Positions 1 through 39,965 of a DNA stretch of 39,965 nt are shown here, in pieces. This stretch comes from a virus (Duplodnaviria; Caudoviricetes), in IMG/VR virus record IMGVR_UViG_3300048998_000218, positions 1 to 39,965 of that record. One strand, given 5' to 3'. How positions within the stretch are numbered: the stretch's first letter is position 1; each line of letters starts with the position of its first letter. A program made the position numbers and the translations under genes. The notes below the pieces were generated by a model. It had not been told where the DNA came from, did no database searches, and saw only the letters and a list, made by a program, of their open reading frames with translations.

Positions 1-254
1 GCGCTCTCGCCACGAATGAGCCTTTCGACGCCACCCTGAAACGCGTCGATGAGCGTGTCCTGAATAGCCGGGACAACGACCTCAACCACCATGTAGTTGA
101 ACGCGGTGCGAGCATCACCGCCGATGAACGTGTCCTTGAACTGCCGACCAAGCCCCCTCTTTCGCCGAACAGCCTCGGCAGAGGTAACGCGCTCGATCTT
201 CTTCGGCTCGTTTTGCACTCGTGCCTTTTGACTGTTAGCGGGAAATGAATCCAT
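1..254 (-). CDS. Conserved phage hypothetical protein, truncated by the window edge
   Basis: Translated by hand: MDSFPANSQKARVQNEPKKIERVTSAEAVRRKRGLGRQFKDTFIGG...; AAGGA lies upstream; frame stays open to position 1. Confidence 0.75.
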   Translation of the reverse strand, partial: MDSFPANSQKARVQNEPKKIERVTSAEAVRRKRGLGRQFKDTFIGGDARTAFNYMVVEVVVPAIQDTLIDAFQGGVERLIRGES

Positions 255-279
255 GTATGTCCTTGTTGGGGTTTAGGGC

Positions 280-362
280 AAAAAGAGAAGAGCATGAACT
301 TTTTCCATGTCCATTTTAGCCGAACGGTGGCTTCTCACGAAGCCTTATTCGACACTCCTCTC
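280..362 (-). ncRNA. Candidate small structured RNA A (promoter-driven, no ORF)
   Basis: Directly follows the motif at 359-388. 5' GAGAGGAG pairs with 3' CUCUUCUC, then a U5 tract; inner GUCGAA/UUCGGC and GGCUU/AAGCC stems. Confidence 0.55.
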
Positions 363-388
363 ATTACAACCTGTGTTTTTCTCGCGAA
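359..388 (-). promoter_or_regulatory. Cassette promoter-like motif, copy 1
   Basis: TCGCG-N7-CA-N7-TAAT-GAGA on the minus strand. Confidence 0.8.
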
Positions 389-393
389 CGCGG

Positions 394-426
394 AAAAAAT
401 GAGAACCCGGGTTTCGGATTCTCATT
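394..426 (-). terminator. Intrinsic terminator (ATGAGAACC family)
   Basis: AATGAGAATCCG-AAACC-CGGGTTCTCATT hairpin plus T tract just after the stop at 435. Confidence 0.8.
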
Positions 427-434
427 CGGAGGAC

Positions 435-614
435 TTACAACTTGGCGGCCTTGACTCGGCGGTCGATCTCCTTGGCCCAGGCGTGCGAGTTCTTCGCGTT
501 CACCCGAGAGTCGTTGAGCCTGCTGATCGCGGTGATCAGTGCGGCTGCGACTCCCATGGCGAGCACGGGATTCTCTTCGGCCTGACGCTGCAGGTTTTCG
601 AGGAACCGGTTCAT
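435..614 (-). CDS. 59-aa small protein with a hydrophobic segment (not in ORF track)
   Basis: MNRFLENLQRQAEENPVLAMGVAAALITAISRLNDSRVNAKNSHAWAKEIDRRVKAAKL; AAGGAG RBS, own promoter motif and terminator. Confidence 0.85.
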   Translation of the reverse strand: MNRFLENLQRQAEENPVLAMGVAAALITAISRLNDSRVNAKNSHAWAKEIDRRVKAAKL

Positions 615-633
615 TGGGTCTCCTTAGATAGTA

Positions 634-666
634 GGGGTCTCATTAGAAGGAGTGTTTTTACCGCGA
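634..666 (-). promoter_or_regulatory. Cassette promoter-like motif, copy 2
   Basis: TCGCG-N7-CA-N7-TAAT-GAGACCCC, then AAGGAG. Confidence 0.85.
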
Positions 667-670
667 GGAG

Positions 671-700
671 AAAATGAGAACCTGGGTTTCAGATTCTCAC
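671..700 (-). terminator. Intrinsic terminator (ATGAGAACC family)
   Basis: GTGAGAATCTG-AAACC-CAGGTTCTCAT-TTT after the stop at 710. Confidence 0.8.
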
Positions 701-709
701 TTGAGTGAA

Positions 710-979
710 CTACTCGGTGGTGGCGTTCTTCTTGGCCTTTCGGGCCTCGCGCTTGGCGGCGATGAAGTCGGCGGTCTTGTCCACCATCTTGTCCGTGACG
801 GGCTTGAGCTTGTCCGAGACGTACCAACCGGCCAGGTGGCTCGAGATGTCGACGATCATGTCGTCTTCCTCGAACCTGGTGTGGTCGGTGATTGCGGTCT
901 CAGCGAGTGAAGCTGTCTCGAAGTGGATGATGGCTTTGGCGACGTACTTCGCGGCGTTGCGGAGGGTAAAAGCTTCCAT
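710..979 (-). CDS. Hypothetical cassette protein, 89 aa
   Basis: ORF with AAGGAG RBS, own promoter motif and terminator. Confidence 0.85.
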   Translation of the reverse strand: MEAFTLRNAAKYVAKAIIHFETASLAETAITDHTRFEEDDMIVDISSHLAGWYVSDKLKPVTDKMVDKTADFIAAKREARKAKKNATTE

Positions 980-1003
980 CAGAATTACTCCTTAGAGGTA
1001 GTT

Positions 1004-1037
1004 GGGGTCTCATTATAGGCGCTGATTTTTACGCGAA
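1004..1037 (-). promoter_or_regulatory. Cassette promoter-like motif, copy 3
   Basis: TTCGCG-N7-CA-N5-TATAAT-GAGACCCC. Confidence 0.85.
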
Positions 1038-1061
1038 CTGCAGGGAAAAATACAAAAGGTT

Positions 1062-1172
1062 TCCCGGTCCAGGATTCGAACCTGGCGTCTGAAGCACCAC
1101 CATCAGACGAGTGTCTAACCTAACTACCGTTTAGAACTGGTGTAGGGTTCGTAAGTAGCGACACAACCGGGC
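1062..1172 (-). ncRNA. tRNA-like RNA with non-canonical D and anticodon regions
   Basis: Perfect T arm CCAGG-TTCGAAT-CCTGG; CCCGGT/ACCGGG acceptor-like stem; CGTCTGA-N10-TCAGACG arm; GTGTC/GACAC-closed ~54-nt domain where the D arm would be. Confidence 0.7.
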
Positions 1173-1299
1173 ACGTTTAGTGAAATATAGGGCGTAGTGA
1201 GGCACAAGCTTGCCGCGGACTTCCAGGAACGCAGGCGTTGCTGTCGTTGAATATCAGCGCGTTAGCCGCTGATACCTACACTACGTGAGACCCCTCTCT

Positions 1300-1902
1300 C
1301 TAGGAGAGCTTGTAGCGTCCGGTGGCCAGTCCGGACTTCAGTTCGGCAGAATCCATCGCCGACACTTCGGCGCGGGTGAGGACTCGCGGTGTGGCATCCT
1401 GAGTGAGACCGGTCGGATCGTCGTTCTCGGCCTGAAGCTCTGCCACCGCGGCAGCCGTCTCCGGTGCTGGGGTCTTCTCGGCCTGTGCCTTGACCTCTGC
1501 GGCGATCTGCTCGAGGTTGTTGGGGATGATCCCATTGATGAACTCGGCGGAGGCGTTGGCATCTGTGCAGACCTCGAAGATGAGCTGCGAAAATGCCTCC
1601 GTGGCAGCGAACTCCTCCCAGATCTCCTTGGACTTGAGGAAGCGATCGCCGTCCTTCTTGCCGTAAGCACGACGGATGATGTCCTTGAACTCGGCCATGA
1701 TGGCCCGGCCGTCCTCGGAGTCGACGATCTGCTGAAGCTTGGCCTGCATACCCGTGAGCTGCTTGCCGTCCTTGGTGTAGGTGGCCTTGTTCTCCTCCAT
1801 CTCCATCTCGACGAGATCCGCCTTGGAGATATGGAAGTAGTGCTCCTCGGTCACTTCCTGGTTGGTGAACGGGTTGGTGTACGTGATGACCTTCTTTAGC
1901 AA
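1300..1902 (-). CDS. Conserved phage protein, function unknown
   Basis: MLKKVITYTNPF...EEHYFHISKADLVEMEM...IIRRAYGKK pattern recurs in this siphovirus group; AGGAG RBS; strong GC3 bias. Confidence 0.85.
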   Translation of the reverse strand: MLKKVITYTNPFTNQEVTEEHYFHISKADLVEMEMEENKATYTKDGKQLTGMQAKLQQIVDSEDGRAIMAEFKDIIRRAYGKKDGDRFLKSKEIWEEFAATEAFSQLIFEVCTDANASAEFINGIIPNNLEQIAAEVKAQAEKTPAPETAAAVAELQAENDDPTGLTQDATPRVLTRAEVSAMDSAELKSGLATGRYKLS

Positions 1903-2111
1903 AGTTGCTCCTGATTCGGATGTATGTACTGGATAGTTCCGATGGTCTTGCCCCGCGCATCGATGCTCAGCGTGAACTCGGCTGCTTGAATATGCAGGAC
2001 GCTACCGTCCTGAGTAATGCCCAGCGCACCACGTGTTACATCCGCGAGGTCCCCCAAGCGACGACACTGTTCGGGCAGCATCGTCACCTGAGGTCGCTCG
2101 GGAGATGTCAC
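1896..2111 (-). CDS. Hypothetical protein, 71 aa
   Basis: Overlaps both neighbours in operon fashion; GGAG RBS. Confidence 0.65.
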   Translation of the reverse strand: MTSPERPQVTMLPEQCRRLGDLADVTRGALGITQDGSVLHIQAAEFTLSIDARGKTIGTIQYIHPNQEQLC

Positions 2112-2464
2112 TACTCCGTGGTCCTGTGGTAACGGACGACGCCGCGTCGCGAATAGGCGGCGCCGAACTTGTTGATCGCGATGGCGCCCGCGTAAAGCGA
2201 CACCGACAGAGCGAAGAAGCCGATGCCCGTGTCGCTCGTGATGCGGCTGAGAACACGAGGACTGATCATGCGAGTCGTCCTCACCACGTCCTCAACCACC
2301 TCCTCAGCGGCGTCGTTCGCGGCCTCTGCCACGTCGCCCACCTTCTCGGCGGCAACCGGAGCGGCGGCCTTCGCTGCACGCCCGGTGTTCTTGACGGCCT
2401 GTCTACTCTGCCTGGCCGCTCGCGATGCGAGCTCCTGGGCCTCCTGCTTGTCTGCTTCGGACAT
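2111..2464 (-). CDS. Membrane protein with one C-terminal TM segment
   Basis: AAGGAG RBS; hydrophobic stretch GIGFFALSVSLYAGAIAI. Confidence 0.8.
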   Translation of the reverse strand: MSEADKQEAQELASRAARQSRQAVKNTGRAAKAAAPVAAEKVGDVAEAANDAAEEVVEDVVRTTRMISPRVLSRITSDTGIGFFALSVSLYAGAIAINKFGAAYSRRGVVRYHRTTE

Positions 2465-2482
2465 GTACTCTCCTTGGTTGAA

Positions 2483-2737
2483 CTACACGGACGGCTTGTC
2501 GGAAGTCTCGATCACGTCGGTGACGTCGATGGAGGGCTCAGGGTCCTCTTCGGTCTTGGTCTCTCCGGTATTCCTGAGCGCCTCGCGCAGATCCACGATG
2601 AACGCCTTGGTCTCCTCGGAGTCACGGAGATCTCGGATGAGTGCCTTGAGTTCCTCGGTGTGCTCCTGCCCCTTGAGATAGCCGTTGAGGTAACCGACGC
2701 CGTATGCGACGCCCACGACAATGAAGCCTTTGAACAT
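2483..2737 (-). CDS. Small membrane-anchored protein
   Basis: AAGGAG RBS; N-terminal hydrophobic segment, acidic tail. Confidence 0.8.
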   Translation of the reverse strand: MFKGFIVVGVAYGVGYLNGYLKGQEHTEELKALIRDLRDSEETKAFIVDLREALRNTGETKTEEDPEPSIDVTDVIETSDKPSV

Positions 2738-2893
2738 GTACTCTCCTTAGTTTGGGTTGAGGGATTTCATATATGCTAGCCGCGTGCCGGTGAGTGGCAT
2801 CAATGTCCGTATACCGCTAGCTTTCGGTAGCCACATGCCCACCCCAATAAAGGGCCTAACTTACTATGGGTCTACCGAACTTTGGTGCACTTG

Positions 2894-3679
2894 CTAGTAC
2901 CCTCGGATGTAGTCGACGTGCGGGAGATACTTGAAGTCGATGGCGATGCACGGCTTCTGGTCGTGCGAGAGCACCGTCGAGAGCTTCAGATCCACGAGGT
3001 TGTTGACGTTCCAGCCGACGTCATCTGACCACGTCGTTGGCGGTAAGCCGATCTCCTCGTAGAAGAACGAGGCGCTGGCGTAGTTGTGACGGAGGATCTC
3101 CTCGTTGGTCCGGTTGACCGCCTTGTTGATCGCGTCCATCGTGCTGCGGAAATACCGACCGGTCGGCTGATCGAAACAGAGGACCTCTCCCTCCACGATC
3201 ACGATCTGACTTCCGCCGGGCGTGTTGTTCACCCGATCCTGTGCCAGCTCGTCGTCGATCGCCTGGGCCTTCGGGCCGGTGAGCTTCTCCGTGACCTTGT
3301 CCTTGTACTCTCCGAGCTGCTTCTCGGCCAGGCCGTAGGCAGCTGCCAACGCGGCAGCCTTCTGGGCCGACATCCGGTTGGCCAGGATGATGCTGCCGAT
3401 CGTGGCCGATCCTGTGAGCACTGGCGGGATGAAGTGCACTCCCACCAGCTTGACCTTGTCGGTCTTGGACAACGGATCGATCGTGCCGCCGACGTTTGCG
3501 TTCCTGATCCGCTCCTGCTCCTCGACCATGAGAATCTCCGCGGCCTTGAACCCAGCCCTACCAGCCAACACCGCGGTGCCGATCGTTCCCACCACGCCGC
3601 CAGCCGTCAGAAGCGTCGTGGCGTTCTCCTGCAGCAACTGCTGTACGCGCTGCTTTGCATCAGCGAACATCGGATGCAT
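2894..3679 (-). CDS. Conserved phage membrane/coiled-coil protein (DUF6353-like)
   Basis: LLTAGGVVGTIGTAVLAGRA...ALAAAY...LCFDQPTGRYFRS...DDVGW pattern typical of this phage group; AAGGAG RBS. Confidence 0.8.
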   Translation of the reverse strand: MHPMFADAKQRVQQLLQENATTLLTAGGVVGTIGTAVLAGRAGFKAAEILMVEEQERIRNANVGGTIDPLSKTDKVKLVGVHFIPPVLTGSATIGSIILANRMSAQKAAALAAAYGLAEKQLGEYKDKVTEKLTGPKAQAIDDELAQDRVNNTPGGSQIVIVEGEVLCFDQPTGRYFRSTMDAINKAVNRTNEEILRHNYASASFFYEEIGLPPTTWSDDVGWNVNNLVDLKLSTVLSHDQKPCIAIDFKYLPHVDYIRGY

Positions 3680-3706
3680 TCGTGTGTACTCTCCTTTTGA
3701 AATATG

Positions 3707-3799
3707 TCAGTTCTTTGACGCTCTGGCCAACCAACGCTGAATCGCCCAGAGCATCAGGTAGCTGAGCAGCTTGGTGAAGAAGATCCGTGCGAGGATCAC
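3707..3799 (-). CDS. 30-aa hydrophobic microprotein
   Basis: MILARIFFTKLLSYLMLWAIQRWLARASKN; GTG start overlaps the upstream TAG. Confidence 0.45.
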   Translation of the reverse strand: MILARIFFTKLLSYLMLWAIQRWLARASKN

Positions 3800-3972
3800 T
3801 AGCGGCGTCTCATCTCTCGCACGAAGATCCAGACGAACCAGAGTCCGCCCGTGAGCATGACCATGAACACATCGAACAGAAAGTTCAAGCATCCGTACGG
3901 CTTGCGTGCATGACCGTCACCCACGTAGTAGGTGTGCTGGTAGTGGTGATCGTCGGTGAAGATCCTACGCAT
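3799..3972 (-). CDS. 57-aa membrane protein (not in ORF track)
   Basis: MRRIFTDDHHYQHTYYVGDGHARKPYGCLNFLFDVFMVMLTGGLWFVWIFVREMRRR; TGGLW-type TM hairpin. Confidence 0.8.
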   Translation of the reverse strand: MRRIFTDDHHYQHTYYVGDGHARKPYGCLNFLFDVFMVMLTGGLWFVWIFVREMRRR

Positions 3973-4123
3973 CGCGCCTCACCCCCGTCGCTCCGGGGTT
4001 GCGCTTGAGAGCACGCTGCTCGGCAACCTCTCTCGAGGACGCCTTGACCTTGATCGTCCGCGTTATGTTGCTCGCGTAGTACAAGGTGATGTAATACAAC
4101 TGCTTGGCCGCTCTAGCCTTCAC
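3965..4123 (-). CDS. 52-aa basic hypothetical protein
   Basis: GTG start overlapping the upstream gene end; KARAAKQLYYITLYY...VKASSREVAEQRA. Confidence 0.65.
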   Translation of the reverse strand: MKARAAKQLYYITLYYASNITRTIKVKASSREVAEQRALKRNPGATGVRRDA

Positions 4124-4292
4124 TGCAGCCGTCGCAGATCGCGTTGTGATTCCACGTCTCGCGACCACAGAGCTTGATGCATCGCACGGCGTGATCACGC
4201 GGCTGATGCTCGGGGTAGTGCTCTGGGTGATAATCAGACGAACCGTCGTAATCGACGATTGCGCCTTTGACCTCCTCGTTGGGGGTCTCCAT
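4113..4292 (-). CDS. 59-aa protein with a possible Cys4 zinc site (not in ORF track)
   Basis: METPNEEVKG...RCIKLCGRETWNHNAICDGCSEG; AGGAG RBS. Confidence 0.75.
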   Translation of the reverse strand: METPNEEVKGAIVDYDGSSDYHPEHYPEHQPRDHAVRCIKLCGRETWNHNAICDGCSEG

Positions 4293-4348
4293 ACGGTCTC
4301 CTAGTTTGGGGTCTCAAAAATATGACCCTGTGCGTTTAGCACGAGGTC

Positions 4349-4411
4349 AAAAAGAGGACCACCTGTGTAGGGTGATCACGGATCTCTTTTAGGTTAGATC
4401 CTTCCTCTCTC
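4349..4411 (-). ncRNA. Candidate small structured RNA B (three-way junction)
   Basis: 5' GAGAGAGGA pairs with 3' UCCUCUUUU; hairpins GGAUCU/AGAUCC and UCACC/GGUGG; no ORF. Confidence 0.55.
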
Positions 4412-4437
4412 ACTATAGAACGTGTTTTTTTCGCGAA
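4408..4437 (-). promoter_or_regulatory. Cassette promoter-like motif, copy 4
   Basis: TTCGCG-N7-CA-N5-TATAGT-GAGA. Confidence 0.8.
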
Positions 4438-4440
4438 CGT

Positions 4441-4734
4441 TTACGCTTCGCCGTGTTCAGCAGCCACTTCCAGCAACTTCACACGTTGGGAGAGATCGAG
4501 CACACGTCCACCACGAGTTCGCGGAACGTGATTGTTGTCAAGGACACGAGAGACTTGCTCGAGCACTTCTCTTGCGAGTTGGGGACTTCCCAGAATGTTC
4601 TTCTTCTCCTCTTCTTGACGATGTTTCCTCTCGAAATATGCGGCCCAGTAGCGCTCTTCTTCGTCTCGTTCCCTTCGTAGTGTGTCTTGTTTGTAGAGAC
4701 TCTCTGGAGTCACCGGAGGAAAATGTACCAACAT
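4441..4734 (-). CDS. Hypothetical protein, 97 aa
   Basis: Translationally coupled (TAATG) to the upstream gene; GGAG RBS. Confidence 0.75.
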   Translation of the reverse strand: MLVHFPPVTPESLYKQDTLRRERDEEERYWAAYFERKHRQEEEKKNILGSPQLAREVLEQVSRVLDNNHVPRTRGGRVLDLSQRVKLLEVAAEHGEA

Positions 4735-5054
4735 TACTTCTCCTCACTGTCCTTGTGCAACCCACAGTAGTAGCTACCGGGCTCGTTGAAGTTTGGGCAG
4801 TTCTTGCCGTTTGGGCGAATATGGGCGCACTGGAGCATACCATCCTTCATCTTCTCGCCGTACTCGTTGACCTGGTGTTGGAACTCGCGATGACGCTTGA
4901 GTGCAGCCTGCCGATATGTCTCGTTGTGATCCATGATCGTTGCGAGAACGGGCGCACTCAGCTCTAGATCCTCTGCCCCAGGAACTAGTCCAGCGTAGAG
5001 CACGAGGAAATTCGCCAGCTGTTCGTTAGTTGGCTCAGTGTACTCAGCCGCCAT
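4734..5054 (-). CDS. C-terminal CCCH-type zinc-finger protein (paralog 2)
   Basis: QCAHIRPNGKNCPNFNEPGSYYCGLH; TAATG coupling. Confidence 0.8.
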   Translation of the reverse strand: MAAEYTEPTNEQLANFLVLYAGLVPGAEDLELSAPVLATIMDHNETYRQAALKRHREFQHQVNEYGEKMKDGMLQCAHIRPNGKNCPNFNEPGSYYCGLHKDSEEK

Positions 5055-5365
5055 TACTCTCTTTCGTGTCGTTTACAGCGATAACTACCAGGTTGATTGA
5101 AACGAGTACACTGCTCGCCGGTTGGGTGAATATAGCTGCACTGAAGCTCGCCCCGCATCATCTTCTCAATCTCTTGACCCATCTCGTCGCAGAACTTACG
5201 ATGAATGCTTAGCGCGATTCCTCGAAACACAGGATCGTTTGTGATCATCCGTTCTATGAGTACAGGAGTAGTCTTGAGATGTCGAAGCTGTGGATGTTGA
5301 AGCGAGTAGATGGACAGAAAGTTAGCCAAATCCAGATTAGTTGGCGGCTTGTACTCCCAGTTCAT
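5054..5365 (-). CDS. C-terminal CCCH-type zinc-finger protein (paralog 1)
   Basis: QCSYIHPTGEQCTRFNQPGSYRCKRH; AAGGAG RBS. Confidence 0.8.
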   Translation of the reverse strand: MNWEYKPPTNLDLANFLSIYSLQHPQLRHLKTTPVLIERMITNDPVFRGIALSIHRKFCDEMGQEIEKMMRGELQCSYIHPTGEQCTRFNQPGSYRCKRHERE

Positions 5366-5385
5366 TACTCTCCTTCACTGAAGTC

Positions 5386-5535
5386 TCAGTCAAATATCGA
5401 CTTGAGGAGATGCGCGGCTGTGTACGCCACGATGATTGTGATCACAGCCTCGGTGGCCTTGTCAATCAGATCCTCAAGATCTTGGGTTGGGAGCTCGACG
5501 TTGACGTTGATATCTGCGGTGTGGTGATGTTTCAT
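5386..5535 (-). CDS. 49-aa small membrane protein (not in ORF track)
   Basis: MKHHHTADINVNVELPTQDLEDLIDKATEAVITIIVAYTAAHLLKSIFD; AGGA RBS. Confidence 0.7.
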   Translation of the reverse strand: MKHHHTADINVNVELPTQDLEDLIDKATEAVITIIVAYTAAHLLKSIFD

Positions 5536-5542
5536 GTCTTTC

Positions 5543-5740
5543 CTACTGCTGTGCCTCGAGCATGAAGACCGTTCGCTCGCCAGGCCTCGTGATCGGGGTT
5601 ACGACGTATTGATCCGGGTCGCCATCGAGAATGACCTGTGCTTGTCTTTTGGCGGACTCGCGATCGATCGCTGAGACAATTACGCCAATGCTCTCAACGA
5701 ACCTTGACTGACGCTGCACGAGAAAGACGATGTAAGACAA
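5543..5740 (-). CDS. Hypothetical protein, 65 aa
   Basis: TTG start with AAGGGA RBS; fills the gap in the operon. Confidence 0.7.
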   Translation of the reverse strand: MSYIVFLVQRQSRFVESIGVIVSAIDRESAKRQAQVILDGDPDQYVVTPITRPGERTVFMLEAQQ

Positions 5741-5764
5741 TGATCCCTTTCGGTTTGAGGTCTC

Positions 5765-5796
5765 AAAAAATGAGAACCTGTGGTTCAGATTCTCAC
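5765..5796 (-). terminator. Intrinsic terminator (ATGAGAACC family)
   Basis: GTGAGAATCTG-AACCA-CAGGTTCTCAT-TTTTT; near-identical to 671-700. Confidence 0.8.
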
Positions 5797-5804
5797 TTGA
5801 GGGA

Positions 5805-5975
5805 CTACTCGGACTTCTGGATGATGGTCGGATTCAGACTCGCGCGAAGCTTCGAGATAGCGTCAACGATCTGCATGAACTCGGGGGCGTCCGGCTGGAC
5901 ACTCTCGAGATCTTTGCAGAGGCTGTTGATGGTCTTCTCGACGGCTTGGTCAGCGGTGTCGAATGCGTGAATCAT
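5805..5975 (-). CDS. 56-aa helical cassette protein
   Basis: MIHAFDTADQAVEKTINSLCKDLE...; AAGGAG RBS downstream of the motif at 5992-6024. Confidence 0.8.
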   Translation of the reverse strand: MIHAFDTADQAVEKTINSLCKDLESVQPDAPEFMQIVDAISKLRASLNPTIIQKSE

Positions 5976-5991
5976 GTTGTGCTCCTTAGTA

Positions 5992-6024
5992 GGGGTCTCA
6001 TTATAGGCGCTGAAATTTGCGCGA
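5992..6024 (-). promoter_or_regulatory. Cassette promoter-like motif, copy 5
   Basis: TCGCG-N7-CA-N5-TATAAT-GAGACCCC. Confidence 0.85.
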
Positions 6025-6046
6025 GGACAGAAAACTACAACCCGTG

Positions 6047-6214
6047 TTAGCGGGCTGCAGTGTCGGACTTGAACTTCTTGGCGTAGTCCTTGACGACCTG
6101 ACGTGCGTCGTCCATCGTGTGCGCCGCATCCTCGTGGCGACCAAGCTTCTCCTGGATGGAAGACTTGGTATAGAGGGTGTGGAACTTGATGGATGACTTC
6201 AGTGCAGAAAGCAT
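6047..6214 (-). CDS. 55-aa cassette protein (not in ORF track)
   Basis: MLSALKSSIKFHTLYTKSSIQEKLGRHEDAAHTMDDARQVVKDYAKKFKSDTAAR; AAGGAG RBS; TAA stop lies in the terminator loop. Confidence 0.8.
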   Translation of the reverse strand: MLSALKSSIKFHTLYTKSSIQEKLGRHEDAAHTMDDARQVVKDYAKKFKSDTAAR

Positions 6215-6229
6215 GGAATCTCCTTAGTT

Positions 6230-6263
6230 GGGGTCTCACTATAGTCCATGAAACTCGCGCGAA
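6230..6263 (-). promoter_or_regulatory. Cassette promoter-like motif, copy 6
   Basis: TTCGCG-N7-CA-N5-TATAGT-GAGACCCC. Confidence 0.85.
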
Positions 6264-6294
6264 AAAAGAAAAGGACTTCCTTGTCCAGTTCTTT

Positions 6295-6357
6295 CTAGAT
6301 CAGCCAGATGATGATGTAGCCGTGGCCGAAATCCTCGATGCGAGGGTTGGGCTTCAT
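6295..6357 (-). CDS. 20-aa microprotein cassette
   Basis: MKPNPRIEDFGHGYIIIWLI; AAAGGA RBS, own promoter motif and hairpin/T tract. Confidence 0.65.
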   Translation of the reverse strand: MKPNPRIEDFGHGYIIIWLI

Positions 6358-6378
6358 GGTACTTCCTTTCATGGTTGT

Positions 6379-6410
6379 GGTCTCATTAGAGCCCATGAAA
6401 AATGCGCGAA
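6379..6410 (-). promoter_or_regulatory. Cassette promoter-like motif, copy 7
   Basis: TTCGCG-N7-CA-N7-TAAT-GAGACC. Confidence 0.85.
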
Positions 6411-6471
6411 TTGCAGGGAAAAGAAAGAACCCGTGTGGGTTCGATCTTCAGATTCCTTGTGGGAACCGTGA

Positions 6472-6633
6472 CTACTTGATCAGCTTCTTCTCCAGTTCAA
6501 CGCGCTTCTCCACGAGCTCCGTGATCTGCTTGTCGAGCTCTTCGATTTCGGTCGAGATGCTCGCGTTGTGGATCGCGGTAGCTGCGGAGAGAGCGCCGTT
6601 GCCAATGGAGGAAAGGGCGGACTTGATGGTCAT
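6472..6633 (-). CDS. 53-aa coiled-coil cassette protein
   Basis: MTIKSALSSIGNG...EIEELDKQITELVEKRVELEKKLIK; AAAGGA RBS. Confidence 0.8.
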   Translation of the reverse strand: MTIKSALSSIGNGALSAATAIHNASISTEIEELDKQITELVEKRVELEKKLIK

Positions 6634-6649
6634 GGTGTTTCCTTTGATA

Positions 6650-6683
6650 GGGGTCTCATTATAGCCCATGAAATATACGCGAA
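6650..6683 (-). promoter_or_regulatory. Cassette promoter-like motif, copy 8
   Basis: TTCGCG-N7-CA-N5-TATAAT-GAGACCCC. Confidence 0.85.
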
Positions 6684-6725
6684 AAGGAAGAGAAAAACTA
6701 AAGCCCGTGTTTGCGGGCCTCAGCT

Positions 6726-7019
6726 TTATGAGATCTCGGGCGTGCTTTCGAGCAGTTCCAGAAATCCCTCAGTGGTCATCAGAGGAACGTTAGATGCTGG
6801 ATGGCATGACGGATCGAATGGCACATCGTTGAAGTTGCTGATGGCGGGGATCCACGGATAGACCGACGTGAACAGAATCGTCTCACAGCCGTCTTCGGCG
6901 TGATAATCGATGCTGTCACGAAGGTGTTCGATCGTGAAACCGCGCTTGGCGGCAACCTCGATGATGCGCTCGACGTTGTCGTGCGTAAGCATAACGCTCC
7001 CAGGAATGGGCTGGGGCAT
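6726..7019 (-). CDS. Acidic hypothetical cassette protein, 97 aa
   Basis: AAGGAG RBS; terminator GCCCG-CAAACA-CGGGC-TTT at about 6693-6718. Confidence 0.8.
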   Translation of the reverse strand: MPQPIPGSVMLTHDNVERIIEVAAKRGFTIEHLRDSIDYHAEDGCETILFTSVYPWIPAISNFNDVPFDPSCHPASNVPLMTTEGFLELLESTPEIS

Positions 7020-7042
7020 AATGGGTCTCCTTTAGTTTGATA

Positions 7043-7076
7043 GGGGTCTCATTACAAGCGTTGAAATATGCGCGAA
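7043..7076 (-). promoter_or_regulatory. Cassette promoter-like motif, copy 9
   Basis: TTCGCG-N7-CA-N7-TAAT-GAGACCCC. Confidence 0.85.
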
Positions 7077-7119
7077 GAAAAACTGAGAACCCTTGTTACA
7101 GGGCTCTGCAGTCTTGGCT

Positions 7120-7323
7120 CTACTCCGCCAGGGTGGTGGCGGCTGCCTTGAGCGTCTCGAGCTCGACGGACAGCTTGACGGTCCGGTAGTTGAAGATGGC
7201 GGCGGTCATGTTCATGGCGGGCAATGCGATCATTGTCCCCCAGAACAGGGCGGGGCCGTACTTCCTCAACTTGGACTTCTTGGGCTGCTCGTCGGCAGGT
7301 TCGAGAATCTCGTTTTGCAGCAT
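7120..7323 (-). CDS. 67-aa membrane cassette protein
   Basis: AAGGAG RBS; central hydrophobic segment; terminator at about 7078-7112. Confidence 0.8.
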
Positions 7324-7342
7324 AACTGCTCCTTTGGTAGTA

Positions 7343-7375
7343 GGGTCTCATTATAGGCGCTGAAATATGCGCGAA
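7343..7375 (-). promoter_or_regulatory. Cassette promoter-like motif, copy 10
   Basis: TTCGCG-N7-CA-N5-TATAAT-GAGACCC. Confidence 0.85.
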
Positions 7376-7378
7376 GGC

Positions 7379-7506
7379 AAAAAAAAAGAAGGCGACAGTC
7401 CAACGAAAACTGTCTTTAGCAACCTGTCTTATGGTTGCACTCCGGGTGGGGGTTTCTCCCACGCATTCGTGTCTCGGAATAGGGGTTTAGGGCCTATCTT
7501 CTCTCT
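7379..7506 (-). ncRNA. Candidate structured RNA C (four hairpins in a closed junction)
   Basis: 5' AGAGAGAAG pairs with 3' CUUCUUUUU; hairpins AUAGG/CCUAU, UCCG..CGGA with inner GUGGG/CCCAC, GCAACC/GGUUGC, GACAGU/ACUGUC; no RBS-ORF. Confidence 0.65.
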
Positions 7507-7532
7507 ACTATACACTACGAAATACACGCGAA
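7503..7532 (-). promoter_or_regulatory. Cassette promoter-like motif, copy 11 (variant)
   Basis: TTCGCG-N7-CG-N5-TATAGT-AGAG; same spacing as the others. Confidence 0.75.
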
Positions 7533-7567
7533 GACAAAAAGGAAAGCCCGCGTTTGCGGGCCTATCC

Positions 7568-7720
7568 TTAGGCGTAGATCTTGGTGTAACCGGGGACGTG
7601 CTTGGTCTCAGCCAGCTTGGCCTGCGAAGCAGCGATCATCTTGTTGTAGCGGTTGCGCTTGCGGCGCTCCGTACGAATCTCGATGTGCTCCTTGGCGGCG
7701 AGCTTGAGTGAGTAGAACAT
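7568..7720 (-). CDS. 50-aa basic cassette protein (not in ORF track)
   Basis: MFYSLKLAAKEHIEIRTERRKRNRYNKMIAASQAKLAETKHVPGYTKIYA; AAGGAG RBS; terminator at about 7536-7570. Confidence 0.8.
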   Translation of the reverse strand: MFYSLKLAAKEHIEIRTERRKRNRYNKMIAASQAKLAETKHVPGYTKIYA

Positions 7721-7741
7721 TTAGGTCTCCTTGGTTTCAGT

Positions 7742-7774
7742 GGGGTCTCATTATAGGCGTTGAAATATACGCGA
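7742..7774 (-). promoter_or_regulatory. Cassette promoter-like motif, copy 12
   Basis: TCGCG-N7-CA-N5-TATAAT-GAGACCCC. Confidence 0.85.
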
Positions 7775-7776
7775 GG

Positions 7777-7816
7777 GCGACTCAGTATTTGCTTATTATG
7801 CGAGTCAGTATCTGCT
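7777..7816. repeat. 17-bp imperfect direct repeat, 23-bp period
   Basis: gcgactcagtatttgct (7777-7793) and gcgagtcagtatctgct (7800-7816), 15/17 identical. Confidence 0.7.
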
Positions 7817-7856
7817 CTTTTCACCAAAATTCTCCCCCGGGGTTTTTTGGAAAGTG

Positions 7857-7989
7857 AAAAATGAGAACCAATGTCTGCATGGCCTTCTACATCCCTGGGG
7901 ATTTGGGTATTACACCACAGGGTAGCTTGGGTGGAGATGCAGAGGGTTCGTCCGGATTGGTTATGTGGGGACGACTCGCATTGGATCTC
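7857..7989 (-). ncRNA. Candidate structured RNA D
   Basis: 5' GAGAUCCAAUG pairs with 3' CAUUGGUUCUC (one mismatch), then a U tract; inner UCGUCC/GGACGA, UCUGCAU/AUGCAGA and CCCUG/CAGGG stems; no RBS. Confidence 0.65.
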
Positions 7990-8015
7990 ATTAGAGGGGT
8001 TGAAATCTACGCGAA
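7986..8015 (-). promoter_or_regulatory. Cassette promoter-like motif, copy 13
   Basis: TTCGCG-N7-CA-N7-TAAT-GAGA. Confidence 0.8.
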
Positions 8016-8078
8016 GGCAAAAAAAGAGAAACCGTGTTTTCAGCACGATCTCTCTTTCGTCCCTCTTAGGGCGGGTTG

Positions 8079-8360
8079 CTACCGGGGCTTCATGACGAAC
8101 CCAAGCGCTTTCGAGGTGATCACGTTCTCACGCTCGTAGCGGGTCAGCCAGAGGATCCCGAAGATGTTGGCGCCGACGATGAGCACAGTGTCCAGGCTCG
8201 GCAGCTTCAGACGCTCTTCGGTCTTCAGCTTGTGCAGCTTGGTGATGCGCTCAACGACGGCGCCGTACTCTTCGGAGTCGGCTTCTAGCCGATCCAGCCT
8301 TTCGAGTGCGGAAATGATCTCCTCGTCCAGCTTGGATTCGATGTTGCTCTTGATAAGCAT
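8079..8360 (-). CDS. Membrane protein (helical N-domain plus TM segment)
   Basis: AAGGAG RBS; DTVLIVGANIFGILWL...VITSKALGFV; terminator at about 8019-8058. Confidence 0.85.
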   Translation of the reverse strand: MLIKSNIESKLDEEIISALERLDRLEADSEEYGAVVERITKLHKLKTEERLKLPSLDTVLIVGANIFGILWLTRYERENVITSKALGFVMKPR

Positions 8361-8375
8361 ATCTCTCCTTAGGTA

Positions 8376-8409
8376 GGGGTCTCACTATAGGCGATGTTTC
8401 GCCCGCGAA
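8376..8409 (-). promoter_or_regulatory. Cassette promoter-like motif, copy 14
   Basis: TTCGCG-N7-CA-N5-TATAGT-GAGACCCC. Confidence 0.85.
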
Positions 8410-8419
8410 CTCCTACCTA

Positions 8420-8800
8420 CTACGGTTGACGACGTTTGCCCGTACGGTGTCGTGAAGGTAGAGGCTTCTTCTTTTCCTTCTTCACCACCTTGAAACGAGC
8501 TTCGTCCACCTTCTCGATTTCCTCCGGCTGTCCCTCCAGATTGAGGGAATATGTCTTGCTACCGGATTCGAGTTCTTGCACCTCGATGTCGCCGACTCGC
8601 TTGGAGTCGTATTTGGCGGTCGAGATTTGCAACACCACGCCTAGAAACGTGTCCACAGCGATGATCGTGTTGACGACTTCCTGTGCCTTGGGTAGATCCC
8701 AGATCCCCGCCAGGGTGAAGTACAGCGTGGCGAAGGCTGGAAGCACGATCATCGCTAGGAACTTGAGGAAATCGTATAGCCTCGGGCTGCTGATTTTCAT
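8420..8800 (-). CDS. Holin (Dp-1-type)
   Basis: YDFLKFLAMIVLPAFATLYFTLAGIW...VVNTIIAVDTFLGVVLQIST; two TM segments and a basic tail. Confidence 0.85.
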   Translation of the reverse strand: MKISSPRLYDFLKFLAMIVLPAFATLYFTLAGIWDLPKAQEVVNTIIAVDTFLGVVLQISTAKYDSKRVGDIEVQELESGSKTYSLNLEGQPEEIEKVDEARFKVVKKEKKKPLPSRHRTGKRRQP

Positions 8801-8835
8801 CGAATAAGACTCACTTTCGGTCTTGATAGTTGATC

Positions 8836-9180
8836 TCAGATGTTTGGCGGTGGACAGCGAATATTTCTCAGCGCATCCACTGTTCTCTGAGAGTTGGCGA
8901 TCGACAGCTTGATCACGCCAAGCGGAATTTCCTTGGATCCGTTTGGATGATCGATCAAGTATTCTTGGCTGGTTTGGACTCTTGTTGCCGCTTCATTGCG
9001 AAGCGTGCAGAGTCCGTCAGTGTTGTTTCGGGATACGGTGTAGATGTAATAACCAAGGCTAAACAAGCCGAGGTACAACACTACCGTCGCTGTGACGAGG
9101 CGTCGAAGCGACCGTCGAAGTGTCTCCGGCGTCGGCACCTCCTCAGATCCGTTCATTTCGAGCCTCCTAATCAGTAACAT
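8836..9180 (-). CDS. Membrane protein next to the holin (start uncertain)
   Basis: One TM segment; two Cys in the C-terminal part. Confidence 0.7.
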   Translation of the reverse strand: MLLIRRLEMNGSEEVPTPETLRRSLRRLVTATVVLYLGLFSLGYYIYTVSRNNTDGLCTLRNEAATRVQTSQEYLIDHPNGSKEIPLGVIKLSIANSQRTVDALRNIRCPPPNI

Positions 9181-9586
9181 CGGGATCGCTGGCTCGACGA
9201 CGAGGGGCGTGCTCCGCTTCCCACTGCAAGCGATTGATCAACTGCCTCGCTGCGTCCAGATCTGTAATCAGTGTCTCGATCCGAGCTCTCTGCTCTTGGA
9301 TCGTCACCTGAGCTTCGACGGCCTCACGTACCAGTCGTCTATTCTCTGATGCCAGCTCTCCGTTCTTTATCTCGAGCTCGGTCAAACGAAGTTCAAGCTC
9401 GTTGACATGATCATCAAGCTCCTTGACACGTGATGTGGACCACTCGCGAATGGAACGAGACTCCGCCCATAGCTCGGTGGCCTCTGAGTCTTTGATTTGA
9501 CCAGACATCTTCCTCGCTGCCACAATATAAGCGCCCATGGGACCAACAACGGCGGCGAGGATGACGCCAACAACTGGATCCATCAC
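9167..9586 (-). CDS. Membrane-anchored coiled-coil protein
   Basis: N-terminal TM segment, long heptad region; GTGA overlap with the upstream gene. Confidence 0.8.
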   Translation of the reverse strand: MMDPVVGVILAAVVGPMGAYIVAARKMSGQIKDSEATELWAESRSIREWSTSRVKELDDHVNELELRLTELEIKNGELASENRRLVREAVEAQVTIQEQRARIETLITDLDAARQLINRLQWEAEHAPRRRASDPDVTD

Positions 9587-10764
9587 CCGCCTCCTTCCGG
9601 TGTCAGTACCGAGATCGTTGGATAGGCTCGCTCACCTTTCTCATCATGAGAACGGATGTACTCAGTGACTCGTGCTTTGGAGATAGTCCCCGTGAAGCTC
9701 TTCAGCTCGATGATGTCCCCTAGGTTGTAGTCTCGCCCGTACTGGTAGTCGTTGTTGGGCGAAGTTTGACCATCAACCGCACGAATATAGTTGTGGTTGG
9801 CTAGAGCATCTTTGGCATTCTGTGCCAGGAATGCATCAACGTCCGCCGGATCGACCACGGTGTAGGTCCCGTAGCCAAAACGTTCGTCAGCGAAGGGAAC
9901 CTTGTGTCCAACCGGTTCCTGATCGGGGTCTGTGATCAGCACGCGCCTCGCGAAGCCCTCCGGCTCCGGTAGATCCGGATCGGCCAGATACTTATGGATC
10001 TCGCCCTTGTAGAACACGTAGGCGATGTTCTTGTAGTTCGCGATCGAGCGAACTTCCTTGACGTCGGACAGCGAGTCCATGTCGGGCAGCAGACGAACCA
10101 GAGGATATGTAGTCTGGTCGCTGGTGCGATCCTTGCCCGTGTAGGTGGTGAACTTGAGCACGTAACCGGCGATCGGATCAGCCGACTCCAGATACAGAGA
10201 GAAGCCTATGTTTTCCTTCTCGGCCACGGGCTGGATGGCGTCGTAGAGGGGACCGGTGGTCACCGTGAGCCGCTTGACCGTTCCCGATGTGTCGACGTCT
10301 CCTAGCTCCAAATATGGGATCTCTTCCAAGTCCCAATCGAGGTTGGCATCGATCCAATCGCCGGTCATGGCTGTCGTGTTGATGACCATCTTGTTGACGA
10401 CGTCAGCGATGAACTCGCCGGGCTTACGCGTCTCATCAGTGTAGTCTGCGATGCGGTTGTCAACACTGTCGCTATCCGGGTTCTTGAACCAAGCGTAGCG
10501 CTGGTTGAGGAACTCCGGTAGAGCCGAGCCCACCACGGTCATGAGGCCTTTGTCGATGGACTGCGTAGACAGCTCCATAACCTCTCGAGACCCACGGAGA
10601 GCTAAGAAGGTACCGTCCGCGAGGCGCTCGATCATCTCGGGCGTGGCCGGAACCACGAGCTGAACGTCTCCCGCGGATGAATATCTTTCCGTCCAGATGG
10701 CCGATACATACTGATCGACGACGTCTTTGGCCAAGAAAGTATCGGAGAGCGTGTACAGATCCAT
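9583..10764 (-). CDS. Minor tail protein (ReqiPepy6 gp37-like)
   Basis: SAIWTERYSSAGD...YQYGRDYNLGDII...ARVTEYIRS; start set at MDLYTL (TAATG coupling). Confidence 0.85.
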   Translation of the reverse strand: MDLYTLSDTFLAKDVVDQYVSAIWTERYSSAGDVQLVVPATPEMIERLADGTFLALRGSREVMELSTQSIDKGLMTVVGSALPEFLNQRYAWFKNPDSDSVDNRIADYTDETRKPGEFIADVVNKMVINTTAMTGDWIDANLDWDLEEIPYLELGDVDTSGTVKRLTVTTGPLYDAIQPVAEKENIGFSLYLESADPIAGYVLKFTTYTGKDRTSDQTTYPLVRLLPDMDSLSDVKEVRSIANYKNIAYVFYKGEIHKYLADPDLPEPEGFARRVLITDPDQEPVGHKVPFADERFGYGTYTVVDPADVDAFLAQNAKDALANHNYIRAVDGQTSPNNDYQYGRDYNLGDIIELKSFTGTISKARVTEYIRSHDEKGERAYPTISVLTPEGGG

Positions 10765-11609
10765 TAGAGCCCCCCAAAGCGATTGAAGTAGGCGAGCGTC
10801 CAGATGAGATCGGTTTCTGCCCCAACCACGGTGACAACGTTCTCTCCTGGAATGAGCTCGGGCCATACCGAATCGTTGGAGACCTGAGCGAGAAGGTTGG
10901 TGATGGCGCCGTCGGCGACCGCCACGTTCGCTGCACGCTTGGAGTTCCTCACGCTGTTCAGCTTGAAGTACTTCAGGGCGTTGATCGTCACCGGGTCGAT
11001 CGCGAAGATTTGCTCTGTGAGGCCAACGTTCGTGATGGTGAAGGGTCCGGTGTATGCCACGTTCTCGGGCGTTGCCTCAATACGCAACTCGAAGCCGGTT
11101 GCCACCGTGCCCAAATATGTGAACCCCGTCTCGACGGTTCCGTCGTCGACCACCCCGGTGATGAGCGAAGCGTCGACATCGACGAAGTCAGGCTTGGGGC
11201 AGATCACCGAAACTTGGATCTCCGGATCCTCGCTGAACATGTTGGGCTCGAAGCTCTCGACGTAGCCCTCGATATCGCAAGTAGGCAAGTGATCGCTGAA
11301 GAAGCGAAGCTTGCACCACTGCTCCGGCATCAAATATGCGTAGAGAAGCTGTCGCAAGCTTGACATCGTCTGATCGACCCAGTCCGGATTGAGCCCGAGG
11401 GTGAGAACGATGTTGCGCTTGGGAGTCGAAGACCCCTGATACAGTTCGCCACGACCTGAGGCAAATGCTGTGGTAAGTACGTCGGCCTTGACCGGTCCGA
11501 GACCGTCGATGTTGCGGATCTGAATCGGGTCGTCGGAGGGCATGAAGCCGCTCAAGCTGAGAACCGGCGCAGACGGCAGCATGCTGAAGAGCTCCAGCTT
11601 TTGAATCAC
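10764..11609 (-). CDS. Distal tail (Dit-like) protein
   Basis: IRNIDGLGPVKA...RNIVLTLGL...ICPKPDF...WPELIPGEN; follows the tape measure gene. Confidence 0.85.
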   Translation of the reverse strand: MIQKLELFSMLPSAPVLSLSGFMPSDDPIQIRNIDGLGPVKADVLTTAFASGRGELYQGSSTPKRNIVLTLGLNPDWVDQTMSSLRQLLYAYLMPEQWCKLRFFSDHLPTCDIEGYVESFEPNMFSEDPEIQVSVICPKPDFVDVDASLITGVVDDGTVETGFTYLGTVATGFELRIEATPENVAYTGPFTITNVGLTEQIFAIDPVTINALKYFKLNSVRNSKRAANVAVADGAITNLLAQVSNDSVWPELIPGENVVTVVGAETDLIWTLAYFNRFGGL

Positions 11610-11625
11610 GCTTCATGCCTCCTTT

Positions 11626-11852
11626 CTTGAAATATGGCTCAGTCGGAGGCCGATTTGGCCTGCTTGGCGAGGATCGCTTCGGCGATAAGGCCCTCGAGAC
11701 CTGTACGCGTGGGATAAGGCTTGCGAAGATGCGCGGGTTTTCCGCGGTTGTACTCCGTGATCCATGCGTGAGGACCCTTGGTCGGACCCTCGTACCGCGG
11801 CGGTAGAGTGGACGTGGTCATAGATCTCCTTGCTTGAAATATGGCTCAGTCG
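11626..11852. repeat. Perfect 20-bp direct repeats flanking a small ORF
   Basis: cttgaaatatggctcagtcg at 11626-11645 and 11833-11852. Confidence 0.9.
11639..11821 (-). CDS. 60-aa hypothetical protein inserted between tape measure and Dit genes
   Basis: AAGGAG RBS; stop codon lies inside the downstream repeat copy. Confidence 0.7.
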   Translation of the reverse strand: MTTSTLPPRYEGPTKGPHAWITEYNRGKPAHLRKPYPTRTGLEGLIAEAILAKQAKSASD

Positions 11853-11907
11853 AGCCCCGCGGGAGCAGGATGAATACCCCCGCGGAGCCCGGCCGTAAGC
11901 CGCTTGT

Positions 11908-14900
11908 CTACGCGCTCTGCAGACCAATGAGACCCAGGTTTCGCTTGATTTGCGATAGCTGGTTGTTGGTCTGTCTGTAGATCTCCGTCTCCGATAGAGA
12001 TTCTGGCGAGTAGTTGTTTTGCTCGAACTTGAACGACGGCGCGGCCTGAGCGGCAGCGGCTGCTTCTTCCATGGTCACTGAGGTTTCCGTGGAGATAGCC
12101 GAAGCCTGGCCGTATGAAGCGGCCGCCGTAATCGGGACGACGTTGGTGAGGTCCCGCAGCTTGCTGGCGTCATTCGCAACCTTGGACAGATCCAGAACCG
12201 GCGTGATCGTAAGATCCGTGTCGATTTCAGAACCCACCAGATCCGAAATATTTGCCAAGCTGTTTGTCAGAGCCTTAGCGGCGTCATCTCCGACTTCAGC
12301 CGCCGCATTGGCAACCGTCGACGAAGAAGCCCTGAGCCCTTGGGCCAGCCCTTGAGTAGCGAACCTGCCCACCTCCGCGAATATCTTCGAAGGTGAACGG
12401 ATTCCGAGGTCGCTCTTGATGCGATTGACAATGGTGTCGGCAAGATCTGTCATGGCCTTTTCGAGATCACCCTTCTTCTGGGCGAGACCATCGACGAGAC
12501 CCTGAGCTGCATCGACTCCCGCCTGGTACAGGTTGTATGCAGCCTGTTTGGCGAGATCCGTGGACTCAGCAATGAGCTGAGCATCCATCTTGTTCAGATC
12601 ATCAATACCCGACTTACCAGTCGCTAGCAACTGGCTTGCGAAATCCTGACCCGCCAGACCTTGTGCGAGGAGCTTCTTGTACGTCGTGTCATCCAAACCG
12701 AGCTCCCGAAGCTTCTGAAGCGTGGCCTGATACTGCTTGGTGGCCGCGATTTGTTCCTCAAGTGCCTTCTTGTAGTTGGCAACTTGATCGATTCTACTCC
12801 GCTTTTCTGCTTCCTCTCGATCCTTTCGAATCTTGTCTTGACGTTCCTGCTCAGTGAGATCCGCATTCGACAACGCATCGGACAAGAGAGCACCCATATC
12901 GGGTCCAGTCGCGTACTGATCCGCGTAGGACCTGAGTGCGTCATCTCGAGTCCGTGTGGCATCCTCGAGCGCCGTCTTGGCGGCGTCCAGCTTGGTAGAG
13001 ATATCCTCATAGTTCTTGGAAAGACCGATGAGTTGTCTCTTCTCGTCCTGGAGTCCCTTGGTCAGATCGGCGTTGGCCCCTCTGAGAGCCCCTAGGACAC
13101 CCTTGTACTTGTTGACCGCTCTCTCGGAAGCGTTGATCGCGTTGTTGATGTCATTCAGCTCACCAACTGCGGTCTTGATCGCCTCCGTGTCCGGCTTCTT
13201 CGCTGTGCGGAGCTTCTGGATCTCAGCGAGCTTGTCGGCGTGCTGCTGTTGGAGGTCCCTGATCTTGGCGTTCTCATCACTGATAGCCTGTCGCTGGTTC
13301 TCCATCTCGGTCCGGATCTTGTCCTTCAGAGACTGGAATGAGTTACGAATATCCGTGGCCGACCCGTCAAGGCCATCCTTGAATCCGCGACCCACTTCCT
13401 GACCAATCTCCTTCAGAACCTTAGACGGAGATTGGATCTGGAACACGTCCTTGAACTTATTGATAAGGCCGTTGCCGATATTTCCGGCGCTGTCCATGAC
13501 CGACTTGTGGTTCCCGTCAAGCCCAGCACTCAGACCCAGCATGCTGAATTTGCCGATCTCGGCGAACACGGTTGACGGAGAATGGATCCCCAAGAGCTTC
13601 TTAGCTGCCCCCGGGAGTCCACTGATGATGCCCTTGACCCCGTCGATTGCCTTATGTCCGAGCTGTTTGAAACCATCGACCATTCCGTCGATGATTGCGG
13701 ATGCCAGATTGATTCCGGCCGCGTTTAGCTCATGGCTATTCTCACGAATCGCTGCAGCAGTACCGTTGATCAGCTTGATGACCGCCTTGTATCCGGCGTC
13801 CACCAAATCCGGCACCGCCTGAGCGATACCGAATACGAACTTCTTGATGACCCGGACACCGGCCGTGATGATCCCGCCAAGGGTATTTCCGATACCCACG
13901 ATGACCGAGAAGATCAACTTGGCCCCCGCCTTGACGAAATCGGGAACGTGCTTGGTGATCTCGGTCAAGAACGTGACGATCAACGCAGCGCCCTTGGTGA
14001 TCACTGCTGGCAGATGCGCTGTGACGCCTTCGAGGAATTTCCCGACCACCCGTGCCGCCGAAGCAAGTACAGTAGGTAGTGCAGTGGCAATGCCGCCCAG
14101 AAGCGAACCCAGGACTCTGGCACCAGACTGTACGAGACGCGGCACTTGTGTCGCAAACGCGTCGAGGAATTTGGTGATGATCTCCCCGACCTTGGTCGTA
14201 ATCGACCCGATGTTGTTCTCGATCCCCGTCAACAACTGCTGAAGTAGATGCCAACCAGCAGTGATCAAAGGACCCGCGTTTACGGCCAGGACGTTCAAGA
14301 TTGCCGTGATCAGTGCACTGACTGCCACCGCCACCTTGGGCGCCTGCTCGATGATGAACGCAATGATCGTGTCGAGGATGACGCCAAGTGCCAGCACCAC
14401 CTTGGGTGCCACCTTGGCAATTTCGTCGGCGATTGACACCAACCCCTTGACGAAGTTGATGACCATCGAGGGAATCAATGCGATGAACGCCGTGATTGAA
14501 GCGACCAGGACGCCGATACCCTTGGCGCCATTTTCACCCAGAAGCGAAAGCCCCTTGGCAGCGATGAATATGGCGCTACCGATGAGTACCAGACCAACGC
14601 CGAGGATGGCCAGTGCACCACCCAGCGCAAGAAGCGCCGGAGCAGCAACCAGACCCACCACAGCGATGACACCCATCGACAAGGCCATGGCGGCCAGTCC
14701 TTTGAGGATGACGCTCCAAGGCAGAACACCCATGAATGCCAGCGTTGGAGCCAGCACAGCCAATCCTGCAGCTGCTGCCAACAAGGCGGCTGAACCCGCA
14801 AGCGTCCCGCTCATGAAGACCAGACCGGCACCGAGCACGAGCAGCGCGCCACCGATACCGATGATGCCCTTGACCAGCTTGCCGATACCCATCGAACCGA

Positions 14901-17900
14901 ATACGGCGATCGCTCCCGCGAGAGCAGTCAGACCGATACCCAGCAAGATGAGCCCAGCTGCTTGGAGACCAATGGTCGGCGGGATGGCAAGCGTGGCAAC
15001 GCCCAGAGCAGCCACGGCAAGTGCTGCACCGAGAATGCCCTTGGCCAAATCGCCCAACTTCATGCTGCCGAAGGCGGAAATTGCTCCTGCGAGCAACGTC
15101 ATGCCGATGGCGGCGGCGATGAGGCCGGGACCAACGACAAGGATGCTTGGGCCGATGAAGGCCAAACCGACACCCATCGCCGTCAACGCTCCAGCAATGC
15201 CGAGCAAACCCTTGGCCAGCTCTTCCCACTTCAAAGAGGCAAATATCTTCGTCGCCACAGCGATCAAATTCAAAGCCACGCCCATCAAGATCAAACCAGC
15301 GGCGATCGGAACGATCCGAACGGCAGGCATGAGCTTCAGTCCGCCAGCAATTACCGCCAAAGCGCCGCCAACTCCGGCCAACCCCTTGGCAAGTTCCTCC
15401 CACGACATCGTGGAGAAGATCTTCACTGCCGCAGCCAGAACGACCAGCGCACCGGCGAGGATGAACATTCCCGTGGCGATGACTGGCAGGGTGAGGATCG
15501 CGCCCTTACCTGCAGCCATGAGCTTCAGAGCTGCACCCAGTTCACCCAAGCCAACCGCGACTGCGGTCATGGCCGTGGCCATCTTCTTGGGATCGATGGT
15601 CGAAAGGAGCTTTACACCCAGTGCCAGCGCGACGACAGACGCCGCGATCGTGAAGATCGTGGTCGCCTGAACCTGCTTCTGCATCGCTGTCAGATTGCCG
15701 GTCAGAGCTTGAAGCGATTTGGACAGGTTCGTCAGCGCGCCGCCCGTGATATCGAAGGACTTGCCTCCGGTGACGGCTTTCTTGAGGGTCAGGAATATGC
15801 CGCCCAAGAACGTCGTCTGGAAGGCGAGCAGAACCTTGTCGAAGTTGGCGTTCTTGATACCGTCGGCGATGCTGGTTCCGAGGTTGCTGAACACGCCGCT
15901 GATCTGATCAAGCCATGGACTGGCCATCTGCTTGAACTGTGCGAACACGTCAGAGAATTTCTTCCAAGCTTCCTTGACCGCAGTGATGCCTCGTTCAACC
16001 GGTGAGAGCACCTTTCCGAACTCTTTGAGATCCTGAATATGTTGCTTCGCCCCACCGACGTCGCTTGAAGAGAACAGGCTGCTGAGTCCAGCCGCCAGAC
16101 CCCTGATGAGCTCGAGCGGAACCCTGAGGATGTTCTCGAGTCCCTTGAAGAACCCTCCGAGAGCGTTGCCCTTGGAAATAGCCTTATCCAACCCCACAAG
16201 GAAATCGCCGATACCACCGGTGAAGTTCAGGAACCCTCCGGCGCCCTTCCCGGCGATTCCCAGAAGATCGAAGAGGACCTTGCCCACGTCCTTGATGATG
16301 GTCCAACCGATGTGCAGGATGGCGAAGAAGCCCGCGAACGTGCGCTTCAAGTTGTTCGCGGTTTCAGATCCTATTTTGAGGTCGTCCATCAAGTTCTTGA
16401 ACCGTACGGTGAACTCGTACAGGTCCTTGCCCGTCTTGGCCGGAAAGACTTCTCGGAAGGCATCCTTGATCGGCTTGAGCACCGACATCAAAGCTTCAAA
16501 GGCAGCCTTGATACCCTTGATCAGCTCGGTACGGCCGCCGAGCTCTTTCCAATCGCCCAGAACCTTGTTACGAGCCTTGGCATTGGTGTTGATGAAGTTG
16601 TTGATCGTGTTCGACAGCTCGGTGAACGTCTTCTTCGACTCGCCAAAGTCGCCGAAAATGGTCTGGAAAGTCTTGGCCCAACCTGAGCCGATGGTCTCCC
16701 GAGCCACATCGAAGACCTGCGGCAATGTCTTGACCTGAGTAGCCGCAGCCTGGGCGGTCTTGGCCTGCGCCTGAATGGCCTTGATCTGCGAGGCGTTGAA
16801 CCCCTGCGCGGCCAGATCGGCATCCTTGAGGTCACCGGTGAACTGCCCCAAGGTCTTGGTCAGAACATCTGACGTCAGCCATGACTTCTGACCCGGCTTG
16901 GCCGAGATTGACTCACGGAACGACTCTCCGTTGATCGTGGCTTTGCCCGTGGCCTTGTCGATCTTGATCGCGCCCTTCTCGATCGTACCCATGTTTCCGG
17001 CGGTACGAATGAGCGCCTTCTGGAAGACGGCGCCACCCATACCGGCGTTGACGACCGAGTTCCAGTCCTGCAGACCGACCTTGCCTGCGGCAATAGCCTG
17101 AGACAGCTGGTACATCGCCGTCGAGGCCTGCTGCGAGTTGGAACCCGAAAGAGCAGCCAGGTTGGCGATGCCCTTGATCGAGTCCGTGGCGGGCTTCAGA
17201 TGCACACCGGCGGCCGTGAAGGTACCGATGTTCTTCGCCATCTCGGAGAAGTTGTAGATCGTCTTGTCCGAGTAGGTGTTCAGCTCACTCAGGGCCGCGT
17301 TGACGGTCTTGAGGTTGCCACCAGAGTCCTGGGTATTGGCCAGAATCGTCTGGATCGAGCCCAGGTTTGTCGCATACTCCTGGAAGCCCTGCTTGATCGG
17401 TCCGAACGCGAACGACTTACCGAAGTTGGCTCCAGCCATGGCAGCCTTGGACGTGATGTTGCCCAAAGCGACCGCGGCGGCACCTTCGAGAACGCTGAAT
17501 CGGTTGGAGACGTTGTCCAGCGCGCGCGAAATACCGTTCAGATCGACCCGATCTGCGGCCTTCTCGATATCGGTGAAGGTGGTGCCAGCACTGAGCTGAC
17601 CCATCCTGCTCTGCAGATGATCGACAGCCTTGTTGGGCTGCTCGAGGGTGACCTTGTTCCCGGACTTCTCGATGTCCTCGATCGGCTTGGAATCCACACC
17701 GCGGCTGAACTTGGCCCGCAGCTTGTCCATCGCCGACAGCGGAGCTTCGAGGGTGACCTTGTTTGCCGACTTCTCGATGTTTTCCAGGCCGTTTACTGCT
17801 CCGACCTTCGCGATCGAAGCGTTCAGCTTGCTCAGCGTGTTCATCGTCTGTGCGACACGCTGCTCGAACACGGCGTTCTCGAAGCTCATAGCAACTACGC

Positions 17901-17919
17901 GTTCGTCGATACTGGGCAT
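11908..17919 (-). CDS. Tape measure protein (~2003 aa)
   Basis: Tape-measure domain (YSDKTIYNFSEM...LQDWNSV), Ala/Gly-rich hydrophobic repeats, three SPS motifs; start MPSIDERVV with GGAGG RBS. Confidence 0.95.
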   Translation of the reverse strand: MPSIDERVVAMSFENAVFEQRVAQTMNTLSKLNASIAKVGAVNGLENIEKSANKVTLEAPLSAMDKLRAKFSRGVDSKPIEDIEKSGNKVTLEQPNKAVDHLQSRMGQLSAGTTFTDIEKAADRVDLNGISRALDNVSNRFSVLEGAAAVALGNITSKAAMAGANFGKSFAFGPIKQGFQEYATNLGSIQTILANTQDSGGNLKTVNAALSELNTYSDKTIYNFSEMAKNIGTFTAAGVHLKPATDSIKGIANLAALSGSNSQQASTAMYQLSQAIAAGKVGLQDWNSVVNAGMGGAVFQKALIRTAGNMGTIEKGAIKIDKATGKATINGESFRESISAKPGQKSWLTSDVLTKTLGQFTGDLKDADLAAQGFNASQIKAIQAQAKTAQAAATQVKTLPQVFDVARETIGSGWAKTFQTIFGDFGESKKTFTELSNTINNFINTNAKARNKVLGDWKELGGRTELIKGIKAAFEALMSVLKPIKDAFREVFPAKTGKDLYEFTVRFKNLMDDLKIGSETANNLKRTFAGFFAILHIGWTIIKDVGKVLFDLLGIAGKGAGGFLNFTGGIGDFLVGLDKAISKGNALGGFFKGLENILRVPLELIRGLAAGLSSLFSSSDVGGAKQHIQDLKEFGKVLSPVERGITAVKEAWKKFSDVFAQFKQMASPWLDQISGVFSNLGTSIADGIKNANFDKVLLAFQTTFLGGIFLTLKKAVTGGKSFDITGGALTNLSKSLQALTGNLTAMQKQVQATTIFTIAASVVALALGVKLLSTIDPKKMATAMTAVAVGLGELGAALKLMAAGKGAILTLPVIATGMFILAGALVVLAAAVKIFSTMSWEELAKGLAGVGGALAVIAGGLKLMPAVRIVPIAAGLILMGVALNLIAVATKIFASLKWEELAKGLLGIAGALTAMGVGLAFIGPSILVVGPGLIAAAIGMTLLAGAISAFGSMKLGDLAKGILGAALAVAALGVATLAIPPTIGLQAAGLILLGIGLTALAGAIAVFGSMGIGKLVKGIIGIGGALLVLGAGLVFMSGTLAGSAALLAAAAGLAVLAPTLAFMGVLPWSVILKGLAAMALSMGVIAVVGLVAAPALLALGGALAILGVGLVLIGSAIFIAAKGLSLLGENGAKGIGVLVASITAFIALIPSMVINFVKGLVSIADEIAKVAPKVVLALGVILDTIIAFIIEQAPKVAVAVSALITAILNVLAVNAGPLITAGWHLLQQLLTGIENNIGSITTKVGEIITKFLDAFATQVPRLVQSGARVLGSLLGGIATALPTVLASAARVVGKFLEGVTAHLPAVITKGAALIVTFLTEITKHVPDFVKAGAKLIFSVIVGIGNTLGGIITAGVRVIKKFVFGIAQAVPDLVDAGYKAVIKLINGTAAAIRENSHELNAAGINLASAIIDGMVDGFKQLGHKAIDGVKGIISGLPGAAKKLLGIHSPSTVFAEIGKFSMLGLSAGLDGNHKSVMDSAGNIGNGLINKFKDVFQIQSPSKVLKEIGQEVGRGFKDGLDGSATDIRNSFQSLKDKIRTEMENQRQAISDENAKIRDLQQQHADKLAEIQKLRTAKKPDTEAIKTAVGELNDINNAINASERAVNKYKGVLGALRGANADLTKGLQDEKRQLIGLSKNYEDISTKLDAAKTALEDATRTRDDALRSYADQYATGPDMGALLSDALSNADLTEQERQDKIRKDREEAEKRSRIDQVANYKKALEEQIAATKQYQATLQKLRELGLDDTTYKKLLAQGLAGQDFASQLLATGKSGIDDLNKMDAQLIAESTDLAKQAAYNLYQAGVDAAQGLVDGLAQKKGDLEKAMTDLADTIVNRIKSDLGIRSPSKIFAEVGRFATQGLAQGLRASSSTVANAAAEVGDDAAKALTNSLANISDLVGSEIDTDLTITPVLDLSKVANDASKLRDLTNVVPITAAASYGQASAISTETSVTMEEAAAAAQAAPSFKFEQNNYSPESLSETEIYRQTNNQLSQIKRNLGLIGLQSA

Positions 17920-18299
17920 TACTTGGTCACCTCCTTCCACATGTCGGCTGCGATCTGGTCAAATATGGGCTGCATGGCAGGGTTGATGTAATCGCGCCCT
18001 TGGACGAAGCCACCGTTACCGGTAGCATGCCCGTACTGAAGCAATACGGCGATCGGATTGGTCCCTGGCTCTTCCGTATGAGAGTTGAGCCAGTGGATGG
18101 AGAAATATCCCGGCTTGTCGACGATCTCGAAGTACCACGAGTCCGCCGTTTCGCCACTCTCTACCGGTGTAGCCGCGCGGAGAGCCGCGACGCCAATCGA
18201 ACCATACTTGGACAACCGTGTCAAATATGTCCTCTGCTTCACTCGCTGACCGAAGGCTTCCATGTTTCGGAAGGAGCCTCGATTAGTTACCCTGATCAA
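17919..18299 (-). CDS. Neck/tail-completion protein (HK97 gp10-like)
   Basis: ATPVESGETADSW...LQYGHATGNGGFVQGRDYINPA. Confidence 0.8.
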   Translation of the reverse strand: MIRVTNRGSFRNMEAFGQRVKQRTYLTRLSKYGSIGVAALRAATPVESGETADSWYFEIVDKPGYFSIHWLNSHTEEPGTNPIAVLLQYGHATGNGGFVQGRDYINPAMQPIFDQIAADMWKEVTK

Positions 18300-18311
18300 G
18301 ACTCCTCCTTT

Positions 18312-19313
18312 CTATGCGACCTTGGTTAGACGAAGAATAACCACGCCTTCGGGATGGGCGTTCGGGCCTCGTCCACCGTACTGAGATGCTGGCGTGGGTT
18401 TGCCTCCGCCGCCACCTCCGGGAACGATTGCGTGCCCGTTCAATGAGGAGCGAATCTCTCCCGGACCATACCGAGACGTATCGCCAAAGTTGAACGTGCC
18501 CTTACCGCCCGATGTAGCGATTTGAAGCTCTTCGGTAAGGCCAGAGGAATCGCTCTCATGACGGAGATAGGTTCCACCCCGTCCTCCGCCACCACCTTCA
18601 CCGATGGTTCCATCCCAGGTTCCATCTTCGGCGTTGGTTTTTGGCCCAGGAGGGGTTGGCGCTCCTGGAGACCCAACGGCGCCAATTACGGCTATGGCTC
18701 CATCAGCTCCGCCACCCGCTATGGTTCGGCCGCCTTTGCCACCTTGGCCACCGTTGCCGCCTGGAGCAATTTCTTGGTAGCCGAAGAAAATATCGTGGTA
18801 ACTGTTCTCTGCGTTGGCCAAAGATGCTGCGCCACCCTTACCACCCGATGCTCGGCAGAGAGTTCCAGAAAACGACGAAGCTCCACCGTCGGTACCCGCA
18901 TCTCCAGGATCGATCGTGCCGTGACCGTCAGATCCACCAAAGGCACCATGAGAAGGCACGCCGTCGGCACCATTGACTCCTGCAGCCCCTACGACAACGG
19001 CGCACTCTGATGGGAGATCGAGAAGCAGACCAGAGACAAGATGTAGTCCACCGCCACCCCCTGCACCTCCATATGAGAACACGCCATAAATATCGTGTAT
19101 CCCACCGGAGTTGAAATTGCTCAGTCCACCTCGACCGCCAGAACCACCAATGCAAAGCGCCTCGTAGTTGGTGTATCCGAAAGCGATGTAATCTGCCGGG
19201 ACGAACGGAACGTCATCGGGTAGATTGAGAGTTAGTGGCGTACCGAACTCGCTCAGATCGGGCAACGCTTCAAGCGGTATCGCTTCTCCTTCACCACCCA
19301 GATATACCCTCAT
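18312..19313 (-). CDS. Glycine-rich virion (tail fibre-like) protein
   Basis: IGGSGGRGG...GGAGGGGG...VVVGAAG...GVVILR glycine-rich domain pattern. Confidence 0.75.
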   Translation of the reverse strand: MRVYLGGEGEAIPLEALPDLSEFGTPLTLNLPDDVPFVPADYIAFGYTNYEALCIGGSGGRGGLSNFNSGGIHDIYGVFSYGGAGGGGGLHLVSGLLLDLPSECAVVVGAAGVNGADGVPSHGAFGGSDGHGTIDPGDAGTDGGASSFSGTLCRASGGKGGAASLANAENSYHDIFFGYQEIAPGGNGGQGGKGGRTIAGGGADGAIAVIGAVGSPGAPTPPGPKTNAEDGTWDGTIGEGGGGGRGGTYLRHESDSSGLTEELQIATSGGKGTFNFGDTSRYGPGEIRSSLNGHAIVPGGGGGGKPTPASQYGGRGPNAHPEGVVILRLTKVA

Positions 19314-19942
19314 GGCGTCTCCGTCAGAGCCAGGAGATCGACCAGATCGGGCAGGCTCGGATCATCGGTGGACGTCCCGTAGAGCAAACCTTCAAGGGTC
19401 TCGAGCAAGACGGAATCAATCGTCCTTGTGTGCAGGGAAATATGGGCTGTTGGCCGAATCCCGAACATCTGGGAAGGCGTGCCGCTGAGGCTGAACTCGA
19501 ACAACGCCGCGTTCGGGGAGTTCGAGAGAGAATTGAGGGCCGCAGAGGTCGGGACGGCTAAGACGTTGTAGACCACATGGATCTTGTGGTTCTCGTTCCC
19601 GAGATCGTCATTCTCCTGGGTGCGATAGGAGAGACTGAATGTTCGAGCTCGCTGATCGTGAATGAACACGCCGGGATTGAACTCCTGGGTACCGAGAAGT
19701 TCATCTAGCTCGTCAGGATATGTGAAAGCTCCGAGCTTGGCCGAGTACGAGCCCGGCACATGTCGATCGAGGAACTTGACCCCGTCGAGGAAATACGACT
19801 TTACTTCTCGCTCGGTGTTCTCGGTGATCGAGACAAGCCCGTTCCAGGGCACGGCATTTCCGTCGGGAAGATATAGGACGCCGCGATCGATGCCCGTTTC
19901 GTAACGGCGATCTCCTACTTGATCCCAGGCGAGTGTGGTCAT
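19310..19942 (-). CDS. Second major-tail-like protein
   Basis: LAWDQVGDRRYETGIDRGVLY...WNGL...AFTYPD; clearly paralogous to 21771-22658. Confidence 0.9.
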   Translation of the reverse strand: MTTLAWDQVGDRRYETGIDRGVLYLPDGNAVPWNGLVSITENTEREVKSYFLDGVKFLDRHVPGSYSAKLGAFTYPDELDELLGTQEFNPGVFIHDQRARTFSLSYRTQENDDLGNENHKIHVVYNVLAVPTSAALNSLSNSPNAALFEFSLSGTPSQMFGIRPTAHISLHTRTIDSVLLETLEGLLYGTSTDDPSLPDLVDLLALTETP

Positions 19943-20019
19943 GCGGCCTCCTTTCCTAAGTTGTTTGAGAGGTCTTGGCTGGTTCCGGACACCCTTACAC
20001 TCAGCCGCAACCTCATTTA

Positions 20020-20262
20020 CTACTCGTCCTTCTTGATCGGGATCAACTGAATCTCGAGCGACTGCCCGAGCGTTAGCTGATCCAGTGCCTGGGTCTTCTC
20101 AGGATCGATTGAAATACGGAAGACTCCGCTAGGAGAAGCAGCCTTCCAATCCTCGTTCTTGCCCTGGCTGTAGTCAGGAGTCATCTCGACCTCCTGTGCC
20201 CACGGCTGATCAGGATTTCCGAGAGGAGTGATCCTGCTCACGACGAATCGTGCTGTGACCAA
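20020..20262 (-). CDS. Hypothetical protein, ~80 aa
   Basis: AAGGAGG RBS before a TTG start; VTARFVVSRI...PDYSQGKNEDWKAASPSG. Confidence 0.7.
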   Translation of the reverse strand: MVTARFVVSRITPLGNPDQPWAQEVEMTPDYSQGKNEDWKAASPSGVFRISIDPEKTQALDQLTLGQSLEIQLIPIKKDE

Positions 20263-20281
20263 ACATATCACCTCCTTTCTG

Positions 20282-21067
20282 TTACTTGGGGCGATAGATG
20301 GTCCTGAAGTCGCTGGACAGATTCGGATCGAGAAACACGGTCCAAGGCATGAGGAAATACCCGTCAAGACCCCAATCAAGATCCCACGAGTTTCGACACA
20401 GCCCGTAATGCGGCTCACTCTTGAGGTAGCCGACCAACAGCACCTCGTGGCCGCCGAGTACTCGCTCCTGCGTCGTATCGGGATGCGGCACGATGCCGGT
20501 GTTGGCGACCTCCTGCGACTCGAACGACTCGAAGACGCTGAACCCGAAGGCGATTGTCTGCTTGTTGCTCAGCACTCGCTTGATGCTTGTGAGACTGCGC
20601 GGAACCGCCTTGTAGGGGCGTTCGATCTTCTTCCGCGCGCTCCACTCGATGCTTGCGTGCGGATCTCTTGACCACTCGTGGAAGCGATCGCTGTAGGGCC
20701 AGTGGGATTCGGGAACGATGCCGAACCGACGACTCACCCGGAAGCCGTCACGTCCGTAGGCACCGGTATCCTGCGTCAGGGAGCTACCCTCGATCAAGCG
20801 CTCCAGCGCGTAAATCCAGAGACGTGACGGGAACGTCGGTTCCTCGCCGGAAACGATACGATCGGCGTCGATCGCCGCGGCCACGGCGTTCGCCGTGCAT
20901 GAGCCCAGTCGCAGCTGGTTGTACACCGCGGTCATGTACTCCTGACGCGGATCCACCTCGGCGAAAATGGGAAGCTCGGAGGTGTCGGCGATGATGTCTC
21001 GAGGGTCCGGGAGCGAAGGCTTCCAACCGTAGCCCTGAATCTTGTGCGGGGTGATCACTTCGGTCAA
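20282..21067 (-). CDS. Papain-family (C1A) cysteine peptidase
   Basis: QLRLGSCTANA (Gln and catalytic Cys), GGHEVLLVGY (His), RNSW...WG.DGYF (Asn). Confidence 0.93.
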   Translation of the reverse strand: MTEVITPHKIQGYGWKPSLPDPRDIIADTSELPIFAEVDPRQEYMTAVYNQLRLGSCTANAVAAAIDADRIVSGEEPTFPSRLWIYALERLIEGSSLTQDTGAYGRDGFRVSRRFGIVPESHWPYSDRFHEWSRDPHASIEWSARKKIERPYKAVPRSLTSIKRVLSNKQTIAFGFSVFESFESQEVANTGIVPHPDTTQERVLGGHEVLLVGYLKSEPHYGLCRNSWDLDWGLDGYFLMPWTVFLDPNLSSDFRTIYRPK

Positions 21068-21073
21068 GGGTTT

Positions 21074-21616
21074 TTATCCTTTCGTTCCAAGCTGCGCTTT
21101 ACGCTGCTCGTTGAGTTCACGATTGCGTCGGGCAACTTCGGCTCGGCTCATCTTCTTCGGCTTAGCCTGTTTGACGTTGCAGATCCGAATAAGCGTGAAG
21201 AGACGATTGAGATGCCACGTTTCACACTCAAACGGAATAGAGAACACCGTCATCCAATAGTAGATCAGCTCCGCGGTGATGATTTCACGCGATTTGGGAG
21301 TTCCTGGTTGCTCTGAAAACCATGTCGCAGTCATCTTGCGATCGATGTACTCGTTGATCTCCTGAACGTTCTCTTGAGAAAGTTGGTGGAGAATTTCCTC
21401 CGGGGGATTTGGAGTCAAAAGCATGCACTCAACGTACGACAGAACTTCTTCCGAACTTTTGTCGTTTGAACCAAGAAAGGCCTTTTCGTGAATTGCCTCC
21501 CATTTTGAAAGTGAAACCAAAGAATGCTCCAGCTGGAGCTCTACACCGCCTTGAGTCTTGAACGTTCCGGACTCTTCGTCATAGACGCCGGTGGCTCCGA
21601 CTGTGATTGTGAGCAT
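21074..21616 (-). CDS. Probable tail assembly chaperone
   Basis: LEHSLVSLSKWE...ITAELIYYWM...WHLNRLFTLI; position after the major tail gene; start at MLTITV with AAAGGA RBS. Confidence 0.75.
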   Translation of the reverse strand: MLTITVGATGVYDEESGTFKTQGGVELQLEHSLVSLSKWEAIHEKAFLGSNDKSSEEVLSYVECMLLTPNPPEEILHQLSQENVQEINEYIDRKMTATWFSEQPGTPKSREIITAELIYYWMTVFSIPFECETWHLNRLFTLIRICNVKQAKPKKMSRAEVARRNRELNEQRKAQLGTKG

Positions 21617-21770
21617 TCTCTGGTTTCCTTTCAATTTTCGATGCACGCGGTAGCCCGGTTACGATGCCTCCCACAGACTGACGAGCGGCCCCGGAGAGTT
21701 AGAGGACCTGGTGCTCAGCTGTTCCCCGCGACCCTTACCTGGGAGTCTCGACCGCGTACAGCAGGACGAC

Positions 21771-22658
21771 TTACGGCGTCCGCTGGAACGTCCACTCGTC
21801 GTCGCCGACGAGGTTGTAGCCCGGCTGCGCGTGGGCCGTCACCTCGATGGTGGCACCCGCGGCGATCGCGGGCTGAGCGCCCGGGGCCTTGTTGACGCCG
21901 TTGACCTTCCACTGCACGCCCGTGACGGCAGGCAGGGTGGCCACGCCCGTGGCCTCGACGAACGTCGGGTTGTTGGCCGCCGTACGGAGGTTGACATCCG
22001 TCATGCCGCTCGTGAACAGCGTGACCACCTCGGCCGGGCTGGGCAGGCGCGGGTCATCCCCGACCGTGCCGTAGAGGATGTCCTCGAGATCGGAGAGATC
22101 GGAGGCATCCACCTGGGTGCTGTCGATGACGATCTGGGCCGTCGGCTTGTAACCGGCAACCGCGATCGGGTAGGTGGTCAGGTCCCACGAGAACGAGATC
22201 GCCTCGGGGGAGTCGTTGATGGTGGTGTACGCCTTCTCCGACGGCGCCGCGAGGGCGCCGTAGACGAGGTGGAGCTTGTAGCCGTGATCCGCGCCGTCCA
22301 GGTCGTTGCCGAGCTTGGTGCGGTAGGCGAGCCCGAACTGCTTGCGCGCCTGCTGGCCGAGCTTGACGCCGGGAGCGGGCTCCACCGTACCGTCGCACTG
22401 CCCGAACGCATCCGGGTAGGTGAAGGCCTCGATGGTGGCACCGAACTCCTCGGTGGACATGAGCGTCAGGTACTTGATGTTGTCCGCGTACTGCGGGTTG
22501 GCTTCGGCGCCCGAAGGCGACTCGGTGACGGTCGTCAGACCGTTCCATGCGTGACCCTCGACGAACTCACCGGTCTCGTCGGGGATGTAGAGGACACCGC
22601 GATCGACGCCGCTCTCGAAGAGCCGCTCGCCGCTCTGGTCCCATGCCAGTGCTGTCAT
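21771..22658 (-). CDS. Major tail protein with a C-terminal Ig-like extension
   Basis: WDQSGERLFESGVDRGVLY...YADNIKYL...IEAFTYPD...GYKLHLVYG; very strong GC3 bias. Confidence 0.92.
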   Translation of the reverse strand: MTALAWDQSGERLFESGVDRGVLYIPDETGEFVEGHAWNGLTTVTESPSGAEANPQYADNIKYLTLMSTEEFGATIEAFTYPDAFGQCDGTVEPAPGVKLGQQARKQFGLAYRTKLGNDLDGADHGYKLHLVYGALAAPSEKAYTTINDSPEAISFSWDLTTYPIAVAGYKPTAQIVIDSTQVDASDLSDLEDILYGTVGDDPRLPSPAEVVTLFTSGMTDVNLRTAANNPTFVEATGVATLPAVTGVQWKVNGVNKAPGAQPAIAAGATIEVTAHAQPGYNLVGDDEWTFQRTP

Positions 22659-22674
22659 GTTGCTGATGGTCCTT

Positions 22675-22974
22675 TCAGAAGAAGAGGGTGAAGACGTAGT
22701 GATTGAGATTCTCTGCCGCGAAATATCGATCGAACGAACAGAACGGCAGTTCAATCACTTGATCCGGTAGTTCGCTGTCGGGATTACGGTCAATAACCGT
22801 TACCTGATACCGTTTGGTGTGCTTGTAGAGCTTATTACCAGCGTGCTCCAACTTGCTGTCATCTCTGACATACCGAATGCAGGGGTACTGCATCTGAATG
22901 TTGACTGGAGGCTGGAAATATACGTGCTCAGTAATCTCCTCAAGGAGACTCTGGAGCTGGAGCCGTGAGCCCAT
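22675..22974 (-). CDS. Tail terminator
   Basis: HVYFQPP...YPCIRY...YQVTVIDRNPDS; synteny. Confidence 0.8.
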   Translation of the reverse strand: MGSRLQLQSLLEEITEHVYFQPPVNIQMQYPCIRYVRDDSKLEHAGNKLYKHTKRYQVTVIDRNPDSELPDQVIELPFCSFDRYFAAENLNHYVFTLFF

Positions 22975-23281
22975 TGTACACCTCCCCTAGACGTAGGAGA
23001 AGACGGGGAGCCTGAACTTCTACTTCTAAAACAGTCCAGTGCACCCCCGCCCACTCAACGTAGCGGATGGCGAAGAAATGCTCACGTGCGTAAGCATCGG
23101 CCACAATGCTGATCGAATTTCCGAGGGATAGGAGAGGATTTACCTGCTCCCCTTCACGGAGGGACCTACTATTGCGAACAACGTCGCCGTAGTAGATCCG
23201 CTCCGTGATAGTTTCCTCGTGCACACCCGGTGCGGTTTCGACGGTCTGCGCGTACCCGATCTTGCCGTGAAATTTCGCCAT
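22940..23281 (-). CDS. Head-to-tail stopper / head closure protein
   Basis: KFHGKIGY...NSISIVADAYA...PRLLLRLGEVYNG; directly after the capsid gene. Confidence 0.8.
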   Translation of the reverse strand: MAKFHGKIGYAQTVETAPGVHEETITERIYYGDVVRNSRSLREGEQVNPLLSLGNSISIVADAYAREHFFAIRYVEWAGVHWTVLEVEVQAPRLLLRLGEVYNGLTAPAPESP

Positions 23282-23302
23282 CGGGTATCAGGCGATAGCC
23301 GA

Positions 23303-25387
23303 CTACGCGGTCGACACCCCGCGGAAGGTCCACTCGTCCTCGACGTTGTTGCCGAAGAAGTAGCCCGAGTTGGCCACCGCGTAGATGGTGAGGTCGACGC
23401 CCTCGGCCACCAGGTACGGCGACCCGGCCGCGGTGACCGCGGCGTTGTTGTCGGAGCGACGGTAGGTCACGCCGGTGGTGTCGGTGATGGTGATCTGCGA
23501 GGTGTCCGGGTCGAACGTCGGCTCGGCCGGGACGGCCCTGGCGGCGCCCGCCGCGGCCTGGACCAGCACCAGTGCCGACCGGATCTTGGTGAGGGCGCCG
23601 GACGAGCGCGACTCGATCAGGTACTTGTACTGGTTGTAGTCGATGTCGAAGTCGTCGAAGAACGAGACCTCGCCACCGCGGTCCGCACCGACGGTGTAGT
23701 CCTGCAGGTTGACGACGATTCCGATCAGGTCGGGCTCGTCCTCCATCGACTCGACGGTGACGACCTTGTCGACGCCGAGCTCCGCCGCGAGCTCCGTGGC
23801 GGTGCGGTAGAAGCGGCGGCCCATGTCGTCGCGGGCCAGCAGCATCTGCGTCACGACCGGGAGGGTCGTGTAGAGCGTCGGCAGACCCGAGCCCTTGTAG
23901 AACCGCATGTTCGCGAGGATCTCGTCCACGAGGTTCGTGCTCTTGAGGTCCCCGTCGACGTCGATCGTGATCTTCGCCGCGTAGAGGTCGTCGTCGTTGA
24001 GGATCGAGCGGATGCCCGCCCCGTCCGTGGCGCCCTTCGGGTCGCGGATCTTGTCCTCGTCGTCGACGTCGCGACCGTCCCCGATGAGGATGGCGCGTGC
24101 GATCTCCTCGTCGAGCATCAGGCGCATCTCGGCCTTCAGCCACAGCACGACGTCGAAGTCCGTGATGTCGATGATGTCGTCACGGTCCAGCTTCTGCTTC
24201 TTGTAGACCGTGCTGGGCGTCGTGACGCGCTTGGTGAGCCCGAAGAACTCCTCCTTCTTCAGCGTGCCCTTGATGTAGCCCTTGGCCCGCGCCTCGGCGT
24301 GGGTGATGTCGGCGACGATCGACTTGATCCGCGAGAACGGGCTCTTGCGGACCTGGGCGAGGACCTCGGAGACCCACTCGCTGCGTCGCTTGTCGAACTC
24401 CGGGGTGTCGGTGATGTTGCGGGCGTCCGGGAAGAGGACGTCGATGTTCTCGATGCCGTGCTTGAAGGCGTAGTCCTCGACCGCCTCCTTCAGGGAGCCG
24501 CGCTTGACCGCGTCCGACGCGATGCTCTGCATGGCGTCATGCGACAGCGTGTGTCGGGGCTCCCCGCCCTTCTCCTTGTCCTGCTCGAACACGTTCCGTC
24601 CGCTCATCTCGTCTTCGTCCTTTGCCTCGTGGGTGACGACCTCCTCCGAAGCGGAGGTGCTGGTCGGGGTTTCGGTGGTGTCGCTGCTGGGCGTTGCGTT
24701 GCTCTCCAGTGCGGCACCGACCATGTAGTGAACGACCTCTTGCTGCTCGGCCGTCATCGAGTCGTAGACGTCCTGAACCGTCGGCTCGCCGTCCTCGACC
24801 TGCTGCTCCTGCGTCGCCTCGGCGTGGGCCACCTCCGTCGATTCCTCGACGCCGTGCTCCAGCTCGAGACCGGTGTAGATGATCGCCTCATCCACGTGAA
24901 CTTCGATGTCACCATCGGAGTGAGTGATCGCGATGTTGTCGATCAGGGCCCCGGGGTTGGCACCCGCCAGGACCAGCGACATCTCGCGGATGATGCCGTG
25001 CGAGACCTGCTTGGCCCTCTCGACGAGACCGTTGGCGAAGATCGAAAGCGCGGAGATGTCCCCATGCTCGACCAGCACCTTTGCGTTCTGCGCCTGAGCG
25101 GTCTCGTTGAAGAAACCGAAAGCGTAGACGCCCTCCTTGCCGCGGTGTTCCAGGATCGCGTGTCCCAGGACGTTCTCGGGCGAACCGTGGCCGTGTTGCC
25201 AGACCATCGGCACGCGCTGCTCGTCCTGGTGCTCGAACGCGTCCGGAAGGATCGTTCGTCCGTCGGAGCACCGAAGCCCGTACTTCGTGGCCCAGCCACT
25301 GAAGTCAGGGGTCACGGTGTCGTCCGAATGCATCAAGCTGTTCTCCGGCGAAGAGTCACCGAAGTCCAGTCGGGATTCTGCTCCCAT
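23303..25387 (-). CDS. Prohead protease-scaffold-major capsid fusion protein
   Basis: HK97-type protease (DFSGWAT...WQH...LSI...EMSLVLAGANPGA), acidic linker, capsid domain from GIENIDVLFPDA to FDIDYNQYKYLIESRSSGAL. Confidence 0.92.
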   Translation of the reverse strand: MGAESRLDFGDSSPENSLMHSDDTVTPDFSGWATKYGLRCSDGRTILPDAFEHQDEQRVPMVWQHGHGSPENVLGHAILEHRGKEGVYAFGFFNETAQAQNAKVLVEHGDISALSIFANGLVERAKQVSHGIIREMSLVLAGANPGALIDNIAITHSDGDIEVHVDEAIIYTGLELEHGVEESTEVAHAEATQEQQVEDGEPTVQDVYDSMTAEQQEVVHYMVGAALESNATPSSDTTETPTSTSASEEVVTHEAKDEDEMSGRNVFEQDKEKGGEPRHTLSHDAMQSIASDAVKRGSLKEAVEDYAFKHGIENIDVLFPDARNITDTPEFDKRRSEWVSEVLAQVRKSPFSRIKSIVADITHAEARAKGYIKGTLKKEEFFGLTKRVTTPSTVYKKQKLDRDDIIDITDFDVVLWLKAEMRLMLDEEIARAILIGDGRDVDDEDKIRDPKGATDGAGIRSILNDDDLYAAKITIDVDGDLKSTNLVDEILANMRFYKGSGLPTLYTTLPVVTQMLLARDDMGRRFYRTATELAAELGVDKVVTVESMEDEPDLIGIVVNLQDYTVGADRGGEVSFFDDFDIDYNQYKYLIESRSSGALTKIRSALVLVQAAAGAARAVPAEPTFDPDTSQITITDTTGVTYRRSDNNAAVTAAGSPYLVAEGVDLTIYAVANSGYFFGNNVEDEWTFRGVSTA

Positions 25388-25426
25388 TTTGACTGTTCCT
25401 TTCGTCTTTTGGAATCTTCGGCGCTC

Positions 25427-26014
25427 TTAGAGCGCGGCTAGCTTTTGTTTGGCGACTGCGATCTGCCCCTTCACCTTTGTGGCCAGCGCCTTGAGATCGG
25501 AAACCGAATGCTTCGAACCCGAGCCCGCCTTCTTGGAAGAGCCACCAGACTGGCTGGTATCTTTCGCCTTAGTTTTCAGTGATTGCTTGTGCTTGTCGCG
25601 AAATTTCTTGTTGTCGCGAGCAGCTTTGGCCTTTTCGGCAGCAGACTTTGGCTTGTCCTTCTCCTTGGCCGCACGTTCCTTCTTGGCCTTGCCTTTTCGA
25701 TCTTCGGACTTGGCCGCATGCTCCTTCTTGCGAATGAGCTCCTCGAGCTGCTGAAGCTTCTTCGACAAGCTTTGAATTCGAGCAGTAAGCTCTTTACGCT
25801 GCCGAGCCTTGGTCGAGGATCCTGGAGTATGAGTCCGCCCCTTGGTCGATGACGCCGGGGGTCGAACAACGTGCGTGTGCGAGTTTGGAGTAGGTGGAGC
25901 CGATTCTCTCTGTCGTCCCTTGAGATGCTTGTGCTTCTCGTAGTACTGATGAGCCTTGACCGGGTCGTAGCCCGCCAGAATGTGCTGAAGTTCGAATTCG
26001 GTAGGTGTCTTCAT
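25427..26014 (-). CDS. Lys-rich basic protein between portal and capsid genes
   Basis: YDPVKAHQYYEKHKHLKGR motif; highly basic; TAATG coupling to the portal gene. Confidence 0.8.
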   Translation of the reverse strand: MKTPTEFELQHILAGYDPVKAHQYYEKHKHLKGRQRESAPPTPNSHTHVVRPPASSTKGRTHTPGSSTKARQRKELTARIQSLSKKLQQLEELIRKKEHAAKSEDRKGKAKKERAAKEKDKPKSAAEKAKAARDNKKFRDKHKQSLKTKAKDTSQSGGSSKKAGSGSKHSVSDLKALATKVKGQIAVAKQKLAAL

Positions 26015-27360
26015 TAGCCACCCGCCAATGCCGCATTGACTTCAGCTTCCGTCGAAGCAAGATCGTTGATCGTTGCATCTACTGATGGATCGGGCGGTTG
26101 ATCTACCGGAGCCGTTGGAGCGTTTGGATCAGGTGCATTCGGGTCGACTCCCGTATCGCCTTGAGGCATGTTGGAGTTGATCAATGCATCTGCCTTGGGC
26201 TCCGAACGAGGCTTCATACCGATAGCCTGTCGAATCTCGTTGGACGAGGTGATCTCGTTACGAGCGAACTTGTCGGCGATATCGGCGATACCGCCTTCGC
26301 CACCGATCGGAACGAACTTGAACGGGTCCCGGAAATACATGATCGTCTGACGCTGTGAACGAGCGGTCTTGGTCAAGAAGGTACGACGCATCGCCTCGAC
26401 GATGGCGTCAAGCATTGGCTCGACTGTGCGAGCGTAGTAATTCTTCATGACCTTCTCATCGGCCGTGCCGTTCATGACTTCTGCGGTCAGACCGAGCTGA
26501 GACCACAGCATGTTGGTGAGGTACTCGACCTGCCCCATCAGGTTGTTCTCAGCCGGACGGTTCAGCTGAGTGACCTTCTCCGTCGCTTCGGTATAAGCAA
26601 TGCCGTACTGGCTGCCCTTGAGCTGGAATTCGATGTCCCTGCGTCGCTGTTCCGCCTGCTGACGCTTGGTCTCCGACTTGATCACGTACGGAAGCTGGAT
26701 GATGAGATCGAGCTTGCCCGATGCAGACTGCTCATCGACCGAATCCAGAAGATTCAGCTTTCGGATCAGTCTTTGCAACGTCGAGTTCGGCTCGTTCATT
26801 ACCGAATATAGGGGATTCTCAATGATGGCGACCGTCGTCTTCGGTAGCGTGATGTCCTCACGTCTGCCAAACGCCTCGTTGTACAACGAAACGGTGACGT
26901 GTTTTGGATACCACATAACAACCCGACCCACCCGCAAGGTCTTGATGTCATAGCCACCGGATTCCAGAGGGCTGAGACTCGTGTCCACCGGGACAACTGC
27001 TGCCACACCTTCGTCCATGAGAGTCATTACAACATCTTGACGAAACTGCGTCGCCGCTTGATCGATGTTTGCTTCCACCTTCAAGCAGTTTTGGAGACCG
27101 CTGTCGATGTCCTCCAAATATCGATCCTGATCGTCCGCTCGAACGTGCCGAACGGCGATCGCAGCAACATCGATCCCGATTCTGGTGTAGATCGAGGAGA
27201 TGATCGATCGCTCGTTTGAAAATCGCATCGTAGGACGATCGCTTCGACGCATCGCTGCGAGCCCGCCATCACCCGTATATGGGCGTTGCCGAAGATCGTC
27301 GACTTCACGACTTGTGAACGCATTCCAAGCGTGCTTCAGCCTGGATCCAAACGTGGCCAT
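26014..27360 (-). CDS. Portal protein
   Basis: SIYTRIGIDVA...EANIDQ...SGKLDLIIQLPY...NEIRQAIG; synteny. Confidence 0.92.
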   Translation of the reverse strand: MATFGSRLKHAWNAFTSREVDDLRQRPYTGDGGLAAMRRSDRPTMRFSNERSIISSIYTRIGIDVAAIAVRHVRADDQDRYLEDIDSGLQNCLKVEANIDQAATQFRQDVVMTLMDEGVAAVVPVDTSLSPLESGGYDIKTLRVGRVVMWYPKHVTVSLYNEAFGRREDITLPKTTVAIIENPLYSVMNEPNSTLQRLIRKLNLLDSVDEQSASGKLDLIIQLPYVIKSETKRQQAEQRRRDIEFQLKGSQYGIAYTEATEKVTQLNRPAENNLMGQVEYLTNMLWSQLGLTAEVMNGTADEKVMKNYYARTVEPMLDAIVEAMRRTFLTKTARSQRQTIMYFRDPFKFVPIGGEGGIADIADKFARNEITSSNEIRQAIGMKPRSEPKADALINSNMPQGDTGVDPNAPDPNAPTAPVDQPPDPSVDATINDLASTEAEVNAALAGG

Positions 27361-27387
27361 GAATCACCTCCTTTCTGGTTTCGATCA

Positions 27388-29718
27388 TTAGATCACCGGT
27401 AGTTTGTCGAGATCGACGATGATGTGACGAAGAACGCGCTGTCGGTTCGCATTACCGCCAGAACCCGTCGAAATACGAATTCGATCTGCACGACCGGTTC
27501 GATTCGCCTCAGTGTTGAAGGCGCCATCGCCTGCCAGGCTGAAGTTAGTCTGCGCATTTTGGATCATGTTGGCGGCAAAGAACTTGAACAACGGATGCTG
27601 AGTGCTCCAGAACGCCGATACCTGATCTCCGTAGACCATTCCCACGATCCATCCGCGCGCGCCCGTGGGATAAGTCGCTGCAGTGTTCGCCCGAAGGCTG
27701 TCTGCAGCACCAGGTGCGGTTGTATAAATATGGATGTTGGTTCCGTGAGACTGAACCCTGATGAATCGGTCGGACTGCTGACGGAAGTCGAACGAGAACA
27801 CCGGAGTCCCGCCCGTGTTGTTCTGCCACTCCACTTCGATTGCCACGAGAACATCCCGGAAATTTCCGTCGTGACCATCGTTGCGGTGATAGAACGAACC
27901 AGAGCTCAGGTTCGGAACGTAGATGTAATGGCGCACATCTCCGTCGCCATCTGTTATGTTTCCATCAGTGAGGACATCGCTGCCCCCCGCCGCGTCGAGC
28001 GTATACAGTCCAGAGTGATCGACCGCGAACTGCTCGTCCAGATAAATATAGGCAGCGACGCTACCTGACGACGAAGGGGTGAGCCACTTCAGATCACGAT
28101 CCGCGCCAGAATTCTTGGCGAGAACTTGATCCGTAGTACCCCCAACAGGAACGTCGCGTGGAGTCTGATCGACCCAACCCGTGTCGTAGTCTGTGGCACT
28201 CGCCTTGGCCAAGACTTTGCCCGTTGCACCACCCGCTGGAACGGTGCCTCCAGATGCGGGGGAAACCCAGGTCACATCTCGATCGGCTGCACTGGCTTTG
28301 GCCAGAAGATAGCCGGTTGCGCCACCGACTGGGAGATCACGAGGAACAGCACTCCAAGCCACGTCTCGATCTGCTCCGCTGGCCTTGACCAGCATGTAGC
28401 CCGTAGCGCCGCCAAGCGGTAGATCATGAGGCACTGCGACCCAGGCTACGTCCCGATCAGCACCACTGGCTTTACCCAGAAGATAACCCGAAATGCCACC
28501 AACCGGAAGATCGTGTGGAGGAGCGGTCCAGCCCGCATCGCCATCGGCTCCGCTGGCCTTGGTCAAATATGTGCCCGTAGCTCCGCCTGCCGGAAGCGAG
28601 ATGCCGCCACTGAGTTCAGTCCATGCGCTCGAATCGAACGCGGTGGGTGATGGGAGAACGAGAGCAAATCGAACGGTGTACTTGTGCTCGCCCGAACGAT
28701 TCCGGAAATAAGGAAGGCCTGAATCAGCCGGTGCAGCCCAGTACGAGCCCAAATGCATGACCTGATGGGAGTCCATGAGGAATCGATTCGAACCACCTGC
28801 CGCTCCGACCTCCCATTGCGGAGTGTTTCCTGAATCGGTCGCGAAGTTCTGGGAATACGACAGGAAGACGCGAAGTACCTTGTCGGCCGTCAGCGTTGTC
28901 GCTGGGTTCGCGCCCGCAGCCACATCCAACGGCGTACCCAAAGCGTGGTTCTCTGCTCTGAGGAACTCCAGATCGGCGGCTGACGGGAGAGCTGCTCCAC
29001 GGAAGATCAGCAACTCCGCGATAGAAGTGTTTGCTCCAGACCCATCGTAGTGCTTCGTGGATCCCAGATCGCCTGCGGCTGCTACCTTCGCGTAGATCGC
29101 CACTCGGTTGGGCGGGCTCACGTCGGTCGTTGAGCCAAGTTCCGACAGCGTCGTCCACCCGCCATCGACCGGCTTGGCATAGGCCCCGGGACCCGCAACA
29201 GAGGAAGCCCAGACCATCAGGTCCCCTACTTGAGTTGCGGCCGGAACATCGATCCCGAGCGTGGTATCAGCGGCGTAGTCCGTGTCCGATGCGCTTGCAA
29301 CGAACTCGAACGGAACTTCGTAAATATCGTCATCAGCGATGTACAGCTTGCCATCGTGGAGGACCACGTCGTCTTTTCTGTATGCACCAGGCGCCCACGT
29401 TCCGACAAACCGCATCTTGTCATCCCCCAAGGGGATCCAGACGGTGTCGGCATCTTCGGGAGAAGGGTCGCCCAACGGGAGCGACTCCTCGAGGAGGATG
29501 TACAGATTGCCGTTCATCTGCACGACATCGTTGAGAACATAGGCCTGATCATCAGCCCACTCTCCACGATACAGCATCTTCGACGGGTCCTTGGCGACAT
29601 CAACCGCGGTACCGTCAGGAAGATATAGTTCCCACTTCTCCGGCGGATCGAACGGATCCAGCCCCTCCCCGACGATGAGGAGGCCCTGACGAGTCCTCTG
29701 CGAGGTAACTCGTGGCAT
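27388..29718 (-). CDS. Mosaic fibre/adhesin-like virion protein
   Basis: Two G.W...Y...DVV..G..Y carbohydrate-binding-like motifs; six (L/V)PxGG..G..L.K.S..D.D..W repeats; beta-rich C-terminus; start at MPRVTS. Confidence 0.75.
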   Translation of the reverse strand: MPRVTSQRTRQGLLIVGEGLDPFDPPEKWELYLPDGTAVDVAKDPSKMLYRGEWADDQAYVLNDVVQMNGNLYILLEESLPLGDPSPEDADTVWIPLGDDKMRFVGTWAPGAYRKDDVVLHDGKLYIADDDIYEVPFEFVASASDTDYAADTTLGIDVPAATQVGDLMVWASSVAGPGAYAKPVDGGWTTLSELGSTTDVSPPNRVAIYAKVAAAGDLGSTKHYDGSGANTSIAELLIFRGAALPSAADLEFLRAENHALGTPLDVAAGANPATTLTADKVLRVFLSYSQNFATDSGNTPQWEVGAAGGSNRFLMDSHQVMHLGSYWAAPADSGLPYFRNRSGEHKYTVRFALVLPSPTAFDSSAWTELSGGISLPAGGATGTYLTKASGADGDAGWTAPPHDLPVGGISGYLLGKASGADRDVAWVAVPHDLPLGGATGYMLVKASGADRDVAWSAVPRDLPVGGATGYLLAKASAADRDVTWVSPASGGTVPAGGATGKVLAKASATDYDTGWVDQTPRDVPVGGTTDQVLAKNSGADRDLKWLTPSSSGSVAAYIYLDEQFAVDHSGLYTLDAAGGSDVLTDGNITDGDGDVRHYIYVPNLSSGSFYHRNDGHDGNFRDVLVAIEVEWQNNTGGTPVFSFDFRQQSDRFIRVQSHGTNIHIYTTAPGAADSLRANTAATYPTGARGWIVGMVYGDQVSAFWSTQHPLFKFFAANMIQNAQTNFSLAGDGAFNTEANRTGRADRIRISTGSGGNANRQRVLRHIIVDLDKLPVI

Positions 29719-29729
29719 AACGCCCCCTT

Positions 29730-30308
29730 TTAGTCGAGTCTCTTCTCCATGTGGGTAAGCCCACCCCACACTGAGTCCGCTTTGGCCTCTTTGGTTGTGG
29801 GTTCCTTAGTGACCTTGAATCCCATCTTCTCGTAAATATGCCGGGCGTCCGGCGAGATACCCGGCACTTCGAGAAGCATCCTCTTCTTGCCCGCAGCTCG
29901 AGAATGCTCTTCGGCCGCTTTCATGATCGTCGTCGCATATCCAAGACCACGGGCATGCTTGTCAACGCTGATCCAGTTGAGATATACCGAATCTTTGTCC
30001 TTGTTCCAGAACTGCGCCGAGCCGACCTTCTTACCGTCTTTGTCCTTGACGGTCAAATACGCGCCTTCGTTGAACGCGTCGGCCGCATTCTTGCTGATGA
30101 ACGCCAGCGTCTTGTTGAGCTTGTTGGGCTTCTTGGCTGTGAGGGTTAGCTCGTCGCCGTTCTTGGTCTTGAGCACAATATCGCCCTCAACCAAAGGATG
30201 TAGGTTCCGAGCCCGCTCTTTGCGCACGCCCCAGTGCATGCCCTTGATGCCGAAGTGCACTAGCGCCTCTTCGGGAGACGCGAACTGCTGATTCTCCCCG
30301 AGAATCAT
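29730..30308 (-). CDS. GNAT acetyltransferase with N-terminal HFGIKGMHWGVRK motif
   Basis: ISVDKHARGLGYAT (acetyl-CoA loop); ARHIYEKMGF. Confidence 0.88.
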   Translation of the reverse strand: MILGENQQFASPEEALVHFGIKGMHWGVRKERARNLHPLVEGDIVLKTKNGDELTLTAKKPNKLNKTLAFISKNAADAFNEGAYLTVKDKDGKKVGSAQFWNKDKDSVYLNWISVDKHARGLGYATTIMKAAEEHSRAAGKKRMLLEVPGISPDARHIYEKMGFKVTKEPTTKEAKADSVWGGLTHMEKRLD

Positions 30309-32050
30309 TCAAACGCCTCCTTGTTGGCTTTGATCCCGATGTACGCATCCATCATCGCGGCTACGTTGTCGATCTTCTCTTCTTGACGCTTCTTCAGAAG
30401 CTTACGATTACCGTTGGTGTCTTCCAAGGTGATCGCATTACCCATAGCGAAGGACATCAGAGACTGATCGAATAGGAGACCACGATCCTCAGAGAGTTTC
30501 TTCAACTCGCCAAGGGGAACTGACTCGGTCTTCGCTCCCTGAATGACCTTCTCGATTCCGAACGGGCCGTTCTCAGCTTCCCAGCGAGCCACGAACTCCT
30601 TGGCATTATACGGATCGTACCCGAAGCAACGGACGTCGTACTCTGAAGCGATGATGAAGGCGTCGAGATCTTCGTAGATCTCTTCCCAGTCCAACACCGT
30701 TCCGTTCATCACGAGAAGCGAACCTTCTTGGATGAACTCTTCGTACTTGTGACGCATTGCTGCTTGAAGCAACATGAGCGTGCGCTCGGTGATATAGGAG
30801 CGAGTCTTCACGCCATACTGATCTCCGCCCAACGGGAAGAGGAACGTAAACGCCCAGAAGTCGTCGCCCTGTGAAGCGTCCATTCCCAAACCGCAAGGTA
30901 GCTGCCAGAAGTCGCGAACGCGATGCGGTATGGTTTCCTCATAGGTGAAGAAATACGTGTAGCCTTCCATGGGGATGCCGAAGCGCTTGGCGAGAATGTC
31001 GTTGCGCGCTGCCGGAGCTTTCTCAGCTCGTTCGACGTCCAACTGGTATGTCTCGTAGGTAACGGTCTGTCCGAGATTGGGCTGAGCCTTCAACCACATC
31101 GCTGGATCGGCAACTTCGTCCAGTTCGTCCAGCTTGTAGTGCCAGATGGAAACGTGCGGCGCTTGGTATTCACCTTTGAGGATGTCAGCAAGCTCCATTT
31201 TGATGGTATCACCCGAACCATTACGGACGGTACCCTCAGAAGAGATAGCGACGATCAGGTAATCGTCAAGCTTGGAGGCTCCCTGCTCCACAGCACCGAT
31301 GACATCCTCTCGGAGATCACCGGACAACCACTCATCAATGGTCGCAATTTTGGTTCGAAGTCCCTGAAGCTTGTTGATGGTCATCGGCCGGATCTCAAGC
31401 AGAGATCCGGTGAGAAAGTTCTCGATGCCCTTCTTAGTAGCTGCTAGCTTCTGCCGCAGCATCCGATTACCGGTGGTGTTCTGCAACGAACCCTCGGTAA
31501 GGAACTTGAACAACGGGCCCCGAGAACGAGTAATGGCAGTGCGGAAGGGAGACATAACCTCTTCCGCCTGCTTCATCGTCGGAGCGGTGGTGATCTGATG
31601 AGTGGTCGTGGTGTCAACGGTGAGGAAGTACGCTTGGATGAGATCGGCGTACATCGACTTTGCTGCGCCTCGGGCGACGATCAAGTATTGCTTCTTGATC
31701 AGCCGAACTTTGATCGTTCGTTTCTCGTAGTGACCGCCGTGGTTTCCGTCCGATGGAACGTAAACAGACCGTTCCACGAAGTAATACCAGCCGAAGATCT
31801 GCTCGGCCCAAAGCTTGAACGTGAACAGAAGGTGGAGGTCCGAGCCATCCGTAAGGGTCATCTCACCCTCACAGAAACGAATGAACCCCTCCACCGCCTG
31901 ATCGTCGTAGTAGATGTTGGGGTTGGCGATGAGCGCGTTGATACGATTCATCTCTTGCGAGATCTCCCGGTTCACCGGAATGTCTCCACGCACTACCGCA
32001 TCGCGGAACTGTCCGTAGTACGTCGGTGTTGCTGTGTTGGACAATCCCAC
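30305..32050 (-). CDS. Terminase large subunit
   Basis: LIVARGAAKS (Walker A), ATIDEW (Walker B), GMDASQGDDF and KIDNVAAMMDA nuclease motifs. Confidence 0.95.
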   Translation of the reverse strand: MGLSNTATPTYYGQFRDAVVRGDIPVNREISQEMNRINALIANPNIYYDDQAVEGFIRFCEGEMTLTDGSDLHLLFTFKLWAEQIFGWYYFVERSVYVPSDGNHGGHYEKRTIKVRLIKKQYLIVARGAAKSMYADLIQAYFLTVDTTTTHQITTAPTMKQAEEVMSPFRTAITRSRGPLFKFLTEGSLQNTTGNRMLRQKLAATKKGIENFLTGSLLEIRPMTINKLQGLRTKIATIDEWLSGDLREDVIGAVEQGASKLDDYLIVAISSEGTVRNGSGDTIKMELADILKGEYQAPHVSIWHYKLDELDEVADPAMWLKAQPNLGQTVTYETYQLDVERAEKAPAARNDILAKRFGIPMEGYTYFFTYEETIPHRVRDFWQLPCGLGMDASQGDDFWAFTFLFPLGGDQYGVKTRSYITERTLMLLQAAMRHKYEEFIQEGSLLVMNGTVLDWEEIYEDLDAFIIASEYDVRCFGYDPYNAKEFVARWEAENGPFGIEKVIQGAKTESVPLGELKKLSEDRGLLFDQSLMSFAMGNAITLEDTNGNRKLLKKRQEEKIDNVAAMMDAYIGIKANKEAFE

Positions 32051-32065
32051 TAACCCCCGCCTTCC

Positions 32066-33634
32066 TTACGCGAACGAAAAGACCTTCTTGGCGCCCTTAC
32101 CCAGAGCCTTCTTACCCTCTTCCTGACCTTGCTGCCTCAGGAGCTGGCTCACGAACTTCTTGCCTCCAGACGTGGAGAGCTGCTTGACCTGCTGCTCGAG
32201 CTGCAGTCGCGTGGCAACATCTCTGAGCTCATGGTTGGACAGCGCCGCGGTTCCGCTCTTGGCGAGCTTTGCTCGAGCTTGTGCCACCTTGATGGCATCC
32301 TCGTGCGCAGGATGGTTCTCACCGCCGGTTGTCTCGATCTTGGTCTTGCGCTTGGCACCGCTAGGCACCACCGAACGTGCCGATGTAGCCACGGCATCGG
32401 GAGGTGGCTTACGCTGCCCCCACTTCATGCCCTTGATCCCGTGATGGGCGAGGAATGTCGCGCCAAGATCAGCAGTTTGAGCCATTGCGTCTTCGACCTT
32501 GTTGAGATCGGTGATCCATCCTTCTTCATCCATGATCACTTCGAGCGTGGTGAAGTCGGTGGCATCAGCATGTGCGATGTCACGTGCGCTGACGTCCCAA
32601 AAATGCTTCGAAGTGGGTAGAGCACCGCCTTGAGACGGCAGATCGATGCTGCGTTCGCGAATCGTATACTGACGATTGCCGGACGCGTTCGTCATCGAAT
32701 TGGCCGTGGACTCCAGCCGCTTGATGTAGGTCTCTCGCGCATCTTTGCGATAGGCCTTGGCTTCCTTCGAGAACGGTTTCTTCGCTCGATTGGTGAGCTT
32801 ACCGTAGTCGCCGTGTCGAGCTTTGACTGCGGGCAGATCCTCCTTACGGAACGGCTTCTGCGCCGCACCAATAACCAGCTCACGTGCTTTGCTACCGCCT
32901 GAATCATTCGTAGTGGTTCGAGATTCGAAGTTGACATCTTGAACGAACCGACTCGTGGCCTTTGCGGCCGAACCGACCTTGCCTCCAGTGGACTTGGCAG
33001 CATTTCCAACCGCCTTGGCTCCAGAACCGACTTGTTCCTTCCGAACACCCCAGCGCATGCCCTTCACACCGTGATGCTCGATGTCGCTGTAGGCGATGTC
33101 CATGGGGACTGACTCCAGCGCTTCCATCTCGTCCCAGTAGTCCTTGAGCAGGAACTCTGGGCCCTCGAAGTCGGCGGTCCACACTGCGATCTTGTTGAAG
33201 CAGACGTCGTAGAACTGCCAGGCCTGATCGTCGGGGATGGGATTGGCCGGGGTCTCCGGATAGCCCAATGTCAGATGCGGCTGCCACGGACCGTCGAACT
33301 GAGCGGCGGAGTCATAGGCCGTCTTGATGTTGTTGTCCTGCAGCAGCGCGGCCCGAAAGTCTCGAATCGCCTTGTAGTCGTAGCGGCCCTTCTTGAAGAA
33401 GAGCACATCCGCCTTGTCTGCTCCCAGTTCGTCGCGTCGATCCACCGGCAGGTAGAAGCGCTTCAGAGATGTGTTCGCGGCGTGCTCCACGAACTGCACG
33501 ATCTGCTCGAGGTTCGAAACCGCGTTCACATCACCGAGAAACAACACCGTGAGGTGCGGGATCTTCTCGCTGGAGACCTTCCAGACACGATCGTTCTCAT
33601 CCGGGATGGCCGCGATGACCAGATTGGTACTCAT
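32066..33634 (-). CDS. 2H phosphoesterase domain plus two HHG(V/I)KGM(R/K)WG modules
   Basis: PHLTVLFLG and PHLTLGY (two HxT motifs); HHGVKGMRWGVRK and HHGIKGMKWGQRK. Confidence 0.85.
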   Translation of the reverse strand: MSTNLVIAAIPDENDRVWKVSSEKIPHLTVLFLGDVNAVSNLEQIVQFVEHAANTSLKRFYLPVDRRDELGADKADVLFFKKGRYDYKAIRDFRAALLQDNNIKTAYDSAAQFDGPWQPHLTLGYPETPANPIPDDQAWQFYDVCFNKIAVWTADFEGPEFLLKDYWDEMEALESVPMDIAYSDIEHHGVKGMRWGVRKEQVGSGAKAVGNAAKSTGGKVGSAAKATSRFVQDVNFESRTTTNDSGGSKARELVIGAAQKPFRKEDLPAVKARHGDYGKLTNRAKKPFSKEAKAYRKDARETYIKRLESTANSMTNASGNRQYTIRERSIDLPSQGGALPTSKHFWDVSARDIAHADATDFTTLEVIMDEEGWITDLNKVEDAMAQTADLGATFLAHHGIKGMKWGQRKPPPDAVATSARSVVPSGAKRKTKIETTGGENHPAHEDAIKVAQARAKLAKSGTAALSNHELRDVATRLQLEQQVKQLSTSGGKKFVSQLLRQQGQEEGKKALGKGAKKVFSFA

Positions 33635-33652
33635 TTTGAAGCTTCACCTCCT

Positions 33653-34240
33653 TTATGGTGTCAGGTTGAGAACTTCGGCTTCGACGAGTTCAACCGTCCA
33701 CGCCGCAGATGTGCCAGCGTTGATGGACAAGCCGATCTTTGTCGGAGTAGTGGAATTGAACGACGCACTGGTGTTCTTGACCGAGGTGAACGTCCCAGTT
33801 ACATTCAAACCGGTGGTGACCAAGCGGTGAAGCAGGTTGCCGATGGCTTGAACTACGCCAGCGGCGGCGCCAACCGCACGAAACACCACGACAACTTCGA
33901 TCTCACCTTCATCGATGGCTCCGGTCTGTGCGGCGTAGGTCAGCGTAGTTATTGCGGCGTCGCCCGTAGTTCCCAGTGTTCCCATACGGATGGTGATCAC
34001 CGGAGCAGCAATTCCCGCCGCGGTCTTGACCACGTTGAACTTGCAGCGGTACTTGGTCCCCACCTTGATCTTTCCTACAGGGACCGTGACGCCAGACCCT
34101 GCCAGATAGGTGTCGGTGGCAAAGCCGGTCTGGGCGGCTGTCGATGCAACGTGGACGTCGTAGTTCCGGTTCGTAAGCGTCTTGATGTCCGCTCCGATGG
34201 CGGTGATCAGATCGAGGATCCGGCTTTGTAGAGAAGCCAA
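33653..34240 (-). CDS. Minor virion / fibre protein
   Basis: N-terminal SLQSRILDLITAIGADIK resembles the upstream gene; beta-rich C-domain. Confidence 0.75.
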   Translation of the reverse strand: MASLQSRILDLITAIGADIKTLTNRNYDVHVASTAAQTGFATDTYLAGSGVTVPVGKIKVGTKYRCKFNVVKTAAGIAAPVITIRMGTLGTTGDAAITTLTYAAQTGAIDEGEIEVVVVFRAVGAAAGVVQAIGNLLHRLVTTGLNVTGTFTSVKNTSASFNSTTPTKIGLSINAGTSAAWTVELVEAEVLNLTP

Positions 34241-34243
34241 GGG

Positions 34244-35407
34244 TTATGCCTTAGCCGTGGCGTAGAGCGCAGCTAGATCGGTGTCGGGGTTACCGAGCTC
34301 GGTCTGGCTGTAGACCGACAGAGTCCCTCGAGCGGTCGCTGCGTCGGCGTCGTCGATCAGGCTTCGTCCGAACGTCGTCAGAGTTGCCAGAGCCCATGCG
34401 CCCGCGCCCGTCGCGTACGGAAGCTTGTCTGCCGCCGAGACCAGAGCCGCGATGGCGGTCAGATCCGCATCCGAAGGCTGCGCACCGAGGGTTGCCAGCG
34501 CGGTTGCCGCATCAGCGTCGTCGAGTAGGGTTCGAGCGAACGTCGTCAGAGTTGTTAGAGCCCATGCGCCCGCACCAGTTGCGTACGGAAGCTTGTCCGC
34601 CGCCGAGACCAGCGCAGCGATGGCAGTCAGATCCGCGTCGGAAGGCTGAGCACCGAGGGTTGTCAGTGCCGCAGCAGCATCGACATCGTCGAGTAGAGTC
34701 CTGGCGAACGCTGTCAGATCAGTCAGCGCCCACGTACCTGCGCCCGTCGCATACGCCATCTTGTTCGCCGCCGAGACGAGCGCAGCGATCGCGGTCAGAT
34801 CCGCATCGGAAGCCTGAGCACCGAGAGTAGCCAAGGCGGTTGGCGCATCGACATCGTCGAGCAGAGTCCGGGCAAACGCGGTAAGGTCGGCCAGAGCCCA
34901 CGCGCCCGCGCCCGTCGAATACGGCAGCTTGTTCGCCGCTGAGACCAGCGCAGCGATCGCGGTCAGATCCGCGTCGAGTGGCTGCTTGTTGCCGAGGGCG
35001 GTGGTAACCGTTGAGGCGAAGTTGGCGTCATCGCCTAGAGCAGCAGCCAGCTCATCCAGCGTGTCCAAAGCGGCAGGAACACCGGCGCCGAGGATCGCCG
35101 TCTTGACAGCATCCGTCTCCTGCTTCACGCCTTGAGGCGTAACCGCCCGAGCGGTGTCGGTTCCGGTGCCCACTTCGGCCAATGTGGCGATCTCGATGAG
35201 ACCCTGCACTGTTGTGCTGGCTGCCGGAGGAGCGGAGGACTGAGCATCGACCTCGTTGATGGCGTTGACAAGGCTTGTCTTGTCTGTCGTTGTGAGCCCG
35301 GTGAGATCGCCAGAAGAAGATCCACTGATCCAAGTTCGAAGCTGTTTGTAGTCGGTGCCGATCGCCGTGATCAGGTCACCGAGGCGAGTCTGAAGTGACA
35401 AGATCAC
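34244..35407 (-). CDS. Fibre protein with four 56-aa tandem repeats
   Basis: LTTTDKTSLVNAINEV, ASTTVQGLIEIAT, LDTLDELAAALGDDANF; DADLTAIAALVSAA...LGAQ repeats. Confidence 0.85.
   Translation of the reverse strand: MILSLQTRLGDLITAIGTDYKQLRTWISGSSSGDLTGLTTTDKTSLVNAINEVDAQSSAPPAASTTVQGLIEIATLAEVGTGTDTARAVTPQGVKQETDAVKTAILGAGVPAALDTLDELAAALGDDANFASTVTTALGNKQPLDADLTAIAALVSAANKLPYSTGAGAWALADLTAFARTLLDDVDAPTALATLGAQASDADLTAIAALVSAANKMAYATGAGTWALTDLTAFARTLLDDVDAAAALTTLGAQPSDADLTAIAALVSAADKLPYATGAGAWALTTLTTFARTLLDDADAATALATLGAQPSDADLTAIAALVSAADKLPYATGAGAWALATLTTFGRSLIDDADAATARGTLSVYSQTELGNPDTDLAALYATAKA
34330..34975. repeat. Four coding tandem repeats, 168-bp period
   Basis: gtcagatccgc at 34458, 34626, 34794 and 34962. 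Confidence 0.9.
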
Positions 35408-35679
35408 ACCTTCGCATTCTCGTATAGGAGGGCTAGTGAGGGTCCGTCGTCATAGACGGGATGCGGCGTCTCCGAATTCACGTGTTCGGAAAGAGTTGCG
35501 TTTGAAGCGTCGGTTGCTTCTTCTGGGACAAAATAAGGCAACTCCACCCACCGAAGGATTCCGTTGCCGATCTTCATTCGACCGGTGTCCCGTTCGATTC
35601 CGGGTTCGCCGTCAGAGAGGATGGGGTTCGCTGCCGCCCATCGTCCTGATGTATCTCGACGTAACTTTAGCGTAAACAC
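35404..35679 (-). CDS. Small fibre-attachment protein (Mtd / hyaluronidase N-terminal-like)
   Basis: LRRDTSGRWAAANPILSDGEPGIERDTGRMKIGNG...W..LPY. Confidence 0.8.
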   Translation of the reverse strand: MFTLKLRRDTSGRWAAANPILSDGEPGIERDTGRMKIGNGILRWVELPYFVPEEATDASNATLSEHVNSETPHPVYDDGPSLALLYENAKV

Positions 35680-35687
35680 AACTCCCC

Positions 35688-36107
35688 CTAAGCGCTTCCG
35701 CCATCAAGGACGGGATCATCGCTGGTATCGGGATCTTCCATCACCGGTGGATCTGGATCAACCCAGTCGGTTCCTTCACGCCTGACACTGAGTCGCCATG
35801 TGACCTCTTCGAGCTGGTTCTTCGCCGACTCCAAATGAAATGTCGTCGCAGGCGGATCGAAGAGAAGACGCGTATGTAGAAGCACGAAGGTCTTGACTCG
35901 ATTCAGCTGAACGAGATTGTCTGCGAGAAAATCGGTCCATACTGCGCTGTCGTCTTCGATGGCGAAACCCGGTTCAGGACCCACTCCCAGATCGTTGAGG
36001 GTGGAGAACGCCGAGTTGATGTGCATCAAGATGTCGAGATCGAAGGTCTCATCATCAGGCCCGATCTGTAGCACCTTCTTCGTGCTCTTCAGGATACTTT
36101 GTTCCAT
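35688..36107 (-). CDS. Head-to-tail adaptor
   Basis: SILKSTKKVL...FDLDILMHINSAFSTLNDLGVGP...RLLFDPP. Confidence 0.8.
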   Translation of the reverse strand: MEQSILKSTKKVLQIGPDDETFDLDILMHINSAFSTLNDLGVGPEPGFAIEDDSAVWTDFLADNLVQLNRVKTFVLLHTRLLFDPPATTFHLESAKNQLEEVTWRLSVRREGTDWVDPDPPVMEDPDTSDDPVLDGGSA

Positions 36108-36168
36108 TCTCCACCTCCTTTACGAATTAGAGAGGCGGATGCCCGTAAGCACCCGCCCCCAAGGGTTT

Positions 36169-36381
36169 CTACGCGGCGGGGATCAGCTCGGCGTCGCGCA
36201 GGACGGCGAGGATCTCGTTGATCTTGTTGCGCGCGGCCACGGCTTCGGCCTGGACGTACGCTGCGCCCGGCGATGCGAGGTCGGGAATGGCAGCATGGCT
36301 GCTGGTGCGTCGCAGCTCGGCGTCGACGGCGTCCGAGACTCCCTGCTCGTGCGGGACGTGCGTGTCATCGATCGGTGTCAT
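36169..36381 (-). CDS. Small head-fibre-like protein
   Basis: AAIPDL...ARNKINEILAVLRDAELI C-terminal motif; AAAGG RBS. Confidence 0.7.
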   Translation of the reverse strand: MTPIDDTHVPHEQGVSDAVDAELRRTSSHAAIPDLASPGAAYVQAEAVAARNKINEILAVLRDAELIPAA

Positions 36382-36403
36382 GGTAAACCTTTCTTTGTTT
36401 GAG

Positions 36404-36437
36404 AAAAAGACAAGCCTATCCAGTACTTAGCTTGCCG
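36404..36437 (-). terminator. Intrinsic terminator-like hairpin
   Basis: GGCAAGC...GCTTGTC followed by TTTTT. Confidence 0.55.
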
Positions 36438-36496
36438 AACGTGGTGTCCGAAATCGGAAGGTACCCCCCGACACCGTACGGGACCACGAACTTGTG

Positions 36497-36763
36497 CTAC
36501 CTCAGGCTTGCGTCACCGGTACGCTCGTTGTGCACCTGACGCTCCTCGTCCAGCTCGGCCTGACGCTGATCCTCTGCGAGCGCCTGATCGAGACCGGCGT
36601 TCTGCAGGGGCAGGCGACTTGGCTTGTACGGCTCGACGGTCGACTTCTCCGTCTTCTCGGTCTCCTGCTCCTCGGCCGCCTGGTTCTTCTTCCGCGTGGC
36701 GGCGGCCTTCTTCGAAGCCTCACTCCGCTTCTTCGCCGCGGCGTCCTTCTTGCTTGTCGTCAT
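36497..36763 (-). CDS. Charged hypothetical protein (basic N-half, acidic C-half)
   Basis: AAGGGGG RBS; GC3 bias. Confidence 0.75.
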   Translation of the reverse strand: MTTSKKDAAAKKRSEASKKAAATRKKNQAAEEQETEKTEKSTVEPYKPSRLPLQNAGLDQALAEDQRQAELDEERQVHNERTGDASLR

Positions 36764-36788
36764 GCACGTCCCCCTTAGAAATCGGTGG

Positions 36789-37595
36789 TTACGAGTAGCT
36801 GTGCTTTCTCGCGTAGTCGGTGAAGGGTCGCGGATCGCGATCGCCGACGCCCTTCATGGTGTTGCCGCTGTTGACCATCAGGTGGATATGCCAGGCGTTG
36901 GCGAAGCCCGCGTGACCAACCGCCTGACCGGCGTGGACGACGTCGCCGACCTTGACCAACGCCTTCTCGGCGTGGCCGTAGCCGATGTGCATCCCCTTCT
37001 TGAAGGGCCCGGCGTTCTCGAGCACCTCCATCTGGATGATGCCGTCGCCCTTGGCCTTGAGCACCGGGTCGGTCGGAGCGCCGAGACCCCACCAGCCACC
37101 CGCGCGGACATCGATGATCTTGGACTTGATCATCGCGAAGATGATCGGATCCGGCAGCGTGACGACGTCGATGCCATCGTGGATTCCGGGGTGCCAGCCC
37201 CAGGCATCGGTGATGATCACCGTCGCCGGGCTGTGAACCTGGCCCACGCTCCCGTTTGCATGGGCAAACCGCTTGCGCAGGGTGGCTCGGTAGTCCTTGC
37301 GGTTCTGGGAATCGCGGGTCTTCTTCTGATGCGCGTTCAGCGACCCAGGCGCGTTACGGAGCAGAGTGCGAAGCTGAGGTGTGATGCCGTCGCGCATCTG
37401 CACGTGCGCCGACATGCCGTTGGCGTGAACCAGATCCGCCGTGAAGGATCGAGTCGCGACGCCATAATCGCCGTCCGCCTTGATCGGGCAGTCGATGCGC
37501 ATCTTCGCGAAGAGCTTCTTGACCTCGCGCTGCCACAGCTTGATGTCGTTCCCCTTCATGTGCGGAGACGTGACCTTGAAAATCCGATCTGACAT
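36789..37595 (-). CDS. Endolysin: peptidoglycan-binding-like N-domain plus M23 peptidase
   Basis: MKGNDIKLWQ...ADGDYGVAT; HDGID, YGH, VKVGDVVHAGQAVG, HIH M23 motifs. Confidence 0.88.
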   Translation of the reverse strand: MSDRIFKVTSPHMKGNDIKLWQREVKKLFAKMRIDCPIKADGDYGVATRSFTADLVHANGMSAHVQMRDGITPQLRTLLRNAPGSLNAHQKKTRDSQNRKDYRATLRKRFAHANGSVGQVHSPATVIITDAWGWHPGIHDGIDVVTLPDPIIFAMIKSKIIDVRAGGWWGLGAPTDPVLKAKGDGIIQMEVLENAGPFKKGMHIGYGHAEKALVKVGDVVHAGQAVGHAGFANAWHIHLMVNSGNTMKGVGDRDPRPFTDYARKHSYS

Positions 37596-37607
37596 TGAAT
37601 GCTCCTT

Positions 37608-38030
37608 TCACCAGAGCTTTGTGTCGCCGGGTACTCTCTCTACCGGCGCACGTGGAAGTAGTGACGCGTCTCCCCAGTGGATCGCGTTGTGTGTTCGACG
37701 AGAAGTGGTGATCAGGAACTCGGGATCGATGATCGCTTCCTCTCCAGCTACAAGATCTACCTCGGACAACGGGTTCATGTGATGAACCAGAAGACCGTGA
37801 TGGATCTCATGACCAAGGATGCCGAGATCACATCCCTGGTCACGCACGATGGCTTCATCTCTCGCAAGCTTCCACTGTCGTGATCGATAGAACTCTTGGT
37901 TCATCCATCGATCGAAACCGAAAGTTTGTTCGCCTATGAAGCCGTGAAGGTTGAGGTACTCGAACCGTTCCTCAAAGGTATGAAGTCTTCGAAGTTCTGA
38001 GTAGCGTCTAGTCTTCAACGAACTCTCCAT
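37608..38030 (-). CDS. HNH endonuclease (packaging-associated)
   Basis: FYRSRQWK...IVRDQGCDLG...VHHMNP...LITT...THNAIHWG; start uncertain (38030 or 38018). Confidence 0.88.
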   Translation of the reverse strand: MESSLKTRRYSELRRLHTFEERFEYLNLHGFIGEQTFGFDRWMNQEFYRSRQWKLARDEAIVRDQGCDLGILGHEIHHGLLVHHMNPLSEVDLVAGEEAIIDPEFLITTSRRTHNAIHWGDASLLPRAPVERVPGDTKLW

Positions 38031-38364
38031 CGATGGTATCTTCTTGACCCGACCCCAGGCCAGAATAACCACGCATCGCCTCAAGCGCGTTGACGTAGAG
38101 CTCCTCCACACGCTTCTGACCTTCGAGCTGTTGCTTCTTCACTTCCATAAGCTCGACCTCATGTCGCATACGCTCCTGCTCGAGGCGCTCACGTGTCGAT
38201 CCCATCTTCAGGAAATGCGTGATGACCTGCGAGGAAGCGGTGCCGCTTTGGATCTGCTCTTCGGCAAGATCGTAGGCAGCGGCTGACAACTCGAGTTCGC
38301 GTGACTCAGGAGACGTCGCTGGTCTACGACGGCTTCGGCCTGTGTCATGCCTTTGCCTTGCCAT
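38008..38364 (-). CDS. Probable terminase small subunit
   Basis: RRPATSPESRE...AYDLAEEQIQSGTASSQVITHFLK...EELYVNALEAMRGYSG; adjacent to the HNH gene. Confidence 0.7.
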   Translation of the reverse strand: MARQRHDTGRSRRRPATSPESRELELSAAAYDLAEEQIQSGTASSQVITHFLKMGSTRERLEQERMRHEVELMEVKKQQLEGQKRVEELYVNALEAMRGYSGLGSGQEDTIDGEFVED

Positions 38365-38399
38365 AAAGCGACTCTCCTTTCTGTTTCGTCACTTCGGGC

Positions 38400-38621
38400 C
38401 TACTTCTGAAAAGACTCAGTTCTGAGCAACCCACGTAAGAACGCTAGTCGCCACATACGATACGCCGTGGCCCAACGAACGGCGATAGGATCAGAGTTTG
38501 ATCGGACAGTTGGTAGATTGGCTTCGAGTTGCGCAATCTCGACCTCTGCTGCATGACGACTTTCTGGTAGACGAGTAACATCCATGGATGTTCCCTTCCT
38601 GATATCGTCTAAATCAGACAC
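38400..38621 (-). CDS. Hypothetical protein
   Basis: In-operon ORF; start may be the internal MDVTR after AAGG. Confidence 0.55.
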   Translation of the reverse strand: MSDLDDIRKGTSMDVTRLPESRHAAEVEIAQLEANLPTVRSNSDPIAVRWATAYRMWRLAFLRGLLRTESFQK

Positions 38622-38794
38622 CCTGGAGAAAATCCAGTGTCATCCGTTCTATCCGTGAGATCGCTACGCTCCGTCATTCGAAGACGTTCGCCCTCAAGGA
38701 TTGCTGCCTCACGTGCATCGATACGTCGAGCTGCCAGATGTCTGGTCCGCTCGTCCTCTCGTGCATTCGCAAGTTGTTGATCCCGTTCGTTCAC
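38609..38794 (-). CDS. Hypothetical protein, 61 aa
   Basis: GGAGG RBS before GTG (MNERDQQLANAR...); the longer track ORF overlaps the HNH-like gene. Confidence 0.55.
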   Translation of the reverse strand: MNERDQQLANAREDERTRHLAARRIDAREAAILEGERLRMTERSDLTDRTDDTGFSPGCLI

Positions 38795-38837
38795 TATACC
38801 GCGCCTCCCAACAAGGTATAGAGTTACTAGAACTTTA

Positions 38838-39134
38838 CTACTGTGATCCGTACAGACCCGCCTGCCGCAAGGCGTCGAGACTTCCTCCTGCTTCGACATA
38901 ACGCTCAGCCGCAAGTCGAGCGATCTTCCATAGACGATCTCGTCCAGGTAGCTCGCCATGCATGTGTCTTACGATTCGCTCATGGACACCGCGATGGCAG
39001 TTGGGACAGACCTCCACAGTACGACGATCGAACAACGCGCCTCGAAGAAAGTGTTGCCACGCCTGTGGAATAACGTGATGAGAATCCGAAGAAGGCTGCG
39101 GTGGAATGTGAACCACACGAGCACTACAGCTCAT
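38838..39134 (-). CDS. Small HNH-like / zinc-binding protein
   Basis: SHHVIPQAW...VEVCPNCHRGVH; GAGG RBS. Confidence 0.75.
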   Translation of the reverse strand: MSCSARVVHIPPQPSSDSHHVIPQAWQHFLRGALFDRRTVEVCPNCHRGVHERIVRHMHGELPGRDRLWKIARLAAERYVEAGGSLDALRQAGLYGSQ

Positions 39135-39152
39135 AAGGTCGACCTCTTTCGG

Positions 39153-39260
39153 TTAGAAGCCCAGTCTTTCGGCTTGAATCTGGATCTCTGCCTCAGCGTC
39201 TTCCGCCATACGATCGAACGCCATGTTCACGGAACGAAAGAGCCAATTGAGAATCTGCAT
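39153..39260 (-). CDS. Possible 35-aa protein
   Basis: MQILNWLFRSVNMAFDRMAEDAEAEIQIQAERLGF fills the gap; AGGAG upstream. Confidence 0.45.
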   Translation of the reverse strand: MQILNWLFRSVNMAFDRMAEDAEAEIQIQAERLGF

Positions 39261-39275
39261 GAAAAAGCACATCTC

Positions 39276-39614
39276 CTAGAAGCAAGCGTAGTAGGGGGCA
39301 GATCCGGCGGTGCTGATGTATTCGGATCCGTCGTTGCCACGGACATCGAACACCCGATAGCAACTGCCGTATCCGTACTTGGTCACATGGATCTCGACGC
39401 GGACTTCATTGGACGAGATGCGCTGGTACCAGCCGGTCTCGTTTGGGAACCTCGGACAGTACGCGTAGCTCGAGTTGCAGAAGGTGCGCCAAACGTGACC
39501 GCTGGCGTAGTTCTGTGCGTTGTAGACATGGAGATACGCCGATGCGGAAGCCGCCCCAACGACTGAAAAGATGACGGCGAGCAAAGTCGCCAACAGCAGA
39601 CGGAACTTGCGCAT
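39276..39614 (-). CDS. Secreted Tyr/Cys-rich protein
   Basis: Sec signal peptide MRKFRLLLATLLAVIFSVVGAASASA; four Cys; AGGAG RBS. Confidence 0.8.
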   Translation of the reverse strand: MRKFRLLLATLLAVIFSVVGAASASAYLHVYNAQNYASGHVWRTFCNSSYAYCPRFPNETGWYQRISSNEVRVEIHVTKYGYGSCYRVFDVRGNDGSEYISTAGSAPYYACF

Positions 39615-39652
39615 GTGTTTCTCCTAGAACAGTGGTTGACTACAAGCGAGGA

Positions 39653-39883
39653 TCAGCTTCCTCGCGCGATGGCGGCATTCGCCCAGAACATCACTTCCTC
39701 GAGTTTGGTGATTGCGAGAGACTGTTCACGAGTTGGCACTCCGGTCGTTTCGACCAGTTCCTTGGCTACGATGAGGCACACGGCTCGTACCCGCTCGTGC
39801 TTGTCCTTCGTGATCTGGTCGCTTGGGGGGTGAAACCTGAAGCGACGATTCAGCTGGTCAGTTGTGAGGGCGTTTGATTCCAC
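39653..39883 (-). CDS. Acb2/Tad1-hairpin-like protein (DUF7681-like)
   Basis: RFRFHPP...HERVR...REQSLAITKLEEVMFWANAAIAR; AGGAG/AAAGG upstream. Confidence 0.75.
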   Translation of the reverse strand: MESNALTTDQLNRRFRFHPPSDQITKDKHERVRAVCLIVAKELVETTGVPTREQSLAITKLEEVMFWANAAIARGS

Positions 39884-39965
39884 TCCTACCGCCTTTCAAA
39901 AGGGTTCTCTGGGGATAGGGTTTCGAATTGTTCCTCAGAAAATGTCCCCCGGGGACTTTTTGGGG

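Follow-up and report, generated by a model that had tools for sequence, protein, structure and literature searches.

The promoter array and its ORF-less units

The window, meaning the whole 39,965-nt stretch of Caudoviricetes phage DNA that was analysed (a 68% fragment, with the polymerase gene outside), carries an array of small cassettes headed by copies of one promoter motif. A position-weight scan for this phage-family promoter, TCGC-N15-TATAAT-GA, in which the conserved TCGC sits 15 nt upstream of TATAAT, found exactly 14 copies in the window between 359 and 8408, all on the minus strand. The exact pattern recovered 13 of the 14 with none in the reversed control, and a sigma-70 scan called none of the 14 as a promoter. 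Ten copies, spanning 638..8408 (CGCG at 665, 1035, 6023, 6261, 6408, 6681, 7074, 7373, 7773 and 8407), head the small protein genes of the array that houses the RNA cassettes and are followed by GAGACC and then by a ribosome-binding site and start codon, the copy at 6408 leading an ORF of only 20 codons that falls under the 25-codon filter. The other four (TCGC at 387, 4436, 7531 and 8014) lead into ORF-less, end-paired folds followed by a U tract. Motif scanning and ORF reading thereby confirm the original prediction that four of the 14 copies lack a ribosome-binding site and ORF, and the pairing it described between the bases after the promoter and those before the U tract is present in all four. 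The units, termed A to D, are 83–85, 63–65, 128–130 and 133–135 nt long after the promoter, respectively.

Pairing in the RNA units begins at +1, the first base after TATAAT, with positions +1 to +6 paired in 54–68 of 72 C units (family below) against 16–28 of 113 mRNA leaders, and with A-U/G-C swaps at +3, +5 and +6 of the C units. While mRNA-slot leaders begin GAGACC, RNA-slot leaders are purine-rich and match their own 3′ ends.

Relatives of this phage encode a single-chain two-barrel RNA polymerase (phrog_4291; polymerase motif in 12/17 records), the Pfam RdRP match of which lies below the cut-off (E 0.0012), and this enzyme likely reads the promoter. With a shared weak RdRP-type motif, phrog_4291 is presumably YonO-like. 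The account of the YonO polymerase of SPbeta leaves its promoter undetermined (PMC5467207). The 50-bp TATAAT-bearing repeat of the Gordonia cluster DJ phage Vardy is the same promoter motif, read there as a sigma-70 promoter before genes, with no RNA reported (PMC9671010).

RNAs A, B and D

Folding of each RNA was compared with 200 dinucleotide shuffles. RNA A (280..362, minus strand; promoter motif TCGC ... TGTAAT at 363..387) folds into a closing helix, a stem in which a GNRA hairpin is nested, one further hairpin and the U tract, with a z-score of -4.22 (0/200 shuffles); its second loop may resemble a CsrA site. RNA B (4349..4411, minus strand; promoter motif at 4412..4436) has a closing helix, two hairpins with an ACCUA-like word common to both loops, and a U tract; at z -1.97 (8/200 shuffles) it is the weakest of the four, with a fold only slightly better than the shuffles. 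RNA D (7857..7989, minus strand; promoter motif at 7990..8014) has a closing helix, a pair of stems whose loops are rich in C/A, and a U tract (z -3.04, 1/200), and RNA C gave z -4.03 (0/200).

For A, B and D the fetched loci and scans yielded no homologue. An A-specific pattern matched 21 loci, all by chance, a search of D against cultured phages matched the promoter alone, and promoter-anchored scans for A-type (93 loci) and D-type (27 loci) starts returned many RNAs, none of them an nhmmer homologue. Locus searches with single proteins yielded 1 and 3 loci. The one sequencing run that contains the stretch (X1, soil DNA, possibly the source sample) has no differing letter, and no RNA runs containing it are listed. 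The conservation evidence covers RNA C, and A, B and D are candidate structured RNAs by their folds.

RNA C belongs to a widespread structured family

RNA C (7379..7506, minus strand; 104.5 bits with model R1) follows a promoter motif located by the position-weight scan at 7507..7531 and has the next promoter directly 3′ of it. The predicted fold comprises the closing helix P1, an optional hairpin P2, helices P3 to P6 and the U tract. Its core (7440..7479), with P3, linker and P4 in the order of a tRNA acceptor stem and T arm, is made up of the 5-bp P3 (7479–7475 with 7444–7440), a 12-nt linker (7474–7463) and P4, a 5-bp hairpin with a 7-nt T-loop-like loop (7462–7446). Hairpin P6 (7394..7414) pairs through its loop (7407–7403) with the linker (7470–7466), forming a pseudoknot.

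As read from aligned sequences, RNA C belongs to an RNA family that is widespread and conserved in structure, present at 109 metagenome loci, with 79 distinct complete units among the 115 matches examined and compensatory changes in four helices and the pseudoknot. On 52 aligned rows 96% of cells pair, against 31–44% for slid pairings used as control, and two-sided changes occur in 16 of the 24 pairs. One pseudoknot pair is G-C in 37 of the 52 rows, U-A in 10 and neither in 5, with about 10 changes on the tree and none opposite; the strict tree test of this pair gave a median p of 0.125, underpowered with 5 independent pairs. A second pseudoknot pair changes from A-U to C-G in a homologue (L365) that was found without using the linker. 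The covariation looked for in homologues is present for C, with no homologues found for A, B and D. The view that the four RNAs differ, sharing an architecture rather than a repeat, is correct within the window, but C has a large family elsewhere.

The search pattern fixed most of the linker and P4, which makes their invariance in the C alignment A1 a product of the search. The P4 loop sequence was left free and has a purine at position 4 in 79/79 units, A at position 5 in 77 and U at position 1 in 62, counts that match the T-loop motif as described in PMC4810234. At sequence-pattern level, the family fits a T-loop with U1, purine 4 and A5 on a 5-bp stem. Outside the search pattern the unpaired bases T99, T100, G106 and G107 are invariant and A90 and A91 nearly so, and variants without P2 or P5 retain the core. 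C may also resemble T-box stem I, RNase P, the cobalamin riboswitch or the rRNA L11 site.

Unannotated copies of C occur in cultured Rhodococcus and Gordonia phages, with a shorter form in Arthrobacter phages. A blastn search with the RNA C of the window gave no match among cultured phages, and the link to them came via the copy in phage Pepy6 and model R1. A first C pattern had returned mostly true tRNAs and coding DNA, with family C in 6 of 57 loci, and one locus (L111), a diverged C by eye, was dropped on its score (E 0.81). At the exact pattern the genome scan contained no cellular copy of C, because the four MAG contigs matched were three that resemble phage cassette arrays by ORF reading and one chance match.

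Comparison with known RNAs and phage systems

Rfam searches of positions 1–9000 of the window gave three sub-threshold hits, none on A–D, and those of 20 related loci one chance hit only. No riboswitch or ribozyme family matched A–D or the C homologues at gathering score, nor was there a hit to CRISPR-repeat or type III antitoxin families in positions 1–9000 at E up to 5. In keeping with the claim that no known family fits, neither A–D nor the C homologues have an Rfam match.

In C, P3 and P4 come in the same sequence as the acceptor stem and T arm of tRNA (RF00005), but the RNA is without anticodon arm, D arm and CCA. The tRNA likeness of its predicted fold is partial, because 71/79 units lack the canonical TTCRA loop sequence (present in 8/79), there is no D arm and CCA follows P3 in 0/79. 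The best RF00005 score was 21.6 bits (L168) against a cut-off of 29, and ARAGORN found no tRNA genes in the window.

YrlA (RF02553; PMC4201824), like C, has paired ends and a T-arm-like hairpin, and its 5′ region shares CGAAUG with the C linker. It differs from C in its 5′ GNCGAAN0-1G motif, in possessing a D arm and in the Ro60 gene that lies close by, while C has a pseudoknot. This Ro60-binding motif occurs anywhere in 1/79 C units, CGAATG only in 66/79, and alignment A1 has the T-arm-like hairpin but no D arm. No Ro60 gene is present in the window (a 68% fragment), and among 19 records Ro60 (TROVE, PF05731) occurs in one, G001, where the stretches fetched contain no C match. Neither A–D nor the C homologues match RF02553 (cut-off 69 bits), and a sister unit (L123) scores weakly at 30 bits.

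The PeSL cassettes of T4-type phages (PMC2839356) are, as here, repeated promoter/terminator units in a region of small genes that are not essential, where units are gained and lost at the repeats. They differ in having sigma-70-like promoters and in flanking protein genes, whereas the present array has another promoter geometry and structured RNA cargo. Racr (PMC10651486) and pseudo-ToxI of phage TE (PMC3475682) are phage RNAs without coding function that imitate an RNA of the host and so sequester a defence protein, which is by analogy the way of working proposed for A–D. Racr copies CRISPR repeats and pseudo-ToxI copies ToxI, whereas here many cargos share a promoter and closing-helix frame. 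The literature searches listed no paper on these RNAs, and four core words are absent from the 6 supplement files of PMC10690425 that were searched, though an earlier computational listing is conceivable.

Exchange of RNA cassettes between relatives

One relative (G004) has an exact empty site in which the whole D promoter-RNA unit is missing, and in two others (L129 and L292) slots A and B hold other RNAs. Tandem RNA cassettes occur in the phages Gordon (three) and Pepy6 (two). TRNA-shaped sister cassettes without anticodon loop or CCA are present at three loci (L141, L142 and L143) and in Vardy, Pepy6 and Poco6, those of Pepy6 and Poco6 being annotated as tRNA-OTHER, while other sister cassettes carry two or three copies of one hairpin. 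Many other cargos, including one three-member family and further units, recur in several phages with compensatory changes. The RNA cassettes are accessory, since in the cultured relatives Scarif and Rima the stretches examined contain no RNA cassette with multiple stems. That structured RNAs are handled as exchangeable cassettes is borne out by the covariation of C, the empty D site and the different RNAs in syntenic slots, with conservation extending to C only.

Alternative explanations

The folds might instead be cis-acting leaders or attenuators that set read-through of the U tract into the next genes, in keeping with A, B and 49 of the 79 C homologues preceding genes without their own promoter, 17 of these 49 genes forming one cluster. 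This is improbable given that C and D in the window, like 19/79 C units, lead to a new promoter, that the 49 downstream genes span 18 clusters and that RNA cassettes stand in tandem. There is a similarly low probability that A, B and D are nearly neutral fillers: promoter-terminator slots whose gene has gone and whose end-pairing fold stays only for termination, with C alone under selection. The missing homologues, the turnover of slots between relatives and the z-score of B fit such a reading, but it accounts poorly for the stems inside the closing helices of A and D, the many other cargos recurring with compensatory changes and the purine-rich starts of the RNA slots, matched to their 3′ ends where mRNA leaders have GAGACC.

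For C, a compact multi-helix junction with a pseudoknot, T-loop and invariant unpaired bases, whose core stays when P2 or P5 is lost, would also suit a ligand-binding aptamer (a sponge for a signal molecule) or a ribozyme rather than a protein decoy; we regard this as quite improbable, since no riboswitch or ribozyme in Rfam matches, some members have the canonical tRNA T-loop and the neighbouring cassettes are tRNA mimics. Antisense regulation of phage or host mRNAs is very unlikely: D matches 16/17 bases antisense to the ORF at 2111–2464 (position 2268), a match reached by 3/100 resampled sequences, but with four RNAs tested this becomes about 0.1 overall, A, B and C are at chance in the phage window (15, 74 and 98 of 100) and the matching bases of D sit in stems. 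Hardly credible are (leaderless) micro-ORFs, for although there is an ATG within TAATGAGA, from which D reads 34 codons, C has no ATG at that place, frames opened by the conserved linker ATG vary in length between 3 and more than 50 codons, 38/79 stopping after 3, and substitutions preserve pairs, not codons.

Proposed function and significance

The promoter and end-pairing patterns suggest that the units are very probably transcribed as discrete RNAs. The promoter would be read by the group's single-chain polymerase of the two-barrel type, with transcription starting at, or adjacent to, the base that follows TATAAT, to produce stand-alone small RNAs. The purine-rich 5′ end would pair with the pyrimidine run upstream of the U tract, so that a single end helix could both stop transcription and protect the two termini, and could be reused as a frame for any cargo. 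The leading reading, at about even odds, is that the four units are trans-acting decoys for host RNA-binding or RNA-cutting/defence proteins, in which the cargo would mimic host RNA surfaces. C may display a tRNA-like acceptor/T-arm stack, and with this braced by the pseudoknot would compete for proteins that bind the T arm or the tRNA elbow, tRNA-cutting defence nucleases among them; a tRNA-type target for the predicted decoy C is a tentative possibility. A, B and D, as cargos confined to particular lineages, would act on other targets. A broader and rather unlikely proposal is a general RNA-display system, in which this phage group, using a polymerase of its own and an end helix that seals itself, deploys a swappable library of RNA mimics as counter-defence, with C blocking tRNA-targeting defence or trapping an immune signal. 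The library under that proposal would include RNAs shaped like tRNA, sponges with several copies of a hairpin, and family C with its pseudoknot.

To our knowledge, few cases of RNA-based phage counter-defence are known. Here, RNA genes that lack annotation lie in the accessory-protein slots of a large phage group, many members of which are in culture on harmless hosts, and family C offers a new and well-supported fold whose structure could be solved. Any of the cargos would be a bait for its host target protein, the promoter and closing helix together may provide a compact means of producing stable small RNAs, and for a single-chain RNA polymerase that has been little studied the promoter becomes directly testable.

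Promoter-Led Units Without Open Reading Frames

On the minus strand, 14 copies of the phage-family promoter motif (TCGC-N15-TATAAT-GA) were found, 10 leading to a ribosome-binding site and ORF and four, as originally observed, to end-paired folds with U tracts. These four ORF-less units, RNAs A (280-362), B (4349-4411), C (7379-7506) and D (7857-7989), gave fold z-scores of -4.22, -1.97, -4.03 and -3.04, respectively, with no Rfam match and no genes called by ARAGORN. The motif was present in 24 of 25 related records, with none in the reversed control. Across the window and 20 stretches of relatives the motif occurs 161 times: an ORF follows in 116 cases, an ORF-less end-paired unit in 40 and neither in five. 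The relatives were chosen via RNA-type starts, such that 40/161 is a biased rate. Among 403 distinct copies from the loci collected, 114 lead to end-paired units without an ORF (59 of family C, seven with a T arm, 48 others), and 46 of the 88 distinct units starting GAGAGGA are of this kind.

The left 9 kb of the window, a virus record 68% complete, forms a small-gene array bounded by tail genes and a DUF6353 gene, with DUF6353 relatives in 237 records from gut phages and phages of Arthrobacter, Gordonia, Streptomyces, Rhodococcus and Microbacterium. These phages have been grouped as clusters EL, BI, AM, AU, CC and DJ (PMC7302621), and their small-gene arrays noted in passages lacking the word "promoter" (PMC5513430). 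Two adjacent paralogue-like ORFs of ~105 amino acids with Cys/His-rich ends (4734-5054 and 5054-5365, minus strand) had no match in Pfam or PHROG. At 7775-7860 (minus strand) an A-run, C/G core and T-run constitute a candidate origin or protein-binding site, conserved at 87% across 63 nt in the relative G004 and, more weakly, in five others.

Two further stretches were noted on the minus strand. The ORF-less 250 nt at 1050-1295, 3′ of the tail-chaperone gene, carry a canonical T-arm hairpin (1067-1083) and terminator with no promoter-motif copy; the first 60 nt are common to loci L129 and L292, and the predicted fold of 1056-1140 does not stand out from that of shuffles (z -0.34). The intergenic stretch after DUF6353 (2745-2890), similar in G004 (nhmmer E 1.4e-5), is possibly a further RNA (z -0.70).

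RNA C Family

By sequence comparison, RNA C is a member of a conserved family of predicted structured RNAs. Its first homologues came from promoter-only scans and its core pattern located 109 metagenome loci. From 115 core-pattern matches 79 distinct complete units were kept, those dropped being 13 with no promoter in view (three of them chance matches), five with no P6 match, two with no U tract and 16 duplicates; dereplication left 65, of which 52 were aligned and 13 close ones omitted. The family model (R1) detected C in ReqiPepy6 (E 7.7e-16); this copy matches 10 records, which belong to Pepy6, Poco6 and Gordonia phages Fazel, Hydrus, Zeph, Secretariat and Schwartz33, and is annotated in none. 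The model also picked up a shortened version in Arthrobacter phage Gordon (E 0.014), found in 40 Arthrobacter records. In Gordon (L285:7529-7870) three ORF-less promoter units stand in tandem: one carries a T arm, one is the short C form and the third is another RNA. With one genome per species (185,579 species), the core pattern matched only four MAG contigs, three phage-like.

The covariation anticipated for such RNAs was borne out for RNA C, with 96.0% of cells pairing at 24 named pairs across the 52 units, against 31-44% for slid partners, and two-sided changes at 16 of the 24. Helices left free by the search pattern changed on both sides at every pair (P3 5/5, P5 4/4, P6 5/5). The covariation score was reached by none of 500 shuffles, a control that ignores kinship. 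The linker and the P6 loop are also predicted to form a pseudoknot, whose pair is G-C in 37 rows and U-A in 10, with five rows showing neither; the U-A rows span both subtypes, with about 10 changes on the tree; a strict tree test, with only five independent pairs, gave 4.3 in the same direction and 0 opposite (p 0.125). A second pseudoknot pair is altered in locus L365.

The likeness to tRNA is partial. The P4 loop conforms to the T-loop sequence pattern and, from the alignment, the order P3, linker, P4, P3′ corresponds to acceptor stem plus T arm, while the 12-nt linker stands in place of the D and anticodon arms. RNA C fell within neither YrlA, tRNA nor any Rfam family tested, and no description was found in the literature, with large supplements partly covered.

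Slot Exchange and Probable Transcription Start

The proposal of interchangeable cassettes was supported. The slots of A, B and D are real: in G004 the upstream gene and terminator abut the downstream element directly, the promoter and RNA of D being missing, and in L129 and L292 slots A and B hold end-paired RNAs unrelated to A or B. Slot A of L290 holds a promoter-led unit that the filter did not score as end-paired. Homologues of A, B and D themselves were absent from the collected loci and scans, and for D also from cultured phages. The stretches examined of phages Scarif and Rima lack multi-stem RNA cassettes.

Host sigma-70 promoters start transcription ~7 nt past the -10 box. Of 72 C units, for which end pairing was not a selection criterion, 54-68 have bases +1 to +6 paired, and A-U/G-C swaps occur there; among 113 mRNA leaders the corresponding figure is 16-28. 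This pairing argues that the first base after TATAAT is likely part of the transcript. A DFDGD-type motif occurs in 12 of 17 related records, in an 885-aa protein with a C-terminal HTH (phrog_4291, 250 phage records); the exact pattern is missing from G001, G016 and G026 (100% complete) and the gene from the window's 68% fragment. This protein, a putative single-chain RNA polymerase, probably reads the TCGC-N15-TATAAT promoter.

Cargo RNAs and Possible Function

A tRNA-like shape recurs in several cassettes, among them those of loci L141-L143 and of the cultured phages Vardy, Pepy6 and Poco6, which combine D and T arms and sealed ends with a short-looped hairpin where tRNA has its anticodon arm. 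The loci with such anticodon-less RNAs in the cassette frame, these cultured phages included, are L141-L143, L283:5549, L284:11199, L288:4694, L348 and L384. The L123 cassette shares with YrlA the order T arm then D arm. A Ro60 (TROVE) protein is encoded near RNA cassettes in a relative (G001:C1:54857-55867). CsrB-type protein-titrating RNAs have a layout of repeated hairpins, to which cassettes L131, L132, L138, L319, L322 and L386 are alike; these and L292:2412 hold one hairpin in two or three copies, each with its own loop word. L017:426, L134 and L146:153 make a second recurring cargo family of three members (two-sided changes at 9 of 21 predicted pairs), while gut phages including L001, L026 and L038 carry 88-nt tandem repeats of promoter plus single hairpin.

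Most C units precede genes without their own promoter, such that a cis-acting leader role is possible, if improbable, for cassette units. The tRNA-shaped, YrlA-like and multi-hairpin cargos point to decoys, as do Racr (PMC10651486) and pseudo-ToxI (PMC3475682), established phage RNAs that block defence by mimicking host RNA. The chances that cassette RNAs act as decoys would be about even. Among these proposed decoy-type small RNAs of phages, RNA C represents one new, well-supported RNA family.

What the first reader, a model, noticed from the sequence alone, without database searches (positions are those of the whole stretch)
1062..1172. tRNA mimic: perfect T arm and acceptor-like stem, replaced D arm, 10-nt anticodon-position loop
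Seen (minus strand): CCCGGT, then a GTGTC...GACAC domain containing GCTAC/GTAGT and GAAC-CCTACACCA-GTTC, then CGTCTGA-TGGTGGTGCT-TCAGACG, CCAGG-TTCGAAT-CCTGG, ACCGGG and T-rich sequence. There is no encoded CCA and no variable loop. Established: TTCGAAT in a 5-bp stem is the TpsiC signature, which tmRNA and YrlA-type Y RNAs also use. It is too short for tmRNA and not obviously YrlA-permuted. Inference: a tRNA-like decoy, for example for anticodon nucleases, or a processing element.
Basis: partly seen in the sequence, partly recalled or inferred. Interest (0 to 1): 0.78.

Follow-up and report, generated by a model that had tools for sequence, protein, structure and literature searches.

The report
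Glutamine-tRNA look-alike with capped anticodon
A soil phage carries an optional 112-base gene for a folded RNA, likely remodelled from a glutamine tRNA, that keeps the tRNA's upper half but whose anticodon arm is replaced by a hairpin predicted to be capped by a second loop, a layout like phage T4's unexplained RNA C, so it likely acts as a decoy for host proteins that grip tRNA ends rather than in decoding.

Summary
The element is real and conserved. Neither ARAGORN nor Rfam calls it, and its full layout arose in 0 of 300 shuffles. Twelve soil-metagenome contigs from four studies and one fetched locus carry relatives with compensatory changes. (1) The central hairpin is 9 bp with a 6-nt loop, not 7 bp with 10 nt. 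(2) The D arm is kept (stem plus GGUWA) but holds a 37-nt insert. (3) The insert's loop is complementary to the central loop, with one double change. Acceptor stem and T arm match a tRNA-Gln(UUG), mostly actinobacterial, at 31-32 of 34 positions, differing at identity positions 1 and 73. The order of parts and the complementary loops match T4 RNA C, but its model hits only the T arm. The gene is one swappable cassette in an array of uncatalogued RNAs of an actinophage-like siphovirus. Expression and function are untested. A top-half decoy is my best guess; an anticodon-nuclease decoy is unlikely. Verdict: new variant of a known kind, interest 0.55.

The parts
1061..1172 (-). Whole tRNA-like RNA, tRNA positions 1-73 (112 nt, CCA not encoded)
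   Evidence: (aligned relatives stop at 1171-1180 and 1052-1071)
1166..1172 (-). Acceptor stem 5' strand (positions 1-7; position 1 is G, unpaired against A72)
1160..1165 (-). U8, G9 and D stem 5' strand (G9 can pair with 1111 as a fifth pair)
   Evidence: one double change in L040
1123..1159 (-). 37-nt insert in the D loop: 5-bp stem 1159-1155/1127-1123, 4-bp stem 1150-1147/1137-1134, loop 1146-1138
   Evidence: (14 of 14 pairs of the domain kept in L040, 2 double changes)
1138..1142 (-). CACCA in the insert loop, complementary to the central loop (predicted loop-loop pairing)
1116..1122 (-). D-loop 3' half with invariant GG (G18/G19 equivalent), U and A
1111..1115 (-). D stem 3' strand
1086..1109 (-). 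9-bp hairpin with 6-nt loop (1100-1095) in place of anticodon arm and variable loop
1069..1085 (-). T arm, 5 bp with UUCGAAU loop
1061..1068 (-). Acceptor 3' strand (66-72) and discriminator A73
1046..1060 (-). 3' trailer, U-rich
1183..1192 (-). AU-rich spacer that follows cassettes in these arrays (possible cut site, inferred)
1193..1285 (-). Upstream neighbour cassette 'module A', another uncatalogued structured RNA
1286..1308 (-). Cassette spacer repeat, present 1-4 times in related arrays
1300..1902 (-). phrog_4282 gene (unknown function) that heads the array
1004..1037 (-). Phage promoter-like repeat that closes the array and precedes ORF 710-979
   Evidence: (family D1)

Best explanation
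The stretch is a conserved, optional phage gene for a 112-base tRNA-shaped RNA, likely remodelled from a tRNA-Gln(UUG), that keeps acceptor stem, T arm and D-loop GG, has a 9-bp hairpin predicted to be capped by loop-loop pairing in place of an anticodon arm, and likely serves as an uncharged decoy for host proteins that grip the upper half of tRNAs. Shown: the sequence, the pairings supported by covariation, the cassette behaviour and the top-half match to tRNA-Gln. Inferred: (a) it is transcribed at the end of the unit running from the promoter repeat near 4417 through phrog_4282 and module A; (b) host RNase P cuts at 1172, the U-rich trailer is trimmed and CCA is added; (c) the D-loop GG and T loop form an elbow, and the insert folds down beside the central helix to pair with its loop, giving a compact, nuclease-resistant shape; (d) with U1-A72, G73 and the anticodon all gone it is not charged and cannot decode; (e) it titrates enzymes that recognise the acceptor end, T arm or elbow, such as CCA-modifying anti-phage toxins. 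Step (e) is the weakest.
For: Covariation in the central hairpin, 9 contigs of 4 studies: 1108-1087 paired 9/9 with 7 double changes; 1106-1089 paired 9/9 with 4 double; 1102-1093 paired 7/9; 1101-1094 paired 8/9 with 3 double. A tenth contig read from its loose end has 8 stem changes and keeps all 9 pairs. 5' domain: 14/14 pairs kept in L040, 2 double changes. Loop-loop pairing: 5 Watson-Crick pairs, 1.1% by chance; of 7 contigs covering both loops none shows a listed break, one has C-G changed to A-U and one a wobble. D-loop GG, U, A unchanged in those 7 and L040 while the other 3 bulge positions vary; 12 of 12 annotated tRNAs have GG-N1-3-A there. Skipping the insert lifts ARAGORN's best passing threshold from 91 to 93-99. 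Top half equals tRNA-Gln(UUG) at 32/34 positions in 9 and 31/34 in 2 of 11 such tRNAs; positions 1 and 73 differ in all, and G73 and U1-A72 are listed Gln determinants (PMC9976931, passages). T4 RNA C has the same order of parts and an invariant complementary hexamer pair in 5 of 5 homologs. RNase P cleaves acceptor + T-arm models (PMC11143913, passages). toxSAS toxins act on the CCA end and read the acceptor stem (bioRxiv 10.1101/2024.07.05.602228, abstract).
Against: No expression, processing or binding data. The fold is not unusually stable (z -1.1 to -1.5) and the 5' domain alone folds weakly (z +0.94); RNAfold prefers another inner register for L040. L040 gives only two sequences, shuffle control 118/500. 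Two contigs carry a G-to-A change in the central loop whose partner could not be read; one contig has A.C at 1101-1094. The contigs are related, so changes are not independent events. The tRNA-Gln match was found with a pattern fixing 23 of the 34 positions and 6 more follow from pairing, so it could be convergence; D stem and D loop differ from those tRNAs. Acceptor and T-arm variation was mostly unreadable because differences near alignment ends are not listed. With the insert skipped ARAGORN still stays under its cut-off of 100, and other 35-nt deletions reach 95-98. No target protein is identified, and the host is unknown.
Confidence: 0.45

Rival explanations
1. Processing signal: the tRNA-like shape only recruits RNase P and 3' trimming to release neighbouring cassette RNAs from the array transcript, as t-elements or mascRNA do (recalled).
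For: It keeps what RNase P needs (PMC11143913) and sits directly behind other RNA cassettes.
Against: 26 of 27 related gaps examined show no match to it, many with the same neighbour cassettes (several loci are truncated). A conserved insert and loop-loop pairing are not needed for cleavage.
Confidence: 0.2
2. A stable RNA with its own partner (for example a phage protein or the ribosome), in which the tRNA top half serves only for maturation and stability and the insert carries the function.
For: The insert is the best-conserved part against L040 (a 16-nt identical run), more than a passive cap would need. T4 RNA C and D are expressed late, with unknown role (PMC9697503).
Against: No partner gene co-varies with it in the data seen; the top half is also nearly unchanged (0 differences over 1061-1090 in one contig, 3 over 1052-1086 in another).
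Confidence: 0.17
3. Decoy for anticodon nucleases.
For: The central loop starts with GUG, or UUG in 2 contigs, followed by a purine, like a His or Gln anticodon. Phage tRNAs are reported to counter anticodon nucleases (PMC10264068, PMC11555353, search listing only).
Against: 6-nt loop on a 9-bp stem, no U33, loop predicted to be paired. Anticodon nucleases read the 7-nt loop (recalled).
Confidence: 0.07
4. A working but unusual tRNA, with the insert spliced out or tolerated.
For: Near-threshold ARAGORN score once the insert is skipped; unusual tRNAs occur in phages (PMC5389517, passages).
Against: No 7-nt anticodon loop or U33; covariation favours the 9-bp hairpin; Gln determinants at 1 and 73 lost.
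Confidence: 0.04
5. Decaying tRNA pseudogene or attP-like copy of a host tRNA 3' end.
For: The 3' 24 nt equal the 3' end of actinobacterial tRNA-Gln. It is absent from 5 of 5 near-complete relatives.
Against: Compensatory changes in the non-tRNA parts; both acceptor strands present; no tyrosine integrase in the window or 4 relatives (serine integrases not searched; window 68% complete).
Confidence: 0.04

Closest known systems
Phage T4 RNA C (rnaC, species 1 RNA; NC_000866.4 70908-71046)
   Same: Order of parts: acceptor-like stem, large 5' domain, 9-10-bp hairpin with 6-nt loop next to a 5-bp UUCGAAU T arm, no encoded CCA; central loop complementary to a stretch of the 5' domain; role unknown (PMC3014915, PMC9697503, PMC12685909, passages).
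   Different: No sequence kinship beyond the T arm (11.1 bits); 112 vs 139 nt; different loop pair; recognisable D stem and GGUWA; acceptor without U.U pairs; sits in a swappable RNA array of an actinophage-like siphovirus, not in a tRNA cluster.
Actinobacterial tRNA-Gln(UUG) of Amycolatopsis/Actinosynnema (L070-L082)
   Same: Acceptor stem, positions 8-9 and T arm identical at 31-32 of 34 positions.
   Different: G1 for U1, A73 for G73, 37-nt D-loop insert, anticodon arm and variable loop replaced; not called by ARAGORN or Rfam.
YrlA-type Y RNAs (PMC4201824, passages)
   Same: tRNA-like domain with D and T arms and no anticodon; one YrlA is cut by RNase P and gets CCA.
   Different: YrlA has a loop-closed acceptor between T and D arms and lies near Ro60; here the order is that of tRNA and no TROVE gene was found.
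tmRNA tRNA-like domain
   Same: Acceptor + T arm without anticodon.
   Different: No tag frame, no G3.U70, about a third of the length (tmRNA features recalled); no tmRNA call at default threshold.

Membership tests
canonical tRNA | 5-bp T stem with TTCRANY loop | tested here: met
canonical tRNA | D stem and D-loop GG | tested here: met
   loop enlarged by 37 nt
canonical tRNA | 7-bp acceptor stem | tested here: inconclusive
   6 bp plus G1.A72; position 1 varies in relatives (loose ends)
canonical tRNA | 5-bp anticodon stem, 7-nt loop with U33 | tested here: not met
   9-bp stem, 6-nt loop
canonical tRNA | ARAGORN or Rfam RF00005 call | tested here: not met
canonical tRNA | aminoacylation | not testable with these tools
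   Gln determinants at 1 and 73 differ
T4 rnaC family | match to a covariance model of rnaC homologs | tested here: not met
   5-sequence model R1 hits only the 17-nt T arm, 11.1 bits, E 0.11
T4 rnaC family | order of parts: acceptor, 5' domain, hairpin with 6-nt loop, T arm | tested here: met
T4 rnaC family | central loop complementary to the 5' domain | tested here: met
   rnaC 6/6 pairs in 5 of 5, invariant; element 5 pairs
T4 rnaC family | stable RNA made during infection | not testable with these tools
   no RNA data for this phage
YrlA Y RNA | T arm, loop-closed acceptor, D arm order | tested here: not met
   tRNA order with open acceptor end
YrlA Y RNA | encoded near Ro60/Rsr | tested here: not met
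   TROVE 0 of 5 records, window only 68% complete
tmRNA | tag reading frame and G3.U70 acceptor | tested here: not met
8/4 and 9/3 allo-tRNAs (PMC5389517) | long acceptor with 3-4-bp T stem | tested here: not met
   T stem is 5 bp

The most novel reading that the evidence does not exclude
Phages have repeatedly turned tRNAs into anticodon-capped mimics, and this RNA catches the conversion with its parent still legible: tRNA-Gln minus its identity bases, plus a D-loop insert that locks the former anticodon. It is one of about ten RNA cassettes that soil actinophages swap between short repeats like an integron of non-coding RNAs, and it is an RNA anti-defence factor against tRNA-end-targeting toxins, which would also explain T4 RNA C.
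Probability: 0.2. Interest if true: 0.85.

Novelty: new variant of a known kind. Interest (0 to 1): 0.55.

Why it matters
T4 RNA C is a stable phage RNA of unknown role (PMC3014915, PMC9697503). An unrelated family with the same layout and a readable tRNA parent suggests a recurring design (tRNA top half shown, anticodon hidden) and gives a direct test: which host proteins bind such an RNA, and does it rescue a phage from tRNA-end-targeting defences? The surrounding array of swappable, uncatalogued RNAs in a phage group with cultured members is a tractable source of new RNA families. I did not find this RNA in print: Rfam 15, paper searches and 3 of 6 held supplements of PMC10690425 gave nothing; that paper's model files could not be read.

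Tried and rejected
Homolog searches that found nothing: five element patterns in viral contigs (0 matches; 5 matches, all chance by their flanks); a sixth, T arm + acceptor, gave 1 unrelated match; insert pattern in genome contigs (0); blastn of phage isolates (promoter repeat or T-arm pieces only); five near-complete relatives (0 of 5); this scan's notes by place and sequence (none). Expression: no RNA holder listed. Generic promoter scan found none in 300-2000; one terminator-like site against 2.0 expected, not used. ARAGORN at threshold 70 gives 260 calls in the window, uninformative. A pseudoknot between UUAC (1154-1151) or the insert loop and the 1122-1116 bulge was considered: 4 pairs in L040, only 2-4 in the window, and it competes with the D-loop reading; left open. 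Pistol, twister and HDV-like ribozyme readings of the 5' domain were rejected for lack of their catalytic motifs (recalled) and any Rfam hit. An 8-bp acceptor register using the CC at 1059-1058 was dropped once the tRNA-Gln register was found. One search had the rnaC loop columns off by one and was repeated. A tRNA alignment was made but no model built.

Full report
Setting. The window is two-thirds of a siphovirus genome (virus record, 68% complete) with head and tail genes on the minus strand. Its phrog_4282 gene (1300-1902) has relatives in 197 phage records, mostly of Arthrobacter, Gordonia and Streptomyces, so an actinobacterial host is likely but not shown. The finding lies in the gap between that gene and a promoter-like repeat (1037-1004; nine copies in 1-9000).

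Observation. All motifs are present as described and fold as a four-way junction (z -1.07 and -1.54, so stability alone is not evidence). ARAGORN finds no gene; Rfam finds nothing at gathering score and four chance hits at E 0.9-4.9. A lone T arm appears in 46 of 300 shuffles, the whole layout in 0 of 300 (a test designed after the fact).

Relatives. Loci fetched through the neighbour protein gave one homolog among 53 loci, L040:2777-2843 (E 1.5e-7), cut off by its contig end. It keeps 14 of 14 pairs of the 5' domain with two double changes (two sequences only, shuffle control 118/500). Contigs of four soil metagenomes from four studies cover the element. One search lists 12 records; I assigned differences to records by their depth values. 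All listed rows have at least one record 31 or more letters from its aligned end, so I infer that differences nearer the ends are left out; up to 5 per record are unlisted, and acceptor and T-arm variation is largely unreadable. The records are related and some may be pieces of one phage.

Central hairpin. Nine records cover it. Pair 1108-1087 is kept in 9 (7 double changes, 1 wobble); 1106-1089 in 9 (4 double, 1 wobble); 1102-1093, U.U in the window, is G-C in 4, A-U in 2, G-U in 1, U.U in 1 and deleted in 1; 1101-1094 is kept in 8 (3 double), A.C in 1. A further record, read from its loose end, has 8 stem changes and keeps all nine pairs. The arm is therefore 9 bp with a 6-nt loop, not 7 bp with 10 nt, and it is not an anticodon arm.

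D arm. In tRNA numbering 1165 is U8, 1163-1160 pair with 1115-1112 as a D stem, and 1120-1116 read GGUWA, the end of a D loop in form (12 of 12 annotated tRNAs have GG-N1-3-A there). G, G, U and A are unchanged in the 7 well-covering records and L040, while 1117, 1121 and 1122 vary. Skipping the 37-nt insert raises ARAGORN's best passing threshold from 91 to 93-99, still under 100; 35-nt deletions starting at 1163-1155 give 96-99 and those elsewhere 75-95. The D arm is thus expanded, not replaced, and an elbow is likely.

Loop-loop pairing. The insert loop ends in CACCA and the central loop holds UGGUG: five Watson-Crick pairs, matched by 1.1% of random 9-mers. Of 7 records covering both loops none shows a listed break; one changes both sides of the end pair (C-G to A-U, through a one-base deletion whose placement depends on the aligner) and one has a wobble. 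Two other records have G-to-A in the central loop with the partner unreadable. This pairing is a prediction with modest support.

Parent. A scan of 185,579 genomes for T arm + acceptor 3' strand gave 14 matches; 11 are tRNA-Gln(UUG) (9 Amycolatopsis, 1 Actinosynnema, 1 Vicinamibacterales), 1 is called tRNA-Leu and 2 are uncalled. Over positions 1-9, the T arm and 66-73 the element matches at 32 of 34 in nine and 31 of 34 in two. Positions 1 and 73 differ in all, and U1-A72 and G73 are listed as bacterial Gln determinants, with U1-A72 also read by the amidotransferase (PMC9976931, passages). The pattern fixed 23 positions and pairing explains 6 more, so the independent support is the unpaired A72, G9, a 20-nt hit to a phage tRNA-Gln and UUG-G at the loop start in 2 records. 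I put descent from tRNA-Gln at about 0.65.

Cassette. Alignments of the relatives stop at 1171-1180 and 1052-1071 and continue into different flanks. Contigs join across the element, or place it without module A or before a spacer repeat (some joints have short sides). In related phages the same gap holds one to several structured blocks between copies of a short repeat, in varying order; 1 of 27 gaps examined and 0 of 5 near-complete genomes carry this element. None of 20 such loci has an Rfam hit.

How it likely works. The unit from the promoter repeat near 4417 would read through phrog_4282 and module A into the element and its U-rich tail (inferred from orientation). RNase P cleaves acceptor + T-arm models (PMC11143913, passages), so maturation at 1172 and CCA addition are plausible. 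Without anticodon or Gln determinants it would stay uncharged and off the decoding site, yet show an acceptor end and elbow. Toxins that modify the CCA end and inspect the acceptor stem are implicated in anti-phage defence (bioRxiv 10.1101/2024.07.05.602228, abstract; MenT, PMC10435456, listing only). A decoy for such enzymes is my best guess (0.45 overall; about 0.85 that it is a real non-decoding tRNA-like RNA). Rivals: processing signal 0.2, RNA with its own partner 0.17, anticodon-nuclease decoy 0.07, working tRNA 0.04, pseudogene or attP 0.04.

Known systems. T4 RNA C folds with the same order of parts, and in five homologs its central 6-nt loop is the invariant complement of a hexamer in the 5' domain (invariant pairs carry no covariation evidence). 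A model of those five hits only the T arm here, so the element works like RNA C in layout but is not a member. RNA C's role is unknown (PMC3014915, PMC9697503, PMC12685909, passages). YrlA differs in order and Ro60 linkage (PMC4201824, passages). Earlier AI notes of this scan report the same layout in other phages (read after I had reached this reading); they are leads, not support, and they make the layout less unique.

Verdict. Real, conserved, uncatalogued in what I could search; new variant of a known kind; function untested; interest 0.55.

Noticed in passing
window 1193-1285 (-); L010, L011, L012, L013, L021, L022, L024, L027, L030, L037, L040 (x2), L043 (x2): Module A: an uncatalogued multi-stem RNA with a conserved AAACGACAGC junction; 8 of 15 predicted pairs show double changes across 15 copies. 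The core motif also lies behind the same gene in cultured phages GoblinVoyage and JoyLin, so it can be tested at the bench.
   Followed up: partly
gap behind phrog_4282 in L008-L013, L021, L022, L024, L025, L027, L030, L040, L043: Array of swappable non-coding cassettes, about ten recurring block types by eye, separated by a 40-45-nt repeat ending in GGGGTCTCA and followed by an AU-rich motif; order and content differ among phages. No Rfam hit in 20 loci.
   Followed up: partly
window 1286-1294 against 1004-1012 and other promoter repeats: The end of the cassette spacer is the reverse complement of the sequence just after the -10 box of the phage promoter repeat; meaning unknown.
   Followed up: no
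L012:3521-3570: A second T-arm RNA in an array, with the T arm followed by a loop-closed acceptor-like stem (YrlA-like order), though no Ro60 gene was found in that genome.
   Followed up: no
L001:1683-1760, L002:3805-3905, L003:4028-4108, L009:4340-4425, L021:3982-4060: A recurring block (CTCTAC...GTAGAG stem plus a second stem-loop) with visible compensatory changes, often last before the promoter; two metagenome contigs place it right after the tRNA-like element (loose ends).
   Followed up: no
L036:3663-3800: A block that begins like a tRNA 5' half with a D-loop-type motif and closes its own stem about 135 nt later; not called by ARAGORN.
   Followed up: no
window 7740-8000 (-): A 240-nt ORF-free stretch between two promoter repeats, with a 17-nt inverted match to 2268-2284; possibly another RNA or a genome-end signal.
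   Followed up: no
L061:180-660 (Gordonia phage Fryberger): Several unannotated T arms upstream of the annotated tRNA-Asn, suggesting missed tRNAs or tRNA-like RNAs.
   Followed up: no
L069, L071: Amycolatopsis genes that join a tRNA-Leu 5' part to a tRNA-Gln 3' end, perhaps from deletion between tandem tRNAs.
   Followed up: no
L065 (Enterobacter phage IME523): An rnaC homolog that keeps the T stem and loop-loop hexamers but has lost the T-loop sequence, a point against the T loop being essential in that family.
   Followed up: no
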